Virus record (IMG/VR): IMGVR_UViG_3300005534_000002 | Direction: 5' to 3' (one strand) | DNA length: 64,000 nucleotides | Source of the DNA: an uncultured virus (IMG/VR IMGVR_UViG_3300005534_000002) | Taxonomy: Duplodnaviria > Heunggongvirae > Uroviricota > Caudoviricetes | Position numbers and translations under genes: made by a program | Part shown: in pieces, positions 1 through 64,000 of the stretch | Layout: the number at the start of each line of letters is the position of its first letter | Numbering within the stretch: position 1 is the stretch's first letter | The notes under the pieces: model-generated | Told to the model about the DNA's origin: nothing | What the model saw: the letters and a program-made list of their open reading frames with translations, nothing else | Databases searched by the model: none

Positions 1-159
1 TCGCTCTGCCTTGAGTGCTTCGCTGCGCTACCCGACACAACCCAGCGGCTTGTCCTGGAAGGCATCGAGCTACTCGACAGGAAACGCACTGAAGCGACAA
101 ACACGCACATAAAGCTGCGAGAAGCTTACGCAGCGACCCACCGTCAAAGGAGCATGTAG
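1..159 (+). CDS. hypothetical protein, 5'-truncated by window edge
   Basis: Open frame from base 1 (SLCLECFAALPD...) to TAG at 157-159, abutting the next start. Confidence 0.5.
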   Translation, partial: SLCLECFAALPDTTQRLVLEGIELLDRKRTEATNTHIKLREAYAATHRQRSM

Positions 160-365
160 TGACCCAGCAAGTACGGTGCCTCGGCATGAAAAAGAACGCG
201 GACGGGTCGCAGACCCAATGCCGAACGATGATTGGCGCTCACTTCAAAGCCGGTCTATGCAACGGCTGCCATGCACGCCGGCGCAAGGATAACTGCGCAG
301 GACGCATGGCGATCATCCTTCCAACAAAAACTACTTTGCCCTACAAAGACCACTGGAGGCGATGA
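159..365 (+). CDS. small Cys-rich hypothetical protein
   Basis: AGGAG upstream; C..C..CxxC pattern; ATGA-type overlap with next gene. Confidence 0.55.
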   Translation: MTQQVRCLGMKKNADGSQTQCRTMIGAHFKAGLCNGCHARRRKDNCAGRMAIILPTKTTLPYKDHWRR

Positions 366-940
366 TGGAGCCGATAGACTTGTCCGCGACCAAGACGGGT
401 CAGCTTACGCTCGAACACCTCACGTTCGCCGCGCGAAAGATACTCACCGACTACGATCTAGCTATCGCCCCTGAAGTCGAGATGATGTACGACCACGCGA
501 TGATGGCGTCGATCATGGAGATCAGAGCCAAGGTCATCGCGGCCAGGAGCGACGAGGGACCGTACGAGGTCGAAAACAAGCAGGAGACATGGGTGACAGT
601 CCCGCTCAGGCCAGTCCGCGACGGGCTTCTCATGGCTGCGCGCGACTGGCTTTTTGCTCGTTCCGGTCACACGAGAACATGGAGGGTGAACACGCTCAAC
701 TTTCGCGTCAGGCGCAGAGTCTACATGCTAGGGCAGTGGTTGGATAGCAAGGTGCAGACACGGCGCATCGTCACTCGCCGCGTCGTGACGATGAAGCACG
801 TCCACTACTACGGCTGCCCGCACATCAACATCCAGAGCAAGAATCACGAGATTCATCTCTTCTGGATGGGACGCATGAGCAAGCAGATTCCCGATGGCAT
901 AGTTCCTGCCGATAACCTACCGGCATGGGAGGGAGTGTGA
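362..940 (+). CDS. hypothetical protein
   Basis: 192-aa ORF, GGAGG upstream, tightly packed with neighbours. Confidence 0.7.
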   Translation: MMEPIDLSATKTGQLTLEHLTFAARKILTDYDLAIAPEVEMMYDHAMMASIMEIRAKVIAARSDEGPYEVENKQETWVTVPLRPVRDGLLMAARDWLFARSGHTRTWRVNTLNFRVRRRVYMLGQWLDSKVQTRRIVTRRVVTMKHVHYYGCPHINIQSKNHEIHLFWMGRMSKQIPDGIVPADNLPAWEGV

Positions 941-941
941 G

Positions 942-1226
942 ATGGCAACGAACACCTACGTGGTAGAGATCGAACTGAAAGGCCACGACACGCCTGAGTA
1001 CGTCGTGTGCTACGGCTTGAAACTGCCGTCCGACACCGAGCACGAGGCAAAGCGGCAGGCCGTCGCTGAAGTCACCAGCGTGGGCTACAAGCCTACGGGC
1101 CGGAACCGTGTCCTGGTTCTGCGGGAGACGGACCCGCCCAAGATGCGCCTGGAAAGTCTCAGGCAATTCGTTGGCCCGAAGATGGCCTTTGTTGTTCCGA
1201 CGCTCGCAGAATGGACAACAACGTGA
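942..1226 (+). CDS. hypothetical protein
   Basis: 94-aa ORF, GGAG upstream, operon packing. Confidence 0.65.
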   Translation: MATNTYVVEIELKGHDTPEYVVCYGLKLPSDTEHEAKRQAVAEVTSVGYKPTGRNRVLVLRETDPPKMRLESLRQFVGPKMAFVVPTLAEWTTT

Positions 1227-1417
1227 CGACTTCGTTCGAGATGGAGTTTGAGGTACAGGTCTTCAACGAAGACACGCAAGAGCGTGTCACTGGCTGTGTC
1301 CGGGCTAGCAACCCGGTCGTAGCCCAGCACAACATCCTGCATTGGGCCTACGTGGCTCTAGGTTGGAGCCGCTGCCGAACGCTGTCCTGGAAGGTCCCGA
1401 TGGAGTGCGCAGCATGA
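1211..1417 (+). CDS. hypothetical protein
   Basis: 68-aa ORF overlapping both neighbours (alternative GTG start 1223). Confidence 0.55.
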   Translation: MDNNVTTSFEMEFEVQVFNEDTQERVTGCVRASNPVVAQHNILHWAYVALGWSRCRTLSWKVPMECAA

Positions 1418-1584
1418 TCGGCAAGCCGAACGACAAACGACCAAGGTGCTCAGGCTGCGGCCATCCTGCGTCTCTTGTGAGGTTGGTGAGCATCGACGGC
1501 GTGTGCTTCAAGCAGTACCTGAAGTGCAACCAGTGTGGTGGGCGCAAAGAGCTTCCGAGTGATACCGATGGGCGACGAGACTGA
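1414..1584 (+). CDS. zinc-ribbon protein
   Basis: CSGC...CNQC; ATG at 1414 overlaps previous stop (ATGA). Confidence 0.6.
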   Translation: MIGKPNDKRPRCSGCGHPASLVRLVSIDGVCFKQYLKCNQCGGRKELPSDTDGRRD

Positions 1585-1753
1585 CGCCAGAGTCGCGGAT
1601 GACGGTACGCCTTACGTCGCCCACAAAGGACATCCCGTTTGCTACATCAACGAGCACGTGTGGCTCTGGAAGCACACGGACGACGCCGTGCTCTGTGTAA
1701 TCTGTCACCCTCCCGTCAACCAGGAGATACTACATGCTGACTCGCAGTTCTGA
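1568..1753 (+). CDS. hypothetical protein
   Basis: MGDETDARV...CVICHPP; fills gap in the operon. Confidence 0.5.
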   Translation: MGDETDARVADDGTPYVAHKGHPVCYINEHVWLWKHTDDAVLCVICHPPVNQEILHADSQF

Positions 1754-1997
1754 TAAGACGCTCGTGATCGAAGAGCCTAACCTGACCGCCGACCTTCGTG
1801 CCGCGATCATCGCGATCGGACGACATCGCGGACGACCGACCACAGCCATCGTTTCGGGTAAACGTGTCAACGACTTCCTGCGGACGAACAACATCAACCC
1901 GAGCGATCTTCAGCGGCTAAACATCAACCCGCACACCGGCACGGTCGTCGTTGAACTGAAGAACGGCGAGACTAGGACGATCACCGTGCGGGACTAG
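1734..1997 (+). CDS. hypothetical protein
   Basis: AGGAG upstream; 87 aa; last gene of the plus block, converges on the late operon. Confidence 0.6.
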   Translation: MLTRSSDKTLVIEEPNLTADLRAAIIAIGRHRGRPTTAIVSGKRVNDFLRTNNINPSDLQRLNINPHTGTVVVELKNGETRTITVRD

Positions 1998-2248
1998 CTC
2001 GCCTCTCTCAGCACTTCGTTGTTCCATCCGATAACTGCTTCGCGCTTGGCCCTGGTGGTTCGCTGCCGGGCCTTGCGCTCTTTTTCTGCCGCAAGACCGG
2101 GATGCTTGATGTCGAAGTCGGCGCACAGCGTCTTGAACCAGTGCTCACCGTCTCGCTGAACCCGCCTCTGGCAGCATGTGTCGCACACCATAGTCACGAT
2201 CGGGCCGTGGCCGCAGTCGATACAGCCACGTCGCGTGTCGATTATCAT
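1994..2248 (-). CDS. Cys-rich hypothetical protein
   Basis: MIIDTRRGCIDC...CDTCC; last gene of the minus block. Confidence 0.5.
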   Translation of the reverse strand: MIIDTRRGCIDCGHGPIVTMVCDTCCQRRVQRDGEHWFKTLCADFDIKHPGLAAEKERKARQRTTRAKREAVIGWNNEVLREAS

Positions 2249-2295
2249 AGAGCGAGCCTCTTTCGTAGTCCTGCCCCCAGGCTGCGTCGGGGCTC

Positions 2296-2622
2296 TTATA
2301 TTACCCCGAACGCCCTTGCGAAGAGATGCGACACCAGAGGGCCAAGGGCTGCGCCAATCGTAACGCCGGCAGCGCCAGTCGCGCAACTCATGAGCAGCGC
2401 GTGGCGCAACTCGACAAGCATCCCCTGAGCGTCCTTCGCGTTCTCGGCGTGCTTCTCGGCCCAGCTTGCCGCATCGGCAGAGATAGCGGCTCGTGCTTCA
2501 AGTGCTGCGACTCGCGCGGTAAGCGATCTGTTCTCTGCCGTCAGGTCAGCCTCAGTCTGCGAGAGCACGCCGACTTCATGGAACAGTTCGCCCGTCAGCG
2601 GTGGTTGGTCTAGCGCGCCCAT
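2296..2622 (-). CDS. holin-like / XhlA-like membrane protein (coiled coil + C-terminal TM)
   Basis: 108 aa, heptad region followed by hydrophobic GAAGVTIGAALGPLVSHLF; lysis-position context. Confidence 0.5.
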   Translation of the reverse strand: MGALDQPPLTGELFHEVGVLSQTEADLTAENRSLTARVAALEARAAISADAASWAEKHAENAKDAQGMLVELRHALLMSCATGAAGVTIGAALGPLVSHLFARAFGVI

Positions 2623-3770
2623 CGGTGGAGTAACCACTTGTGAGGCTCGCCCTTGAAGCGCGGCCAGTAGATTAAGTCGTAGCCCTGGTAGAAGTCTTCC
2701 TCGAAGCCCTTGAGTCCGTGACGCCCGCGCGGGAACCACTGCTCTGCCTTCAAAATGCCCCCTGTGTGGGCCGGTGTGTGCTTGACCCAATACCGGGCGG
2801 CAGGAGTCAAGCTAGACCCCTTTTTGAAGCTAATTAAGGGCTTGTGGTGCTCGGCGCGGTACTGATTCCAGATGCGCTGGTTGACCTTCGACATGAGCGG
2901 TGGCTTCGGCTGCATGTTCGGCACGAATCCGATCGAGTCGCCGTTATTCCAGGCAGCTAGGAAGTCCCAGGTTATGTGGACGTATCCCGGAGGGCCGTAG
3001 TGGTTGAGGAGCCACAGGCCGCTGGAGTCGTAGCCGACTGCTGTCATCGAGTGATCGAAGACAAAGTAGTCGCCCGCGCCGCCCTGACCTGACACGTATA
3101 CGGTCTGGCCGCTGTTTAGCTGCGCGAGGAACGAAGCGTATATGTGTAGCGCCACGCCGAACGGGTGGCCGTGAGCTAGCTCGTACTCCATCGTGCCGAT
3201 GTCCGTTGTACCGATCGAGAACCAGCTTTTCATGCGGTAGCGCGCCGCGACCTGTCTCGCCAGTGGCCCCGGCTGTGCCCAGACATCGCCTACGCCGTCG
3301 TAGCCGAAGACCGAGAGAGGCGCGTCGCCGTCCTGTGTGAGTGCGTACCCAAGGGCGGGGTAGGTCATGCCGTCATCGAGGTTCTGATACTTGTACTGGT
3401 TGTAGATGTAGCCGGCGCTCATTGGAATGTGGATGCCCTGTTCGGCAAGCGTGATCTCTTCGATCTCGGAGCCGGTCTGAGCCACGCACGAGTTTGAGCC
3501 GTCCTGCTGATGGATGCGAATGACAAAGCGGAACAGGTTGTACGACGACGGCAGCGCACCACGCATGACCCGCACAGGGGGCGGCAGATGCTTCTTGATG
3601 AAACCGCCCTGACGGTCGCTCGCGATCTTGTACGTGACTGTCCCGCCGATCCCCGCACCGAGTATGAAGATCAAGACAGCGACGATCGCGATGGTGATAA
3701 CACCGTGGTAGTGACGCCCCTGTAGTCCGCCAGGTCGCCACGGTGCTAGAAAGTCGTAGAGCCGTTTCAT
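2610..3770 (-). CDS. papain-like (C1 family) cysteine peptidase with N-terminal TM anchor; candidate endolysin
   Basis: QQDGSNSCVAQ (oxyanion Q + catalytic C), DHSMTAVGYD (catalytic H), LLNHYG (NSWG-equivalent); hydrophobic N-terminal segment. Confidence 0.8.
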   Translation of the reverse strand: MKRLYDFLAPWRPGGLQGRHYHGVITIAIVAVLIFILGAGIGGTVTYKIASDRQGGFIKKHLPPPVRVMRGALPSSYNLFRFVIRIHQQDGSNSCVAQTGSEIEEITLAEQGIHIPMSAGYIYNQYKYQNLDDGMTYPALGYALTQDGDAPLSVFGYDGVGDVWAQPGPLARQVAARYRMKSWFSIGTTDIGTMEYELAHGHPFGVALHIYASFLAQLNSGQTVYVSGQGGAGDYFVFDHSMTAVGYDSSGLWLLNHYGPPGYVHITWDFLAAWNNGDSIGFVPNMQPKPPLMSKVNQRIWNQYRAEHHKPLISFKKGSSLTPAARYWVKHTPAHTGGILKAEQWFPRGRHGLKGFEEDFYQGYDLIYWPRFKGEPHKWLLHRWAR

Positions 3771-4801
3771 AGTGCCTCCAGGTTCGAGTGTCGCTTGGTT
3801 TGTAGCGCCCAATCCCTGAGCGCCGCGCCGGCGTCGAGGTAGCCGTGGCCGTATAGGAGCCTACGCAGTTTCGCATACGCCTTACCGCGAATCGTTTTGT
3901 CTAAGGGCGGCGATGCGGTCTTTAGAATCTCAGCTACCGCCTGAGTCGCGCTTGCGCCCTGCGCTCTGAGTAGGGCGATGGTGCCGGCGACGAGTGGTGC
4001 GCCGAACGACGTTCCGTCGCCCATGCCAATCTGCGATCCCCAATGACCGACGATTCCGACGCCCGGAGCACTCACCGTGTTTGGCGTCTGCCCGTAGTCT
4101 GAGAACTTCGCCACGAAGCCGTCCGGGCTAATGGCGTTCACGGTGATGGCGCACGGCGACTGGACCGACGCCGGATCGTTTCGATTCTGCCCACCCGAGT
4201 TTCCTGCGGCGATGGTGAAGTCCACGCCGTTTTGACAGCCGAGGTCCACGAGCGATTGAAACGCTGAGTGCTCGCTTAGATCGGACCCCCCGAAGCTCAT
4301 GTTCACAACGTCAGCGCCGTGCGTGATGCAGTAGATGATACCGGCTGAGATAGAGAGAAAGTCGCCGCCTTTTGGCCCTAGAGACTTCACGATGATGAGA
4401 CTGGCTTTCGGCGCGACCGCGTCGAGCACTGACCCGTTGCCGGCTATTTGGCTCGCGGTAAACGTGCCGTGACCCACGTCGTCCTGCCACGTATCAGGAG
4501 ATGTCTGGTCGGTGGTATTGATCGAGTCGATGACAGCGGCGGTTGTATCCGTGACGCTTGGGTCTATCCCGCTATCCACGTCGCAGGCGACAGCACCCTC
4601 CCCCTGATTCGGTGCGTACTGCCATGCGGTCGGCAGGAAGATGAAGGCATGGTCCCATTGGAGTGACTTCAGGTCGGTGCCCGCCGCCACGTGGAGGATG
4701 CGGACGGGTTTTGCCGCAAGTGTGACGCTCTGCGACAGGCGTGCAAACACGCACGAAGAGAACAGCACAGCGAGGGCGATTAAGGCAGAAATGATTTTCA
4801 T
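3767..4801 (-). CDS. subtilisin-like S8 serine peptidase with signal peptide
   Basis: Catalytic motifs VDSGID, GHGTFTA, AAGNSG, GTSFGAPLVAG; MKIISALIALAVLF signal. Confidence 0.92.
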   Translation of the reverse strand: MKIISALIALAVLFSSCVFARLSQSVTLAAKPVRILHVAAGTDLKSLQWDHAFIFLPTAWQYAPNQGEGAVACDVDSGIDPSVTDTTAAVIDSINTTDQTSPDTWQDDVGHGTFTASQIAGNGSVLDAVAPKASLIIVKSLGPKGGDFLSISAGIIYCITHGADVVNMSFGGSDLSEHSAFQSLVDLGCQNGVDFTIAAGNSGGQNRNDPASVQSPCAITVNAISPDGFVAKFSDYGQTPNTVSAPGVGIVGHWGSQIGMGDGTSFGAPLVAGTIALLRAQGASATQAVAEILKTASPPLDKTIRGKAYAKLRRLLYGHGYLDAGAALRDWALQTKRHSNLEAL

Positions 4802-4956
4802 TTGCTGCCCTTTTCGTACTCATTCGCGAATGGCGACCCCTTGCCGCAGACGCGGCAGGCAGTGTACCACCAGTGGGCGTTGTGACGCTCAGTGACGTAC
4901 AGATCGACGGGATGGAATCCGATGAGGCAGCGCAGATGATCGAAGAGATGCCGCAT
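4798..4956 (-). CDS. small DUF1660-like Cys/His protein
   Basis: LRCLIGFH...CRVCGK pattern. Confidence 0.55.
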   Translation of the reverse strand: MRHLFDHLRCLIGFHPVDLYVTERHNAHWWYTACRVCGKGSPFANEYEKGSK

Positions 4957-4960
4957 GGTG

Positions 4961-5350
4961 TCAGCCCTCCTGGGGCGCGAGTGCCTTGTCAATTGCCGAG
5001 ACGAGATGGAGCGCAAGTACGCCGTCAGGCTTGTTTAGAACGTCTGCGAACAGCCCTGACTCACGAGCTTGTTCGGCCATCATTGGCGATGCCGTAATCG
5101 CGATCACCGGACACTTCATGCCTCGTTCCTTCAGCGTCCTGGTTAGCTCGATCCCGGACGGCTCGTTCATGAGCATCAGGTCCATGATGAAGATGCCAGG
5201 CATCCCACGGAACCGCAAACGGTTTGGCTGTAGCATCCCCGACGTGCCGACTACCGGGTAGCCTAACATCTCCAGCGAGTCACAGAGCGCGTCGAGAAGT
5301 GCCTCGTCATCCTCATGGATGAAGACTGTTGGTTTCTGCTGGCCGTCCAT
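4961..5350 (-). CDS. stand-alone response regulator receiver (CheY-like) domain protein
   Basis: VFIHEDD acidic pocket, IFIMDLML phospho-acceptor, SGIEL, VIAITA, LNKP. Confidence 0.88.
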   Translation of the reverse strand: MDGQQKPTVFIHEDDEALLDALCDSLEMLGYPVVGTSGMLQPNRLRFRGMPGIFIMDLMLMNEPSGIELTRTLKERGMKCPVIAITASPMMAEQARESGLFADVLNKPDGVLALHLVSAIDKALAPQEG

Positions 5351-5745
5351 TACAGAACACCGTGCGCCTGGAGCAGTGCCACAACGAGAATCCCGAAGAC
5401 GCCGATTATCGCGCCGGCGATCGTGGACCTCACGATTGGCGACTGCCCATCGCGCGTCTTCTCGGCCTCGATGGTGTCGTCTTCTTGGCGAATCCATGTC
5501 CTGACGCGGACACGCTCGGATTCATCAAGCCCTTTGTTCAGCTTGGCGACGATCTCATCGAAGAGATGCGCCGCTGCGTCGTGCCCCTTCTCTAGAGCGG
5601 CAATCCGAGACAGCATCGCCTCACGGACTGCCTTCTCCTCTTTCTGGGCCTCCAGGAAGCTCTCGAACTGCGTGTTGAGCGTGATGAGTAGATCGTGGTC
5701 ATCAAGCTTCGAGTAGCCGTTTGCGCCGACATGGGTCGGGGGCAT
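5350..5745 (-). CDS. holin-like / XhlA-like protein (coiled coil + C-terminal TM)
   Basis: 131 aa, coiled coil, C-terminal IAGAIIGVFGILVVALL; AGGAG upstream. Confidence 0.55.
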   Translation of the reverse strand: MPPTHVGANGYSKLDDHDLLITLNTQFESFLEAQKEEKAVREAMLSRIAALEKGHDAAAHLFDEIVAKLNKGLDESERVRVRTWIRQEDDTIEAEKTRDGQSPIVRSTIAGAIIGVFGILVVALLQAHGVL

Positions 5746-5766
5746 TGCGGGTCACTCCTGTAGCCT

Positions 5767-6210
5767 CTAGCCGTTGGTCGGCGCAGGGGCGCTAGGAGCA
5801 TCGACAACACCTGCGATCTCTGCGGTCTTTTCGGCCAGTTCTCGCGCCAGTTCGGCGGCGTGGTTCTCGACCGTGTTGTAGTTTTCCCGGAGCGTGTCCA
5901 GTTGGGACTGTAGGTCGTGAAGGAGCGTGTCCTTGTTGGTCACGTCCTGAACTGCTCGCTCAAGCTGTGCCTTGAGCGATGCGATCTGCGAGTCCTTGCC
6001 GGTGAGGTGGTCGCGAGCTTCGGACAGCGCGCCCTCGATGTTGCGGGTGTGCGCGAGCAGATCGGTGAACGCCTGCTTGAAGCGGGTGACTTCACGGAGG
6101 AGCGAACCGAGGTGAGCGTCCAGTTCGGACAACTTCGGTGGCTCGTTGAGGCTGTCTGCGATACCCTGCACCACCGACGATGGAGCGATTGACGTCTGCT
6201 GCTCAGTCAT
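5767..6210 (-). CDS. coiled-coil protein (possible fibre chaperone or lysis accessory)
   Basis: 147 aa, continuous heptad pattern, directly after the tail fibre gene. Confidence 0.6.
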   Translation of the reverse strand: MTEQQTSIAPSSVVQGIADSLNEPPKLSELDAHLGSLLREVTRFKQAFTDLLAHTRNIEGALSEARDHLTGKDSQIASLKAQLERAVQDVTNKDTLLHDLQSQLDTLRENYNTVENHAAELARELAEKTAEIAGVVDAPSAPAPTNG

Positions 6211-6257
6211 TGAAAACCCCCTTTACCTACTCTTATGGTAGCAGGACACCAGGGGAT

Positions 6258-8978
6258 TTAGTACACGCGGACGTCGCTGATCCAGCTTTTCGGTGTGGAA
6301 GCCGCTCCGACCGACGCGCCGGCGCGGAGCGGAGTGGTAGAAGAGCTACTTGTGCCTGGCGTGATGTTCGTCCAGGAGGTTCCGCCGATGGGAGGATACT
6401 CTGGCCCGCCCTGAATCTCGTAGGTACAACTGGACGCTCCGAGAGTGAAGCGCAAGCGATAGATGGCACCCTGCGTGAATCCGCTCCCGACAGCGCCACG
6501 CGCCGTGCCGTTCTCGTAGGCTTGAAGCTGCGACCCACCGGACCCGTTGTTGCCAAAGTTGATGCCGTGAGCGAAGTTGGTGTAAGAGACACCAAGCGCG
6601 TCCATCCAGCCCACCATGACCTGATTCGTCCCTTGCGATGCTGCCTGTGGCACATAGACGTCTACGAGCATCTTCTTCCCGGAAGAGTGCGCCCACGACG
6701 ACTGCGTGTATAGCCCATTCGCTCCCCACGTGCTGTTACCAACAAGGTTTAGCCACTGGAAATTGGTGTCGATCTCCACGTTGCCGGCAGTGCTCTGGAC
6801 GCGCGTCCACTTGGTCGTCGTGTCGAGAGTCGCGCCCATGAAGTCGTCGCGGAAGCTGTATGGGGCCAGCGGATCGGTGACAGCGGACCACGTGCTTGGG
6901 AGGATGATGTACGACACGCCGGCGAGATTGCCCGCCGCCCCTGTGAAGGAGCTTTGCAACCCGCCAGCGAAGTTCTTGTTGATTGGGAACCTCATTTGAT
7001 GAGCGAATCGCTGCGTCGTGGTGTCGGCTACCTCGTCGTAGAGGTTGAGGCCGAATGGCGACAGGATGATCCACGCGAAGTCGAAACAGGTTGCTCCGGT
7101 AATGATCGAACCGTACGGACCCGGCAGTAGCGGGACAATCGTGGATGTCGTGGAGATGTACACATACTTCGTTGCGCTCGTCGCAATCTGATCGAGTCGC
7201 GAGTAGTAGGTGCTCATGGCATCCGCGTACGTCGGCTTCGTCGGGTCCAAGAACACCGCGATAGCCTGAGAGGCAAGTCCGTTCACGGTCACGCCTCTCA
7301 ACGGTATTGGCTGGCGAACGTCCCGAAGCTCGAAGCGACCATTACTCGCGATCGACGCATCCCAAGCTGCTAGGAGAAACTTGGTTGCGCTGCCGCTGAT
7401 GGTATAGGTAAACGTCCCGTACTGTACCGGCTCTATAGCGTCGGGCTCTAGCAGAGCGGCCAACTTCGTCCAGTAGGCCAGTTCGGTGGACAGCGGCAGA
7501 CTGGCGTTAGCGTTGTTCCACTTTGACGTGCCAGTGTTGTACATCGGCACCTGACCGTTTTGCAGTCCCGAGAGCGCCACGTCGGTCAGTGCTGCGTACG
7601 TTCCTGGCGCAAGCTGCCCGTTCAGTGTGATCGAGGTGATGCCGATGTACCCCACTGAGTAGCTAATGGACACCGTGCCGCCCATGTAGAGCGAAAACTC
7701 GATGTAGTCGCCGGCGTTCAGGTGCCCGGTCCAACTAAGGCTCTTGTACGTTTGTGTGGACGAGTTAAAGAAACTGTCTAGGATGTCGAGCGTCGTGCCA
7801 CCGTTCTTGAGCATCCTGAAGTAGTTGGTCGTCGTGTTATCGCCAATGCCAGGCAGCAAGCCGCACGTGATGGTGTAGATGCCGGCCACATCGAAGTCGA
7901 TTCGGCTGGAGTGCGTGCCGTCGATGTGAATATGACCACTGCCGTCAGCGCCGGTGGCTGCGCCCGGAGAGATCGTGCTCCATGATGCGTAGAGCGTTCC
8001 GTTGTCGCCCGTCCCGGAGATGTTGTCCCAATAGGCGTACATCGTCGTGGCTTGCGTTTGGTAGGTAGGCTTCTGCCCTGCGCCGTTCGCAGTGAGCACC
8101 TGACCCGCTGTGCCGTCTGCGTAGTTCTTCCACTTGCCGGTGGCGCTTTCGTAGACGAGGATATCGCCGTTCGCCAGCGATGTCTCGACCACGTCTGTGA
8201 GGGTCGCCAGCGAGGTAGCAATTGCCTGCCAGGTGGGAAGCGTTGTGGGTCCGTTAGAGATGAGCGCGTAGCCCGATGTCCCGGCTGCGTAGTTCTTCCA
8301 CTTGCTCAGTGCGGCGTCATAGACGAGAATGTCGCCTTTCGCGATCGACGTGATCGTGACGTCAGAGAGGCCAGACAGCGCCTGCGCAATCGCCTGCCAG
8401 GTCGGGAGAGTACCGGCCCCGTTGGATATCAGAGCGTAGCCAGAGGTGCCTGCGGCGTAGTTCTTCCACTTCGAGATCGAACTATCATAGACGAGGATGT
8501 CGCCTTTCGCGAGGGATGTAAGCGTGACGTCAGTGTCGCCCGAGAGAGTGTTTGATCCGCTTGGTTTGTTCTTCCAGAGCGAGGTTGCGGTGTCGTAGGT
8601 GAGAACATCGCCGTTGTTCGGTGTGGTGATCGAGACATCCTGGTCGATCGTCAGCTTGGCTTGCGGGAACTGCACGAACTGGCCTAGCTCGTAGGCGGTA
8701 ACAACCTCGATGATCGGAGTCTGGTCAACGTGCGCGACAGGACTCGTGCCGTACTGCCCCCGAAGGACGCCGGTGTACGTTGGCCCGCCCGTATTGACGG
8801 CAGCAGGAACCGTTATGTACTCCTGCTCAATGATGATGTCGAAGGCTTTACCAGAAGGCGGCAAGACTGCTGCGCTCTGGACGGTGAGGGTCTGCGATCC
8901 CGAGCCGGACGGTAGACCGTTCGGTGGCATGTTAATCGTAGTGCGACCCTTGTTGGAAAACCCAACTATATCCGTCAT
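6258..8978 (-). CDS. tail fibre / receptor-binding protein
   Basis: 906 aa G/S/T-rich; tandem LxxLxDVxxxxxxxGDILVYD...KWKN repeats; C1q-like strand motif (GIYTIT...LNAGDYIEF); lectin-like C-terminus. Confidence 0.8.
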   Translation of the reverse strand: MTDIVGFSNKGRTTINMPPNGLPSGSGSQTLTVQSAAVLPPSGKAFDIIIEQEYITVPAAVNTGGPTYTGVLRGQYGTSPVAHVDQTPIIEVVTAYELGQFVQFPQAKLTIDQDVSITTPNNGDVLTYDTATSLWKNKPSGSNTLSGDTDVTLTSLAKGDILVYDSSISKWKNYAAGTSGYALISNGAGTLPTWQAIAQALSGLSDVTITSIAKGDILVYDAALSKWKNYAAGTSGYALISNGPTTLPTWQAIATSLATLTDVVETSLANGDILVYESATGKWKNYADGTAGQVLTANGAGQKPTYQTQATTMYAYWDNISGTGDNGTLYASWSTISPGAATGADGSGHIHIDGTHSSRIDFDVAGIYTITCGLLPGIGDNTTTNYFRMLKNGGTTLDILDSFFNSSTQTYKSLSWTGHLNAGDYIEFSLYMGGTVSISYSVGYIGITSITLNGQLAPGTYAALTDVALSGLQNGQVPMYNTGTSKWNNANASLPLSTELAYWTKLAALLEPDAIEPVQYGTFTYTISGSATKFLLAAWDASIASNGRFELRDVRQPIPLRGVTVNGLASQAIAVFLDPTKPTYADAMSTYYSRLDQIATSATKYVYISTTSTIVPLLPGPYGSIITGATCFDFAWIILSPFGLNLYDEVADTTTQRFAHQMRFPINKNFAGGLQSSFTGAAGNLAGVSYIILPSTWSAVTDPLAPYSFRDDFMGATLDTTTKWTRVQSTAGNVEIDTNFQWLNLVGNSTWGANGLYTQSSWAHSSGKKMLVDVYVPQAASQGTNQVMVGWMDALGVSYTNFAHGINFGNNGSGGSQLQAYENGTARGAVGSGFTQGAIYRLRFTLGASSCTYEIQGGPEYPPIGGTSWTNITPGTSSSSTTPLRAGASVGAASTPKSWISDVRVY
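8060..8640 (-). repeat. intragenic tandem repeat (~171-nt unit, about 3.5 copies) in the tail fibre
   Basis: GCGTAGTTCTTCCACTT recurs near 8119, 8288 and 8455; protein units DVxxTSxAKGDILVYD..SKWKNYAAGTSGYALISNG. Confidence 0.85.
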
Positions 8979-8989
8979 GTCATCGCCTC

Positions 8990-11251
8990 CTACGCCACGC
9001 CTTCTAGAGCGGCCTGCACCATCATTGTAGGCGCAGAGCTATTCGTTGACCACATATAAAACTCGACGTAATCTCCCGCGTTGAGAGCAACCAACCCGGA
9101 GATTGCGAGATCATTGACATTCTCGGACGAGACTTCGCCACCGTAGACCGTAGCTCCTCCTGTCCAGGGGTCGGCCCCATTGACGCGCATGTTCAGATAC
9201 CACTCGAACGGCGCACCAGAGAGCACTCCACCGCTGGTGGTGAACGCGGTGAATCGGTAGATGCCCTTTACCGGAACGGTGAGCTTGGTGCTGCTAGGCG
9301 TCCAGAAAGAATCGGTGTCCACGATGTTCGTCGGCCAGGGGATCGCTTGAGGTGTGCTCGACGGCATGGGCCATGAGTTGTTGCGCGCCGCGACCGCATG
9401 GCCTAACGCATTTGCGGAAGATGACGCTGGCGGCTGTAGCTGCTCAACCATGAACATGCAGCCATCAGTAAAGAAGTCACCACCGGACGCCTCTGTGCCC
9501 GTTTCGATCGTGCAGCTTGTGGAGACATTCGCGGTCTGCTGAACATAGGCGGTGAAGTAGTCACCAGGCTTGGCGTAGCAAACGCCAATGCATTCAGTGG
9601 AGTGATAGACGGTCGTGGAGTCAGCGTCGCCGCCAAGTTGCTGCGAGTCCTGAGCTATCTGGTAGTTGTCGTTAAGGTAGATAGCAGCGTCGAAGACAGG
9701 GCCGCACTTGCTCTGAAACTGCCCGCAGAACGTGACCTTGTACCAGCCGAGTTGTCGCACGACGAAGCGATCACTGTGCGTCACGGTATCGTGCATGAGG
9801 CCCGAAGTCGCATCGTAGAGGTTGTTGCTCCAGTTGAGGTTCGTGCCGGCTGCGATCGTGGCTGCTGGGATCACGGCAGCGCCGAGATAGTTCGGATGCG
9901 TCGCCACCACTTTGGCAACCTCGCCCACGGAAGCGCCGCCGCCACCGCCGCCACTGCCGCCCGATGCGACAAGCTGGTTTGAACTATTGATGGTCACGGT
10001 CGTGCCATCCACGTTTACCTTCAGTCCGTTGGTGTCGTCGCCAGCGTTCTCAACAAGGCCCGATACGTTCGCGCCAGCTACGGTCGCAAGCTCAACGCTC
10101 ACCAGGGATGGATTCGATCCGGTATACGCCGCGCCAAGAGCCGAGTCCGCGACATTGTCGTCGTACGAGATGCCTGCGATGATCTGTGCTCTGGTGAAGG
10201 ACGCGATCTTGTAGAAAGTCGTTTGCGTGTCAACCACCTTAGTCCGATAGAGATTCAGCCCGTTGATGATCTGCGGCGGCGTTGGGACGGCATTGATGAC
10301 GACGGCGTTAGCTTCGAAGCCTGGTGAGTTGAACGTCTGGACGCCGGCAGAGATCATGCTCTCTTTACTGTCGGTCGTGGTGTAAGTCGCTCCATACTCG
10401 TGCGTGCCGAGATCGTTCGCGCCAGTGCCGTCTGTCTGAACAGGCGTCACGCTGGCGATGGTTGGCGGGGTCGGCGGGTCGATGGCGATAGCTGGGCCAG
10501 CGGCGAGTTGGAGAATACCGCTCCCTGCGGGATCGACCTGGAGGAAACGCTGCCCGTTGTCGTTCGGATCGGGAGCGGAGAACGCGAGGCCGCGCCCCGC
10601 CTTGACCATGATCGGCGTGAAGCCTGTCGTGTCCTCGGTATCGTACGTCAGTCCTCGTCCAAGGTAGACGTCGATCAATGGGCGGTTCACAACCTTGTCG
10701 AGCGCATTCGGGTTTTTGTAGACCGTCCCTGGAGCGTTCTTACCCTGCGGCGGGGTCATGATGTATATAGAGCTATCGGGCGGCTTTTTATAGTCGTAGA
10801 AACCGTATGGCGTTGGCTTGATGCCTCTACCGGGAACCAGTTGGTTGATGAATGGCAGACGCTTACCTCCCTGACCGTGAACGCCGATAGCTGCGGTGTT
10901 GCCGGGAGTTATGTCCAGGTTCTGCACGTCCGAGTTAAACGGCGAGCCGTCGATGGTGTTCCCGTACGAGTCGTAAAGCTGCGGCGTGTATATAGGCGTA
11001 ATCACCGCGAGGTCCGCGCCGGTTGGGTTGTCGCAGGCGTAGGACGTCACCGACAAGAAGTGAATATCCGAGCCTTGCCCGACCACCTGCGCGCGACTGG
11101 TTGGCTTGAGGTACGGAAAGAGCGTGCGCCACTGGTGATCCGCGATCAACGCCACCGGAGAAACGTCGTACGCACCCGAGCGGATACGCCCGTTACCCTC
11201 CGCAACACCACCTGTCATGGCGGCGACGGTCGCAGCGCGTACGGCGTTCAT
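8990..11251 (-). CDS. minor tail / fibre protein with Ig-like and two C1q-like domains
   Basis: 753 aa; FVVRQLGWYKVT...PGDYFTAY and LTVPVKGIYRFT...LNAGDYVEFY; poly-Gly linker. Confidence 0.7.
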   Translation of the reverse strand: MNAVRAATVAAMTGGVAEGNGRIRSGAYDVSPVALIADHQWRTLFPYLKPTSRAQVVGQGSDIHFLSVTSYACDNPTGADLAVITPIYTPQLYDSYGNTIDGSPFNSDVQNLDITPGNTAAIGVHGQGGKRLPFINQLVPGRGIKPTPYGFYDYKKPPDSSIYIMTPPQGKNAPGTVYKNPNALDKVVNRPLIDVYLGRGLTYDTEDTTGFTPIMVKAGRGLAFSAPDPNDNGQRFLQVDPAGSGILQLAAGPAIAIDPPTPPTIASVTPVQTDGTGANDLGTHEYGATYTTTDSKESMISAGVQTFNSPGFEANAVVINAVPTPPQIINGLNLYRTKVVDTQTTFYKIASFTRAQIIAGISYDDNVADSALGAAYTGSNPSLVSVELATVAGANVSGLVENAGDDTNGLKVNVDGTTVTINSSNQLVASGGSGGGGGGASVGEVAKVVATHPNYLGAAVIPAATIAAGTNLNWSNNLYDATSGLMHDTVTHSDRFVVRQLGWYKVTFCGQFQSKCGPVFDAAIYLNDNYQIAQDSQQLGGDADSTTVYHSTECIGVCYAKPGDYFTAYVQQTANVSTSCTIETGTEASGGDFFTDGCMFMVEQLQPPASSSANALGHAVAARNNSWPMPSSTPQAIPWPTNIVDTDSFWTPSSTKLTVPVKGIYRFTAFTTSGGVLSGAPFEWYLNMRVNGADPWTGGATVYGGEVSSENVNDLAISGLVALNAGDYVEFYMWSTNSSAPTMMVQAALEGVA

Positions 11252-13713
11252 AGAGGCACCAACCTTCCGAGCACCATCTTAGTCTGACGCTTGGCAAAGT
11301 CGTGCTCCCACGATGTTACGAGAAACGGATTGGACTGCGTGCTGACTTCAAGGGTCTTGCCGTCTGGACTCCAGATGGTCAGCGCCAGGACGTCGTGAAC
11401 CTGCAAGAAGGGGTTTAGCTGTACCGTCATCTCGATCGACTCAGCGGGTAGCGCGGCCAGGTTCACTTCGATGAACGCCCGCAGTTGCAGCACGCTCTGG
11501 TCAGTGATGGTGTCAAGTTGGATCGCCGGTTGCTTCTGCACAACACGGCCAAGATTCTGAATCGAGATGTACGAGTAGTCTGACGTGTTGTACGCAACTG
11601 CTGTCAGTGACGCTCGCTTGGTGTTCTCGGATCGTACGACAACCTTGTTAGCTATAGCTGTCTGATCGAGTAGCTTCTGAACCACTCCAGGGACGATGAC
11701 ACCATCCACCGCTGTCTGGTACTTGAAGTTGGGATCAGCCTGCGGCATACTGCCGTCCAGGTACGGGAGAGGAGCGAGGTAGAAGTTTCCCGACTCATCG
11801 TCGTACAGCGGCCAGTAGTTCGCTGTAGCCAGGAGGTTGTTCAGGCTCTTAAGCTGATTGTCTTTCGGCGTGAAGGGCAGCGTGTCCTTGGTGTGTGGAT
11901 CGCCCTTGACAGTCTTGAGCGAGTCGGGATCGAGAACCGTCTGCGGCGACGGCACGGCGAAGATGCGCCAGGCCGGGATGTTCGGCCCGGAGTGCGGACA
12001 ACAGCTAGGCGTCAATCCAGGTGCGTTCGGGTCAGGCCACACGTATGCTCCAACGCCGCCTGTCTGCGGCCCGATAGCTCCGGGAGGGAGCGTCGAGACG
12101 CCACCGTCGCCACCGGCGAGTTGAAAGACCGTCTGCGGATACGTTGGCGTCGTACCGTTCCATTGCGGATGCACTTCGGTCAGGTGCCCTGCGGACTGGA
12201 CACCGTCCCAGGTGTAGAACTTCGCTGTGCTCGGGTCCAGGTACATCGTGGACCCGCTATACAGAACGCTCGCCTGGAAGAGATCGCCAGCCCAGGACTG
12301 CTGCGGGCCGCTCCCGGTCGATGCGTAGGGCATCGGCTGAAAATTCCACGGGTCGATCGGGTGTCCGGTGACGCCGTCGATCTTCATTCCGGTCGAGCCG
12401 GCGACATAGTAGAACTGCACAACGCGACCGGCTTCCGGGACCCAATGCAGGTAGGTCGCTGACCCAGGAGCCGCCTGCTGAGTCAGCGCGTGCGCCGTGT
12501 CGGCCACGGACCATCCGAAGGATGTTGCGTATCCGCGCGTGTTGCTCTGCGCAACCGCCAGACCGCCATCGCCGCCGCCTTTCCCGAAGCTGAGAGGGAG
12601 AGCTTGCTTGAATAGGGTGGGAGTCAGCACTGTGCCCGGAATACCGCGTACAGGGTCGTTTTCGGCCCCGGTTACGGTGTCGTAGACCTTGCCGGTGGTC
12701 GTGTCCATGTACATCTGGTTGCCGGCTTGATTTAGCTGCGAGAGTACGAACGCAGGGAACGGCCCGATGGCAGTACCCGGCTCTCCGGGAACCATCGTGC
12801 CGGGAGACATCTCGCCAGGGACAGCACTCCAGACCTGAGCCGGATTGATGGTTTGCACCGGCATCGGCTTGCACGTCCAGGGATCAATCGGAGCGCCTGA
12901 CGGCGCGTCGATCTTCATACCCACCGTCGTGTTGTACTGCACGAGCGACCCAAAGCCTGTGGCTCCTCTCTGGCGCAACTGCGTGCTGCTGGCGACTGGC
13001 GACATGGCTGCTAGCGGGTCCGTCGTGGCATAGCCCTGCTGCGCGTAGCCTGAGCCGGTGCCCGTCCCGGATGGCGGCAAGCATCCGACGCATCCGCCTG
13101 TTCCGCCGCACGCCCGCGCCGGCTGTCTCCCTCCCATGACGGGATTGAGCTTGTCGGCCATGAGCATCCCGACCGCCGCCTGCACGATGTCGATGCCCTG
13201 CGGGATCACGTAGTCGTTCTCGAAGCCGAGGTCGTTCACGATCTGGAGCAGACTGTGTCCGGTGATCTGCCAGATGTTGCCGGTATCGTTCAGCGTTCGG
13301 TCAGGGATCGTGAACATGAAGATACCTACAGGAATCTCGTTCACCAAGCGTGGTCCGGTCTTCTCGATGTAGTAGTACTGCGCTGATATCTTCACGAGGT
13401 TCTTGAGCGTGTTGAACTGTCCAATGCCAGGAAACTCGAAGAGCGTAAACTTACAGCTTCGCTGAACGTCGTCCTTGGTGTTCATCGACACCACAACGTC
13501 CTGGATGTAGCCGGTATTGTTCACGGCGCATAGGGCTGTAGGATCGCTCGCGGTGAGAGGCACCGGCAATGCCACAGGGTTGAGGTTCAGGTCGAGTAGC
13601 CTCGCCTGCGGCACGATCGCCATGCCCTTTGTCCATCGCGGGTTCATGGCAAGTCCAACCACGGACTGCACCGTGGGGAAGTCAGCGTTGATGAAGTTCG
13701 CTGGATTCTGCAT
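11248..13713 (-). CDS. tail tip / baseplate hub-like protein with large internal insertion
   Basis: 821 aa; hub-like C-terminus (ANKVVV...NPFLQVHDVL...VTSWEH); second gene after tape measure. Confidence 0.7.
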   Translation of the reverse strand: MQNPANFINADFPTVQSVVGLAMNPRWTKGMAIVPQARLLDLNLNPVALPVPLTASDPTALCAVNNTGYIQDVVVSMNTKDDVQRSCKFTLFEFPGIGQFNTLKNLVKISAQYYYIEKTGPRLVNEIPVGIFMFTIPDRTLNDTGNIWQITGHSLLQIVNDLGFENDYVIPQGIDIVQAAVGMLMADKLNPVMGGRQPARACGGTGGCVGCLPPSGTGTGSGYAQQGYATTDPLAAMSPVASSTQLRQRGATGFGSLVQYNTTVGMKIDAPSGAPIDPWTCKPMPVQTINPAQVWSAVPGEMSPGTMVPGEPGTAIGPFPAFVLSQLNQAGNQMYMDTTTGKVYDTVTGAENDPVRGIPGTVLTPTLFKQALPLSFGKGGGDGGLAVAQSNTRGYATSFGWSVADTAHALTQQAAPGSATYLHWVPEAGRVVQFYYVAGSTGMKIDGVTGHPIDPWNFQPMPYASTGSGPQQSWAGDLFQASVLYSGSTMYLDPSTAKFYTWDGVQSAGHLTEVHPQWNGTTPTYPQTVFQLAGGDGGVSTLPPGAIGPQTGGVGAYVWPDPNAPGLTPSCCPHSGPNIPAWRIFAVPSPQTVLDPDSLKTVKGDPHTKDTLPFTPKDNQLKSLNNLLATANYWPLYDDESGNFYLAPLPYLDGSMPQADPNFKYQTAVDGVIVPGVVQKLLDQTAIANKVVVRSENTKRASLTAVAYNTSDYSYISIQNLGRVVQKQPAIQLDTITDQSVLQLRAFIEVNLAALPAESIEMTVQLNPFLQVHDVLALTIWSPDGKTLEVSTQSNPFLVTSWEHDFAKRQTKMVLGRLVPL

Positions 13714-13721
13714 GAATGCTC

Positions 13722-16214
13722 CTAGTGCAGTGACCCGACGACTGGCAAGCCCCCAAAGTACGCCGTCTGGTGTAGCTCTAGAACCATGTCAGTGTTGATG
13801 TCGTCGTTCGGCTGATCCTCGTACTGAGCGAACTTCACAAAGATCGGGACGGGAAATCGGCGGTCACGATAGGTCAGGACGTTGTGGCTGTTCGCCATCG
13901 AGATCGCCATGTCGCGATTGTCTGCACCGTAGTAGACGTTGCCCACAGCGTCGGTTTCCTGCGACGGCAAGAAAACCTTGAGCGCGTTCGAGGTGCCGAG
14001 AATCCAGTAGCTCTTGAGGCCGAAGGTCTGCACCGGCAGTTGCGCGCCCTGGGGGACCCACTCCACCATGTCCCAGATGAGGTCGCGCTTCAGCGAGTCC
14101 CAATTCTCCACGTAGCCGCAATAGAAGCGCGTGTTGAGCGGATCGTTGATATCGTTCAACCAGATGCCGGCATAGTCGAGGGCGTTGTTGAGCAAGACGC
14201 CGCTAACCACCGTAGGCGTGGACTTGAGGCCGAGTGAGTTAATCGCGGTGACGCGGTAGTCAGCCTTGCATTGTGGAGCCTGGTTCGTGGTGATTAGCTG
14301 ATTCCAGAGTTGCCCTGACGGGCCTAGTTGCTGCCAGCCAAGAGCTTTGCCCGACTCGGTGTAGGGCTGCCACTCGATGAGAACGCTGGTCGTGCCTCCG
14401 GGATTCGTCCAGTTCAACTGCACCTGCCCGACATCGCTCAACACGGTCGCGGTGAGTCCTGTGACGCTGGATGGTGCCGTGAACGAAACATTTAGCTGTA
14501 CGTGGGCCGACTCACTGATGACGCCGGTCACAGCATCAGCCGTCTTGCACGACAGGTAGAAGGTCCCGCCATTGGTTAGTCCGGTCGGCGTCCAGTCGAT
14601 CGTGTCGAACGAGCCGCCCGATGCGATAGACGGCGTCAACGTAGTCATCGCCATGCTCGCCACGACCGTCGCGTTGTCGGCGGCATACAGGACTAGCTGG
14701 TAGGCATTCGTCGCGTCGCCGTTCGTCTGTGTGTACGTGACGTGAGCCTGGATATCCGCCGCGCCGATGGTCGCAGGGAACGAGGTGTACGCCGTCCCAC
14801 CAGACGTGACCTTGGTGATGGCCGGCGTGGCTCCCTGCTGTGGCGTGAAGGTCGCGAACGCAGAGTATGGTCCCCAGGTGCCGGCCCCCAACGCTGAGAG
14901 CGAGTCCTTTTCCCGGACCTGAACCTTGTAGGCGATACCGTACGCCAGCGACGCACCGCCAGGCACGCCGAGAGATGGTGTGCTGCCAACGACTTCGCCT
15001 GAGTCGTACATCAGGTTGTTGTCGGAGACGCGGTAGACCTGTATCTGACGGCTCTTGGTTGGGTCGCTCGGCGCACCAGGGTTTGACTGCCAGGTGACGG
15101 TTGGCGTCAGGGTGCTGATGTTGCCAACCGGCGCGACATTCGTCGGTGCGAGGGGTGCTGCGCTCGTTTGCCAGCCTGTGAAGTACAGATTGTTCGACGC
15201 ATCTTCGTAGAGGCCCACGTTAAGGGCCAAAATTGGGTACTGGAAGCCCGTTGATGCCCCACCAGCGAATACCAGTGGCAAGGTCCACTTCGAGCTTGTA
15301 CGCTTGGCAATATACGTCTCGCCATTGGACTGGTTGATGGTCGTCTGGAAGCCAACGTAGAGGTCGTTGCCATTGAGCAGCGTGGCGGGAGCTTGCCCGC
15401 TGACGATCTGACCCTGAAGCGGCACAGGTTGGCCGTAGGTGTTCGTGCCGGATCGTGCCAGCGAGTAAAGCAGCGTGCTCTGGTTCAGGACGAAGGTTTG
15501 CTGACCGCTCATTTCCTCCACGAGATCGAACGTCGTGGTGGTATCCGAGATGGTCGCTGCTGTCTCAAGATTGGCGGTGTTGTAGTTGTACGAGTTCGCG
15601 GTTAGCGTCACCGGCGCGAGCATCAGCTTGGTAGTCGCCGGATCGTACCAGGCGATATGCAACTGGCCCGAGATGGCCTTGATGCGCAGTCCGGTGACAC
15701 CGGCGTGAGCGTAATTCAGGTCCACGAACTGCTGCGTGGTGTTCAGGGTGTTGTCGAAGCCTGGAGTGCGGAACAGGCAGATACTTCGCGCGGACCCTCT
15801 GGTGCTGGAGAAAGTCACGTGCCAGACGCCACTGACGTACACCGTATCGAGAGCGGGATAGTTCGTCACCCCGGTAAAGGTATAGGTGTAGACCGTCTGT
15901 GCGCCAAACAGATTCGTGGCGTCGTTGAACGTCGCAGTGTAAAGCTGGATCGACGTTCCCGAGTACCACATGTACAGAACGTCGTTGATGACGTCAACCG
16001 TGCTCAGGCCCGTAGGTGTGGGGGACCCCGGCAGTACCGTGGCTGCGGTCCAGGTCGCTCCGCTGTCTGGACTCGTCCGGTAGTACAGATTCCCGGACGT
16101 TGTGTCCTTGTAGATCACGAGATAATGGCCGTTCCCCATGACCTGAAAGAGTTGGACATGCGGGAACGACTTAGCCCATGAGACGTCGGCGTTCGCAGAG
16201 ATGAGAGTTGCCAT
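13722..16214 (-). CDS. distal/minor tail protein with BNR (Asp-box) propeller and Fn3-like domains
   Basis: SPDSGATW Asp-box; APTNV, VQLNWTNP, YRVTAIN Fn3 motifs; follows the tape measure. Confidence 0.7.
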   Translation of the reverse strand: MATLISANADVSWAKSFPHVQLFQVMGNGHYLVIYKDTTSGNLYYRTSPDSGATWTAATVLPGSPTPTGLSTVDVINDVLYMWYSGTSIQLYTATFNDATNLFGAQTVYTYTFTGVTNYPALDTVYVSGVWHVTFSSTRGSARSICLFRTPGFDNTLNTTQQFVDLNYAHAGVTGLRIKAISGQLHIAWYDPATTKLMLAPVTLTANSYNYNTANLETAATISDTTTTFDLVEEMSGQQTFVLNQSTLLYSLARSGTNTYGQPVPLQGQIVSGQAPATLLNGNDLYVGFQTTINQSNGETYIAKRTSSKWTLPLVFAGGASTGFQYPILALNVGLYEDASNNLYFTGWQTSAAPLAPTNVAPVGNISTLTPTVTWQSNPGAPSDPTKSRQIQVYRVSDNNLMYDSGEVVGSTPSLGVPGGASLAYGIAYKVQVREKDSLSALGAGTWGPYSAFATFTPQQGATPAITKVTSGGTAYTSFPATIGAADIQAHVTYTQTNGDATNAYQLVLYAADNATVVASMAMTTLTPSIASGGSFDTIDWTPTGLTNGGTFYLSCKTADAVTGVISESAHVQLNVSFTAPSSVTGLTATVLSDVGQVQLNWTNPGGTTSVLIEWQPYTESGKALGWQQLGPSGQLWNQLITTNQAPQCKADYRVTAINSLGLKSTPTVVSGVLLNNALDYAGIWLNDINDPLNTRFYCGYVENWDSLKRDLIWDMVEWVPQGAQLPVQTFGLKSYWILGTSNALKVFLPSQETDAVGNVYYGADNRDMAISMANSHNVLTYRDRRFPVPIFVKFAQYEDQPNDDINTDMVLELHQTAYFGGLPVVGSLH

Positions 16215-19200
16215 TAGGTTGGAGCCCCCGCCTGGCGTGCCGAATCCGACGCCCAGCCATTCATGATATTCGTTCCCGAGGGAGCGCCAGCAACATTGAG
16301 GCGAGCCAGCCCGTTAGCGCCCAGGGTTTCTATTTCCAGGAGTTTCGCCAGGTCGTTCCGTAGCTCTTGGTTGGTGTCCTGGATGGCTGTCGTGATCTGA
16401 GTAGCGGCTGTTGCGGTCGCCTTCTGAGCGTTGATCGCATCCTCGTGCGCCTTGTCCTGCGCTTCCTGGATCGCGGCCTGCTGTTCGATCTGTGCCTGCT
16501 GCTGCTTCGCTAGCTCTACAGCCTGCGCATCCTGAGCGTCCTGAATCTTCGCCTGCGCGGCTGCGGCGGCTTCTGCGGCCTGGTCGATCGCAAGTTGCTG
16601 CTGGGCCTGCGCGATGTTGGCGTTGTCCTGAGCAATCTTGCGGTTATCGGCCTCGATCAACTTCTCAGCGTCCGTCGCCGCGCCAAGAGCCACGGCGATA
16701 TCGCCAAGGACAACGAGTTGGTCCTGGGACAGCCTGATCTGGTCTTGCTGGAGAATGACCTTTAGTTGGTCAACGACGAGCGTGTCTTGCAAGACTTTCT
16801 GCTTGAGTTGCGCGTCCGTGGCGTCTTCTTGCGCCTTGTCGATAGCTTGCCGTAGCTGCTGGTTTGCCACCGCGACGGCAGCCGACGAGATCATCATGTC
16901 GAAGCGCAGCTTGTCCTGAGCGGCGCGAAGCTGGGCTTGTGCCAGCGCAAGCTGTTGAGCGTCTGTGGCGTGGGCTATCGCCATCTGAGCCTTGTACACT
17001 TCGGACCCATCGGTGATGGCCTTGACCTGACCGTCCGCCTGTGCCTTCGCAACGTCGCCCTGCGCAGTTAGGACCTTGGTTTGATCCTGGATGGCCGTAG
17101 CGAGCGCATCCATCTGATCGACAAGCATCGTGGAGTTATCCTTGATGATCGCCGTGTTAGCGTCGATCATCTTGGCCTCTTCTTGCGTGATCTTGTCCTG
17201 CGTCTGCCAGACCTGGGTTGCGGTCTTGTCCTGGGCTGTGTCCAGCTTGCTGGTCAGGCCGAGAGCATCCACATGGGCCTGGTCCTTTGCCTCCTGGATT
17301 TTCTGGGCATTGGTTAGCGCGGCGGCGGTCGCCTTGTCTCCTTCCGTCTTGTAGGCGTCGAGAGCTTCCTGAGCGTTGGCGTTCGCCGTCATGCTGGCTT
17401 CTTTATTCATGTCGATCTGCTGTTGCGCCTGCGCCTGCGCAATCTTGCCATTGTCGGCCTCGATCTGAGCTTGATCGAGGAACACCGCGTCCTGCGCGGC
17501 GCTCGCTCCCGTCATAACCTTCTCGATATTGCCCATAACGGTAAGCTGGTCGAGCGCAACCTTGACATTGTCCTTCTGTAGATCAAGCTGAAGGTTTGCG
17601 ACCGTCATAGCGTCGTGCAGGACCGTTAGGTGCTGTGCGCCGATGGCGCGGTCGTTTGCCGCCTTGTCCTGAGCTTCTTTTAGCTCGTCCTGCGCCACCG
17701 TGAGATTTGCCGCCTGGATCGCAGCATCCGACGACTGCTTGTTCTGTGCTTGCTCAAGCTGGGCTTGCGCAAGAGCGACTTGTTCCGGGGTCGTGGCGCT
17801 TGTCAGTGCGAACTGCGCCTTGGCAACTGCCGAAGCGTCCTGGATCGCCTTGACCTGACCGTCTGCCGCGACCGTGGCGACATTGGACATCTGCGTGATA
17901 ACAGCGGTTGCATCCTTCAGGGCCGTTGCTACGTTGTCGATCCTCGCGACCTGAAGCGCGCTCTGTTCCTTGATGACGGTCGTGTTGTCACTGATGACCT
18001 TTGTCTGCGCGGCGACGACCTTGTCTTCGGCCTGGAGCACACCCTGGAAGGTCGGCCCCTTGGCCGTGGCCGTCTTTGCGGTTCCCGAGATGGCAGCCGC
18101 ATCAGCTTCCGCCTTCGTGACCTTGTCTCGCTCGGCAGCGGCACGCTGGAGTGCGGCGATGTCGTTCTGGGTTGCCTTGCCGTGCAGCAAGATATCCACG
18201 GTCGCCTTTTCGAGCGCGTCGTTGTAGTGCTGCTGCGTCATGCTCTGAACGCTGGACAGAATCTGGTGCGGCGAACTGTCCTTGGTCATGGCGTCGCCAA
18301 TCTTGGCGGCTGCGTTGTCGAAGACACGAACAAAGTCAGCGAGGTTCTTGGCGTGGCGTGCGTCCTCTGCCGCAATGTTTTTCTCTAGCGTTTGGCGTAG
18401 AGACTCCACGTGGTTCTGGAGCGCCTCCTCGATCTTGACTTCGTGCAGTCGGTGGGCAGCGTTCAGCTTCGCGATCGAGTCGTCGTATGCTCTGGTTTCG
18501 GCCTGCACCTTGTTCAGCGTCTGCGCATCGAGAGTCGCGACCTGACGATTGAACGCGGAGTCCTGGTTCTGCGCGGCTCGCGTCTCAGCGGCGATGGTGT
18601 TCTGGTAACGGTTGTTCTCCAGGGCAACCTCGCGCTGGTAGGCTTCGAGCAGTGCGGCCTTGTGCTGGTTAACCCATTCCTGATTGTGGTGAGCGTTGTT
18701 CGTCTCGATCGTTTGCAGTGCTGCCTGTTCTCGCGCCTGAAGGGCCTGCATGACATCTCTGTGGGTCTGGAGGTCGGCAGCCGCCTTTGCCTGCTGTTCG
18801 GCAGTGTGAGCCTGGAAGTTCGCCAGGTCGGTCTGGAAGGTCGTCTCGAAGTTCTGGAGGATCGTTTGCAGGTGGCTCTCGTGCGTCTGATTCGCGGTCG
18901 CGTACGACTGGAGGTACGACGTCTGCTCGTTGTTCATTGCCTGCTGCGCGGCCTTGTGTGCGTCAGCGACCTTGGTTTGCTCGTCCTTGTTCAGCGCGGC
19001 GATAGCTGTCTCGTGTCGTTGGTTCTCTGCCGTGATCTTCCCCTGCATGGCGTCGAACGCACTCGTCAGCTTGGCTTGCAGCGCGGTCGTATTCGCATCG
19101 AAGACCGCCCGGAACTGCTCCGGTAGCTTCTGCGCAGCTTCGTCCCACTTGTCGAGCGAGGCAGCCATCTTGGTATAGGCTTCGACGCCGGCTGCGGTCT

Positions 19201-21838
19201 GTGTGGCTCCGGTATTGGTGCTACCACCTATGGCGGCGTTGGATATGCTGCCAAGACTCATCTCGCCCATCGGCGTCCCGAGTTGCTTAGAGACTTTGTT
19301 GATCTCAGCTATGACACCATCGGACATCCGTTTTGCCGAAGCGATTGAGGTATCAGCCCAGCGCGTCATGCTCGCCTCAGCGGCAGCGGTCGCAGCGTCG
19401 ATCTTGCCAAGGGCGTCTTCCGCCACCTGATGCAGCATGGCCTCGTAGTCCTTGAGCGCCACGACGAGCTTCTTGGTTGCGGCTTCTTGCTTCTCTGCTT
19501 GTTCCGCGAAACCCGCACCGGCCTTTGCGGCAAGCTCGTTCATCGACACGCCGTAGCCCATGACTTCGCTGTAGGTCTGTGCCGCCTTCTTCGCATCTTC
19601 GGTTGCCTGGTACTGCCTGTGGAGAGGATCGACCGTAGAGATGACCGCGCCTGCCACATTGCCCATTGCCCCGATGAAGTTGCCGATCCAGGTAACGGCG
19701 TCTTTGATGGCGCTGATAAGGTCGGTGAACGCCTTAGAGATGGCGGCGATGCCCATGACCCAGGTGTGACTGTGAGAGAGCAGACTACCCATCCAGCCAA
19801 TGAAGTCGCCTACCTTGCTGACCGCAAACTCAACAGCCCCTGTGAAGTCGCGCCAGGCTTGAATGACGTCGCCCTTGACGTAGTTTACGAATCCGTCTAT
19901 AGCATCGTGGACGCCCTGGACATGCTGGTACAGTTCGTACAGACCCACAGTGAGCGCCGCTGCCGCGATGACCACAAGCCCGATCGTGCCGGCGACTGCG
20001 GCCACCACAGCAATAAGCGGACTGAGTAGCGCGTACATCGTTGTCAATGCACCGTCCAGCCCGACAGTAGCAACCGTGGCGTCCACCGTGGCGGCTGTCT
20101 CGATCTCCTGCGAAAGCGCCAACTGCGCGTTGCTCGCAGCCATGTACTCAGCACGAGCCGTGTTTACTGCCTCTGCGGCTGTTAGCCTCTCGACCGATGC
20201 TGCCTGAGCGTCGGTTGTTGCCGCCAGAAGCCTCGCTTTCGCAGTGGCGATCTCTTGCTCTGTAGCGTTCTGCTTCTGGCTTATGGTGTTGAGGTTGAGT
20301 ATGGCCGCTGCCTTCTCGGTCATGGCTGCGTCGGTTTCAGCAACCACGATGGCTTTCTGCGTATTCGCCATGCGCAGCGCGGTTGCCTTAGATAACTCGT
20401 TCTCCGATGCAGCCTCTAACGCCTTCGCCTGAGCGTCGGTGATACTGGCTGCGGAGCTTTCTCCGATTGCCGCTGTGCCCTGACGGAAGCCTGCGGCCAT
20501 AGTTAAGGCCAGGTCTTTGGTAGACCCAATCACCGCGCCGGTGTGCGAGATGACAGGCAGCACGTTGCGCAGAGAGAACGCCCACGCATCCGCCGCGAGA
20601 CGCCCACCGATAATGACGATATTCAAGGCTGCCCACGCAGCGGCTATCGCGAAAATCGCAGCGGTCGCACCAGGCGAGATAGTCAGCACGGAACCGACAG
20701 CCTGCGCGACGTCCTTCAGTCCGGTAATGGCAAGTGCCAGGACAGGGAGTAGGGCTGACGCGATCTCCATGTCCAGAGTCGAGATGACTTCTTTGAACTG
20801 GTCCCACCGCGCGGCGACGGTGCTCTCTGCGGCTGCGACGTCGCTGGCCCAATTCTTCACCGAGTCGGCCTGCTGCTGATACTTCGAGGAGAGCCGCCCC
20901 ACTTCGTCAATGAGAAGGTTAATCATGGAAGAGCTACGGCTACGGCCAAACGCTGAGTCGATGATCGCGGTCTGTTCGACAGCGGTCTTGCCTGAGTTCT
21001 CTAGGTGCGTCTTCAAGTCTTCGACGGCGTTGAGCAGACCGTTCGGTTGGCGTAGGTCGGACGCTAGTTGCGTCTGGCCGATGCCGATAGAGGCGAGAGC
21101 CTTGGTCGCCGCCACGCTCGGTGCTTCGATGAGCGAGATGGTCATGCGCAGGCGCGTCGCGGCCATCTCGGCAGGCATGGCGTTGTCGGTTGCGGTCGCC
21201 AGGGCTGCACCGTAGTCCTGGATGGTCAGGCCGGCTTCTTTGAAGACCGGGAGCACGCCGGTGCCGATCGACTGAGCCAGGTCGCCCATGCGCACATTAC
21301 CAGAACCGATGATGGCGTTCAGTTCGGCCATCGCTGCCGTTGCGTTGTGGAGATACTGTGGGAACGCCACCATCACACCAATGAGCCCGTTCGTTACCGT
21401 CTCTAGGTTGGCGTGGCCGACACGCGCCCCCTCGGCTGCCGTCTTCAGGACGTCCATCGCCGCAGCGTTCGAGAGGATCGCGCCGTGCGCCCCCTGGAGG
21501 GCTGACTCGATGTGGTACAACCCTTGCGCCAGGACTTCCGCGCTCTGGCCGACAGGAGAAAGCGCGAGTTGTTCGACAGAGGCAGTTAGCCCCTGAACCT
21601 GCTCCATCGTCGCGCCAGCCTGCGTGTGAACCAGCATCATGGCGTCTTGGAACTTCACCGCCGACTCGACGCCGTGGACGAGCATCGCGCCGCCCAGGAC
21701 CCCCAGAGATATGGCGGCGAGGTTTGCGCTGGAGCCGAAAGCACCTAGCTCGGTAACGACAGACTTAATGACGGCGGTCGCCTGGTCAACCGCCTTCATG
21801 ATGATTTCGAGGATCAGAGTGTTGTTGCTGCTGTCCAC
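16214..21838 (-). CDS. tape measure protein (TP901-type core)
   Basis: ~1874 aa, Ala/Gln-rich helical, TM-like central segments; GTG start with GGAG at 21838. Confidence 0.92.
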   Translation of the reverse strand: MDSSNNTLILEIIMKAVDQATAVIKSVVTELGAFGSSANLAAISLGVLGGAMLVHGVESAVKFQDAMMLVHTQAGATMEQVQGLTASVEQLALSPVGQSAEVLAQGLYHIESALQGAHGAILSNAAAMDVLKTAAEGARVGHANLETVTNGLIGVMVAFPQYLHNATAAMAELNAIIGSGNVRMGDLAQSIGTGVLPVFKEAGLTIQDYGAALATATDNAMPAEMAATRLRMTISLIEAPSVAATKALASIGIGQTQLASDLRQPNGLLNAVEDLKTHLENSGKTAVEQTAIIDSAFGRSRSSSMINLLIDEVGRLSSKYQQQADSVKNWASDVAAAESTVAARWDQFKEVISTLDMEIASALLPVLALAITGLKDVAQAVGSVLTISPGATAAIFAIAAAWAALNIVIIGGRLAADAWAFSLRNVLPVISHTGAVIGSTKDLALTMAAGFRQGTAAIGESSAASITDAQAKALEAASENELSKATALRMANTQKAIVVAETDAAMTEKAAAILNLNTISQKQNATEQEIATAKARLLAATTDAQAASVERLTAAEAVNTARAEYMAASNAQLALSQEIETAATVDATVATVGLDGALTTMYALLSPLIAVVAAVAGTIGLVVIAAAALTVGLYELYQHVQGVHDAIDGFVNYVKGDVIQAWRDFTGAVEFAVSKVGDFIGWMGSLLSHSHTWVMGIAAISKAFTDLISAIKDAVTWIGNFIGAMGNVAGAVISTVDPLHRQYQATEDAKKAAQTYSEVMGYGVSMNELAAKAGAGFAEQAEKQEAATKKLVVALKDYEAMLHQVAEDALGKIDAATAAAEASMTRWADTSIASAKRMSDGVIAEINKVSKQLGTPMGEMSLGSISNAAIGGSTNTGATQTAAGVEAYTKMAASLDKWDEAAQKLPEQFRAVFDANTTALQAKLTSAFDAMQGKITAENQRHETAIAALNKDEQTKVADAHKAAQQAMNNEQTSYLQSYATANQTHESHLQTILQNFETTFQTDLANFQAHTAEQQAKAAADLQTHRDVMQALQAREQAALQTIETNNAHHNQEWVNQHKAALLEAYQREVALENNRYQNTIAAETRAAQNQDSAFNRQVATLDAQTLNKVQAETRAYDDSIAKLNAAHRLHEVKIEEALQNHVESLRQTLEKNIAAEDARHAKNLADFVRVFDNAAAKIGDAMTKDSSPHQILSSVQSMTQQHYNDALEKATVDILLHGKATQNDIAALQRAAAERDKVTKAEADAAAISGTAKTATAKGPTFQGVLQAEDKVVAAQTKVISDNTTVIKEQSALQVARIDNVATALKDATAVITQMSNVATVAADGQVKAIQDASAVAKAQFALTSATTPEQVALAQAQLEQAQNKQSSDAAIQAANLTVAQDELKEAQDKAANDRAIGAQHLTVLHDAMTVANLQLDLQKDNVKVALDQLTVMGNIEKVMTGASAAQDAVFLDQAQIEADNGKIAQAQAQQQIDMNKEASMTANANAQEALDAYKTEGDKATAAALTNAQKIQEAKDQAHVDALGLTSKLDTAQDKTATQVWQTQDKITQEEAKMIDANTAIIKDNSTMLVDQMDALATAIQDQTKVLTAQGDVAKAQADGQVKAITDGSEVYKAQMAIAHATDAQQLALAQAQLRAAQDKLRFDMMISSAAVAVANQQLRQAIDKAQEDATDAQLKQKVLQDTLVVDQLKVILQQDQIRLSQDQLVVLGDIAVALGAATDAEKLIEADNRKIAQDNANIAQAQQQLAIDQAAEAAAAAQAKIQDAQDAQAVELAKQQQAQIEQQAAIQEAQDKAHEDAINAQKATATAATQITTAIQDTNQELRNDLAKLLEIETLGANGLARLNVAGAPSGTNIMNGWASDSARQAGAPT

Positions 21839-21994
21839 TTGCGACTCCGCGAGGACGCGGGCGCTCCCTGAGCCGCATGCTCTGGTCCTCAACCACCTAA
21901 AGTATAGGCGTTCCGCATGGCGCGGAACACGCGCGTACGTGGAACAGCGCCCGCGCGTATATTCTTGTCAACTTGGTTACGACAAAGATGCATA

Positions 21995-22024
21995 TTGACG
22001 CGCTTCCGGCACTGATGGCAGAAT
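21995..22024 (+). promoter_or_regulatory. putative sigma70-type promoter for the antisense gene
   Basis: TTGACG-18 nt-CAGAAT with TG extended -10. Confidence 0.4.
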
Positions 22025-22073
22025 GTCTCTGCGGGTGCGGGACCGCTGGGCAATCCCCGAAAGAGGAGAACCA

Positions 22074-22361
22074 ATGGTCCACGAAACGCGACAGCAGTCT
22101 ACTCCCACCCAGGAGAGGCAGTCAGGCTACAAGAACCCAAACGCGACCCCTGTCCACGTCAAGCGCCAGGTTCTGTCCATGATCCTGGAGATTTCGGGCG
22201 GGTCCGACACAGAGGTACTCATGCGGACCCCCGACGTCGCCGGCTTTCTGGCCTGCTACGGAGACAACGGCCCAGAGAAGCTGAACTCCCTGACCGTGAC
22301 GATCGGACGCGCGATCGAGCAGTGGCTCGATCGAAACCCGGCAGACTTCGCCATCGGCTAA
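22074..22361 (+). CDS. hypothetical protein, possibly ribbon-helix-helix-like, antisense to the tail operon
   Basis: AGAGGAGA RBS before ATG 22074; 95 aa; TPVHV strand and IGRAIEQWLDR helix. Confidence 0.65.
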   Translation: MVHETRQQSTPTQERQSGYKNPNATPVHVKRQVLSMILEISGGSDTEVLMRTPDVAGFLACYGDNGPEKLNSLTVTIGRAIEQWLDRNPADFAIG

Positions 22362-22371
22362 GCCCAGAGTC

Positions 22372-22546
22372 CAGCGCGACCCGCACCCGCGCTGAATATG
22401 ATCCTCCAGATAGCGCCAGGCTGAGGATTTTCTGAGGGGGATCAAAACTTACCAGAGGTGGTGAGCAGGAGCCTCAGACTGGCGCTCGAAAGCCCGACAT
22501 CACCGTCAGCAGTGCGGGTCGCAGACGGTGATTGGTCGGGCTTTCG
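22372..22546. ncRNA. putative structured RNA element (three hairpins with loop complementarity)
   Basis: Stems 22372-78/22388-94, 22412-19/22479-86, 22487-507/22524-46; 22376-86 is complementary to 22512-22. Confidence 0.55.
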
Positions 22547-22550
22547 TCTG

Positions 22551-22830
22551 TCACCGAACGGTGAACAGCGGTGCGAGAGTCAGCGCCAACTCGTTTGCTG
22601 TGAACTTCGCGAGCAAGCGACGATCTGCGTCTCGCACGATCTCGTCAATCATGAACAGTTCGTTGATGACCGAATCGGGTTGAGCGCGGTACTCTTCGTC
22701 AGTCCACCCCGTCAGAGCTATCACCCGGTAGTACCGCAGTTCGGGCGGGAAGTCGTAGTCCTCCCTCAGCTTCCTCGCTCCCTCCTCCAGTGGATTCGTC
22801 CACGCCCACACGGCCTCCCGGAAAGCGTTT
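22551..22830 (-). CDS. tail assembly chaperone, frameshift extension (gpT-like)
   Basis: Overlaps upstream chaperone in the +1 frame; GWTDEEYRAQP motif typical of gpT-like segments; no good RBS of its own. Confidence 0.7.
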
Positions 22831-23358
22831 CAGGGCGTCGGGGTCAGCCCCTGCCCACACCGCCGACATGAACTGGAGCGCCTCACTCCGCGCCTCGGGG
22901 TCGATCAGGCCGAGCCACTGCGCGAACTGCGCAAGCTGGGCCTTGTACTGTGCCGGGTCCTTGCGCTCTAGACTCCGTGGCGGCGGCTGAGGGATCAACT
23001 GACCCGCCATCGGATGCGGCCTGCCGTCGTCGTCGGTGAAGTCGTCTGGGATGGTGAAGAACTTACCCTCGACCCTGACGCTCATTCGCGCAAGCATCGC
23101 CTTCTCGGTGGACATCAGGACCTCGGTGTCGGTCAGTGACGTGATGTAGTCCTGGATGTCTTCGCCGCGCTTCATCATCTCGCGGACCTTCTTGCGGTCC
23201 ACGCGCCCGATCACCTGCTTGGTGGTCATGGTGGACACGGCGTCGCGGTCGTCGCCGGTCTGCTCTCGTCGGAACGTCCAGAGGGAGCCTTCCGGCCAGT
23301 CGTCCTCTCGATATCCGTAGGTCGCGTTGGGGTTACGAATGCCCGATCCTGTAGTCAT
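22699..23358 (-). CDS. tail assembly chaperone (gpG-like)
   Basis: AGGAGAGG RBS; located between tail tube and tape measure. Confidence 0.7.
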   Translation of the reverse strand: MTTGSGIRNPNATYGYREDDWPEGSLWTFRREQTGDDRDAVSTMTTKQVIGRVDRKKVREMMKRGEDIQDYITSLTDTEVLMSTEKAMLARMSVRVEGKFFTIPDDFTDDDGRPHPMAGQLIPQPPPRSLERKDPAQYKAQLAQFAQWLGLIDPEARSEALQFMSAVWAGADPDALKRFPGGRVGVDESTGGGSEEAEGGLRLPARTAVLPGDSSDGVD

Positions 23359-23438
23359 TACCTCTCCTGAGAACACGGTCGGCGGGGCTACCGCAGTTTG
23401 CGACCGTGCTTGCTACCACTGTTCGGCTTCAGTATAGC

Positions 23439-23774
23439 CTAGCTCCACCAGATTGGCTCTAAGGACGTACACCATTCCCGGAGCGCGCCGGGGTTGTGCG
23501 TGTTGATGATCGCTTCGGCCTCGGCGTGCATCTCTAGATCGAAGTACCGGCAGGTATGATCTGTGCGTTGGCGACTCAAGCCGCCACGAAGTCGGCACTT
23601 CCCAGGAGCGTGGACGTACGCCGCGTTGACCTCAAAGAAGGGGCAGTCCTTACACCGCTTATTCGCCCACGGAATCGGCGTCAGGTCGCTCTGCGCGATG
23701 CCGGTGTCTTCTTTGTAGTAGCCCTTCTGAACCATGTCTCGAAGTCGGAGAAAATCCTCGCTCTGGTCAGCCAT
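23439..23774 (-). CDS. four-Cys protein with HiPIP-like spacing
   Basis: CKDC-x15-C-x14-CRYF; GGAG upstream. Confidence 0.55.
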   Translation of the reverse strand: MADQSEDFLRLRDMVQKGYYKEDTGIAQSDLTPIPWANKRCKDCPFFEVNAAYVHAPGKCRLRGGLSRQRTDHTCRYFDLEMHAEAEAIINTHNPGALREWCTSLEPIWWS

Positions 23775-23781
23775 GCTCCAC

Positions 23782-24591
23782 CTACCCTGCAAAGTCTTCT
23801 GTTAGCCAAACGGTTCCGTCTGGCGCGACGTACACACCGACGCCAACTCTATTGTAGAGCGGGCTGATGATGTTGCAGGCGTGGTTGCCCTGGCAGCCTA
23901 CCGAGTGCGGTTCGTTCATCATCTCGCTATGTAGCAGTCCGAGCATCTGAAGCGGATCGCCTGGGCCAGCTTGCCCGACGTTTTCACCGACGTTATTCCA
24001 ACCGATGCAGACGTCCTGCGGGAACTCGTCGTGCGAGATGCCGTGCTGCTGGTACATGTGCTCTGAATGCACTTCAGAGCACGCATCCTGCGCGGTGCTT
24101 TCAGTGAGAGGCGGCACGCCATAGCTGGCGCGAGTCTCGTTGATTACAGCTACCATCTGACTCGACAGCGTCTGTGGGACCTGAGTATTGGTTGGTAAGG
24201 GCATCGCCGTAGGCCAGGGTGTCGTGGTAGGCGGAACAGTCGGGAGAGGGGCATATGTCGCCGTGGCTGTAGGGACAGGAGTGCTGGTCGCCGGCGATCC
24301 GTAGCTGTGAATCTGGACCGCGCCCTCGCTCATCCAGCATGACTGAAACCGTTGGCTGTAGCCGTCCTTACCGGAGAACTCTTTACTGGTAGGTAGACCG
24401 CAGCGAGCCTGGACTTTGCTAGAACTGGCCCATTTGCTTGCGAAGTGTGTGGTGCTCGTGTGCGACACGCTTCCCCATCCATTCCAGCCGCCAGCCGCGA
24501 CCACGATCGTGATGGCAATGGCGAAGGCGGTCGCTACAGCGAGCGTTGCCGCCGCGAAGCACTTAGCGAGATATTGCAGGAAACCGTCCAT
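23782..24591 (-). CDS. membrane-anchored CAP (SCP/Tpx-1/Ag5/PR-1) domain protein
   Basis: N-terminal TM, Pro/Thr linker, INETRASYGVPPL, HSEHM, GENVG, HACNII, VGVGV, WLTEDF. Confidence 0.9.
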   Translation of the reverse strand: MDGFLQYLAKCFAAATLAVATAFAIAITIVVAAGGWNGWGSVSHTSTTHFASKWASSSKVQARCGLPTSKEFSGKDGYSQRFQSCWMSEGAVQIHSYGSPATSTPVPTATATYAPLPTVPPTTTPWPTAMPLPTNTQVPQTLSSQMVAVINETRASYGVPPLTESTAQDACSEVHSEHMYQQHGISHDEFPQDVCIGWNNVGENVGQAGPGDPLQMLGLLHSEMMNEPHSVGCQGNHACNIISPLYNRVGVGVYVAPDGTVWLTEDFAG

Positions 24592-24638
24592 AATGCTCCA
24601 ACTTTCTTGTACTTTTAGGTACTTTGGCGGTTAAACGG

Positions 24639-24677
24639 GACAGGGCGCGGAGGTTGCAAGCCCACCCGCGCCCTGTC
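24639..24677 (-). terminator. hairpin / putative terminator after tail tube gene
   Basis: GACAGGGCGCGG / CCGCGCCCTGTC 12-bp inverted repeat. Confidence 0.6.
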
Positions 24678-24706
24678 ACTTTGCAAATTGTGTCTCTAGA
24701 TCGTGC

Positions 24707-26344
24707 CTACATGTAGTAGGAGTAGAGCTTCTCCTGTCCGCTTGCTCGACGGGCGATGCCCTCGACGTTCTCGCCCACGGTGTCCGTGATCCCCTGGACC
24801 TCGGTGCTCTTCACGTAGCGGACGTGCGGCATGTAGAAGCTTCGGAACTTCCACGTCGGAGCCGCGTCCGTGCCCACGTTCTGCGCGAACTGTGCGATGA
24901 AGGTGGCGTCCAGGTCCTTGCTGACGAAGTTGGTGTAGATCACCGGGTAGTCAGCCGTGTTGAGCATCTTGAGCTTCACGTCGATCTTGCGCTTCGCGCC
25001 AGGGATGTACCTCTTCGCGGAAGTCCCGTCCATCGGGGCCTCTTCCTTGAGGTTGTTGTTGAAGTTGATCTCCCACTCGGTCGCGTCGTCCATCCGCTGA
25101 AGCATCGGCACCTGCGTTGATGCCTGGTCGCTCTCGATCGCCAGGAAGCCGTCCTGGTACTCGAACGACAGGTCGTTCAGGTCGGCCTCTGCGTCGTTGA
25201 ACGCGGTCGGGGACGGATTCGATCCCTCGCCGTTGGCAAGCTGGCGCGGCTTGTTGAACATGATGTCGGTCGTGACCGTCGTCTTGGCCGCAGTCGCCTT
25301 CAGGTTGATCTTGCCAACGTAGCCGCCCCGGTACTGCCACGAGTACTTGCCGCCGATGTTGTCCTCGACAGACACGGTCGGGAGCAGGTTTGTCTGGTTT
25401 CGCGAGAAGTCAGTCGGCGTGATCGGCCTGTTGATGTTGCAGGCCGGCGCGACCACCGTGGTTCCTGCGCTCGTGTGCGTGATGACGCGACCGTCCCTGT
25501 CTCCCAGGAGCGGGAGGTACAGCCACTTGTTCACAGCGTCGTACTTGATGCACGCCTTACACTCCTGATTCAGTCCGGTGTCCACCAGGATCGGGATGCC
25601 AGGGGTGTAGGCGGCGCTCCCGGTCGTGAGCGCCAGGATCGAGATGTGCGCCGGCAGCGACGTGTTGTACGTCGGCGGCGCGCCTGATGCGGTTGCTCCG
25701 GTGTCGGTCCATGTCGCGGTGGTGTTGTCCGGGATGGCGTGAACGAAGGCGAATGCGCCCGCGCCAAGTGCGCGGTAAATGTTTCGCCCTGTGGTGCCTG
25801 GAGGCCCAACCGGGATCGCGGAGAGCGCGTCGCTGGACGTAGAGCCTGAAAGGACATCACCCGCAGTTGCGGTGCCCAGCGTTGTCTCGCCGTAGGCGCT
25901 CGTGAACGTCACAGCGTACTTGTAGGTTCCTGCCGCCAGCGTCCCACCCGTACCGGACGGCGTCGTGGTTGGCGCGCCCGGAGGAGTCATGGCTCCGTTC
26001 TGAATAGCGGTCGTGGTGTCGGAAGCGATGGCCGAGACAGCGGCCTTGAAGCCAAGCCCAGCCTCCCAGATGTCCAGCCCGTTGGTCGGATAGAGCGCGA
26101 ACGTGATCGGACCTCCGACAGCAGCCTTGCCGTGCCGGTGTCCCTTGTCCGTGTCGCGCGATCCGACATAGGCGTCTCGCTCGATGTGCGTGTACGCCTG
26201 GTCGAGCGACTTGCTCTCAGCGAGTACGAACGATGTTGGCGCGACAAAGGCAAAGGGATCGGTGACGCCATCGGGACGCCACGAGATTGCTAGCCCTAAA
26301 TAGCCTTCACCGCCTTCGGTGTAACCCTGGAGTCCCGTTGGCAT
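24707..26344 (-). CDS. major tail tube protein with inserted Ig-like domain
   Basis: 545 aa; tube-like C-terminus (WEINFNNNL, KRKIDVKL); GTYKYAVTF...GRNIYR insertion. Confidence 0.8.
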   Translation of the reverse strand: MPTGLQGYTEGGEGYLGLAISWRPDGVTDPFAFVAPTSFVLAESKSLDQAYTHIERDAYVGSRDTDKGHRHGKAAVGGPITFALYPTNGLDIWEAGLGFKAAVSAIASDTTTAIQNGAMTPPGAPTTTPSGTGGTLAAGTYKYAVTFTSAYGETTLGTATAGDVLSGSTSSDALSAIPVGPPGTTGRNIYRALGAGAFAFVHAIPDNTTATWTDTGATASGAPPTYNTSLPAHISILALTTGSAAYTPGIPILVDTGLNQECKACIKYDAVNKWLYLPLLGDRDGRVITHTSAGTTVVAPACNINRPITPTDFSRNQTNLLPTVSVEDNIGGKYSWQYRGGYVGKINLKATAAKTTVTTDIMFNKPRQLANGEGSNPSPTAFNDAEADLNDLSFEYQDGFLAIESDQASTQVPMLQRMDDATEWEINFNNNLKEEAPMDGTSAKRYIPGAKRKIDVKLKMLNTADYPVIYTNFVSKDLDATFIAQFAQNVGTDAAPTWKFRSFYMPHVRYVKSTEVQGITDTVGENVEGIARRASGQEKLYSYYM

Positions 26345-26757
26345 TACTCTGTCTCCTCTTCATCTGCGCTTTGAGCGCCATCGTTTACAGCCTCATCGCC
26401 CTCGGCAGACTCCTCGGGCTCGTCTTCAGATTGTACACCGCTCGCGATCTCGGGCTCTGGCGGCGCGAGAGAGATGGGCGGGATGATCTCTGCGCTGTTC
26501 TCGCGAGACACCGTCCATCGCTCATGCTTCATGTTGGCGTTGTAAATGCCGGCCAAGAACTCTGCGAAGTCAGAGCGTGCCTGTTCGCCGGTGGGGCGAT
26601 TCAAGCTCGCGAGAAGCTCGTCGGTAATCAGGATTGACTCACCAGGCCACAGCCCAGCGGGTCGATCCCCCTGCGGAAGCGTGAGTCCTGGGATGAAGCC
26701 ACGTCGCGGCTCCTCGAAGCGTCGATCTCCGTTGTAAACGAGGCGTATGGTTTCCAT
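26344..26757 (-). CDS. hypothetical protein (neck region, acidic C-terminus)
   Basis: 137 aa, stop/start coupled on both sides. Confidence 0.65.
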   Translation of the reverse strand: METIRLVYNGDRRFEEPRRGFIPGLTLPQGDRPAGLWPGESILITDELLASLNRPTGEQARSDFAEFLAGIYNANMKHERWTVSRENSAEIIPPISLAPPEPEIASGVQSEDEPEESAEGDEAVNDGAQSADEEETE

Positions 26758-27530
26758 TACGTTCCTGGCTCCAATCTCACGTAGCGCCGTGGCCGCACGA
26801 TCACTTGCATCGCGCCGATTGCTTGCGGTATGTCCACCACCTGCGATTCAGTGAAGACATCCCAGGAGGTGCGGATGATCTCGGTGCTCTTGCCGTCACC
26901 AAGCCCGTCTGCATGTGGTCCTGGATTATTGTAGTTGCTGGTAAGGTGGCGGTTCTGATTGAGAGCATTCTCGACGGTCTGGAGGTAATTCCAGCACGCC
27001 TCCTGCTGGAACTGGTTGTAGACCTCGGGGTCGATCGGGTCGGCGTCGTACTGCTGAAGAGCTATATGGACCTGAAGGTGGATCACCAACGGTGAGTTTG
27101 TCGATCCCATCGTGTGTTCGACAACGCGCTTTGTTCCAGGCCAGATGGCGAGTACCGGCTGCCCGTTCTTCAACATCGGCGCGATACCAAGAGGCCGGTG
27201 CATCATCAGATTGGTCGCGACTTTCGCTCCTGAGAGATGAACATACTGCAAGCCAACAGGCAGCCCCTTGCTGGCGTATCCCCCGTACCGTAGGGCTAAC
27301 TGGTTTCCTGTTACAGAGGTGATTCCGACCATTGGCTCACCAGTGTTGTCGAAAAAGTGCAGGTAGCCATCTTCGACAAAGCCGCTCGAACTGGCGAGGT
27401 TGAGTAGTTGGTCCCCTACCGCCGAAGCTGTTTGAACCGTCGTTGTTTGCAGGAGCGACGTTCGGCTAAAGATCGTGTCCGCTATCGCTCTAACGATCTC
27501 GATTTCGCGGGTTTGGAACGGCCCAGCCAT
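26757..27530 (-). CDS. putative tail terminator / completion protein
   Basis: 257 aa, AGGAG RBS, synteny between gp10-like gene and tube. Confidence 0.55.
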   Translation of the reverse strand: MAGPFQTREIEIVRAIADTIFSRTSLLQTTTVQTASAVGDQLLNLASSSGFVEDGYLHFFDNTGEPMVGITSVTGNQLALRYGGYASKGLPVGLQYVHLSGAKVATNLMMHRPLGIAPMLKNGQPVLAIWPGTKRVVEHTMGSTNSPLVIHLQVHIALQQYDADPIDPEVYNQFQQEACWNYLQTVENALNQNRHLTSNYNNPGPHADGLGDGKSTEIIRTSWDVFTESQVVDIPQAIGAMQVIVRPRRYVRLEPGT

Positions 27531-27545
27531 GCTTGCTCCTTGCCC

Positions 27546-27980
27546 TTACAGGGGCACAATTTTCATGATACTTCCGGTAGGGAGCATCGCGCCAATACCG
27601 CTTACATCGGCCTGCTCGAAACCGGCTATCGGGTAGCGTGGGTCCTCTGGCGGAATCCAGTCGTTGCCGGCCACAGTCTTGAATCCGTAAGCCCGCGCTC
27701 TGGCGTACTGATATCCCGACCGATCGTTCTCTGCCGTGCTGAACACTTTGAACCTAGTCTCTGGGCCGGCGCTCTCCATTGTGTAGTCGGTGGCCTCTTG
27801 TAATGCGCCGGTCTTCACTGGCGTGTTCTGCCTGATCGCGGGCATGACCCGAGTATCCATCATCGTTCTGCCGATGGTCTTTGGCAGCGTGATAAGCAGC
27901 ATGGGCATCTCCGCGATGAATGTCTCCAGCTTGACCTCGGCCAACCCCAGGTTGACCACGGACATGTCTACAAAAGCCAT
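27546..27980 (-). CDS. HK97 gp10-like neck protein
   Basis: TPVKTGALQ motif, YAR..YG. Confidence 0.7.
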   Translation of the reverse strand: MAFVDMSVVNLGLAEVKLETFIAEMPMLLITLPKTIGRTMMDTRVMPAIRQNTPVKTGALQEATDYTMESAGPETRFKVFSTAENDRSGYQYARARAYGFKTVAGNDWIPPEDPRYPIAGFEQADVSGIGAMLPTGSIMKIVPL

Positions 27981-28159
27981 TAGGCAGCCTCGCCTATCCG
28001 AATAGCTCTCGTTACTCGATCGAGAGCTTCTTCCATGAGACTGAGGGCTACCCTTCTCTCGTGATTGTCTGGAGCAGCATTCATCACGCTCGATCGTAAG
28101 TCCCTAAAGAGACGATCGAGAAGGGCTTGCTTGAACGCCTGTTCGTACGTGATCTCCAT
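27980..28159 (-). CDS. small helical-hairpin protein, Acb2/Tad1-like
   Basis: 59 aa; APDNHERRVALSLMEEALDRVTRAI resembles PxxRExxLAxxxLEEAxxWxxxAI. Confidence 0.45.
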   Translation of the reverse strand: MEITYEQAFKQALLDRLFRDLRSSVMNAAPDNHERRVALSLMEEALDRVTRAIRIGEAA

Positions 28160-28160
28160 G

Positions 28161-28814
28161 TCACAGTGATTCCTTGAAGTAGGCAGCGGTGATCGCGTCT
28201 TCGGCGTAAGCGTAGCGTGGTTGATCGAGGATCGCGCCGGCCTTGGGGAACGGATTTGGAGAGCGAGTCCACCGCATCTTGTCGCCCTTAGAGACAAGCA
28301 AGCCACCAGGCGTGCCAACGGGGTAGGTGATCGAGGAGTCGAACCAGACCTCCCAATCGTAGGAGATGCCCTGAGCCTTCATCTCGTCAGTGACCCGCGA
28401 GATGAACACGTCGATGCTATTGATGCTGTGCGAACCGTCGCGAGCGAAGGTGACGTTCGCGTTCGAGATGACGGCGAGCACGGTCGTGGACACGTTGTAG
28501 GTGTCCGGGCCGGTAAGCTCGGTAACGATGAACACACCGCGAGTCTGTCCGGTCTGTGTAACGACACGGATACGGTCGCCGGTGACGACGTCCACGCCTC
28601 CGCTGTATGGGGCCTGCGGGGCTTGCATCCTGATATTCCACTTGCGCAGTCTCAGGTGCTCAGGCATCCCGCGAATCACGATCGGTCGCGTCTCAATGAC
28701 AACCAGACACGGATAGCTCTGGCCGGTACGGAGGATGGTCGCTGTCTCGACCATCGCTGTGTTCAGGTGCTTCCGAGCCCTAGCGATAACTGTTTTGCTG
28801 ACGATAGGTGCCAT
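28161..28814 (-). CDS. head closure protein
   Basis: 217 aa; DVVTGDRIRV beta motif; synteny. Confidence 0.6.
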   Translation of the reverse strand: MAPIVSKTVIARARKHLNTAMVETATILRTGQSYPCLVVIETRPIVIRGMPEHLRLRKWNIRMQAPQAPYSGGVDVVTGDRIRVVTQTGQTRGVFIVTELTGPDTYNVSTTVLAVISNANVTFARDGSHSINSIDVFISRVTDEMKAQGISYDWEVWFDSSITYPVGTPGGLLVSKGDKMRWTRSPNPFPKAGAILDQPRYAYAEDAITAAYFKESL

Positions 28815-28826
28815 CAGTAGCTCCTA

Positions 28827-29483
28827 TCAGTAGTAGGGCTGGACGTAGCCGACAGTCGAGTTGTCCTGGGAAGGCTCCGTACCAGGCTCGGTCATCATCT
28901 CGCGAGTAAAGAACGGCTGGACCTTGGTCGTGTCCGAGACAGCCATGTCCTTATCGGCCTGAAGTAGCCCACCCATCAGCGGTAGCGCCGACGATCTCGC
29001 AGCCTCGTGCCGCAGACGATCCGCGAGAGCGAAGTAGGCGGTTGCGGCCTGAGACATTCGCTCTTTGATCTCCTGGTAAATCTCATAATCCACCGCTCTG
29101 GACAACTTGCCAGCGATGGCCTCTGCTGCGATAGCGGCAGCCCGCATCGGATTCGGCTTGAGTTGCAAGAAGAGCGATATCTCCTCGTCTTGAAGCTGCT
29201 GATCCGTCGTGTCTGTGTCGCCAACGAGCAAACGAACCTTGTCCTTCTGCCCGATGATGGTCTGGACAAGCTCGTCACCGGCGATGGGGAGATACGGAAG
29301 CGGCGCTGAGAGCGTTACGGTGTCACCAGCTACCGAGAGGATGTTGCAGATGTAGCCGTTCTCGGTCGCCGGCCCCGCGATGAAGAGCGACCCGGTTCCC
29401 GTCGTGACGTTAAAGGTCGTCAGCGTCGGAGGGGGAGTCGCTACTACGAGACTCGAACGAGGCTCAAGGTAGGTCCAGGACAT
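28827..29483 (-). CDS. head-tail connector / adaptor
   Basis: DKVRLLVGDTD...LQDEEI motif; synteny after the capsid. Confidence 0.8.
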   Translation of the reverse strand: MSWTYLEPRSSLVVATPPPTLTTFNVTTGTGSLFIAGPATENGYICNILSVAGDTVTLSAPLPYLPIAGDELVQTIIGQKDKVRLLVGDTDTTDQQLQDEEISLFLQLKPNPMRAAAIAAEAIAGKLSRAVDYEIYQEIKERMSQAATAYFALADRLRHEAARSSALPLMGGLLQADKDMAVSDTTKVQPFFTREMMTEPGTEPSQDNSTVGYVQPYY

Positions 29484-29491
29484 GACCTAGC

Positions 29492-29752
29492 CTACCTGGA
29501 AGCGTCTTTAGGCGGTCGTCCCGGCTTGCGCTTCGGAGGCTCGGTCGATCCGACCGTCACCTTCTCGATTCGATGGTTGCGCAGGTAGCTCTCTCGGATG
29601 GTCCAGTCCCACGCCTCGACTTCAGGCATCTCGTCGCCCACTTCGCGATAGACGTGCTTGCCGTTGTGGTGGGACAACAGTCTCTGCACTGCCACGTAGG
29701 TGTGGCGCACAGACTGGATCGGTTCGGCGGTTTCGGTTTCGGTTGCGGTCAT
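29492..29752 (-). CDS. small protein with AT-hook-like C-terminus
   Basis: 86 aa; KRKPGRPPK; typical post-capsid gene. Confidence 0.65.
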   Translation of the reverse strand: MTATETETAEPIQSVRHTYVAVQRLLSHHNGKHVYREVGDEMPEVEAWDWTIRESYLRNHRIEKVTVGSTEPPKRKPGRPPKDASR

Positions 29753-29773
29753 GTCATACCCCCAAGGTGGTCA

Positions 29774-29808
29774 GACCGGGCGGGACCCCCTAAAAGTCCC
29801 GCCCGGTC
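29774..29808 (-). terminator. hairpin / putative terminator after the major capsid gene
   Basis: GACCGGGCGGGAC / GTCCCGCCCGGTC 13-bp inverted repeat. Confidence 0.65.
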
Positions 29809-29822
29809 CATCAGTGGAGCAT

Positions 29823-30827
29823 CTACTGGATCGCGCTGGTGAAGAACACGCCCAGGTCGGAGCCGATGAGCTTCATGTCGAAAGCCATCTCGCCCTCGAC
29901 GCGGTCGGCCTTGCGCTCCTGCATCCTGAAGCGATACACAGCCACATCGGCGGTGCCGTTCAGGTAGCCCTGCCAGCTAAACGTGTAGCCAGCGGACGGG
30001 GTCAGGAGGCCAGGAGTGCTCGGCGCGAACAGGAGAAGCGCCTGCTTGCCGTACAGGTAGCTCATGCTGCGAGCCGCGCCTTCGGCGGCGGTGTTCTGAA
30101 CCACGAACGGCACGAGAACTTCGTCCACGCCGAACGCCGGCGCGAGGATGCTGAAGTCCAGGAACGCTCGCTCCGTGTACTTGACACGGTCGATGATCTC
30201 CGGGTTGTTGCGCAGCGCGTTGGCGACTTGCGGACCCAGGATCAACTTGTTCGGCTTGCGCGCGGTCAACTGAGCGATGTTCAGAATCTGCGCCTGGATG
30301 TCCTCGATCGGCTGGCTGCCCGACACGTTCCACTCGACAAACTGGTTGGCTCCAGGAGCGGAACCCACGCCAGTCATGTCCGAACCGTTGTTGCCGGTCC
30401 AGAGTCCGGTGGTCATGAACTTACTCGCCCAAATCTGCTCGCGCTTGAGCAGCATCTGGTCGGTCACGTTCATCGTCGCGTCGCGATCCGGCGACAGCAC
30501 GGAGTCGGCGTTGACGCGGACGTCATCGGGCACCATCACATGCACCGAGTAGATTTCGGCGTTGTAGGTGCTCGTGTTCTGAACGGTGTACTCGGAGCCT
30601 GCCGATTCGGACGCCGGTCGGCGCTTATCCGCTTCGGTTCGGAACCAGTAGTCCCGGTCGTACTCGTAGTACCTATCGCTCTGCTTCTGCACCGGCACGA
30701 TCGGGAAGGCTCGCGCAGCGATGTACTGCGTGTTGTCCTGCCGATACGCGACGGAGATTTGAGTGAGCGGCACGTTTACGTGGACATCACTCGGGGTGAG
30801 GCCCGGAGTCGGAGTTGGTGCTGCCAT
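29823..30827 (-). CDS. major capsid protein (HK97 fold)
   Basis: 334 aa; LTQISVAY, FPIVPVQKQSD, PNKLILG, PSAGYTF motifs; GAGGGAG RBS. Confidence 0.9.
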   Translation of the reverse strand: MAAPTPTPGLTPSDVHVNVPLTQISVAYRQDNTQYIAARAFPIVPVQKQSDRYYEYDRDYWFRTEADKRRPASESAGSEYTVQNTSTYNAEIYSVHVMVPDDVRVNADSVLSPDRDATMNVTDQMLLKREQIWASKFMTTGLWTGNNGSDMTGVGSAPGANQFVEWNVSGSQPIEDIQAQILNIAQLTARKPNKLILGPQVANALRNNPEIIDRVKYTERAFLDFSILAPAFGVDEVLVPFVVQNTAAEGAARSMSYLYGKQALLLFAPSTPGLLTPSAGYTFSWQGYLNGTADVAVYRFRMQERKADRVEGEMAFDMKLIGSDLGVFFTSAIQ

Positions 30828-30883
30828 TACTGTGTCTCCCTCGAATGTTCAGCACGTGCCCCCGCGTGCCGTTACTTTTACGA

Positions 30884-31258
30884 CTACTTCTTGCCTTGCG
30901 GAAGCAGCATCACCGTAGCCATCTGCCCCGTTGCAAAGACGCCGGCCTTGGTCGCGATGCCGGCGATGTACTCCCCCGACGCAGCGGTATCGACATTCCC
31001 GCTAGCGTCGGAGCTAACCAGATCACCCTCGGCGCAACTGTTCGCGCCAGCGATCACCGGAGTCTCGCCCAGGATGCGGACAACCGCTCCCTGGTTCAGA
31101 GTTGGCTTGTTTTGCAGCACCCCGAGTACCGGACCACCGTCCGTCGCAAGGATGACGCCGTTCCCACTCACGTCCTTCTGGACGAAGCAGTAAATCTTCG
31201 CGCTCAGATCGACGTTTGCGTTGTACGTTCGATCGAGTACGCCAATGCCCGTTGCCAT
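30884..31258 (-). CDS. capsid decoration / cement protein (DUF2190-like)
   Basis: 124 aa; LGVLQNKP, GDLVSSDASG, IAGIA. Confidence 0.8.
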   Translation of the reverse strand: MATGIGVLDRTYNANVDLSAKIYCFVQKDVSGNGVILATDGGPVLGVLQNKPTLNQGAVVRILGETPVIAGANSCAEGDLVSSDASGNVDTAASGEYIAGIATKAGVFATGQMATVMLLPQGKK

Positions 31259-31279
31259 TGTCTTTCTCCCTTACCTGAC

Positions 31280-31873
31280 CTAGTTCCGCGACCGGGTGCC
31301 GACGTGCTGGCCCGTCTCGCGAAGGTACTGAACGTACTTCGCATCGTCCCACGCCTCAGCAGCGGCCTTGGCGACACTGATGTTTCCGCCACCCTGCGCG
31401 GCGATTGCCTCGGCAGCCTTGCGAGCCGCCTCAACGGCGCTCGTCTCGCCGTTGGCCTGCGCGGTGCTGGCTCCGATGCTCTCCCAGAACCCGGCAGCGG
31501 ACAGCGCCTCGGCGGCGGTCTTCTGCGTCTCGATGTACTGGTTGAGGGCTTCGGGGTCGCCGCCGAGCTTCTCCATCAGGGCGACGTGCTTGGCAGTCTC
31601 CCCGACGAACGTGGAAGCCGTCTCGGCAAACTCTCGGCGCTGATTCTCCTGCCGAATTTTCGCTACTTCCTCAGCCGCCTGACGAGCGACCTCAAGAGCG
31701 GACTCGACGGCAGCCTTCTGTGCCTCGGCGGCGGTCTTGGACTGCTCGGCTTCCTTCTTGGCAGCCTCTTCTGAAGCCCGAAGCTCCTTGCGCTCCTTCT
31801 TCAGTTCAGCGATCTGCTGCTCAAGCTCGGAGAGCCGCTTCGCTTCGGTTTCCTTGTTCTCTTCGCCTGCCAT
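31280..31873 (-). CDS. nested in-frame scaffolding protein
   Basis: GAGGAG RBS before internal ATG (MAGEENKETEAKR); coiled-coil Glu/Ala/Lys-rich. Confidence 0.65.
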   Translation of the reverse strand: MAGEENKETEAKRLSELEQQIAELKKERKELRASEEAAKKEAEQSKTAAEAQKAAVESALEVARQAAEEVAKIRQENQRREFAETASTFVGETAKHVALMEKLGGDPEALNQYIETQKTAAEALSAAGFWESIGASTAQANGETSAVEAARKAAEAIAAQGGGNISVAKAAAEAWDDAKYVQYLRETGQHVGTRSRN

Positions 31874-33166
31874 CGTATTCTCCTCTGTGGTGGCTTTAGT
31901 GTCTACGTCGCTGAAGCCTTGCTCGCTGGCGATGACTGGCTTGAGAGAGCTTGGCTTGAAGAAGGGCCGAGTCGTCAGAGCGCCTCCGATAGCAATGTCG
32001 CTAAGAATTGCTCCCGTAGCTGGGTCCCTCCACGAATCATACCATTCTGGCGAAAAGTACTTGAACCGCTTTTGCTCTAGCATGGCCTTGCCACGGTCGG
32101 TCCAGTCCGGTCGAATGGACACAGAGCCGTTGGGATTGATACGCATTCCGCCCCTGCGCATCCACCCGAGTGCTCCTGACAGCTTCGTCTCGTGCTCGGC
32201 GTCGATCGGGACGTCGTCCTGGTAGACGCCAGAGTTGAAGTTGCGGACGAAGTTCTCGTTCCGCTCTTTGGTGATCTCAATTTTGCCGTAGCGCGGCGAG
32301 TGGAACACGCCAGGAGGCGGCAGGTATTCGATCCAGTCGCCAACGCCAATTGATTCGTCAAAGCGCAGCGGAATGAACATCCGCAGGCCGATGCCGTCAG
32401 GCGTGACGAAGTGCGGCGACCCTTCTCGATACTGCTGTGACTCACCCGACACGAACGACGATGCCTCGCAAGCCTCGCAGCAACCACAGCCGGGTCCGGT
32501 GCAGCTATCGCAGCAATCGCCGCCGCAACCGCCCATCGCCTGCTCGTCGGCCCGCTTCTTGGCGAGTCCGCCCTGCTTGCCCTGCGCTTGCTTCAGGAAC
32601 CGATTGAACTGCTCGGCAGTCATGAGCCGACCCGACGCGAAATGTTGCCGCGCGGCCTGCGTCAAGAACTTGAGCGTCTTGCTGCGCTTCTTGGAAGGCT
32701 CGCTGTTGACCGGCGCATTGACATGAACATCGCCTGACGTCAGGCCCGGTGCCGGTGCTGTCCCACCTTCATCGGCGCTGTTCGGGTCGCCGGCGCGGGT
32801 GTCGTCCTCGCTCTCGTCAGGCTCTTCTTTATCGTCCCAATCCAGGTCCCCGCCAGGCCCGTACTTGGGAGCCTCAGCCGCGAGGAAGGATTGCCAAAGC
32901 TGGTACTCGTGTTCGTACTGCTCGATCGCCTGCTTCGACGTGTCGATGCCGAACTTCGCGGCTCTAGCCCTGATCTTGGCGAGCGCCTTCTTCTTCGCTG
33001 CGCCGGCTAGACCCTTGGTCTGGTTGATCCGTGCCAGCGCGTTTCGGACGTGGCCGGCGTCGTGAATCGGGAGATGGCGTCCGCCGTCCTTGTCGATCCA
33101 CGCAAAGTCACTGTCATCTAGAGCATTGCGCGCATCCGCGTCAAGCTCAGCGAACCACATCCACAT
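31280..33166 (-). CDS. prohead protease / scaffold (Mu gpI-like) with N-terminal DUF6582-like domain
   Basis: PIDAEH, ALGW, WTDRG, FKYFSPEW, GGALTTRPF; N-terminal RNALDDSDFA..LPIHDAGHVRNALAR; GGAGGAG RBS. Confidence 0.85.
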   Translation of the reverse strand: MWMWFAELDADARNALDDSDFAWIDKDGGRHLPIHDAGHVRNALARINQTKGLAGAAKKKALAKIRARAAKFGIDTSKQAIEQYEHEYQLWQSFLAAEAPKYGPGGDLDWDDKEEPDESEDDTRAGDPNSADEGGTAPAPGLTSGDVHVNAPVNSEPSKKRSKTLKFLTQAARQHFASGRLMTAEQFNRFLKQAQGKQGGLAKKRADEQAMGGCGGDCCDSCTGPGCGCCEACEASSFVSGESQQYREGSPHFVTPDGIGLRMFIPLRFDESIGVGDWIEYLPPPGVFHSPRYGKIEITKERNENFVRNFNSGVYQDDVPIDAEHETKLSGALGWMRRGGMRINPNGSVSIRPDWTDRGKAMLEQKRFKYFSPEWYDSWRDPATGAILSDIAIGGALTTRPFFKPSSLKPVIASEQGFSDVDTKATTEENTMAGEENKETEAKRLSELEQQIAELKKERKELRASEEAAKKEAEQSKTAAEAQKAAVESALEVARQAAEEVAKIRQENQRREFAETASTFVGETAKHVALMEKLGGDPEALNQYIETQKTAAEALSAAGFWESIGASTAQANGETSAVEAARKAAEAIAAQGGGNISVAKAAAEAWDDAKYVQYLRETGQHVGTRSRN

Positions 33167-33207
33167 GCCTGTCTCCTCCGATACATCCACATGCGCTAAA
33201 ATGGTCT

Positions 33208-33702
33208 GTGACCGAAAAATCCGAAGCGACAAAAGAGCGCAATCGAAAACGGCGCATGAAGGTGTACTACTCCCGTTGTGAATCCGGTCTTTGCCCATCG
33301 TGCGGCAAGCAACCGCCCGAGCCTGACAAAGCCTGGTGCCCTGATTGTAGACGAAGGAGCAGGGGCTACAACCGTGGGCAAAGCTACGCTCGAAGACTTC
33401 CGTCCAGAAGTCGCGAGTATTCGCGCCTCGCACGCATCAGATCGCAGGAGGATGCAATGAGAGCGTACGGTGGTGAGTGCGCGTGCTGCGGCGAGACTCA
33501 TATGGCCTTTTTAGAGCTAGATCATATCGCGGGCGGCGGAACTGAGCATAGGACTGAGGCGAAGAAGTGGGGACGAGCCTTTTATGATTCTCTGAAACAG
33601 CAGGGCTATCCCGATTGTGGATTGCAAGTGCTCTGCGCCTCATGCCATCGCGCTAAGACTCGCGGGCGCCCCTGTCCCTCAACTCACTATCTAGTGCGTT
33701 AG
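33208..33702 (+). CDS. HNH endonuclease (antisense insertion in the head module)
   Basis: CACCGE..LELDHI..LQVLCASCHRAK; N-terminal CPSC..CPDC. Confidence 0.85.
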   Translation: MTEKSEATKERNRKRRMKVYYSRCESGLCPSCGKQPPEPDKAWCPDCRRRSRGYNRGQSYARRLPSRSREYSRLARIRSQEDAMRAYGGECACCGETHMAFLELDHIAGGGTEHRTEAKKWGRAFYDSLKQQGYPDCGLQVLCASCHRAKTRGRPCPSTHYLVR

Positions 33703-33932
33703 GGGTTGTCACCGTACTTAGCGGCCATCCGCTCTTCGAGTGACCACATTTTGATAGGGTTGCGATTCCGCGTGCCGTCGCGTCCCATATCAAAAGTAAC
33801 AAGATTCGGGAGAAGGCGTCCTGGGGAGCCGCAGAGTGGGCACCCCTGTAGGTTTCGCTCTTCGATGGGGCAGGTGACTTCGTACTTCAGTTCGCAGTCT
33901 TCACTATCGCACCGATACTCATACACTGGCAT
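33699..33932 (-). CDS. FmdB-family zinc ribbon protein
   Basis: MPVYEYRC....C...CPLCGS. Confidence 0.85.
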   Translation of the reverse strand: MPVYEYRCDSEDCELKYEVTCPIEERNLQGCPLCGSPGRLLPNLVTFDMGRDGTRNRNPIKMWSLEERMAAKYGDNP

Positions 33933-36033
33933 TCTGGCTGTCCCCCTTACCAACTTGCTGATATTCGCCATCAGCGGGGAGCGACACCACGAGGGCAACC
34001 GTGTCCCCGCCTATCTCGTCAATGCGTCTTCGGAAAGCATCCGCGTGGTTCCCGCCAGAGAAGTCATCAATGAGCGTATCCACGGCGAGTCTCTTGCACT
34101 CGTCAGCTTTCCAGGTGGCAGTCAGGTTGGGATCGAGCTTCGGATGCGAGGTAAAGAAGGCAGGCTCGGGGTAGCCGAGGTCAGTCCACGCCTGACGAGC
34201 ATCGTCAGTTCGGTTGCCTGTCATCACGCCGACCTGTATGCCTGCATCGGCAAACAGATTAGCCATAGGTACGAATACCTGCGGGAAGCGTAGGGCTGTG
34301 TTATCGAGATCGAACGCAACCTTACGCAAGCGATCCATCGGCGGTAGCTCGTTGAATAACCTCGCAATGTGCCACGCGGCCCCGAAGGTCGTCTCGGTCG
34401 TTTGCTTTGACCGGCGCTGCGCGGTCGCCAGCACTCCATTGCTCTGGAGTGGCCCACGATGGACGTGCGGCGGCTCGGCCTTTGGTGCTCGTGGTTGGTT
34501 CGGGACCTTCAGCGATGGCCGCTTCTTGCCGGTGAGTTTCGGTCGTGGCGGCGTTGCTGCCGTCGCTGGCTGCTCTTGCATACCGCCCTGTCCCGGAGGG
34601 TTGGTTCCAGGTGTTGCCGTGCTATGCGGTGGCGGCTGTCCGGGAAGCTGCTGCGGTTGCTGCCCGAACGGCCCAGGCATGAAGTTGCCGGGAGTCGGAG
34701 GCAGCCCGTACGGATTCGGCATGAGCGTTTGCCACTGATCCGGGAAGGGGTTTTGTAGCCCCTCGGGCGGCGGCGGCAGGTGCGCTTGTTCCATGAGGTG
34801 ATTCATGAGCGCTCCCTGTGGGTTGGTGTCGAACACGAAGCCGGCCTGTCCAAGCTGGTAGATGTAGTTGCCAAGGGTGTCCAGGTCCATGCGCTCGACT
34901 TGTCCGTGCTGGAGAGTCGGCGGGTCCTTGATGTCCATGCCGTTCAGCTTGAGCAGGCGAGGAATCGCGACGTCATTGATCTGAGCCGCGATCATCGACA
35001 AGAACGCCGAGATGGCTGTGGTAAACAGTTCGATCTTGGTCTTGCCCAGCGACTGCGTCCCAACGTTGGTGTGCCCAAGCATGATGAAGTCACCGAGGCA
35101 CGTCATGAGCATTCGCTGTTCGTGGCGCTCTATGACATCGCCCAGGTTGAACTGACGTGTCCCTCCAGTGGAGAGCAACTTCAGGTCCCACTCGCGGTTG
35201 CCTCGATCGTCCGTGTCGGACGGAATCAGGATGCCTTCCTGCTCATCGCGGCGAACATTGCGCACGAGATCGAACCACGCCTGCCGCATCTGCGCCTCTT
35301 GCGGCGGTGCGTTCGGGTCCAGGATGCTCGACGGCACGTAGCCCACCGGCAGTCCAGCCATGTCTCGCTCGGCACCGATAGCCTCGATGGCCTCCAGGTG
35401 CTTCGCCATGTACCAAGAATGGTATGCGTTGCGCCAGAGCGAACGACCTTCAGGGTTGGCGCGCTTGGTCGTCGTTCTGAAGAGCAGGCACTTGTCCATC
35501 GGGATCGTGTGCTCAACGAAGTCTGGTGGACCTAGCTGGACAAACGCCTTCGGGAAGTTAGCGTGGAAGTCTTCGTAGTCCCAGCGCAGGAGCGTTTCCT
35601 GACCGCGCATCTGCCAGCCCTGCCAGCCGATGCGTCCGTCGTCATACTTGGACGACTTGCCGTCGCGGCGCTTAAAGACTTGCTCGAAGAGCGACCACCC
35701 GTAGTCGATGAAGGTCAGGATGTCAGCGAGGGTATCTTCCCACGGCTGTTCCATGTCGTGAATGCACTCGAAGATGAACTTCGCTGCGTCGTGCCCCTCA
35801 TCGTCGTCGCGCCCTGGAGCAACCGTCCAGGACACCTGACGAATGAGCATCTCCATCGCGAAGTGCAGCGCCCCAATGGGAGCACTGTTGTCCGACATCT
35901 CGCGGAGAACACGCCGGCCCTGCGGCCCCTGAAGGTCATGGAGCCATTCATCAAAAACGTAACCGGCGTATCTCGGGAGCCCAGATACGCCCAGGGGGAC
36001 AAAGAGGCTCGCTTTCTTTCTATCGCTCGCCAC
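33919..36033 (-). CDS. portal protein (Mu gp29/DUF935-like) with C-terminal HAD-like domain
   Basis: YGWSLFEQVF, NPEGRSLWR, ERDMAGLP, IPRLLKLNG; follows terminase; C-terminal FDLDNT..TG..K..IDD. Confidence 0.88.
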   Translation of the reverse strand: MASDRKKASLFVPLGVSGLPRYAGYVFDEWLHDLQGPQGRRVLREMSDNSAPIGALHFAMEMLIRQVSWTVAPGRDDDEGHDAAKFIFECIHDMEQPWEDTLADILTFIDYGWSLFEQVFKRRDGKSSKYDDGRIGWQGWQMRGQETLLRWDYEDFHANFPKAFVQLGPPDFVEHTIPMDKCLLFRTTTKRANPEGRSLWRNAYHSWYMAKHLEAIEAIGAERDMAGLPVGYVPSSILDPNAPPQEAQMRQAWFDLVRNVRRDEQEGILIPSDTDDRGNREWDLKLLSTGGTRQFNLGDVIERHEQRMLMTCLGDFIMLGHTNVGTQSLGKTKIELFTTAISAFLSMIAAQINDVAIPRLLKLNGMDIKDPPTLQHGQVERMDLDTLGNYIYQLGQAGFVFDTNPQGALMNHLMEQAHLPPPPEGLQNPFPDQWQTLMPNPYGLPPTPGNFMPGPFGQQPQQLPGQPPPHSTATPGTNPPGQGGMQEQPATAATPPRPKLTGKKRPSLKVPNQPRAPKAEPPHVHRGPLQSNGVLATAQRRSKQTTETTFGAAWHIARLFNELPPMDRLRKVAFDLDNTALRFPQVFVPMANLFADAGIQVGVMTGNRTDDARQAWTDLGYPEPAFFTSHPKLDPNLTATWKADECKRLAVDTLIDDFSGGNHADAFRRRIDEIGGDTVALVVSLPADGEYQQVGKGDSQNASV

Positions 36034-36063
36034 CAGGCACCCCCTACGCGATACGCGCAGTCA

Positions 36064-36468
36064 TTAGATCGGCTCCGCGAACAGGTTAGCCGTGATTCCT
36101 GCGCCGCCACCGGAGAGGGTATTCGCGCTCACGTTGATGCGCAGATACCTGTACTTGTCGTTGATGGTGAAGACCTCGCGAATCGTGCCGGCCCCAGGGG
36201 TCAGGGTGGTTGAGCCAACCGCCCGAGTGACCGTAGCCTGAGCGTCGATGCGACTGTACCCGGCTTGGTAGAAGTTGGTGTTGTCCATCGAGCCCTCGAA
36301 CGTGAACGTCACCGCCTGAGCAGCGATCGTCCCAACTGCGACAACCTCAACCTCCTGCGTGCCGTCGAGGCCACGAACATCCGCTGCTGTCTGCGGGCCG
36401 GTTCCAGTGAGGTTAGCGGCCAGAGAGAGTAGCCGTGAGTCTTGCTTGCCTTCAGTTTCGAGAGACAT
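36064..36468 (-). CDS. small beta-sandwich protein, probably virion-associated
   Basis: 134 aa; FEGSMDNTNF, YRYLRINV. Confidence 0.6.
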   Translation of the reverse strand: MSLETEGKQDSRLLSLAANLTGTGPQTAADVRGLDGTQEVEVVAVGTIAAQAVTFTFEGSMDNTNFYQAGYSRIDAQATVTRAVGSTTLTPGAGTIREVFTINDKYRYLRINVSANTLSGGGAGITANLFAEPI

Positions 36469-36490
36469 GGCTCATTCCTGTTCTGCGGTG

Positions 36491-36530
36491 AGGCGGGACC
36501 GGCCCGAAAAGTAGCTGGCCGGTCCCGCCT
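36491..36530 (-). terminator. hairpin / putative terminator
   Basis: AGGCGGGACCGGCC / GGCCGGTCCCGCCT 14-bp inverted repeat. Confidence 0.65.
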
Positions 36531-36542
36531 ATTGAGGTTCGG

Positions 36543-36944
36543 TTACGAACGGATCGCGACGATCTGGTACGTCTCGGAGGCCGGTGTGAGCGAACCAGCG
36601 GTGTCGTTGACGTAGGTGATGGCGAGCGTGTTGGCTGCCGACACCCGGACGTTGACGATCCCAAGACCCGCCTGCGCGGTCGGCTTGTTGACGAACACCT
36701 TGTCGGCGGTCGTGAGTCCGTTGACGGTGAAGGTCTGCTCGGCGGTCGTGTTCGCCGCGACGGCGACCGGCGTGAGAGCGGCTGAGTACACCACGATCTG
36801 CGTCAGTGGCGTGCCCGAAGCGCCGACTTGCAGCGATCCGGTGAGCGAAAGCGGCGAGTCAAGAACGAGCGAGCCCTTGACTTCAAGAGAGCCACCGATC
36901 AGGGCGTTCCCCGGCTCGTACAGGTCTACGTGAGTGAGAGCCAT
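36543..36944 (-). CDS. putative head fibre / decoration protein
   Basis: 133 aa; AAGGAG RBS; VAANTTAEQTFTVNGL, RVSAANTLAI; followed by its own hairpin. Confidence 0.6.
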   Translation of the reverse strand: MALTHVDLYEPGNALIGGSLEVKGSLVLDSPLSLTGSLQVGASGTPLTQIVVYSAALTPVAVAANTTAEQTFTVNGLTTADKVFVNKPTAQAGLGIVNVRVSAANTLAITYVNDTAGSLTPASETYQIVAIRS

Positions 36945-36954
36945 TTCTGTCTCC

Positions 36955-38385
36955 TTAGTCGGTCCTACTGTGGCGGTTAACCCACTTGCTGCCCGACCCC
37001 GCGACCGCACCGGGCGCAACGAGCCGGAATCTCTTTTCTGCGTACATCACAGCATACCGCATGGCGTCGCAGCCGTGATTGTGCTCATCAAGCGGAAGCT
37101 CTTTCATCGACTGTCCCTGACGGCGCTTGTCTTCTGGAGGCCAGGCGTAAACATTTATCTCTTCCGCCAGACATGACGGCATTCCTCGATCTGTGAGCGC
37201 AGTCTCTTTATTGACAAGCGCGTCGCGCATGATGAACAAGCGAGGCTTGCCGGTGCGCTCGTCTACGCGCAGCCGCTTCTGTACCGCTTCGATGCCGGGG
37301 ATGATGGCCTTGCGGGCTTTGACGGTGTAGATGCCCTCGTTCTGGAGCGTGGCGCGATCCTCCGAGTCGTGGTCAGCGACCGTGGCCTCGAAGTACGCCT
37401 TGCCTGAGAGCCGTTTGATGTTCCGGGCGTGGTCCGACACGATCATTTGTGTGCGATACCACTCGCGATACAGGTACATCGCGCCGTCGTTGTCGAACGC
37501 CCACCACTGACAGGTGAAGGGATTGACGAAGCCGAAGTCGATGGAGCGGACACGCCGCCAACCGTCCGGTATCTTGAACGAGTCGATGATGTGAATGTCG
37601 GCGCTAAACTCCTCGTACACGATCCCTTCGGCAGCGACCCAGCGGCCCTCGTAGAGTCTGGCACGTCTGACGCCGGTAAGACTCATCAGCTTGCGCATGT
37701 ACTTCTCGCCTTGAGGCGTAAGCTGACTCTGGCGATCGTAGAGCTTCGGGTTGTCCACGTGAAGGGACACGAGCATCGTCAGCCCGCCGTTCTGATGCCG
37801 GCGCAGAATCCAGTGCCACGGTTCTTGCGGGTTTACGTCGCCCACGATCTGCTGAAACGGCATGACGTCGTGGCGCAAGCGAGTCGTCAGGGTTTCCCAA
37901 TCGCTCTCTTTGACCTCGTTGGCCTCCTGGACGTAGATGATGTCGTAGTCAGTGGAAAGTACTTTGCTGATGACATCCAGACCGCCGACGATCAAGCTAG
38001 AGCCGTTGGGGTACACAAACCTTGCCGGCTCGGACTTGCTGCCACCATAGAAAAAGACACCGTCGAGACGGTGGAGCACGTGGTCCCTATACGTCACAAG
38101 GCCAGACTCGGTGAGGCTGACCAGGGTCTTGCGGGCGATCAGGGCGCGAGTCCCAGGGAACCTGGAGAGCAGGAAGTGAAAGTACTCTAGGATGCCGCGT
38201 GACTTGCCGGTGCCAGCGGGTCCTGAGAGCATGACCTCGTCGTCGCGGCAGCTAAACAGCTTCGAGACAGCCCCTCGCGCCTCGAACTCGACTAACTCGC
38301 CGTCCTTGCCCACGAGTCCGTCTGGACCCATGAGCAGCTTGGCGTCAGCGTATTCGCTTTCAGAGAGTTGTCGAGTCTCGGCCAT
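36955..38385 (-). CDS. terL: terminase large subunit
   Basis: Walker A GPAGTGKS, Walker B IYVQEA, DVNP, nuclease motifs SIDFGF and HGCDAMRY. Confidence 0.95.
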   Translation of the reverse strand: MAETRQLSESEYADAKLLMGPDGLVGKDGELVEFEARGAVSKLFSCRDDEVMLSGPAGTGKSRGILEYFHFLLSRFPGTRALIARKTLVSLTESGLVTYRDHVLHRLDGVFFYGGSKSEPARFVYPNGSSLIVGGLDVISKVLSTDYDIIYVQEANEVKESDWETLTTRLRHDVMPFQQIVGDVNPQEPWHWILRRHQNGGLTMLVSLHVDNPKLYDRQSQLTPQGEKYMRKLMSLTGVRRARLYEGRWVAAEGIVYEEFSADIHIIDSFKIPDGWRRVRSIDFGFVNPFTCQWWAFDNDGAMYLYREWYRTQMIVSDHARNIKRLSGKAYFEATVADHDSEDRATLQNEGIYTVKARKAIIPGIEAVQKRLRVDERTGKPRLFIMRDALVNKETALTDRGMPSCLAEEINVYAWPPEDKRRQGQSMKELPLDEHNHGCDAMRYAVMYAEKRFRLVAPGAVAGSGSKWVNRHSRTD

Positions 38386-38488
38386 GACCGCTCCTTTTGC
38401 GGCCACGCAGGGCATGAACCAGCATGAACAAGTCTATGGCGAACTGGATCGCCTGGAGCACCGAGAAGCCGATGACGAACGGCATCAT
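38360..38488 (-). CDS. small single-TM protein (not in ORF track)
   Basis: MMPFVIGFSVLQAIQFAIDLFMLVHALRGRK..., ATGA-coupled to upstream gene. Confidence 0.45.
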   Translation of the reverse strand: MMPFVIGFSVLQAIQFAIDLFMLVHALRGRKRSGHGRDSTTL

Positions 38489-38754
38489 AGCGGGAACATT
38501 GCCTCCGGAGCGTGGATGTTGAGAGGAATGCCGTACATGGTTGGCAGGTATCCGTCCATCTGAGACGTGCTGGTGGACCAGAGCGTTTTGTTAGACGAGA
38601 CACCTTCGGTTGTCATGGCGTTCTCGATGAGAGACTTCAGTACCGCGTGCCAGTCGATAGTCTCGCGCTCGTGCTCGGCTTCGCTCAAGTCAATGTGTCG
38701 AGCATAGACCTTTCCTGGATACGTCCTGGCCGTGACCTCAAGTCGGTAGTACAT
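38485..38754 (-). CDS. hypothetical protein
   Basis: GGGGAG RBS, start coupled to upstream stop. Confidence 0.6.
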   Translation of the reverse strand: MYYRLEVTARTYPGKVYARHIDLSEAEHERETIDWHAVLKSLIENAMTTEGVSSNKTLWSTSTSQMDGYLPTMYGIPLNIHAPEAMFPL

Positions 38755-38945
38755 CACTCCCCCTTCAGATCGGCGGTTCGGTGACACGTCGGGCACCAGT
38801 ACTTGTTGTGCCGGCGCTGACGTCGATCCGCGCAGTGCTCGCAGAGTCCGTGGTTGCCGGTGCGGCCCTTGGGTCCGCGAGACGTGGCGCGACGCGGGCG
38901 CGGTTCAGCTTGCTTGGAGAAGGCGGTTCCCTTGGGCTTAGCCAT
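38754..38945 (-). CDS. basic zinc-finger protein
   Basis: CEHC...CPTC. Confidence 0.55.
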   Translation of the reverse strand: MAKPKGTAFSKQAEPRPRRATSRGPKGRTGNHGLCEHCADRRQRRHNKYWCPTCHRTADLKGE

Positions 38946-39102
38946 TGGCTCGTCCTTTGTTGGCGAAGTACTCGGAGATATCGCGTCCCCAGCGCATCGA
39001 GAGGGTGTCCACGACGGAGCAGATGAGCGAGAAGCGATGGTGTGACTTCCAGTCCACGAACCAGGCGAAGCGAAGTATTTGCTGCTTGACGTAGTTAGCC
39101 AC
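38938..39102 (-). CDS. hypothetical protein, paralog of 39095-39259
   Basis: GGGAG RBS, GTG start; LRFAWFVD..HRF...C.....L..RWG. Confidence 0.55.
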   Translation of the reverse strand: MANYVKQQILRFAWFVDWKSHHRFSLICSVVDTLSMRWGRDISEYFANKGRANG

Positions 39103-39259
39103 GGTAGCTCCCTTTCGTGCGGGTCCAGTCGATGTACAGTTCGTCGCCCCATCGCTCCTCAAGGTCGTTGAGGGCGTTGCAGAGCCACTCGAACTTATGG
39201 TCAACGGTTTCGTCCATGAATAGGACGAAGCGCAGGACAAGACTTTTAGCTAGAAGCAT
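39095..39259 (-). CDS. hypothetical protein, paralog of 38938-39102 (not in ORF track)
   Basis: GGGAG RBS; MLLAKSLVLRFVLFMDETVDHKFEWLCNALNDLEERWG... Confidence 0.55.
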   Translation of the reverse strand: MLLAKSLVLRFVLFMDETVDHKFEWLCNALNDLEERWGDELYIDWTRTKGSYRG

Positions 39260-39765
39260 GTCGTATCTCCCTTATCGCACTGCCCGCCACATTGGCAGGA
39301 ACAGTTGCGAGGTTTTTGTGTCGTTTCGCTCGCTGGGTCGATCTCCCAGAGGTGGTCCTTGACCGGATCAAGCTCTTCAGGGACCTCGAAGGTGTTAGGC
39401 GGCTTGTCGCTCGGAGGCCAGATGTAGCCACCGTACTTGAGCCGGTCGATGTGCTCGGCGGGCACGGATGAGGGCTTCGTGGCGGGGTCCGGGTCGCCGT
39501 ACACCTGGACATTCAGCACTTGTCTCGCGGCTTCGCGGTCGATATCCGACGTGCAGTAACGCTGCAAGAACGCCTTGTGAGCCTCGATCTCGGACAGTGG
39601 CGTGGTGACCTTCGCTGGGGGCCACTCCTCCTCCAACCAGGGATCGAGCGCAAAGCGGAGCGCGACGTCGTCCAGGAAGTAGGCGTAGGTGTACGTGAAG
39701 TCGAGCATGTGGTGGTACGGCCACCGGAGCGCCTTGTAGATCGCGAGCTTCAGTCCGTACTTCAT
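39250..39765 (-). CDS. hypothetical protein
   Basis: 171 aa, GGAGG RBS, ATGA overlap. Confidence 0.65.
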   Translation of the reverse strand: MKYGLKLAIYKALRWPYHHMLDFTYTYAYFLDDVALRFALDPWLEEEWPPAKVTTPLSEIEAHKAFLQRYCTSDIDREAARQVLNVQVYGDPDPATKPSSVPAEHIDRLKYGGYIWPPSDKPPNTFEVPEELDPVKDHLWEIDPASETTQKPRNCSCQCGGQCDKGDTTCF

Positions 39766-40700
39766 GATCCGTGATCCTCCAGTTGCTTGGTCGGGTTGTC
39801 CACCATGTCGGGCATGTCCACGCCGATGTAGACGCGGGTGATCTTGGACTGCATCCCCTGTTCGGCCTCGACCGCCGCCGCGACTTCGGCGCGCTTCTTA
39901 GAGCCGTCGAGCACGGCAAGCTCGGCCTCGATCGAGACGCACGTCTTCAGAAACTGGGCCGCTGCCGTCGCGCCCTTGTCCTGGGCACGGTAGTGCTCGT
40001 ACGCCTCCCACGCCTCCGCTTTCATGCGATTGAGACTGGCTATATGGGTCGCTCGGTTCTTCGCGGACGACGAATCGTAGTCCGCTTCCCACTCGCGGTA
40101 GATCGCCTCTTTGTCGAGCCGGATAGTTTCCGGCGACACCGGCTGGAGTCCTTGTTCTACAAGAAACTCGTTCACCTTGTCACGGACCTGGGATAGACCC
40201 CAGCCCTTGTTCCAGTACTGCATCGCATACGCTCGGCGTCGCTGGATGATCGGATCATCGACAGCGGGCAGGTTGCGGACGGGTTGCCCGAGAGCATTCG
40301 TCTTGTTGCGGCGGGGCCGGCGGTTGCCCTTGCGCTTCACAGGAATCTGCTTCCCGGAAGCGGCAAGGGCCTCCGCTTCAAGTTGAGTAGCGTCCTGGTA
40401 GCCCGCTACTTCTTTGGGCTCCAGAAGTCCCTCAACGGCAATGCCGGCGTAAACGATCTTTCTCCGAGGCTGAGCACTTGACGGAGCGTCCAGGACTTCG
40501 CCCTCTAAAACCTTCGAGTTTTCTTCGACGCCCGGAGAAATTGTTGTGGGCGTCTGCTCGTCAAGGATGTTGACGTACGGCCCGACTCCGTGCTCTGCCA
40601 TCTCCTGATGGATGAATCCGACTGCCTGATCCGCCAGCGAGTCGGGAGCGTCGTCTAAATTCTCGTCGGTCGTCAGGACCGTCCCGGATATTTGCTCCAT
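39762..40700 (-). CDS. putative terminase small subunit / HTH protein
   Basis: First gene of late operon; RRAYAMQY..GWGLSQV..VSPETIRLD HTH-like; C-terminal RVYIGVD. Confidence 0.55.
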   Translation of the reverse strand: MEQISGTVLTTDENLDDAPDSLADQAVGFIHQEMAEHGVGPYVNILDEQTPTTISPGVEENSKVLEGEVLDAPSSAQPRRKIVYAGIAVEGLLEPKEVAGYQDATQLEAEALAASGKQIPVKRKGNRRPRRNKTNALGQPVRNLPAVDDPIIQRRRAYAMQYWNKGWGLSQVRDKVNEFLVEQGLQPVSPETIRLDKEAIYREWEADYDSSSAKNRATHIASLNRMKAEAWEAYEHYRAQDKGATAAAQFLKTCVSIEAELAVLDGSKKRAEVAAAVEAEQGMQSKITRVYIGVDMPDMVDNPTKQLEDHGS

Positions 40701-41058
40701 GTCCGCATCGTATCAATTGGGACCGACGAAGAGCAAATCCGCTTCTTCGAGAGCCTACTGGACATAAGTGAGCCCTCCACCCGTTTCAAGACTGTCAAAC
40801 CTCTGCTCTCTGTCCGCCCGAAGCGATGATGTGCTGGTGAAGAACTGGCGCGCCGGCGAGGTCCGTCGTCTCTGTGTAGGTTGGAGGGCTCTAAGGTCTA
40901 ACGTAGGAGCATTACTTTAGTTGTATAAGACCTTCTAAGTAACTATACATACTAACGGAGGGAGGGGTATCTCTTTTTGGAAAGTCTGAAAACCTTTTTC
41001 TCTGGGACCATGTCGTACGCTATTAGCTCGTCTCGTCAGCGTTGTCGTTAAGAGCACC

Positions 41059-41105
41059 TTTGTCGTACGACATCAGGCCGAAGGGGGTAGTTTGTCGTAC
41101 GACAT
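41059..41105. repeat. two copies of palindromic TTTGTCGTACGACAT (operator-like)
   Basis: Copies at 41059-41073 and 41091-41105; partial copies at 41011 and 41043. Confidence 0.75.
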
Positions 41106-41610
41106 GACAGAATGGGGAGCGGGCGTATAGGCAAAAGGTTTCAAATTTGGAAAACTGGCGTGTCGGTTGCCCCAGCTTCCAGAGCGGGGCACCCCTCGCC
41201 GCGAGCGGAAAGAGTGGCCCGCTCTCATAGCAATTGCGCTAACCATCCTTGCCATACCACGAGGTTGTACGCTGATCGAACAAACAAGTGCAAATAATAG
41301 CTATTCTGTCAAGTAGATAACGCCGTCCCGGCTGACTCTAGCAATGCCTTACTTGCTATAGTGCCGCTCTGTGTACGATATCCGTACACTATCTGTGCTC
41401 TCTGTACCCTGCTAGCACACCTGCGAACTATGGCACGCAGAGACCTATGAGCGGATGTATCCCCATGCGGGACCCTGCGAGACAGCGGCCATACACTTCT
41501 CTCTCGTTATCCATCGTCATCCATCCATCCGCTCTGCCCTGACTGCATCCATCGGCCTACCCTCACGCCATACCATCCGCTCTGCTACCAGAGCACGGCC
41601 ATAGACAGGT

Positions 41611-41651
41611 TGTAGCTACCTCGTGAGGTAGTCAGTCACGAGGTAGCTACA
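41611..41651. repeat. perfect 16-bp inverted repeat with 9-nt spacer
   Basis: TGTAGCTACCTCGTGA / TCACGAGGTAGCTACA. Confidence 0.8.
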
Positions 41652-41885
41652 CGGGTGATCTAGGCACACTTTCGGACGTTCTAGAGGCAGTCTCTGGACG
41701 TATCGCTCACAGCCGCCAGGGCACTACTTGACAGGGCACGCAAACTGCGGAAATACCGCGCGGTATGTCACATGCGGTATATATTCGGCTGTTTTGGCGT
41801 CCTAATTTTCACGTGACTTTGGTCCCCTCAGTTTTGGCTTGAATACGCCAAATAATCGAGGTAATAGAGTTTTGACATCTATCTC

Positions 41886-41914
41886 TTGACTACTTGACTT
41901 GTTGACAATATACG
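41886..41914 (+). promoter_or_regulatory. putative early sigma70-type promoter
   Basis: TTGACT-17 nt-TATACG in an AT-rich patch containing four TTGAC. Confidence 0.5.
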
Positions 41915-41980
41915 CCGTTCCATGGTTCAGTGTACGTGCGCGGGGACAAGTGTCCCCCATAGCCAAACTTGGAGGGCAAC

Positions 41981-42211
41981 ATGGAACGAACGACCGAGCA
42001 CCACTGGCACATTGCCGCAACTCGCGCCGACGAGCCGAACTACAGTGCAATCCTTGACCTACTCATCGCGCTTGAGACTGAGCCGACGGATGTCAGGTAC
42101 TGTCTCGTTGAGGCACTGCAAGCGGGAGACGTTCCTGCAAGCATTCTTGCCATTGTCCCGTCAGATGCTCAGTCGTTCGCATCGTTCTACCTGCGAGGTG
42201 ACAACCGCTAA
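41981..42211 (+). CDS. hypothetical protein
   Basis: GGAGG RBS; first gene of the plus block. Confidence 0.6.
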   Translation: MERTTEHHWHIAATRADEPNYSAILDLLIALETEPTDVRYCLVEALQAGDVPASILAIVPSDAQSFASFYLRGDNR

Positions 42212-42272
42212 CCATCGGCCTAGCACGCCATACCGTCAATCCGCACTTTGACCACAGTTAGGAGCACAAAAC

Positions 42273-43580
42273 GTGAAGAGCCAGACACCTAAAACACCGT
42301 GCCTGTATTGCAGGCAAGGTGAAGTCAACACAGCAGGCGCGTGCTCGTCATGCATCGCCACGTACACGGCAGGCACACCGCTAACCTGTTTCGATGGGAC
42401 CGTCATCAGTAAGGACGGTACACACGAGACAGCAAGCGCATATGTCGCACGCGTGTACCCTGACGGCCCGGAATCCGACCCTGTCACACAACCAACCAAG
42501 GAGCGCAACATGGCCCGTAAGAACGCATCGCCCAAAGTCAACGCGGAAGACATCAAGTCAGTGGTAGCAGACAAGCCTGCGAGTAGCGCGCCTGCAAACG
42601 CGCCCAAGCGTGAGCGTAAGGCCAAAACTCCCGCCACGACGGCCAAAGGCAAAACGATTGCCGCAAGCGCGCCGGCAGGCCAGCACGGTACACCGCCAGC
42701 ACCGAGCAAACGCGCTGTAAAACAGCGTGCGCCCAAGCCGTCACCCGATGGCTCCGGTACCTCGCAGAACCTAGACACGGTCGCCGTTGACGAGATGTTT
42801 CCAGAACCGCCCAAGCGTGCGCGTCGGGTCTTCAGTGGGACCATTGACGGTCCTACCATGCTCGCCCGCGTTGACAAGCTGGCGCGTATGGTCGAGCAGC
42901 TTCAGGGCGCAATCGAGGTAGTGACCAAGCTTCCCGAGCCTGATCCCGTCGTGGCCCTGCCTGCCGTCCCGTCGTGGGACGATGCCATCGCTGCGTTGTC
43001 CGGTCATGCCGCAACTGTTACCGGCATGGATGCTCTTGCGCTTGGTATGGCCGTCCAATGGCTCACGGACAACCGACCCGACGATGGCACGCCAGTTACG
43101 CCGCGCGTGTCCGATACCTCACCTGTTACGCCGCGCGGCAGGCGATCCCCTACGGCCACGACTCCAAAGGCTCCAAAGGCCAAAAACAACGCAGCAAAGG
43201 GCACCACAGCGAGCGCGTCCAATGGCCGTACGCCGCGTGCTGATACCCTTGCGGACTTTGCGCGCGTGACTGGCGTCGAATTGCCGGCAGGCACGAGCAC
43301 GCGCAAGGTGCTTGAGGATTGGCGCGACATGCTGGCGGCTGTACGTGGCGCGACGCGCGGACCAAACGGCGTAGACCTGAAGAGCGCGACGCGCGGCATA
43401 CTGCCGGGCACGGCGGATGTCCCCAAGTCCCTACAGGCGGAGAAGTCCCAAGGCGGTATCTCGCTCGCGGCCATGGCACGCGCCCTGCACTACAAATCAG
43501 GTGATGCCCTGCTGACTGACATCAACGCGCGAGACACGTACCATCGCGCCGTGCGAGCCTATTGGAACCGCGACAAATAA
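42273..43580 (+). CDS. Ala/Lys/Pro-rich protein, possible DNA-binding; second in-frame start at 42510
   Basis: AGGAG before GTG 42273 and AAGGAG before ATG 42510; histone-like low-complexity tracts. Confidence 0.7.
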   Translation: MKSQTPKTPCLYCRQGEVNTAGACSSCIATYTAGTPLTCFDGTVISKDGTHETASAYVARVYPDGPESDPVTQPTKERNMARKNASPKVNAEDIKSVVADKPASSAPANAPKRERKAKTPATTAKGKTIAASAPAGQHGTPPAPSKRAVKQRAPKPSPDGSGTSQNLDTVAVDEMFPEPPKRARRVFSGTIDGPTMLARVDKLARMVEQLQGAIEVVTKLPEPDPVVALPAVPSWDDAIAALSGHAATVTGMDALALGMAVQWLTDNRPDDGTPVTPRVSDTSPVTPRGRRSPTATTPKAPKAKNNAAKGTTASASNGRTPRADTLADFARVTGVELPAGTSTRKVLEDWRDMLAAVRGATRGPNGVDLKSATRGILPGTADVPKSLQAEKSQGGISLAAMARALHYKSGDALLTDINARDTYHRAVRAYWNRDK

Positions 43581-43602
43581 CCCGGTCCCGATAGCGCGTC
43601 AG

Positions 43603-43634
43603 AACGTGCCCCGGCAGTACTGCCGGGGCACGTT
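43603..43634 (+). terminator. perfect 32-bp palindrome, putative terminator
   Basis: AACGTGCCCCGGCAGTACTGCCGGGGCACGTT after stop at 43580. Confidence 0.65.
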
Positions 43635-43683
43635 TGCATGTCCCGATACCTCACGGCCATTACACGCCAGTCAGGAGCCACAA

Positions 43684-43935
43684 ATGAACAAGTACAGCTA
43701 TCCTGAGTACTTCCCTGAGTCGCTACGCCGCGCACTCGCGGCAGGGTACTACGTCATAGACGCGCCAGACGCGCCAGACTGCCATGCTGGCGTGCCTCAA
43801 GCTTGCCCTGTACCTAGTCCGGTACAGCGTGCCCTGCGTGACCTGAGCGCGTCGCAAACGCGCGTCCAATACGCCGCGTACGCCGTGCGCGTGAAGCTGC
43901 TACAGCTTGCCCGTTCTCACGAGGTACAACCATGA
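43684..43935 (+). CDS. hypothetical protein
   Basis: AGGAG RBS. Confidence 0.55.
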   Translation: MNKYSYPEYFPESLRRALAAGYYVIDAPDAPDCHAGVPQACPVPSPVQRALRDLSASQTRVQYAAYAVRVKLLQLARSHEVQP

Positions 43936-44162
43936 GACTCCGAGTACCACGCCATAGCTACAGAGCCAGTCAAGCCGGCAGGCGATACCGTGCCCGACTA
44001 TCCGCCGGCCTACAGCTTGCCATCGCCTGCTATCCCGATCCCTGTCTTGACGTTTACGCGGATGGCAGTATCGCGACACCGCGCTCATCCATCGCGGGTG
44101 AGCGCCATTCTCGGAGCGCCCGTACAGAAACGGGACGCTCGCACAGAAACACAAGGAGCTAG
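43932..44162 (+). CDS. basic hypothetical protein
   Basis: GAGGT RBS, ATGA overlap. Confidence 0.5.
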   Translation: MRLRVPRHSYRASQAGRRYRARLSAGLQLAIACYPDPCLDVYADGSIATPRSSIAGERHSRSARTETGRSHRNTRS

Positions 44163-44165
44163 AAA

Positions 44166-44426
44166 ATGGAATCTCAGCACAGAAACGGGAGCAGGAAACA
44201 CTACCACGCCATGAGCGGAACGCCGGGGTGCATCCCTGACTACAACGCTCACTGCGAGACTATGGACATCGCCGTGAGCAGTCTCACTGACTTGTTCGAG
44301 CTTTCCGACGACGAGCAGAGCGAACTGGAAGATCGCCGCTTCATCTGGCTCAATCCCGACCGGGGAGCGAGCTACGCAGAGGTCGCGTGCTGCACTGACA
44401 CCTGCGATCCGTTCCAGTTCGACTAG
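44166..44426 (+). CDS. acidic hypothetical protein
   Basis: AAGGAG RBS; HAMSGTPGCIPD motif. Confidence 0.65.
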   Translation: MESQHRNGSRKHYHAMSGTPGCIPDYNAHCETMDIAVSSLTDLFELSDDEQSELEDRRFIWLNPDRGASYAEVACCTDTCDPFQFD

Positions 44427-44436
44427 GAGCAGAACC

Positions 44437-45051
44437 ATGAACGCTACAACGGTTCTAGGCTACACGGCAGATGCCGACGTGTGGTGCTCACCATGCGCCA
44501 CTGCTCTCTACGGCGATCCCGATACCGCTCTCGACGGTGAAGGTAATCCCGTTTACCCGATCTTCACCTGCTCAGAGTTCGACTACGAGCCGCACTGCCG
44601 CGCGTGCGGTGCGCTCATTGATTGCGTCGTCATCCATTCGGAAAAGGAGCACAGAAACATGGATACCACACGACAACCGACCTGCGAGGAGCGAATCGAC
44701 GGCTACCTCCGCTCACGGACTCAGGAGGTCAAGGACGCTCTTGAGGGGCGCGGCGAAACCGACTTTTGGGAGTACGGGCTCGGATTCGATTACGTTGCTC
44801 CCGGAACCTTCAACGATCAACCGCGCGGATACTTCCGGTATCAGCTCTCATGGGGAGGGCCGAGCGAGGAAGTCCGGTACTACGTTGATGAGCAATTCAA
44901 GCCGTACCGGGTGGAATTTTGGTTTCTCGATTGGTTCGACGGAGCGCACCGGGACCTTCAGAGCGATTACGGCATCTGGCTCGACGTGTTCCATGCGTAC
45001 CAGGACAGCGGCACGGTAGCGCGCGAGTTCACAAAGAGCGCTTGGGACTGA
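44437..45051 (+). CDS. hypothetical protein, apparent fusion of a Zn-binding unit and a second unit starting at 44659
   Basis: CSPC..CRAC N-terminal half; internal AAGGAGCACAGAAACATG; QLSWGGPSEE..FLDWFDGA. Confidence 0.7.
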   Translation: MNATTVLGYTADADVWCSPCATALYGDPDTALDGEGNPVYPIFTCSEFDYEPHCRACGALIDCVVIHSEKEHRNMDTTRQPTCEERIDGYLRSRTQEVKDALEGRGETDFWEYGLGFDYVAPGTFNDQPRGYFRYQLSWGGPSEEVRYYVDEQFKPYRVEFWFLDWFDGAHRDLQSDYGIWLDVFHAYQDSGTVAREFTKSAWD

Positions 45052-45054
45052 GCC

Positions 45055-45627
45055 ATGAAGTTTCACGTCATCTATTCCATCGACATCCCACGCGACGAGC
45101 GGATCAAGCGATACCATCCGCCAAACCTTTCGGCGTGGACGCTCATGGCCGGCGACGACGGCTATGAGTACAGCTATCTTGAGGGGCGCTGGGAGCACGG
45201 CAAGCATCGAACGTACGTCCGCGACGACATGGACGAGCGTGAGCTAACGCGCTTCCTGGACGAATGCTCACTCTACTCGCAGTCAACGCCGACCCTGGGC
45301 GCTCTCGTGGAGGGTGAGCTACGCCCTGCCGTGGCGTTTACGAGCGATGGCGAAACTTCAGACGGCGACGTGTTCATCCAGAGCGCATACATCACGCCCG
45401 AGCCTGAGCAGGGTGACGACCTGGACGGGCCAGCCGCGATGGAGTGGCTCGTAGAGCGTTTCGCTCCAGGGTGGTGCATCATCCCCTGCGAGCGATGTCG
45501 CAAGCTCATCACCGTTGAGGAGCGCGCGGGACAAGCTCGCTACAAAGGGCGCGCTTACTGGCGTTCAATCGTGTGCGCTGACTGCTACAGCCGAGCGCGC
45601 GTTCACAAAGTCCCGTACGGGGGCTAG
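45055..45627 (+). CDS. hypothetical protein with C-terminal zinc finger
   Basis: 190 aa; CERC..CADC. Confidence 0.65.
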   Translation: MKFHVIYSIDIPRDERIKRYHPPNLSAWTLMAGDDGYEYSYLEGRWEHGKHRTYVRDDMDERELTRFLDECSLYSQSTPTLGALVEGELRPAVAFTSDGETSDGDVFIQSAYITPEPEQGDDLDGPAAMEWLVERFAPGWCIIPCERCRKLITVEERAGQARYKGRAYWRSIVCADCYSRARVHKVPYGG

Positions 45628-45637
45628 GAGCAGAAAC

Positions 45638-45892
45638 ATGGAATCGAACAGCACAGTCATCGCGCAACACCTGATCGTTACCAAGCGCGAGCTACGCGAT
45701 GCCATCAAACACGTAGACAGCGCCATGACCGCTCTCAGCGACGCGAGCACGATCGCGTGGGAGTCTCGGCGTTTCGATGTGGCCACATACGCCGCGACCC
45801 GAGAACTGTTAGCGCGAGCGTCTGTCAGTCGGATCGCCCTGAGCGACGCGCTGAAGCGCACAACCGACTGGCTTGACACCTATCCGTCATAA
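45638..45892 (+). CDS. hypothetical helical protein
   Basis: AGGAGCAGAAACATG start motif. Confidence 0.65.
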   Translation: MESNSTVIAQHLIVTKRELRDAIKHVDSAMTALSDASTIAWESRRFDVATYAATRELLARASVSRIALSDALKRTTDWLDTYPS

Positions 45893-45903
45893 GGAGCAGA
45901 ACC

Positions 45904-46230
45904 ATGCCACAGTTTCACGTAACCAGCGGGAAGCAGTTTCCCGATGACACCGCTCGCCGCATCCCTGAGCGCGGCCATCCCATCGAGATCGGTTTCTGGA
46001 TCGAATACTACAAACTCCAGCCAGAGCGCGTCAGGCGATACGCCTTGGAGCACGTCTATCAGATCGCTCTCGTGCGTGGTCAAAGCTTTGGCTTTCGGCT
46101 TGAGCGATGGGACACCGATCACGTCATGACCGACGAAGGATACACGACACCCGGCGCTGCTCTTCAGGCGGCGTGGGATCAGGTCGCCCGATGGGAGCAA
46201 CACGACCGGGAGATGGGAGCAGAATCATGA
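45904..46230 (+). CDS. hypothetical protein
   Basis: AAGGAGCAGAACCATG start motif. Confidence 0.65.
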   Translation: MPQFHVTSGKQFPDDTARRIPERGHPIEIGFWIEYYKLQPERVRRYALEHVYQIALVRGQSFGFRLERWDTDHVMTDEGYTTPGAALQAAWDQVARWEQHDREMGAES

Positions 46231-46457
46231 GGCTCAACTACGTGCTCACCCTGCGACAGAGCACCTACGGCGACCTGTGCCGTCGCGCTGGCGTGGATTG
46301 CGATAAGCATGGCTACTTCGATGTGAGCGGTGCCGTCTCGCGGGCATTCGGAGAGATACGCATACGGAGCGATGTCACGTGCCACGTCGGTGGATCGCTC
46401 CGATACCTCAGCGACGTTCTTCTTGAGCAGATCAGAAAGGAGCAAGATAGTGATTAG
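46227..46457 (+). CDS. hypothetical protein
   Basis: GGGAGCAGAATCATG start motif. Confidence 0.6.
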   Translation: MRLNYVLTLRQSTYGDLCRRAGVDCDKHGYFDVSGAVSRAFGEIRIRSDVTCHVGGSLRYLSDVLLEQIRKEQDSD

Positions 46458-46818
46458 TCAAACAGGGCTGCGCGCTCTGGAACCAGACCTGAACCTTGAA
46501 GCGTTCACCCGACACGCTCATGCCTTCGGCGGCGACAAGCTCATCGCCTACCTGAGCGGCGGGCGCTACAGTCGCGAGCAGATCAGGCCGCACATACGCT
46601 ACGACCTTGGAGAGCTTGGGTACGTCGTGAGCTTTGAGGGTGCGAAGCTCATGCGCATCACGTCGTTCTGGCGCAAACCGTCCCACGGCTCTTACGACCC
46701 GGTGAGCAGAATCTACGTCCGGGCTATCGCGGCAGACGGATCGCTCTGGCATGGCATCGGCCCGTACGAGAGCGGGACGTACGTCACGATGCATCGCAAC
46801 AAGAAACAGCCACGGTAA
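46450..46818 (+). CDS. hypothetical protein
   Basis: AAGGAG RBS, GTG start; DGSLWHG motif. Confidence 0.6.
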   Translation: MISQTGLRALEPDLNLEAFTRHAHAFGGDKLIAYLSGGRYSREQIRPHIRYDLGELGYVVSFEGAKLMRITSFWRKPSHGSYDPVSRIYVRAIAADGSLWHGIGPYESGTYVTMHRNKKQPR

Positions 46819-46832
46819 AGGAGCACAGAAAC

Positions 46833-47735
46833 ATGGACTCTAACTACATCATCGCGAGCGTGGGCAGGCCAGACTTAATTCACGCTCTGACTCAAGCGTA
46901 TCGGGCCGCACTCAAGAAACAGGGACCGTACGACCAGCCCTTCAAGAGCACGGTCCACTTCAGAGCGAACGATGCGACCAGCAAGCTCACGATCGAGGCA
47001 ACGGATGGCTTCCGAGCGTACCGCAAGACGATCCCCGCCGCGTTCGTCACCGGCGTGGGCTTCATGGTCAAGGCGAGCTACCTGCGCGATCTGCTCAAGG
47101 CTTTTGCGCTGGAGAAGTGCGCTGGCGACGTGATGCTCTACATGAAGGGTGACGTCCAAGCGGTCATGTTCGAGTGCGGCGACTACACGTCACCGATGCT
47201 GCCGCTCTCGACTGAGGGCACGTATCCGAATATCAGCATGATCCATCCGGGCGGGCCACGGAACACCGTCACAGAGCCAGGCAAGTTTGTCCGCGTCGAA
47301 CTGGACGTACCAGAGATGATGGAGGCGCTCAAGCTCGCAAAGCTCAAGCGCATCTCGACAATCGTCATCAATCGCGAGCAAGGTCTTCCCGTCGATGGCG
47401 CATGGCGAGCCACGGTGACTTGGTTTGCCGATGAAGGCAAGGCCCTGAGCAGCAACGGATACGCGCCGGAAGGCGAGCGCCACGTCCATCTATGGGGTAA
47501 CACGCGCGGCGACTTCAACCGCATCGCGTTCGATCCGCGCTACCTGTACGACGCTCTGCGAGACGTGACCGACAAGACCGTCACGCTCTACTTCAAGGAG
47601 CAAAGGAACAGCTTGGGCAACACCATCACCGGCCCGGTCGTCATCGGGGACTGGCTCGTCATGAGCATGTACGCCGACGTCAAGCGTTTCGCTCCGAGAA
47701 AGGAGGTTCGGGAGCAGACCACAGCAACGGACTAG
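46833..47735 (+). CDS. DNA polymerase III beta (sliding clamp)-like protein
   Basis: EATDGFR, EGTYPN, IAFDPRYLYDAL, LVMSM: DnaN-like motifs. Confidence 0.75.
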   Translation: MDSNYIIASVGRPDLIHALTQAYRAALKKQGPYDQPFKSTVHFRANDATSKLTIEATDGFRAYRKTIPAAFVTGVGFMVKASYLRDLLKAFALEKCAGDVMLYMKGDVQAVMFECGDYTSPMLPLSTEGTYPNISMIHPGGPRNTVTEPGKFVRVELDVPEMMEALKLAKLKRISTIVINREQGLPVDGAWRATVTWFADEGKALSSNGYAPEGERHVHLWGNTRGDFNRIAFDPRYLYDALRDVTDKTVTLYFKEQRNSLGNTITGPVVIGDWLVMSMYADVKRFAPRKEVREQTTATD

Positions 47736-47763
47736 TCGCACAGAAACATACAAGGAGCAAGCA

Positions 47764-48015
47764 TTGGCAACCGAAAAACAAGCAACCATCCTTCGAGAGC
47801 ACGTCATCGCTGTCCTGAGTCACGCGGCGGGAGAGGTTGATATCGTCCCTCAACCGTGCCCGTGTTGCGGGACTCCGATCAAGGATGACAGCAGAGTGAG
47901 CATCAAAGTCCTGTTCGGCTCAACCGATGAGTTTGAGCAGTGGTGCCAGACCATTCAGCACAACTTCGAGTACTGGTGGCGCGAGGAGCGCGGCAGGAAG
48001 GAGCCGACCCGATGA
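47764..48015 (+). CDS. hypothetical protein
   Basis: AAGGAG RBS, TTG start; CPCCG. Confidence 0.6.
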   Translation: MATEKQATILREHVIAVLSHAAGEVDIVPQPCPCCGTPIKDDSRVSIKVLFGSTDEFEQWCQTIQHNFEYWWREERGRKEPTR

Positions 48016-48419
48016 CCGCTCAGGCTACGGAAGACACGAAGCAACACGAGAGCGACGTGCGCCAGATGGTGCAGCTAGTTAGCTCTGAGTACGCGAACCA
48101 GATCGTCGCGGGCCGAGCGCAAGGCTTGGACGCGAGCATCAAGCTCTACCTCTACGAGAAGGTCGCTGTGGTGAGCGTGTCCACCGGCAAGGAAGAGCAC
48201 GTCATCGTCGCGACGATGACGTGGGACTTTGTCACTAGCGAGCTAGGGCCGTGGTTGCTCTTCACCGACACCGGAGCGACCGGGTTCGATGAAGACGGCG
48301 AGGTCGCGTGGTGCCTGCTCGAACTGGCTGAGAAAGCACCGAACACCACCATCATCCCGCCGCTCGACATCACGAAACGTGTGCTCGAATGGCACGGAAC
48401 GGAGCAAGTCAGTGAGTGA
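48012..48419 (+). CDS. hypothetical protein
   Basis: AAGGAG RBS, ATGA overlap. Confidence 0.6.
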   Translation: MTAQATEDTKQHESDVRQMVQLVSSEYANQIVAGRAQGLDASIKLYLYEKVAVVSVSTGKEEHVIVATMTWDFVTSELGPWLLFTDTGATGFDEDGEVAWCLLELAEKAPNTTIIPPLDITKRVLEWHGTEQVSE

Positions 48420-48993
48420 GATGAACGCCATGTGCGCGCTCGTGAGGCAGTGCGTTGGGCTCAACGCAGCCGGTGTGGTGCCGATCCTTCGTCACCTTGA
48501 AACCAACCTCCAGGAGCGTTGGCCATTCACGACACAGGAAACAATCGAGGTTCACAACCTCATCGAAGCCGCGACCATCGGCTGTGAGAGCAACATGGAA
48601 GCTCTCCTCGTGTGCTTCACCACATTCGCGCGGCTCGCCCTGGTAGCTCAGATGCATGATGTCGTCCTGGACATCGGACCACGCGAGCCGTTCCAGTACG
48701 ACTACCGCATCAACCTGAGCCAGCGCGTCGGCAAGCGCCACGCCTTCACCGTGAGCATCACGACGGCGAATCTCGAAGAAGAAACGCTCTTCGAGATGGT
48801 CACGCACCCCGACAAAATGCTCATATCCATCGAGGATCAGGAGTGGGAGCTTACCTACATCATTGGCCTGCTCGCCAACGGGCGACCGTTCAAACTGCGC
48901 CACGACGAGCATGGGCAGTGGTGGCTCAGGTGCCCGTGGTCGGTCGTCAAGGCAGCGGGACACTTCAGGGAGCAGCGCAGTGGCAGCGACTAA
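48412..48993 (+). CDS. hypothetical protein
   Basis: GGAG RBS, operon packing. Confidence 0.6.
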   Translation: MSEMNAMCALVRQCVGLNAAGVVPILRHLETNLQERWPFTTQETIEVHNLIEAATIGCESNMEALLVCFTTFARLALVAQMHDVVLDIGPREPFQYDYRINLSQRVGKRHAFTVSITTANLEEETLFEMVTHPDKMLISIEDQEWELTYIIGLLANGRPFKLRHDEHGQWWLRCPWSVVKAAGHFREQRSGSD

Positions 48994-49186
48994 GACGCCG
49001 CGCGAGATCACCGCAGACATGACATCGCTCATGCGTGCCTACAACGTGCTCGCGGAGTACGGCATCAGCAACGGGCGACGCGACCTCCTGAATGCTCAGG
49101 AAGTCTTGCACAACCATCTGGTACAGGCTCGTGCCTGCGAGCCGCAAATCGCCGTCGTCGGCGTAGAAAGCGATCTCGGAGAATGA
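48980..49186 (+). CDS. hypothetical protein
   Basis: GGGAG RBS, GTG start, ATGA overlap with next gene. Confidence 0.55.
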   Translation: MAATKTPREITADMTSLMRAYNVLAEYGISNGRRDLLNAQEVLHNHLVQARACEPQIAVVGVESDLGE

Positions 49187-50397
49187 CCACAGCAACACAC
49201 GAACGGATGGCTCAGATACAGGAGAAGGTGGGCGACGCTCACATTCATCAGGTCTTGCTCGACCTGTCCCGGCTCGACCGGGATGGCGTGTTCGTGAACG
49301 TCATCGGCGGCGGGACATCCGCGCTCAGAACAAAGCTCTCCTTGCAAGCTCTCGGCGTGAACGACGTACCCAAAGGTCTGGCGATGAAGATTGGCTCGCC
49401 GCCAGTTGGCCTACTGCCGGAAGAACACTGCTCTGCGCTCTCGTCGCCGGTCCACATGGCGTACAGCCTGGTACGGAAGTACGGCATGAGCTTCATGGTG
49501 AGCGAAAAATTCTTTGGCCGCAACCAGCACCGCTGGATTCCGTGGAGCGCTTTCGAGGACTTCGAGAAAGCGTTTTCCGCTGAGTCTGACCGGCTGGAGT
49601 TCGCCAGGGAACATGCGCTCGCCAACTACCCCGCGATACGCGAGCGGATGCTGGAGTCGTTTCAGACCCTCACGCGGCAGGCCCGCGACAACCTTGTGCG
49701 GTTGGGTCACACGCCCGCCGAAGGTTTCTCGGACACACTCACCGCCGCCCTGATGGACAAGATGCCGACTAAGGAGCATATCCAGACTGGCATCTTCGTT
49801 CGCCGCGAGATCGGCGTCCTGCTCTTCGGCAGCGAGATCGAGGCCGAGCGCGCTGCGACGGCAGAGTCACGGCTCAAGGCAGAGATCACCGAGAAGGAAA
49901 TCCGCGAGCGCGAGGCGGTCATCGCCGCCAGAGCGCGCGCTGAGTACCGCGCCGAAGAGGAGCGGCAGCGCATGTTGACCGAAGACCAGAGAAAGGAGCA
50001 TCAGGCCAAGGAAGCGATACGGAAGCTCAAGATCGAAGAGGAACGCAAGATGCTGAAGGACGTGCTCTCCCCGGTCCAGGAGGGCGCACAGCAGCTTGCG
50101 TACGCTCTTAACGAGGCAGCCAAAGAGATGGCTGAGTCCATCGCGAGGAACGGCTTTGTCCACCCCAAGACCGCAACGAGAGCGAGAGAGATGGCGACGT
50201 GGTTCAAGGCGATGAACTGGCAGAACGATGCGCAACTGGAGGAGCTAGTCAGCCGGCTAGGAGCGATGGCGACGAGTGCTCCCGAGAAGCGCGACCCGAT
50301 TCAGTTCGATGACGCCGTCGCCCGCATCATCAGCGTGACCAAAGACCAGGCGGCAGCCGCCGCTCGTTCAGGCCGCATCGCGGCATTGGAGCTATGA
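49183..50397 (+). CDS. DUF3150-like coiled-coil protein
   Basis: 404 aa; GVFVNV, RWIP..F..F pattern, long charged helices; upstream of the AAA+ ATPase. Confidence 0.5.
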   Translation: MTTATHERMAQIQEKVGDAHIHQVLLDLSRLDRDGVFVNVIGGGTSALRTKLSLQALGVNDVPKGLAMKIGSPPVGLLPEEHCSALSSPVHMAYSLVRKYGMSFMVSEKFFGRNQHRWIPWSAFEDFEKAFSAESDRLEFAREHALANYPAIRERMLESFQTLTRQARDNLVRLGHTPAEGFSDTLTAALMDKMPTKEHIQTGIFVRREIGVLLFGSEIEAERAATAESRLKAEITEKEIREREAVIAARARAEYRAEEERQRMLTEDQRKEHQAKEAIRKLKIEEERKMLKDVLSPVQEGAQQLAYALNEAAKEMAESIARNGFVHPKTATRAREMATWFKAMNWQNDAQLEELVSRLGAMATSAPEKRDPIQFDDAVARIISVTKDQAAAAARSGRIAALEL

Positions 50398-50522
50398 CCC
50401 ATGAGGATTCGGATAACCCGCACGATCCGGCTCCCGCATATCAGACCCGTCCCGGCGATCTACATTCACGACCAGCACGGGAAGCTGATCGGACAGCGAC
50501 CTGTGGCCCGAGGGAGATAGTC

Positions 50523-50933
50523 ATGAGCGAAGACAAAGACGCCCAAGACAAGACCGTGGAAGCTGAGGCCAGAGCCGCGCAAGAACAACTCATGAAGTTT
50601 CTGGCATGGCAGAAGACGGACGCCGCCGAGGGTAGCGACAGCTTCGAGCGCTCACTGCTCGCACTGGCCGCGAAGACGCAGTCACAGATCATCGAACTGT
50701 ACATGCGAGCCAAGGCCATAACGATGTACTCGCACGAAACCGAAGACCCGAGCGTCGTGGTGATCGCCAGCGAACTGAGCGGTTCGCTCCGTTCGGTTCG
50801 CGCGGCTTTCCACGAGGCCATAGACGACTACCTCTCAGAGCGCAGAGCCGTCGCCGCCGTTCATGCGGGTCAGGCTCTGGCCGAGATGATGCGTCAGGCT
50901 CCCAAGTCAAACGGAGGAAATCATGGCAATTGA
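50523..50933 (+). CDS. hypothetical helical protein
   Basis: GAGGGAG RBS before ATG 50523 (longer start 50394 possible). Confidence 0.6.
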   Translation: MSEDKDAQDKTVEAEARAAQEQLMKFLAWQKTDAAEGSDSFERSLLALAAKTQSQIIELYMRAKAITMYSHETEDPSVVVIASELSGSLRSVRAAFHEAIDDYLSERRAVAAVHAGQALAEMMRQAPKSNGGNHGN

Positions 50934-52596
50934 TCGAACCGCATCACAGATCATCACCACGCTTGATGAGCGCGTCCGGGCACGCATTCCTCTGATGGCC
51001 GTCGTGACTCACGAGGAGCAGAGGTTCCTGCGCATCGTCCAGGCGCTCAAGCGATACGTCGATCCCATCACCGGAGGGCGACGCCACCAGGATAAGGTTC
51101 TCTACGTCTGGAGCCGCACACGCGGGATGCGCAAGGTGGACCCGGACGGCAACACCGTCATGGAGTACCAGGACACGAGCGATCCGATGGGGGCACTGGA
51201 GTTCATCGAGAAACTTGGCTCGCACGACGGGCCTGCCGACGAGACGGCTCGCGGGCTTTTCGTGCTGTGCGACTTCGCTCAGTACCTTGAACCGTACGCC
51301 GGCCAACAGGAGCACGTCCCGATCCGGGCGCTGCGCGAACTGGCGTGGGCTATACAGGCTCGCCACATCAACGTGTTCGTCGTGGGCGCGGTCTTCCCTG
51401 ACATCCTGGATTTGGAGAAAGAGGTTCACACCATCGACTTGCCCCTGCCCAACGACGACGAGCTAGCCGCTCTGCTCGATCGCGCCCTGGAAGAGTTCGC
51501 GGATACGTTCCCTGGAAAGGAACGTGTGTCGGGCGACCGAGCGACCTACGAGAAACTTGTTGGCGCTATGGTCGGCCTGACCGAGAACGAAGCTGAGGCC
51601 GCGCTCAATATCGCGTTCATCCGCAACGGGTGTATGGACGCGCAAGCCATCCCGGTGGTCCTGGAGCAGAAGCGTGAGGCCATTCGCCGTAGCGGCTCGC
51701 TGGAGTTCGTGGAGCCACAGCCACTGCAAAACTTCGGCGGCTACGAGCGCATCATCGAACTGGTGAAGGGCGCGGCGGCGACGTTCATGCCAGAGGCGAA
51801 AGCTTTTGGCATCGAGCCGCACAAGGGGTTCTTGCTCCTCGGCCCGCCAGGCTGCGGCAAGAGCTACCTCATGCAGATCATCTCGGGCGTGACGTCGCGC
51901 GCTCTGCTCAGGATGTCACTCGCTGCCGTCATGGGCGAGGGTGGCGGCATCGTCGGCCAGTCGTGGGCGTCCGCTCGTAGGGCGCTGCAACTGGCGGATG
52001 CGCTCCAGCCAGTGCTAGGGATTGACGAGTACGAGAAGGGCGCGGGTGGCGTCGAAAGCAGCGGACGCTCCGATGCGGGCGAGACGGCCAGAGCTATGGG
52101 CTACCTGCTCACGTGGCAGGCCGAGCAGCAAGGCACTATGGTCGTCGCCACGGCGAACGACGTTCGGCAACTCCGACCCGAGCAGATTCGGGAAGGTCGA
52201 TTCGGAGCGAAGATTTGGGTCGGGCTGCCCGAGCACGAAGACCGCAAAAAGATTTTCGGTGTTCATCTCCAGAAACGGGGACGAGCGCCAGGGCAGTTCA
52301 GCCTCGACAAGCTGGCCGAGATGTCCGAGCGTTTCTCCGGGGCCGAGATCGAACAGGCGGTCAAGAACGCGCTGCTCTACGCCTTCATGGATGGTGGCGG
52401 GGAACGTGGTCTGTCTCCCGCAGACCTGGAGCGCGGAATCAAGGACATCACACCGACCGGGCTCGTCAACAAGAAAGAGATTGACGACCTAGAGCGATGG
52501 GCCGAGGAAAAGCTGGGCGCTGTGAGCGCATCCAGCAAGGAACTGTCTTTGACGGGACAGCGGCCCGGATCGATCGCAGCCATCGAAGTGGCATAG
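50923..52596 (+). CDS. AAA+ ATPase, Ycf46-like
   Basis: Walker A GPPGCGKS, Walker B LGIDEYEK, ATAND, IREGRF; degenerate N-terminal ATPase (THEEQR..LCDF). Confidence 0.9.
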   Translation: MAIDRTASQIITTLDERVRARIPLMAVVTHEEQRFLRIVQALKRYVDPITGGRRHQDKVLYVWSRTRGMRKVDPDGNTVMEYQDTSDPMGALEFIEKLGSHDGPADETARGLFVLCDFAQYLEPYAGQQEHVPIRALRELAWAIQARHINVFVVGAVFPDILDLEKEVHTIDLPLPNDDELAALLDRALEEFADTFPGKERVSGDRATYEKLVGAMVGLTENEAEAALNIAFIRNGCMDAQAIPVVLEQKREAIRRSGSLEFVEPQPLQNFGGYERIIELVKGAAATFMPEAKAFGIEPHKGFLLLGPPGCGKSYLMQIISGVTSRALLRMSLAAVMGEGGGIVGQSWASARRALQLADALQPVLGIDEYEKGAGGVESSGRSDAGETARAMGYLLTWQAEQQGTMVVATANDVRQLRPEQIREGRFGAKIWVGLPEHEDRKKIFGVHLQKRGRAPGQFSLDKLAEMSERFSGAEIEQAVKNALLYAFMDGGGERGLSPADLERGIKDITPTGLVNKKEIDDLERWAEEKLGAVSASSKELSLTGQRPGSIAAIEVA

Positions 52597-52604
52597 GAGC
52601 GAAC

Positions 52605-52808
52605 ATGGCTATCCATAAAGCGCAACTCATAGACAACGTGGACCTGTACCTCGCGGCGAAGGCGCTCAGTCGATACGCTGTCCAGTTGGAGAACGAGATC
52701 AAGACGATGCCGCTGGGACGCGAGCGACGACGCAAGCAGGCGTTGTGGGCGGATTGCACACGCGCGTCCTTCAAACTGTTCGCGGTTCTCGACACAGAGC
52801 AGGCGTGA
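52605..52808 (+). CDS. hypothetical protein
   Basis: AGGAG RBS. Confidence 0.6.
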   Translation: MAIHKAQLIDNVDLYLAAKALSRYAVQLENEIKTMPLGRERRRKQALWADCTRASFKLFAVLDTEQA

Positions 52809-52809
52809 C

Positions 52810-53046
52810 ATGACCAAACCACTGGAGGAGCTAGGACTCTACATCAAATGCCGTCAGGCCGATGGCCGCGAGGAACATGTCACGGTGCTCAGCATCAGGT
52901 TTCACAGGGGTGGTTTCACCATCCGCAGCGGCCTGCTAGGCGGCTCATTCATAGAGACACGCGGCACCGGCTTGGCCGACACAATGGACGAGCACGGCAA
53001 GAAGCTACGACAAGATCAAATCTGGCGAAGGGATGAACCGCAATGA
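52810..53046 (+). CDS. hypothetical protein
   Basis: 78 aa, operon packing. Confidence 0.55.
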   Translation: MTKPLEELGLYIKCRQADGREEHVTVLSIRFHRGGFTIRSGLLGGSFIETRGTGLADTMDEHGKKLRQDQIWRRDEPQ

Positions 53047-53282
53047 ACAACGAAGAGCGAATCAACGAAGAAGCACGACTCCTGGAGCACATATCCGTCG
53101 AGGTCAGCAAGGCGGTGTACGAACGGCTCGACCACACCACACGGAACGGGCGAACCATCGAAGTCGAAGGTCGCGCCCACAGATCATGCGTGATCCACAC
53201 GCTCGACCCTGACGGGCAGCGTCGCAGCTATCGGGTCAGCGTGAACCAGGAAGTAGACCTGTACGAAAGGACTGACCAGTGA
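53043..53282 (+). CDS. hypothetical protein
   Basis: 79 aa, overlaps both neighbours by 4 nt. Confidence 0.6.
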   Translation: MNNEERINEEARLLEHISVEVSKAVYERLDHTTRNGRTIEVEGRAHRSCVIHTLDPDGQRRSYRVSVNQEVDLYERTDQ

Positions 53283-53698
53283 GCAAATACATGGAGTTCC
53301 CGGAAGCGCAGTTCAAGTCCAAGGCGCTTCTGCTCAACGCGCTGCATCAGCTTGGATGGACGCCAGAGCAGATCGAGGTCCACGGCACACCCGCGAACCT
53401 CGTCGGCTTTCAGGGCGACACCCGAGCAGACACAGCGGACATCATCATCCGCCGCAAGTTTATCGGCTCGCTCTCGAACGATCTGGGTTTCCGGTACGTC
53501 AACGGAGCGTACGTCCCGATCGTGAGCGAGTACGACAACCGCTACCTGCGACGGCGGGCCGGCATGGAGCACGGCTTTGTGCCGACGCTGCGCCACGCCT
53601 ACAACCAGGAGGTCGCCAGCGAGATCACGCGACGGCTCCGGGGCCGGCAAGTGACACAGCAACGGGGCAGCACGCGACAGACCGTCGTGAGCTACTAG
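53279..53698 (+). CDS. DUF1257 (Ycf35-like) protein
   Basis: LLLNALHQLG, LVGFQGD, ADIII, NDLGF, IVSEYD, LRHAY. Confidence 0.8.
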   Translation: MSKYMEFPEAQFKSKALLLNALHQLGWTPEQIEVHGTPANLVGFQGDTRADTADIIIRRKFIGSLSNDLGFRYVNGAYVPIVSEYDNRYLRRRAGMEHGFVPTLRHAYNQEVASEITRRLRGRQVTQQRGSTRQTVVSY

Positions 53699-53707
53699 GA
53701 GGGAATC

Positions 53708-53896
53708 ATGCCTACAGTGACATTCGAGAGCGATGCACGAACGGGTCAGATGACCGTTGACATCAACGGGATCGTCGGCCCAGCCTGCGACAACATCCTG
53801 AAGCTGATCGAGGAGCTAACCGGCGCGCCAGGGACGATCGAGCAGAAACCCGAGTACCACCAGCGCGTCGTCAGCACACGGCGGGTCGGACGATGA
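53708..53896 (+). CDS. DUF2997 protein
   Basis: GQMTVDINGIVGPAC...IEELTG...KPEYH. Confidence 0.8.
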   Translation: MPTVTFESDARTGQMTVDINGIVGPACDNILKLIEELTGAPGTIEQKPEYHQRVVSTRRVGR

Positions 53897-54336
53897 GCGA
53901 CGAAGAGTTCAACGAGGAAACCTGGACCTACATCGGCAGGCGTACGCGGTACGGCAGCGACAAGCTCTGCTACTGCTACCTTGACGAACAGGGACTGGAG
54001 CGTTCTTTCGCCAAGGGCAAGATCGGTGTCATCGGTGGCCGGTATAAGGCTCTAGTAAAGCATGACGGCGACCGCGTCCTTGTGCGTGGAACGTTCAAGT
54101 ACGTGGACGACGGTGACAGGAGCGAGAACGATCCCGTCATCCTGGAATGGCTCACGCAGGACAACGCCGCGTACGACCTGGACTACGCACGCCGCGCCGA
54201 GCAGCGCGACATCAAGAAGATGCGCGCTCTGGGCAATCTCACCCTGGACGAGTTGAGCCAGGCCATGCGGAAACTCAGCGGCGACGAACGCAGGGCCATG
54301 CTCCTTCGGGTCTTTGAATACCTGATGAGGTACTAG
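53893..54336 (+). CDS. hypothetical protein
   Basis: 147 aa, ATGA overlap. Confidence 0.65.
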   Translation: MSDEEFNEETWTYIGRRTRYGSDKLCYCYLDEQGLERSFAKGKIGVIGGRYKALVKHDGDRVLVRGTFKYVDDGDRSENDPVILEWLTQDNAAYDLDYARRAEQRDIKKMRALGNLTLDELSQAMRKLSGDERRAMLLRVFEYLMRY

Positions 54337-54338
54337 GC

Positions 54339-54560
54339 ATGGAAGCTGACAAGCCCATCGAAGTCGAGATTCGGCTACGGGAAAGAGCCACAGAAACAAT
54401 GGCGAGCAGAGTCGCGGCGATCCTCCAGCACGACGTTGACGTCGAGTGCGTCCCGGCGTGCGGTCTGGCGATGCGTGCCTTGTTCGCTCTGTCCAAGGGT
54501 AACTTCCTGCAAGCGCGGCAACTACTCGAACGCGCAGAAAGAGAGCGAAACAATGCCTGA
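54339..54560 (+). CDS. hypothetical protein
   Basis: 73 aa, GAGGT RBS. Confidence 0.55.
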   Translation: MEADKPIEVEIRLRERATETMASRVAAILQHDVDVECVPACGLAMRALFALSKGNFLQARQLLERAERERNNA

Positions 54561-55203
54561 GTTGATCTTCATTCAAGACGGAACCGGATCACTCACCGTC
54601 GAAGGTATGAGCGAAGCGGACTTCATGGCACTGGCGGCTGACCTGTTGCCGACGCCGACCGAAGTGAACTGCGGTATCCCGCGCCGCAAGCTCGTGCCCG
54701 CACCGAGCGTCGGCAGTCTACGTGTCCACGCGATCTGGCATGGCAGTGTCGTGGAGGGTCCGGGCGTCCGCTCGGTGTTGCAAGTACAGGGTTGCCCCAT
54801 CCGCTGCGCAGGGTGCTACGTGCCCGAAACGCACGCTGCGGGCACGGGCGTTACCATGTCCAGTGTCGATGCCGTCGCGTCCCTCTTGGACCCGTTTTTG
54901 AAGCGTGATGGCGTGACTGTTCTCGGTGGCGAGCCACTCGCTCAGGCGGACGCGCTGCTGCCGGTTCTTGAATCGCTCGTGGCGTGGGGGGTCCATACGG
55001 TGCTGTACACCGGCTACACGATCGAGCGCATCGCGAAACACGGAACACCCGCACAGAAACGGTGCCTGCTACTAGCCGACATGGTCATCGACGGACCATA
55101 CGTGAAAGCGTTGTCTGATGGCGCTGGCGAATGGCGCGGCAGCCGGAACCAGCGGGTCCTGAGCAAGACCGAGGTCCGGTCCCTGATGGGAGGAGCGTCG
55201 TGA
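54553..55203 (+). CDS. radical SAM protein, NrdG-like (4Fe-4S single cluster)
   Basis: EGPGVR, QGCPIRCAGC, LGGEP, YTGY, DMVIDGPY, WRGSRNQR. Confidence 0.9.
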   Translation: MPELIFIQDGTGSLTVEGMSEADFMALAADLLPTPTEVNCGIPRRKLVPAPSVGSLRVHAIWHGSVVEGPGVRSVLQVQGCPIRCAGCYVPETHAAGTGVTMSSVDAVASLLDPFLKRDGVTVLGGEPLAQADALLPVLESLVAWGVHTVLYTGYTIERIAKHGTPAQKRCLLLADMVIDGPYVKALSDGAGEWRGSRNQRVLSKTEVRSLMGGAS

Positions 55204-55469
55204 AGGGCTACATCCACTTCCAGATGTTGAGCGACAGCATCGAAGTCCGCGTCACGAACGATCTTCACAGCCCAGGCCGGCGCTACTCCATCAGCACGAG
55301 TCGTCACAGGAGCTACCCGCCCATGCGCGCAGATGGATACGTTGCGCACGTAACGACGACATCTCCTAATCAGATGTTCACGGCAGGACCACGACGCACC
55401 AGACTCGGCGCGGTCATCGCTGCGCTCGAACAAATCGACTACTTTCACCAGGAGGAAGAGCGTGAATAA
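55200..55469 (+). CDS. hypothetical protein
   Basis: GGAGGAG RBS, GTGA overlap. Confidence 0.6.
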   Translation: MKGYIHFQMLSDSIEVRVTNDLHSPGRRYSISTSRHRSYPPMRADGYVAHVTTTSPNQMFTAGPRRTRLGAVIAALEQIDYFHQEEERE

Positions 55470-55743
55470 CAATCTGAAGGGGCGCGCCCTCAAGTTACCT
55501 GACTCGCGGGTCGGACGCATCGTGAACGCTTACGAAAAAGGACACCGGCTGGCGCTCGTCCTGGACATGAACCACGACTGCGCTGCCGTGTGGGCGGCTG
55601 ACCGAACCAAGGGTGGTGGCATGGCGCAATTCAAAACGGAGCTATGTCGCCACGATAACCCTCTGTGGTGGGGCGTGACTGGATGCGGTCAGCACACGCA
55701 CTGTATGGGCTGTGGCGGCATAGTAGACCCGGAGAACATGTAA
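55462..55743 (+). CDS. hypothetical Cys/His protein
   Basis: AGGAGG RBS; C.H...CGQHTHCMGC. Confidence 0.6.
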   Translation: MNNNLKGRALKLPDSRVGRIVNAYEKGHRLALVLDMNHDCAAVWAADRTKGGGMAQFKTELCRHDNPLWWGVTGCGQHTHCMGCGGIVDPENM

Positions 55744-56198
55744 TGAGAGAGGGTAGACTGCAACCCGAGAACGATCAAGAGTGCTCGATCGTGGACTACC
55801 TGCGGGTCATCGCGGACGGTATGCCGAACGCTCATCCCGACTTCCGGGCGCTGCTCGACAAGGGTCGGTTCTGGACACCGCAGCCGCTCCCGCGAGAGTA
55901 CGAACTAGCTACGCCGAAACAGTGCTTCAAGAACGCGGGACAACTCAGCCTGGTCCACACAGAGCTTCGCTACTGCGAGGGCTACGCTCTCGGCTTTGTC
56001 ATCCCGGTCCATCATGCGTGGCTCGTTGACGAGAGCGGCATGGTGATTGACCCGACCTGGAGGATCAAGCCGCGCGGTCGCAAGAATGTTCATGATCCAG
56101 CCGACCTGGGCTACTTCGGGATCGTCTACGAGCAGGGACGGTTCTGGGAGATAATCCGGCAACGGGGTCGTTGGGGCACACTCTTCGCATGGGGGTAG
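55743..56198 (+). CDS. papain/transglutaminase-like fold protein
   Basis: KQCFKNA, YCEGY, HHAW, VIDPTW: Cys-His-Asp order. Confidence 0.65.
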   Translation: MREGRLQPENDQECSIVDYLRVIADGMPNAHPDFRALLDKGRFWTPQPLPREYELATPKQCFKNAGQLSLVHTELRYCEGYALGFVIPVHHAWLVDESGMVIDPTWRIKPRGRKNVHDPADLGYFGIVYEQGRFWEIIRQRGRWGTLFAWG

Positions 56199-56212
56199 AA
56201 AGGGGCAGAAAC

Positions 56213-56479
56213 ATGGATGACCGATACTCACGTCCCGTAAAGATTTTCTGAGCAGTCGTCGTGCGGTACGGTCGTACCCTCGAAGACGGCTTCCTGCCTG
56301 TGTTCAGCGTGAACACCGAGGAAGAGGCGAAGCGACTGCTAGTGCTTGCCTGCCCCATCAACCTGGAGGGCGAGTATGTCGCGGCAGAGTTGGTCCACGA
56401 GCAGACCTTCGAGAACCTACAGGCGTTCAGCGACAGACTCGCATCAATCTGGCAAATGCTCAACAAGGACAAGCAATGA
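56213..56479 (+). CDS. candidate selenoprotein (in-frame TGA at codon 13); otherwise readthrough gene or pseudogene
   Basis: Start motif GGGGCAGAAACATG; ATG 56213 is in frame with ORF 56261-56479 across TGA 56249-56251; SECIS-like hairpin follows. Confidence 0.6.
56249..56291 (+). promoter_or_regulatory. bacterial SECIS-like hairpin
   Basis: TGA, then GGTAC-GGTC-GTACC with the loop 18 nt downstream; lower stem AGTCGTC/GACGGCT. Confidence 0.55.
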
Positions 56480-56829
56480 ACACCACGGAAACCAATCAAG
56501 CCAACCCGTACGCCGGCCTGGTTGAGCCACTGTACGCTCTCCAGGAGGAACTGATTGACCAAGCTGACTACTTCGACATCGAGGCAGGTCGCTTACTCGG
56601 TGACGCGGGAGCCATAGACAGAAACGGGATCAAGGACGTGAACATGAAAACACGATTCATCCGCCTGCGTGAACAGGCAGACTACCTGCGCTACCACGCC
56701 CAGATCATCGAGAGCGCAGCCAAGATATGCGCTGGGCGCGGATCAGCAGCAGAACTGACACCCGCGCCGTTTGTCCTGCCAACCGGATGGACGGCGCTCC
56801 CATACTCATTCATGGAGTCGTGGGCATGA
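56476..56829 (+). CDS. hypothetical protein
   Basis: 117 aa, ATGA overlaps. Confidence 0.65.
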   Translation: MNTTETNQANPYAGLVEPLYALQEELIDQADYFDIEAGRLLGDAGAIDRNGIKDVNMKTRFIRLREQADYLRYHAQIIESAAKICAGRGSAAELTPAPFVLPTGWTALPYSFMESWA

Positions 56830-57023
56830 GTTACTTTGCTGTAGGAACCAAGGTCAGGCTCAAGCTCAAGGTACACGGCCACAAGATACCCGTAGGGAGC
56901 GAAGGTATCGTAGCCAACAACGAAGACCGCGTCTACCTCGTGGTATTCCCCTCATTCAAGGGGCCTGTCAAGATTGCTTGCTTCGACTACGAGTTGGAGC
57001 GAGTCCCAAGAAAGGAAGACTGA
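56826..57023 (+). CDS. small SH3-like beta-barrel protein
   Basis: FAVGTKVRL..GSEGIV..YLVVF..ELE. Confidence 0.6.
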   Translation: MSYFAVGTKVRLKLKVHGHKIPVGSEGIVANNEDRVYLVVFPSFKGPVKIACFDYELERVPRKED

Positions 57024-57289
57024 TGAGCTACGTCGTGTATCGCGACGAACGCGATGACAAGTTTGAGCGATTAAGACGAATACAGGTCATCTACCATCAC
57101 CCGGACGGGAGCGTGTACGCCGCCTACGACGACTCCGACCCAGCGGAAGGGCTTGTTCGGGACGTCATCGCAGCACTTCTGCGCGGGGCCATCAGGAGGC
57201 ACCTCAACATGGGTCCATCTCAGAAGCTTGAAGACGAGCGCGTCACCGTGAGGGACTACCTCATGACAAAGGAAGGAGCAGAACAATGA
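57023..57289 (+). CDS. hypothetical protein
   Basis: TGATG coupling. Confidence 0.6.
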   Translation: MSYVVYRDERDDKFERLRRIQVIYHHPDGSVYAAYDDSDPAEGLVRDVIAALLRGAIRRHLNMGPSQKLEDERVTVRDYLMTKEGAEQ

Positions 57290-57870
57290 CCGCAGGAACC
57301 GTCGAGATCGACGGGAGACACCCATACCAGCGAGCGATCGAGTCTTGCCAACGAGCCGTCGAAGCCGCAGAGGCGTACTACGAAGAGATACGCCGACAAA
57401 ACGAGGCTGCCAAGGACAACCCTAAGACGCGCAAAAGCTGGCGTTCCCAGCAGGCGGGGGCGGCGCGGGCCGTTACCACCGCGAAGCGAAACCTAGAGAA
57501 AGCGGAGGCCGCGTACAAGTACAGCAGCATGTCGCTGAAAGAGGCTCACACAGCGATCAGCGCCGAGAGTACCGAACAGCCTGGCTGTTCGGTACATTGG
57601 CTCTCCAGGCCGGTGAGTGACATCCAAAACAAGCTTTCCGAATGGCGGTTCATCTGCAACAAGGTCATAAGCATGGCGAGCAACGTACCGCAAGACGCGA
57701 GCGACCTGTGGTGGTTGTACGGCGACCTTCAGATCGCCAGGGGCGACGTGCCGCCGACCGAGATCACAAACAAATTCGTGGAGACCAAAGCAGCTATCTT
57801 GCTCGACGCGGCAATGGACTTCCTCGAAACAACCGAGGAGCTTCCCTGTCCGAAACAGGAGACGATGTAA
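57286..57870 (+). CDS. hypothetical helical protein
   Basis: AAGGAGCAGAACAATG start motif; 194 aa. Confidence 0.65.
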   Translation: MTAGTVEIDGRHPYQRAIESCQRAVEAAEAYYEEIRRQNEAAKDNPKTRKSWRSQQAGAARAVTTAKRNLEKAEAAYKYSSMSLKEAHTAISAESTEQPGCSVHWLSRPVSDIQNKLSEWRFICNKVISMASNVPQDASDLWWLYGDLQIARGDVPPTEITNKFVETKAAILLDAAMDFLETTEELPCPKQETM

Positions 57871-58343
57871 TGGAAGAACAACCCATCTACCGCAGCAACC
57901 TTCACGGCAAGAGCACGTCATGGCGAACTGGCAGCCAGCGAGAAGTGCCCGCGATGTACGCACTCTCGCGCGAGGTCAGCAGCTTACTTGACCGTCTGGA
58001 CTGGCGTGGTTCCAGGTCGTTTGCGTACGTTTCGGGCACCGAGCCAAAAGGGAACGCTCACTTCTGGGACGTCGGCGTGACGCTGCGATTGACCGTGCCG
58101 AACATGAGCGATCTGCCGGCGCTGTTGTCGTGGCTGATGGACTTCCCGTCCGACAGCGACAAGGCGTTTCAGGCCACACCACCGAACGAGCGCGACTACC
58201 GCATCGAGGCGAACATCGCGCGAGCCATCGAGCTTGGCCTGTTCTCCGAGGCGTGGCGCGACAACGCCCAACTCATGCTCAACGAGATTCGAGATAGCAT
58301 CGCACGCCGAGCGTACGGCGCAATTACTGGAGAGAACCTGTGA
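57870..58343 (+). CDS. hypothetical protein
   Basis: AGGAG RBS, TAATG coupling. Confidence 0.6.
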   Translation: MEEQPIYRSNLHGKSTSWRTGSQREVPAMYALSREVSSLLDRLDWRGSRSFAYVSGTEPKGNAHFWDVGVTLRLTVPNMSDLPALLSWLMDFPSDSDKAFQATPPNERDYRIEANIARAIELGLFSEAWRDNAQLMLNEIRDSIARRAYGAITGENL

Positions 58344-58951
58344 ACAACTACGACAAAACAATTCGATCGCTGCTCCTCGCGGCCCCGCCCATCTACCGCA
58401 AAGTGTTTCGTCCTGACTGTAGCCTGGAGGGGACATGCATCGCCATCGAGGCGCTCGCCTACTTCGGCGTTCCGGCCACGGCGATGTCCGCGTCCCTCTG
58501 GGCGTTCAACCCATACGCCGTCAAGGTCGTGGAAACAGAGGGCTTGCTCACGAGCGAGAATCCGAAAGCAGAGGAACATCTGGAAGCTGGCTACCACGCG
58601 GCATGGGTCGGAAAGACTGGCGACGTTGTACCGGGTCGCTGGGACGGCTACCTCGTCATCGTCACGGACAAGCATCTTGTGGACCTGACCATCGGCAACG
58701 CGGGGGTGCCCGAGAAGGGACTGCCGTTGGCGGCGATGTCTCTGGAGCGTCCTGAAAGCTTCGATCAGCCGGCAGGCTACGAGCTACCGGGCGGCGCGAA
58801 GGTGCTGTACACGTTCTACCCGACCGACACCAGCTACAAGCAGGCGCGCAACTGGAGCAAGGAACGACTCCAGGACGTGACCGGACTTGTCATCAGAGCC
58901 ATGAAGGCGGTTCAGGTCCAGATGGAGGCCGAAGATGGCGCTGCGGTGTAA
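58340..58951 (+). CDS. hypothetical protein, possible papain-like fold
   Basis: PDCS...WDGYLV...LVDLT (His position would be Tyr). Confidence 0.6.
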   Translation: MNNYDKTIRSLLLAAPPIYRKVFRPDCSLEGTCIAIEALAYFGVPATAMSASLWAFNPYAVKVVETEGLLTSENPKAEEHLEAGYHAAWVGKTGDVVPGRWDGYLVIVTDKHLVDLTIGNAGVPEKGLPLAAMSLERPESFDQPAGYELPGGAKVLYTFYPTDTSYKQARNWSKERLQDVTGLVIRAMKAVQVQMEAEDGAAV

Positions 58952-59339
58952 GAACTGCGGGGAGCCGATCCGCAACAGCGACTGGACGCCGATCGTGTCG
59001 GACGGCACACGCTGGTGGCATGGCAACTGTGCCGACGCTGCGAACAGGCGCGTATCGACGTGCAGCCTACCGGCTGATGTCACCGACGCTGTTTCAGGCA
59101 TCGCGCTTGCATTCATCCAGGTCAGCCCCACGAGCGGGTTGCCCGACCGACTGATGGGCGCTATGGAGGCCAACGACCTGGACGAAGTTGAACACGTCAG
59201 CGCGCTCATGGTCGTGCGCATCGTGGCGTCTGGTAAGACATCGCTAGGGAAACTCTGCGCAGAGCGATGGGCCGCAGCTTTCATCCCGCAGGAGGGGAAT
59301 CGTGCAACAACCACGCCTGAAGCAGCGCCCGAGACTTAA
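58935..59339 (+). CDS. hypothetical protein with N-terminal Zn site
   Basis: GGAGG RBS; CKNC...HGNC. Confidence 0.6.
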   Translation: MALRCKNCGEPIRNSDWTPIVSDGTRWWHGNCADAANRRVSTCSLPADVTDAVSGIALAFIQVSPTSGLPDRLMGAMEANDLDEVEHVSALMVVRIVASGKTSLGKLCAERWAAAFIPQEGNRATTTPEAAPET

Positions 59340-59475
59340 AACCAGACCACGGCTCAAGACCCAGCCGCGCCTGAAGCAGCTACCGCGAGTGGCGAGGATC
59401 GAGCGCCCTGAGCCTAAGCCGCCAGGTCATCTCTTCCTCGCGATCCTGCTAGTGCATCTGCTCCACCGTAGGTGA
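59302..59475 (+). CDS. 57-aa cationic PRLK-repeat peptide (not in ORF track)
   Basis: AGGAGG RBS + GTG; four PRLK repeats encoded by differing synonymous codons. Confidence 0.65.
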   Translation: MQQPRLKQRPRLKTRPRLKTQPRLKQLPRVARIERPEPKPPGHLFLAILLVHLLHRR

Positions 59476-60055
59476 CGAAGTTGTAGAACCGGGGCGGGGG
59501 GAGCGGTGCGGGCGCAGTGTGGTGCCACCGTAACCCTCGCCCCTTCACGATCCGTCCGAAGGGGTCAAACTCAGCCTGAAAGGCGAGGTCGTTGAAGCCG
59601 TAGTAGGCGAAGACGCTGCCGTGCGTTGAGCCAGTCCGCTGGCTGTGGTCGCCGGCCTGAAAGTCGATGCGGTGGTCGGTGAAGCAGAGCAGCATGTCCC
59701 ACAGTGGCTGAAACCACTTAGTATCGGTTGTGTGTGAGTTGACGAGCACGATGCCGGCGAGGATGTTACCCTTGCGAATCTGGTCAACGAAGTGTTGCAC
59801 AAACTTCCCGGCCAGGTTGCCGTACGGCGGATTGAGCCACACGGTCCCATGCCAGTCGTGCTTCAGCCCGTCGTCTTCAGCCGTGTAAATCTTGCGTGCT
59901 CTGACCGTCTCGTTTGCTTTCGGGCATGACGCCGGATCAAGGTCGATCACGCCACCGAACGTCGCGCGGGCTGCCTCGATGTACTGCGCGGGCGTGTACC
60001 ACTCGTTCCCGCCTGATGCCACGATCCTTTGTGCGGCTGTCATCTGGCCGGTCAT
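59414..60055 (-). CDS. phage DNA N6-adenine methyltransferase
   Basis: EWYTP, IDLDPAS, DGL, WLNPPY, T...WFQ. Confidence 0.92.
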   Translation of the reverse strand: MTGQMTAAQRIVASGGNEWYTPAQYIEAARATFGGVIDLDPASCPKANETVRARKIYTAEDDGLKHDWHGTVWLNPPYGNLAGKFVQHFVDQIRKGNILAGIVLVNSHTTDTKWFQPLWDMLLCFTDHRIDFQAGDHSQRTGSTHGSVFAYYGFNDLAFQAEFDPFGRIVKGRGLRWHHTAPAPLPPPRFYNFVTYGGADALAGSRGRDDLAA

Positions 60056-60207
60056 GGCAGATACCGGACGGCCAGCGCCAGGATGATAAGCACGACACCC
60101 GCGAGGATGTCTTCAACCGGCGTCACGCCATTGAGCAGGCGCGCCAGTTCCAATAGACCGTCTAGTAAGAAGCCGCATCCGATACCAGCTACAAAACTTG
60201 TGTTCAT
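60052..60207 (-). CDS. small two-TM membrane protein (not in ORF track)
   Basis: GGAGGAG RBS; MNTSFVAGIGCGFLL...ILAGVVLIILALAVRYLP. Confidence 0.6.
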   Translation of the reverse strand: MNTSFVAGIGCGFLLDGLLELARLLNGVTPVEDILAGVVLIILALAVRYLP

Positions 60208-60350
60208 GCTCTCCTCCATATGCAAATTACGATTGAAAGCAATAACAGTGCCAGGCCGCTCAGAACCTCCTCGGCTCTGGCATCTATCACGCAGGCCGCT
60301 ACAAAGAACGCCATCGACGCTCCTGAGACATATCCCTCAAGACCGCTCAC
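60204..60350 (-). CDS. small two-TM membrane protein (not in ORF track)
   Basis: GGAGG RBS, GTGA overlap; MSGLEGYVSGASMAFFVAAC...LSIVICIWRRA. Confidence 0.6.
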   Translation of the reverse strand: MSGLEGYVSGASMAFFVAACVIDARAEEVLSGLALLLLSIVICIWRRA

Positions 60351-60484
60351 CGTCGCCTCCACAGGGCAATGACGATCGCGGCCCCGAGCAGAATAACAGC
60401 ACCAATTACCTCTTGGTAACGCGAGGAGCTAAAGATCGCCGCAGCAAAGAGCGCCATCGCTCCTCCCGCGTAGTACTCATCCAT
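60347..60484 (-). CDS. small two-TM membrane protein (not in ORF track)
   Basis: AAGGA RBS; MDEYYAGGAMALFAAA...AIVIALWRRR. Confidence 0.6.
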   Translation of the reverse strand: MDEYYAGGAMALFAAAIFSSSRYQEVIGAVILLGAAIVIALWRRR

Positions 60485-60485
60485 T

Positions 60486-60842
60486 TTAGAAGTCCTTGCT
60501 CGTCACTATGCGCAGATCAAGGTGGGGATAGCACGCGCGTATGACCTTGAGTCGAAAGGGCCAGTCCTTCGGGATGAAGCCCTTAGTATCGACAAACCAG
60601 TTATCGTTGACCATGCCGAAGACCTTGAAGTCGGGTGTGTAGACACCGATCTTCGTGCCGTTGACAACCAGCGGTAAACGCTCTGGTTGCGGTATCCAGC
60701 CACGGATCACGCGCGCCTCTATCAAGAGATCGAGATGTTGAGCGTACCGCGCCTCTAGCTTGCTGTCGTAGACGCGACCTCTGTAGGTCGTCTTGATCGC
60801 TCTACTCTTGTTGCGTCGAGGCACGGTACGCTGCTGCGTCAT
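60486..60842 (-). CDS. DUF1064-like PD-(D/E)XK nuclease
   Basis: YDSKLEARY, YTPDF, VDTKG. Confidence 0.85.
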   Translation of the reverse strand: MTQQRTVPRRNKSRAIKTTYRGRVYDSKLEARYAQHLDLLIEARVIRGWIPQPERLPLVVNGTKIGVYTPDFKVFGMVNDNWFVDTKGFIPKDWPFRLKVIRACYPHLDLRIVTSKDF

Positions 60843-61159
60843 CACTTCATCCAGTTGAGCCGGTGGAATGTCGGCTCTGTGGTGCCAGGCACCAGGACGC
60901 CGTAGCATCCCTGGAACGCCTGCACGAGATCGTACGTCTTACGATTGAGCACGACGTCTGTTACCGCACCACCGCACATGGCTCTGTGGTTCATCCACGC
61001 AAAGGCCATGACGCCAGGCTTGACGACCGCCATGCGGTGCTCCACGCGCCAGTGGTTCCAGGTCCGGTAGTCAAAGCCTCGCGACCCGGACGCTTCTGCG
61101 ACGATCGCGACGAACTGGAAGAGCGCCAGGAAGAAGAAGCTGCGCAAGGCGAGAGTCAT
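60842..61159 (-). CDS. secreted/membrane hypothetical protein
   Basis: Hydrophobic N-terminus; ATGA overlap. Confidence 0.55.
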   Translation of the reverse strand: MTLALRSFFFLALFQFVAIVAEASGSRGFDYRTWNHWRVEHRMAVVKPGVMAFAWMNHRAMCGGAVTDVVLNRKTYDLVQAFQGCYGVLVPGTTEPTFHRLNWMK

Positions 61160-61746
61160 GGCAGACACACGCGCACGGTGCGGTAGTCGTTTCCGAGTCC
61201 AAATGCGGCTGCCTGCGCCGGCCCTGTGACCCACACGTCAGCGTGCCGGTACGGGTTTCCAGTCGGCCCTTCTCGATCGAGTCCAATGAGCCAGCCGACA
61301 CCAGGGACGTAGACATGCGTGCCGAGCGGAACGTCGTAACCGACTGCGGTTTCGCCAGAGAAGACGTACTGGCCGCTGGCGGTGAGTCCTTGATCGTCGT
61401 ACCACGTTACTTCCCAGGTATCGGAGTAACAGTTGGTGCCGAACGGGGATGGCGGCGGGGGTGGAGGGGCCTGGTAGTAGGTCGGAAAGCGAACAACAAT
61501 GCGGACGTGGGGTGACTTCTGTTTCACGCTCGTGTGGAATCCGGTCACACGACCCTTGGGATGCAGGATGCGGAAACGGTACCGCTCAACCTGCACCACT
61601 CTGGTGGCCGTCTCCCAGTCGAGATGCTGAACCGTTTTGGTCCAGTACAGGGCCTGCGTCTTTGCCTGCGCGCCTATCGGAGCCAGCGCGCCCGTCATCA
61701 GTAGACAGAACGCAAAGAGCAGAGCGACTACGTTGCGTACCTTCAT
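61156..61746 (-). CDS. secreted 3D-domain (double-psi beta-barrel) cell-wall protein
   Basis: Signal peptide; VTWY, TASG, VPLGTHVYVPG, LDREG, ADVWV. Confidence 0.75.
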   Translation of the reverse strand: MKVRNVVALLFAFCLLMTGALAPIGAQAKTQALYWTKTVQHLDWETATRVVQVERYRFRILHPKGRVTGFHTSVKQKSPHVRIVVRFPTYYQAPPPPPPSPFGTNCYSDTWEVTWYDDQGLTASGQYVFSGETAVGYDVPLGTHVYVPGVGWLIGLDREGPTGNPYRHADVWVTGPAQAAAFGLGNDYRTVRVCLP

Positions 61747-61901
61747 GCGGTGAACCTCACTGTTTGAATTTGGGGATTCCCCAGGGCAGTCTTCAGCAGT
61801 TCGCAAGCCGCTGCCAGGCTCGTTGTTATCAGGCTGAACCCGGAGACTGCACCAACTGGCTCATCGCACAGTCGGTAGACAATCGAGATACGGATTGTCA
61901 T
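61743..61901 (-). CDS. hypothetical protein
   Basis: GGAGG RBS; ATGA overlaps on both sides. Confidence 0.5.
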   Translation of the reverse strand: MTIRISIVYRLCDEPVGAVSGFSLITTSLAAACELLKTALGNPQIQTVRFTA

Positions 61902-63247
61902 GCAGCCTCCGGGCGAATGTCGGGATCGGTGCCCAGCCGACCTTCGACATCGCAGCCCGCCTTGTAGAGCAAGCCACGGTAAAACGCTTCGCCGTTGTGA
62001 ATCGCTACCGGCTCGTAGCAGAACGGCCCATCTCCAGGGGTGTACGTGATGACAGCGATGCCTTGCTGCCAGTTCTCCCATCCGGGGACGGGCTGACCGT
62101 AGACATCCTCGCCAGAGTTGGCCCCAGGCACGACACCATCCACACGGCAGAGGCAGCCCGGATTCGCGGCAAGGATCGTTCGTGGGCCGTAGCGAGTCCG
62201 CTTGGTGATCTCTGCCCACTCGCGTCGGTGATCGTGGCCGTAGATCGTACTGACACGCTCTTCGATGAGATATCTCTGGCTGTTTGCCCCTCGTCCTGCC
62301 TTGTCGCCGTGGACGATCTGTAGTCTATCCGAGAGCCAGATATTCTGCGCGGGGTAGCCAGCCAGGTAGTGAATGCCAAAGTCGTCCAGTCGGCACAAGT
62401 GAGGCACGCTCATAACCGGCCAGCCATCAGGCTGTTCGCCCTGTCGCAGACCGAACGCAGCGAGAGCGTTGTCGATGATGTAGTTCGAGGCTCGCTTCTC
62501 GTGATTGCCCTCGATCCACTCGATGCGGCAACGAGCCGGCGCGGCACTGCGTAGCTGGGCCATAAAGCGTGTCAGGCGATCGACACTTGCCTGCGTAGTG
62601 CGCACAAACTTCGGTTGCTTGCGGTACTTACTTAGTTCTGGAAAGTCGAACCAGTCGCCGTTGAGCGCGATTCGATCGGGCTTTACTTGAGATACGATCT
62701 GTAGCGCGACGTCCAGGGCCGCTTCGTCATGCGTCGGGTGAAGATCGTCGCAGCGACCGTAGTAATAGCCGACCTGTGCGTCTTGGAGCACGACACACGT
62801 TTCCATCCCGGACGGATGGATGGCGTCGCAGTCGATCGGATGCACGCTGTATGACGGGCCAGGCTGCACGACGGGCCACGCAGGACCCTCAGCCCACTTC
62901 GGGGAGAGTATGAGGCTCGCAGCTTCCATGTGAACTTTCTGAGCTTCGTCGTTGGCGTCCTTGTAGAAGCCCTCCCACTCGTTGAGTCGGACTTTCTCCA
63001 CCCTGCCGATGTCTTCGGGAGCAATGCCGGATCGTTCGAGAAGGTCTGCGATGACACCGAGACGCTTGACGCGGGCTAGTTCCTCTGGCTCGTTCGCAGG
63101 ATCAATGCGCATCGAGTTGACCTTGTTGCGGTAGCTGTCCCAGGTGCGGTCACTGCCGCTCTGCCCGTACAACTCGCGTATGGTCAGTTCAGGATTGTCC
63201 CGGATGAATGCCTCTTCAGCCTCAGTCCAGGGGCGGGCAACTCTCAT
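61898..63247 (-). CDS. calcineurin-like metallophosphoesterase with N-terminal helical domain
   Basis: DAQVG, GDWFD, GNHE, HGD, GHDHR. Confidence 0.88.
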   Translation of the reverse strand: MRVARPWTEAEEAFIRDNPELTIRELYGQSGSDRTWDSYRNKVNSMRIDPANEPEELARVKRLGVIADLLERSGIAPEDIGRVEKVRLNEWEGFYKDANDEAQKVHMEAASLILSPKWAEGPAWPVVQPGPSYSVHPIDCDAIHPSGMETCVVLQDAQVGYYYGRCDDLHPTHDEAALDVALQIVSQVKPDRIALNGDWFDFPELSKYRKQPKFVRTTQASVDRLTRFMAQLRSAAPARCRIEWIEGNHEKRASNYIIDNALAAFGLRQGEQPDGWPVMSVPHLCRLDDFGIHYLAGYPAQNIWLSDRLQIVHGDKAGRGANSQRYLIEERVSTIYGHDHRREWAEITKRTRYGPRTILAANPGCLCRVDGVVPGANSGEDVYGQPVPGWENWQQGIAVITYTPGDGPFCYEPVAIHNGEAFYRGLLYKAGCDVEGRLGTDPDIRPEAA

Positions 63248-63249
63248 GA

Positions 63250-63483
63250 CTAACCCTTTCCGTCTAGCTGGCGCGCATCCCAGCGGGCCAGAGTGCGTGG
63301 CCGGTCGCGGATCATGCCGCCAGCCTCACCGCCACGGTAGGAGATGACGAACGAGCACCCAGGATGTGACTTTCTCACCTGTCGCTCGAACTTCCCATAG
63401 TTGGTGCCCTCTTCGCTCTCGGCAATGACCTCTTCGGTGTCGTCGTCAATCGCTAACCACGTCCCGAAGATCGGAGCGCTCAT
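63250..63483 (-). CDS. hypothetical protein
   Basis: 77 aa, GAGG RBS, ATGA overlap. Confidence 0.55.
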   Translation of the reverse strand: MSAPIFGTWLAIDDDTEEVIAESEEGTNYGKFERQVRKSHPGCSFVISYRGGEAGGMIRDRPRTLARWDARQLDGKG

Positions 63484-63998
63484 GTATTGCCTCTCGACAA
63501 TTGTGACACAAGCTGCTCGTTAGCCTCCCTAAGTTGTCTCGTGGCGTAGCCCTTGAGCCAGGCCAGTTCCACCACGTCCGGGACATCCTTCCAGTAGCGA
63601 ACCCGGCGCATGTGCTTCAGGTGTCGGTTGTAGGCATGATCGAACACGATCGGTGCCGTGCCTGATCCCACGAGCGATTCAAGGTTGGCGGGGCTGTCGT
63701 CAATCAGGGCGAATGCCCCAAGGCGTTCGCACGTCTCGACCTTCGGTGCCCAGGACCACTCGACGCTTTTGAAGTGATCGAGTAGCCCGTGTCTCTCCAG
63801 TAACTGCTTCGCCGTAGCCCGCATGTTCGGCGCGCGGTGTGACACGAGATGGAGCGTGTAGCCCATCAGGGTCAGGTAGCGCAATCCCTGTTTCGCTCCG
63901 GGCATCGCCGGCGACCGGGCCATGATGTCGTGGCTGTGGACGCAGTCGTGGAAACAGGTCTTGCAGATGTTGGTGAAGTAGTCCCACGAATCAGGCTC
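63480..63998 (-). CDS. HAD-family 5'(3')-deoxyribonucleotidase-like protein, 5'-truncated
   Basis: PAMPGA, LVSHR, K...C, LIDDSPANL, FDHAYN, VRYW; frame open to window edge. Confidence 0.8.
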   Translation of the reverse strand, partial: EPDSWDYFTNICKTCFHDCVHSHDIMARSPAMPGAKQGLRYLTLMGYTLHLVSHRAPNMRATAKQLLERHGLLDHFKSVEWSWAPKVETCERLGAFALIDDSPANLESLVGSGTAPIVFDHAYNRHLKHMRRVRYWKDVPDVVELAWLKGYATRQLREANEQLVSQLSRGNT

Positions 63999-64000
63999 GC

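Follow-up and report, generated by a model that had tools for sequence, protein, structure and literature searches.

The gene located at positions 56213-56479 of an uncultured Caudoviricetes genome probably encodes an 88-residue phage selenoprotein, in which selenocysteine (Sec) would be inserted at an in-frame UGA with the help of the SelB factor of the host. The stretch of DNA that was analysed, hereafter called the window, has a length of 64,000 nucleotides. Decoding of the UGA codon 56249-51 as Sec is strongly indicated by the comparison of homologous sequences. What the sequences show directly is a conserved TGA with coding sequence on either side, a covarying SECIS-type hairpin, a start located upstream of the TGA and homologs that carry Cys at the site; that SelB performs the decoding, and what chemistry the protein carries out, is inferred from these data. 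In the proposed scheme, the ribosomes would start at ATG 56213, the hairpin 56265-78 would recruit the host SelB-GTP-Sec-tRNA(Sec) complex at the UGA, selenocysteine would be inserted as residue 13 and the remaining codons would be translated up to the terminal TGA. If the UGA were not decoded as Sec, the product would be limited to a 12-residue peptide, so that expression should depend on a host provided with selABCD and selenium. A preliminary description of this DNA had suggested an 88-residue Sec protein of an unrecognised family, a proposal supported here by the TGA conservation, the covarying hairpin, the match with E. coli fdhF and the invariance of Cys47.

Start site, reading frame and conservation of the in-frame TGA

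The frame opened by ATG 56213, which is seen within aaaGGGGcagaaacATG, was confirmed in the sequence: it runs through 12 sense codons (MDDRYSRPVKIF), TGA 56249-56251 and 75 more codons to the terminal TGA at 56477-56479 (Table 1). The second half of the 12-codon N-terminus corresponds to the conserved R-P-[IV]-K-I-[FY] and begins a beta strand. The start motif GGGGCAGAAACATG at 56202-56215 sets the ATG at 56213. It had been presented as associated with the starts of this phage and, searched with at most two mismatches, it gives 5 matches versus 0.46 expected, a number reached by none of 100 shuffles; the remaining four matches are found at the ATGs of head-to-tail plus-strand ORFs (44437, 45638, 45904 and 46227). 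ATG 56213 is the true start of the gene. At this place the table-11 ORF list contains only a 72-aa ORF from GTG 56261 (56261..56479). This GTG had been described as devoid of a ribosome-binding site, and no Shine-Dalgarno-like run is indeed present in the 20 nt upstream of it. The terminal TGA is part of an ATGA overlap, highlighting that TGA is an ordinary stop in the window phage.

Table 1. Position of the features of the putative selenoprotein gene in the window.
Feature	Position	Strand	Evidence
Ribosome-binding/start motif GGGGCAGAAAC plus ATG 56213	56202..56215	+	Motif enrichment; other matches at gene starts
Complete gene (88 codons, the recoded TGA among them) and its terminal TGA	56213..56479	+	Read-through frame; relatives; AlphaFold
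N-terminal 12 codons (MDDRYSRPVKIF)	56213..56248	+	In-frame conservation; variation mostly at third codon positions
In-frame TGA, proposed selenocysteine codon (residue 13)	56249..56251	+	TGA in 71/71 distinct homologous 63-nt segments
Longer stem-loop, C16 (56264) bulged, lower helices interrupted	56250..56292	+	MFE fold
Upper hairpin, stem GGUAC/GUACC, loop GGUC (56270-56273)	56265..56278	+	Folding, covariation, fdhF spacing
TGC codon of Cys47	56351..56353	+	Invariant column, 56-sequence alignment
ATGA overlap of the terminal TGA with the ATG of the next ORF (56476..56829)	56476..56479	+	

A first search with the read-through product retrieved 21 relatives of 68-95 aa, all unnamed and all called from the V-V-R-Y-G region just past the TGA. 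The DNA of relatives was obtained from viral contigs (19 loci), metagenome contigs (58), species genomes (1) and further viral contigs (7); the sources considered are 90 (89 loci and the window), some loci being one contig present in two collections. The tblastn alignments to this DNA extend across the N-terminal residues, and an in-frame stop is present at the equivalent site in 88 of the 90 sources (87 loci and the window), preceded by R-P-[IV]-K-I-[FY] and followed by A-V-x-V-R-[YF]-G in the relatives. All of the 71 distinct 63-nt segments carry TGA at the site, the homologous loci continuing in frame through the N-terminal residues with TGA at the equivalent codon, a point on which the preliminary description had made the Sec reading depend. 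The two sources lacking it are the locus L018, which matches the core only and has neither the Sec part nor an evident start, and L001, rejected as a spurious low-GC match. A sequencing error or a contig-specific pseudogene, which nothing beyond the bare stop codon would suggest, is refuted by the occurrence of the same TGA in 70 other distinct sequences from independent assemblies and can be practically dismissed; the TGA is not unique to this isolate.

The terminal stops of the same genes are mixed (TGA 50, TAA 10 and TAG 8 in 68 genes), and an ordinary stop at the internal site is not expected to remain always TGA. Protein-level selection in one frame operates on both flanks of the TGA. The per-codon entropies (positions 1/2/3) are 0.55/0.42/1.11 for Lys-3 and 0.50/0/1.51 for Ile-2 on the upstream side, and 0/0/1.89 for Ala+1, 0.19/0/1.75 for Val+2 and 0/0/1.62 for Val+4 on the downstream side. 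When the upstream start was defined as the nearest ATG (else GTG or TTG) situated 8-30 codons ahead of the TGA, a Shine-Dalgarno-like 4-mer was found 4-17 nt ahead of it in 51 of 67 genes (a 5-mer in 29); such a 4-mer precedes the first post-TGA start codon in 1 case out of 48.

These results bear on a second explanation, in which the TGA would be a real stop closing a leader of 10-29 residues, with re-initiation at the nearby GTG to give the 72-aa protein and with the hairpin acting as a regulatory or stability element. A restart codon (ATG, GTG or TTG) lies within four codons past the TGA in 44 of 64 relatives, and gene callers annotate the short form, 134/152 and 106/109 of the classified database proteins starting after the TGA. 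However, no ATG, GTG or TTG is present within 8 codons past the TGA in 19 of the 64 distinct relatives, so that their A-V-x-V-R-[YF]-G can be made only by ribosomes passing the TGA. Furthermore, Ala+1 and Val+2, which stand ahead of any restart, are (nearly) invariant with free third positions, the internal stop is never TAA or TAG whereas 18 of the 68 terminal stops are, the upstream peptide belongs to a confidently modelled strand, and sense-codon homologs exist at full length. Termination followed by re-initiation is on this evidence very improbable, and translation through the TGA, as Sec, is retained.

The hairpin downstream of the TGA

The arms GGTAC (56265-69) and GTACC (56274-78) enclose a GGTC loop 18 nt past the TGA, as stated in the preliminary description, and this hairpin corresponds to nt 17-30 counted from the U of the UGA. 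The MFE fold of the 48 nt from 56249 to 56296 (-19 kcal/mol) adds a G15-C31 pair, the bulged C16 that had been considered possible and three short lower helices. The continuous 7-bp lower stem AGTCGTC/GACGGCT of the preliminary description was not recovered, interrupted short helices being present in the MFE fold instead. The z-score of the 48-nt fold is only -1.97, and 7 of 200 shuffles fold equally well. In the consulted part of a review of prokaryotic selenoproteomes (PMC13188914), bacterial SECIS (bSECIS) elements are defined by a loop of 3-9 nt, a stem of 4-16 bp, a loop-UGA spacing of 16-37 nt, a loop with G at position 1 or 2, usually with G or U next, and an MFE of at most -7.5 kcal/mol. 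The window element lies within all these bounds, with its 4-nt loop GGUC, its 5-bp stem and its spacing of 18 nt, and its nt 10-42 have an MFE of -9.6 kcal/mol, under the -7.5 cut-off.

In the relatives, a hairpin was called when a stem of at least 4 bp closed a 4-5 nt loop starting with GGU at 16-34 nt from the UGA. A hairpin matching this rule is present in 54 of the 64 distinct relatives, at nt 22 in 49 of them and at nt 27 in 3. A GGTC loop at nt 22 is found in 40/64; 8 have GGTCC or GGTCG, and 3 have GGTC(A) at nt 27. In two relatives the hairpin was called at nt 17, but a GGGC loop at nt 22 is probable. The other 10 miss the rule, yet most of them fold into a hairpin at that place. Over the same loci, rule-type hairpins have a background frequency of 0.83 per kb, or about 0.01 for each site in the window.

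Covariation was measured on 48 sequences with the GGTC loop, 39 of them distinct. The proportion of paired stem cells is 87.9% versus 67.9% in shuffles (reached by 0/500) and 24-45% with a slid partner, and the covariation score of the stem is 0.469 versus 0.166 in shuffles, again reached by 0/500. The hairpin is conserved with covariation in the TGA-bearing relatives, a feature whose absence would have spoken against the first interpretation. Among the 39 distinct sequences, the pair 8-15 switches between AU (25), UA (10) and UG (4), the pair 6-17 between GC (20) and CG (15), and the pair 4-19 between CG (20) and AU (9). At the codon level, the change TAC to TTC (Tyr to Phe) co-occurs with the synonymous change CGT to CGA (Arg), and the Arg codons CGG and AGG are accompanied by G and U, respectively, as first base of codon +10. 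As these pair switches involve synonymous sites, they are not explicable by selection on the protein. When all 64 sequences were analysed in the codon register the signal was weaker (76% paired, score 0.354 versus 0.164).

Other RNA tests gave negative results, which, like the modest z-score, weigh against the Sec reading. A scan of 56100-56500 against Rfam gave no SECIS family at E values up to 10, and only a chance ClpQY_promoter hit (E 2.9); short bacterial SECIS hairpins are poorly covered by Rfam-type covariance models. RNAalifold returned 0 consensus pairs on the MAFFT alignment of the 64 sequences, probably since register shifts between subgroups defeat this program. With the hairpin covariance model R1, the window element scores 31.9 bits and the next best site of the window 15.5; the same model, applied with E values up to 10 to a 20-kb E. 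coli locus, did not retrieve the fdhF SECIS.

The protein family and its phage context

AlphaFold2 was run on a 56-sequence alignment with Cys in place of Sec. The model of the 88-aa product has a mean pLDDT of 92.1 and a pTM of 0.81, with block means of 83 for residues 1-10 and 95 for residues 11-20, and predicts strands 9-14, 16-20 and 28-33 and helices 36-46, 58-62 and 66-85. According to the model, the segment upstream of the GTG is an integral strand (9-14) of the fold. No variation is seen in the 56 aligned read-through proteins at Sec13, Ala14, Val15, Val17, Gly20, Gly26 and Cys47. The model places Sec13 in the first beta strand and Cys47 directly after helix 36-46. The single further Cys (LACP) noticed earlier is this Cys47, a possible partner of Sec13, and its invariance extends over the whole alignment. 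Past the last helix, a G-x-C-x-C motif is present in 14/56 members, and many members have basic C-terminal tails. Sec13 and Cys47, with the G-x-C-x-C motif in a quarter of the members, would most likely form a redox-active or metal-binding site, a function suggested by the Sec/Cys pattern only.

The protein belongs to a large family of small proteins, so far without annotation and carried by uncultured phages, and its predicted fold is of the alpha/beta type. No family was matched in Pfam, PHROGs or NCBIfam, the best E value of a PDB sequence search was 0.81, and Foldseek found nothing at E 0.001 or better in PDB and BFVD. The highest Z obtained with VIA-align among 48,161 chains was 4.2. A 2H-phosphoesterase fold, represented by several chains at Z 3.0-4.2, was rejected, these values being within noise by the tool's own notes. 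The protein atlas queried with the 72-aa table-11 ORF gave no usable match.

The residues occupying the site in proteins with a sense codon were collected by profile searches. The first search, on 1.84 billion representatives, gave 317 proteins at E 0.001 or better, and 152 sequences were classified (the best 150 of these 317, plus some cluster mates). The N-terminal part is missing in 134 of them, i.e. they were called after the stop. The 18 that span the site have Cys (7), Trp (5, in 3 clusters), Ala (3, in 2 clusters, the alignment of one cluster being ambiguous between Leu and Ala), Thr (2) or Gly (1), and three further listed homologs have His plus an insertion there. The second search gave 510 proteins at E 1e-6 or better; 109 of the 120 listed were new, and among these the N-terminal part is missing in 106, while the site is occupied by Cys in 2 and by Trp in 1. 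Combined, the sense codons among the matches listed are Cys 9 (P0025, P0026, P0084, P0115, P0125, P0136, P0164, P0175 and P0176), Trp 4, Thr 2, Ala 1-2 and Gly 1. The expectation that homologs would have Cys or TGA at position 13 is thus borne out in part: among the sense codons Cys is the most frequent, in line with a selenoprotein, although other residues also occur there, and Trp or variable residues at this position had been named in the preliminary description as an argument against the Sec reading. With a strictly catalytic Sec, Cys would be expected almost everywhere, and the Trp, Thr, Ala and Gly forms count against such a role. Most Cys forms are devoid of the R-[YF]-G-R-[TS] signature, which is retained by P0176. 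Searches of viral contigs for the DNA of the Thr form P0024 and of the Cys form P0025 were unsuccessful, L114 being a partial weak match.

In the Trp and Gly forms, the peptides compatible with the hairpin ([DNR][FY]GR[ST]) are preserved. P0067, one of the Trp forms, continues into an odd W-containing tail, and another (P0064) is similar to L089 and L090, both of which have TGA at the site. These Trp and Gly forms may be TGA codons called under table 4 or 25. The four Trp homologs and the Gly homolog among the matches listed could also be taken as the sign of a genetic code in which TGA has a sense meaning in these phages (similar to table 4 or 25, or through a phage suppressor tRNA), and one related phage record does possess a tRNA with a CUA anticodon, which is amber and not opal. 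This is hardly credible, given that the window gene and 50/68 relatives terminate with TGA, that the long genes of the window are intact under table 11, that the window contains no tRNA gene, and that each gene has a single TGA, always at the same site.

The same residues are relevant to another alternative. Near-cognate decoding of UGA yields Trp or Cys, and a programmed, SelB-independent read-through by such a tRNA, perhaps aided by the hairpin, would provide a low and regulated level of the 88-aa protein. The sense-codon homologs with Cys (9) and Trp (4) among the matches listed are in agreement with it, the site also accepts Thr, Ala and Gly, and exclusive TGA use is equally compatible. 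Moreover, no host Sec machinery could be shown, the bacterial bin G002 described below having no selA, selB or tRNA-Sec. Near-cognate read-through nevertheless leaves unexplained the bSECIS conformity and the precision of the fdhF-like loop and spacing, and the GGU loop is retained even in the 3 loci where the hairpin is shifted by 5 nt (nt 27). We know of no hairpin-stimulated UGA read-through in bacteria. This alternative is considered unlikely, and Sec insertion remains the preferred interpretation.

The window carries a terminase gene (36955-38415, minus strand) and, also on the minus strand, a Mu-type portal, a head protease and a 1892-aa ORF, and from about 42 kb onward an array of small plus-strand genes. 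The gene described here belongs to a group of small ORFs in the early region, and an NrdG-like radical-SAM gene lies about 1 kb upstream of it. The neighbouring genes are not kept in the relatives: out of nine, the upstream 177-aa ORF alone recurs, in 3/88 loci and not always adjacent. In a search of sequencing runs, the stretch was detected in one DNA run, labelled soil metagenome and probably its source, and in no RNA run. Phage records with a member of the family range from 49 to 153 kb. In the isolate-phage collection, neither DNA nor protein searches matched it, and in the nearest virus record (G001, a 44-kb fragment) the gene region is absent.

Among 185,579 species genomes a single locus was detected (L080), on a 67.8-kb contig of the bin G002. 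This contig carries phage genes only (MuF, capsid, baseplate J, amidase, YqaJ and methylases). The bin was rejected as host evidence, since the contig is linked to it through binning, a weak indication of host for a phage contig; no selB, selA or tRNA-Sec was found in the bin, its two hits to the tRNA-Sec model being a tRNA-Ser and a tRNA-Leu. In 25 related viral records, neither a tRNA-Sec above cut-off nor selD was detected (0 in each case), suggesting that the phages would depend on the machinery of their host.

Somewhat more likely than not is a wider interpretation in which these proteins would constitute a bacteriophage selenoprotein family with Sec as the rule (UGA in about 9/10 of the members) and a fold of no known relative, spread over hundreds of lineages of uncultured phages from soil, sediment and groundwater. 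The product would be an early protein gated by the Sec machinery and the selenium of the host, and the gene would mark the hosts as Sec users. In the covered portion of the full-text literature outside subscription journals, no report of a bacteriophage selenoprotein was found, and the words phage, virus and viral are absent from the 2026 prokaryotic selenoproteome review (PMC13188914) and from the BSepDB paper. If the UGA is selenocysteine, bacteriophages use the 21st amino acid, and do so via a family of their own and not via a captured host enzyme. Expression and host range would then be tied to host selABCD and selenium, providing a handle for host prediction, and a Sec-dominated family with an unmatched fold would hint at an undescribed selenium chemistry. 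In BSepDB, which covers over 64,000 genomes, 16,621 species have the Sec pathway, roughly a quarter. Gene callers systematically truncate the family, nearly all database entries beginning past the UGA, and phage selenoproteins would for this reason be invisible to standard annotation.

Comparison with known selenoprotein genes and UGA read-through

The proposed mechanism is canonical; what would be new is the protein family and its carriage by phages. In phage Q-beta, read-through of the coat-protein UGA gives the A1 protein, with Trp inserted and without any need for a SECIS-type hairpin. As in Q-beta, the longer product of the phage gene would require decoding of a UGA. The two Q-beta products, however, share a long N-terminal part, whereas the part of the window gene that precedes the UGA has only 12 residues.

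The only viral selenoproteins named in the consulted part of PMC8310308 are the glutathione peroxidases of poxviruses (molluscum contagiosum and fowlpox). They resemble the present candidate as selenoproteins encoded by a virus and decoded by its host, and the fowlpox SECIS is, according to the part consulted, also located in the coding region. They differ from it in belonging to viruses of eukaryotes, in using a eukaryotic SECIS and in deriving from a captured cellular gene whose function is known, whereas the phage gene has a bacterial-type SECIS and belongs to a family for which no cellular homolog was found in 185,579 species genomes.

FdnG-type formate dehydrogenase genes of bacteria are also comparable. 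Of 61 genomes sampled from the G002 family (labelled Xanthobacteraceae), 23 have selB above cut-off, and the FdnG-type genes of four selB-bearing genomes of this family have one in-frame TGA and an AGUC loop at nt 22-25. They share with the phage gene the single TGA and a small hairpin with G23-U24 at equal distance. They differ from it in being cellular and in coding for a known enzyme.

A further likeness is with E. coli fdhF (formate dehydrogenase H, UGA140), whose SECIS is the prototype for SelB-dependent Sec insertion. An identical GGUC loop at the same 18-nt spacing had been proposed for this gene, and the K-12 sequence agrees exactly: the loop is at nt 22-25, and GGU is the 7th codon past the UGA. 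Both genes have a UGA followed by a hairpin within the ORF, with the same loop position and codon phase, and both stems have a single bulge on the 5' side, C16 in the phage hairpin and U17 in fdhF. G23 and U24 are, we assume, the SelB contacts. The phage gene differs from fdhF by its stem sequence and closing pair (C-G in the phage, A-U in fdhF), by its unrelated protein and by its carriage on a phage, and its recognition by SelB is predicted. With its fdhF-like loop, the 14-nt hairpin is a compact natural candidate SECIS, directly testable in E. coli.

Small early genes and their surroundings

The sequence GG[AG]GCAGAA[ACT]CATG recurs in the window as a start signal, at positions 44426, 45627, 45893, 46216 and 56202 of the + strand, and the five small early genes which it precedes are arranged head-to-tail. 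This RBS-spacer-ATG unit is very uniform across the five genes. The small-gene region is flanked by the AAA+ ATPase and the Dam-type methyltransferase.

No NrdD-like large subunit was evident among the large ORFs of the window to accompany the NrdG-like protein. The presence of this activase either hints that the host is anaerobic or facultative, or reflects a role with some other enzyme. The record of a related phage carrying family locus L009 contains a tRNA of the amber-suppressor type, and TAG may be recoded in that phage.

Annotated features of the window and of the related phage record
Feature	Location	Strand	Annotation or score
AAA+ ATPase	50923-52596	+	PHROG 8638 (unknown function); 6.5e-90
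NrdG-like radical-SAM activase	54553-55203	+	Pfam Fer4_12, 2.9e-27; PHROG 'anaerobic ribonucleotide reductase small subunit'
Dam-type N6-adenine methyltransferase	59414-60055	-	
tRNA, anticodon CUA	L116 1499-1570 (record of L009)	-	ARAGORN label tRNA-Pyl

A second hairpin and a locus without TGA

The second-best match of the hairpin covariance model in the window was found at 6301-6318 on the - strand (15.5 bits, E 0.083). It presents a GGUC loop on a 6-bp stem and lies within the 3' end of a 906-aa ORF (6258..8978); because this ORF is open, no in-frame TGA precedes the hairpin. The match is probably due to chance.

The only family locus that lacks the conserved in-frame TGA is L018 (1470-1700), located in a record of 186.8 kb with terminal repeats (G078). 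Its conserved core begins K-G-F-L-P-V, the N-terminal strand is not recognisable and no start codon was found near the core. The upstream frame is open over 104 codons, of unlikely-looking sequence. Possible explanations are that the copy has degenerated or that it forms part of a fusion.

Variants at the C-terminus and at the selenocysteine site

A G-x-C-x-C motif ends the last helix in 14 of the 56 read-through proteins (for example those of L004, L009, L011, L015, L045, L049, L061 and L074) and is absent from the window's copy. This motif together with Sec13 and Cys47 would make four potential ligands. In a subgroup of database homologs (P0028, P0033 and P0089), which follow the pattern …KIYHGG…TPDHW…VIVGYG, the Sec-Ala-Val stretch is replaced by His-Gly-Gly and an insertion of about 14 residues, a different solution at the Sec site.
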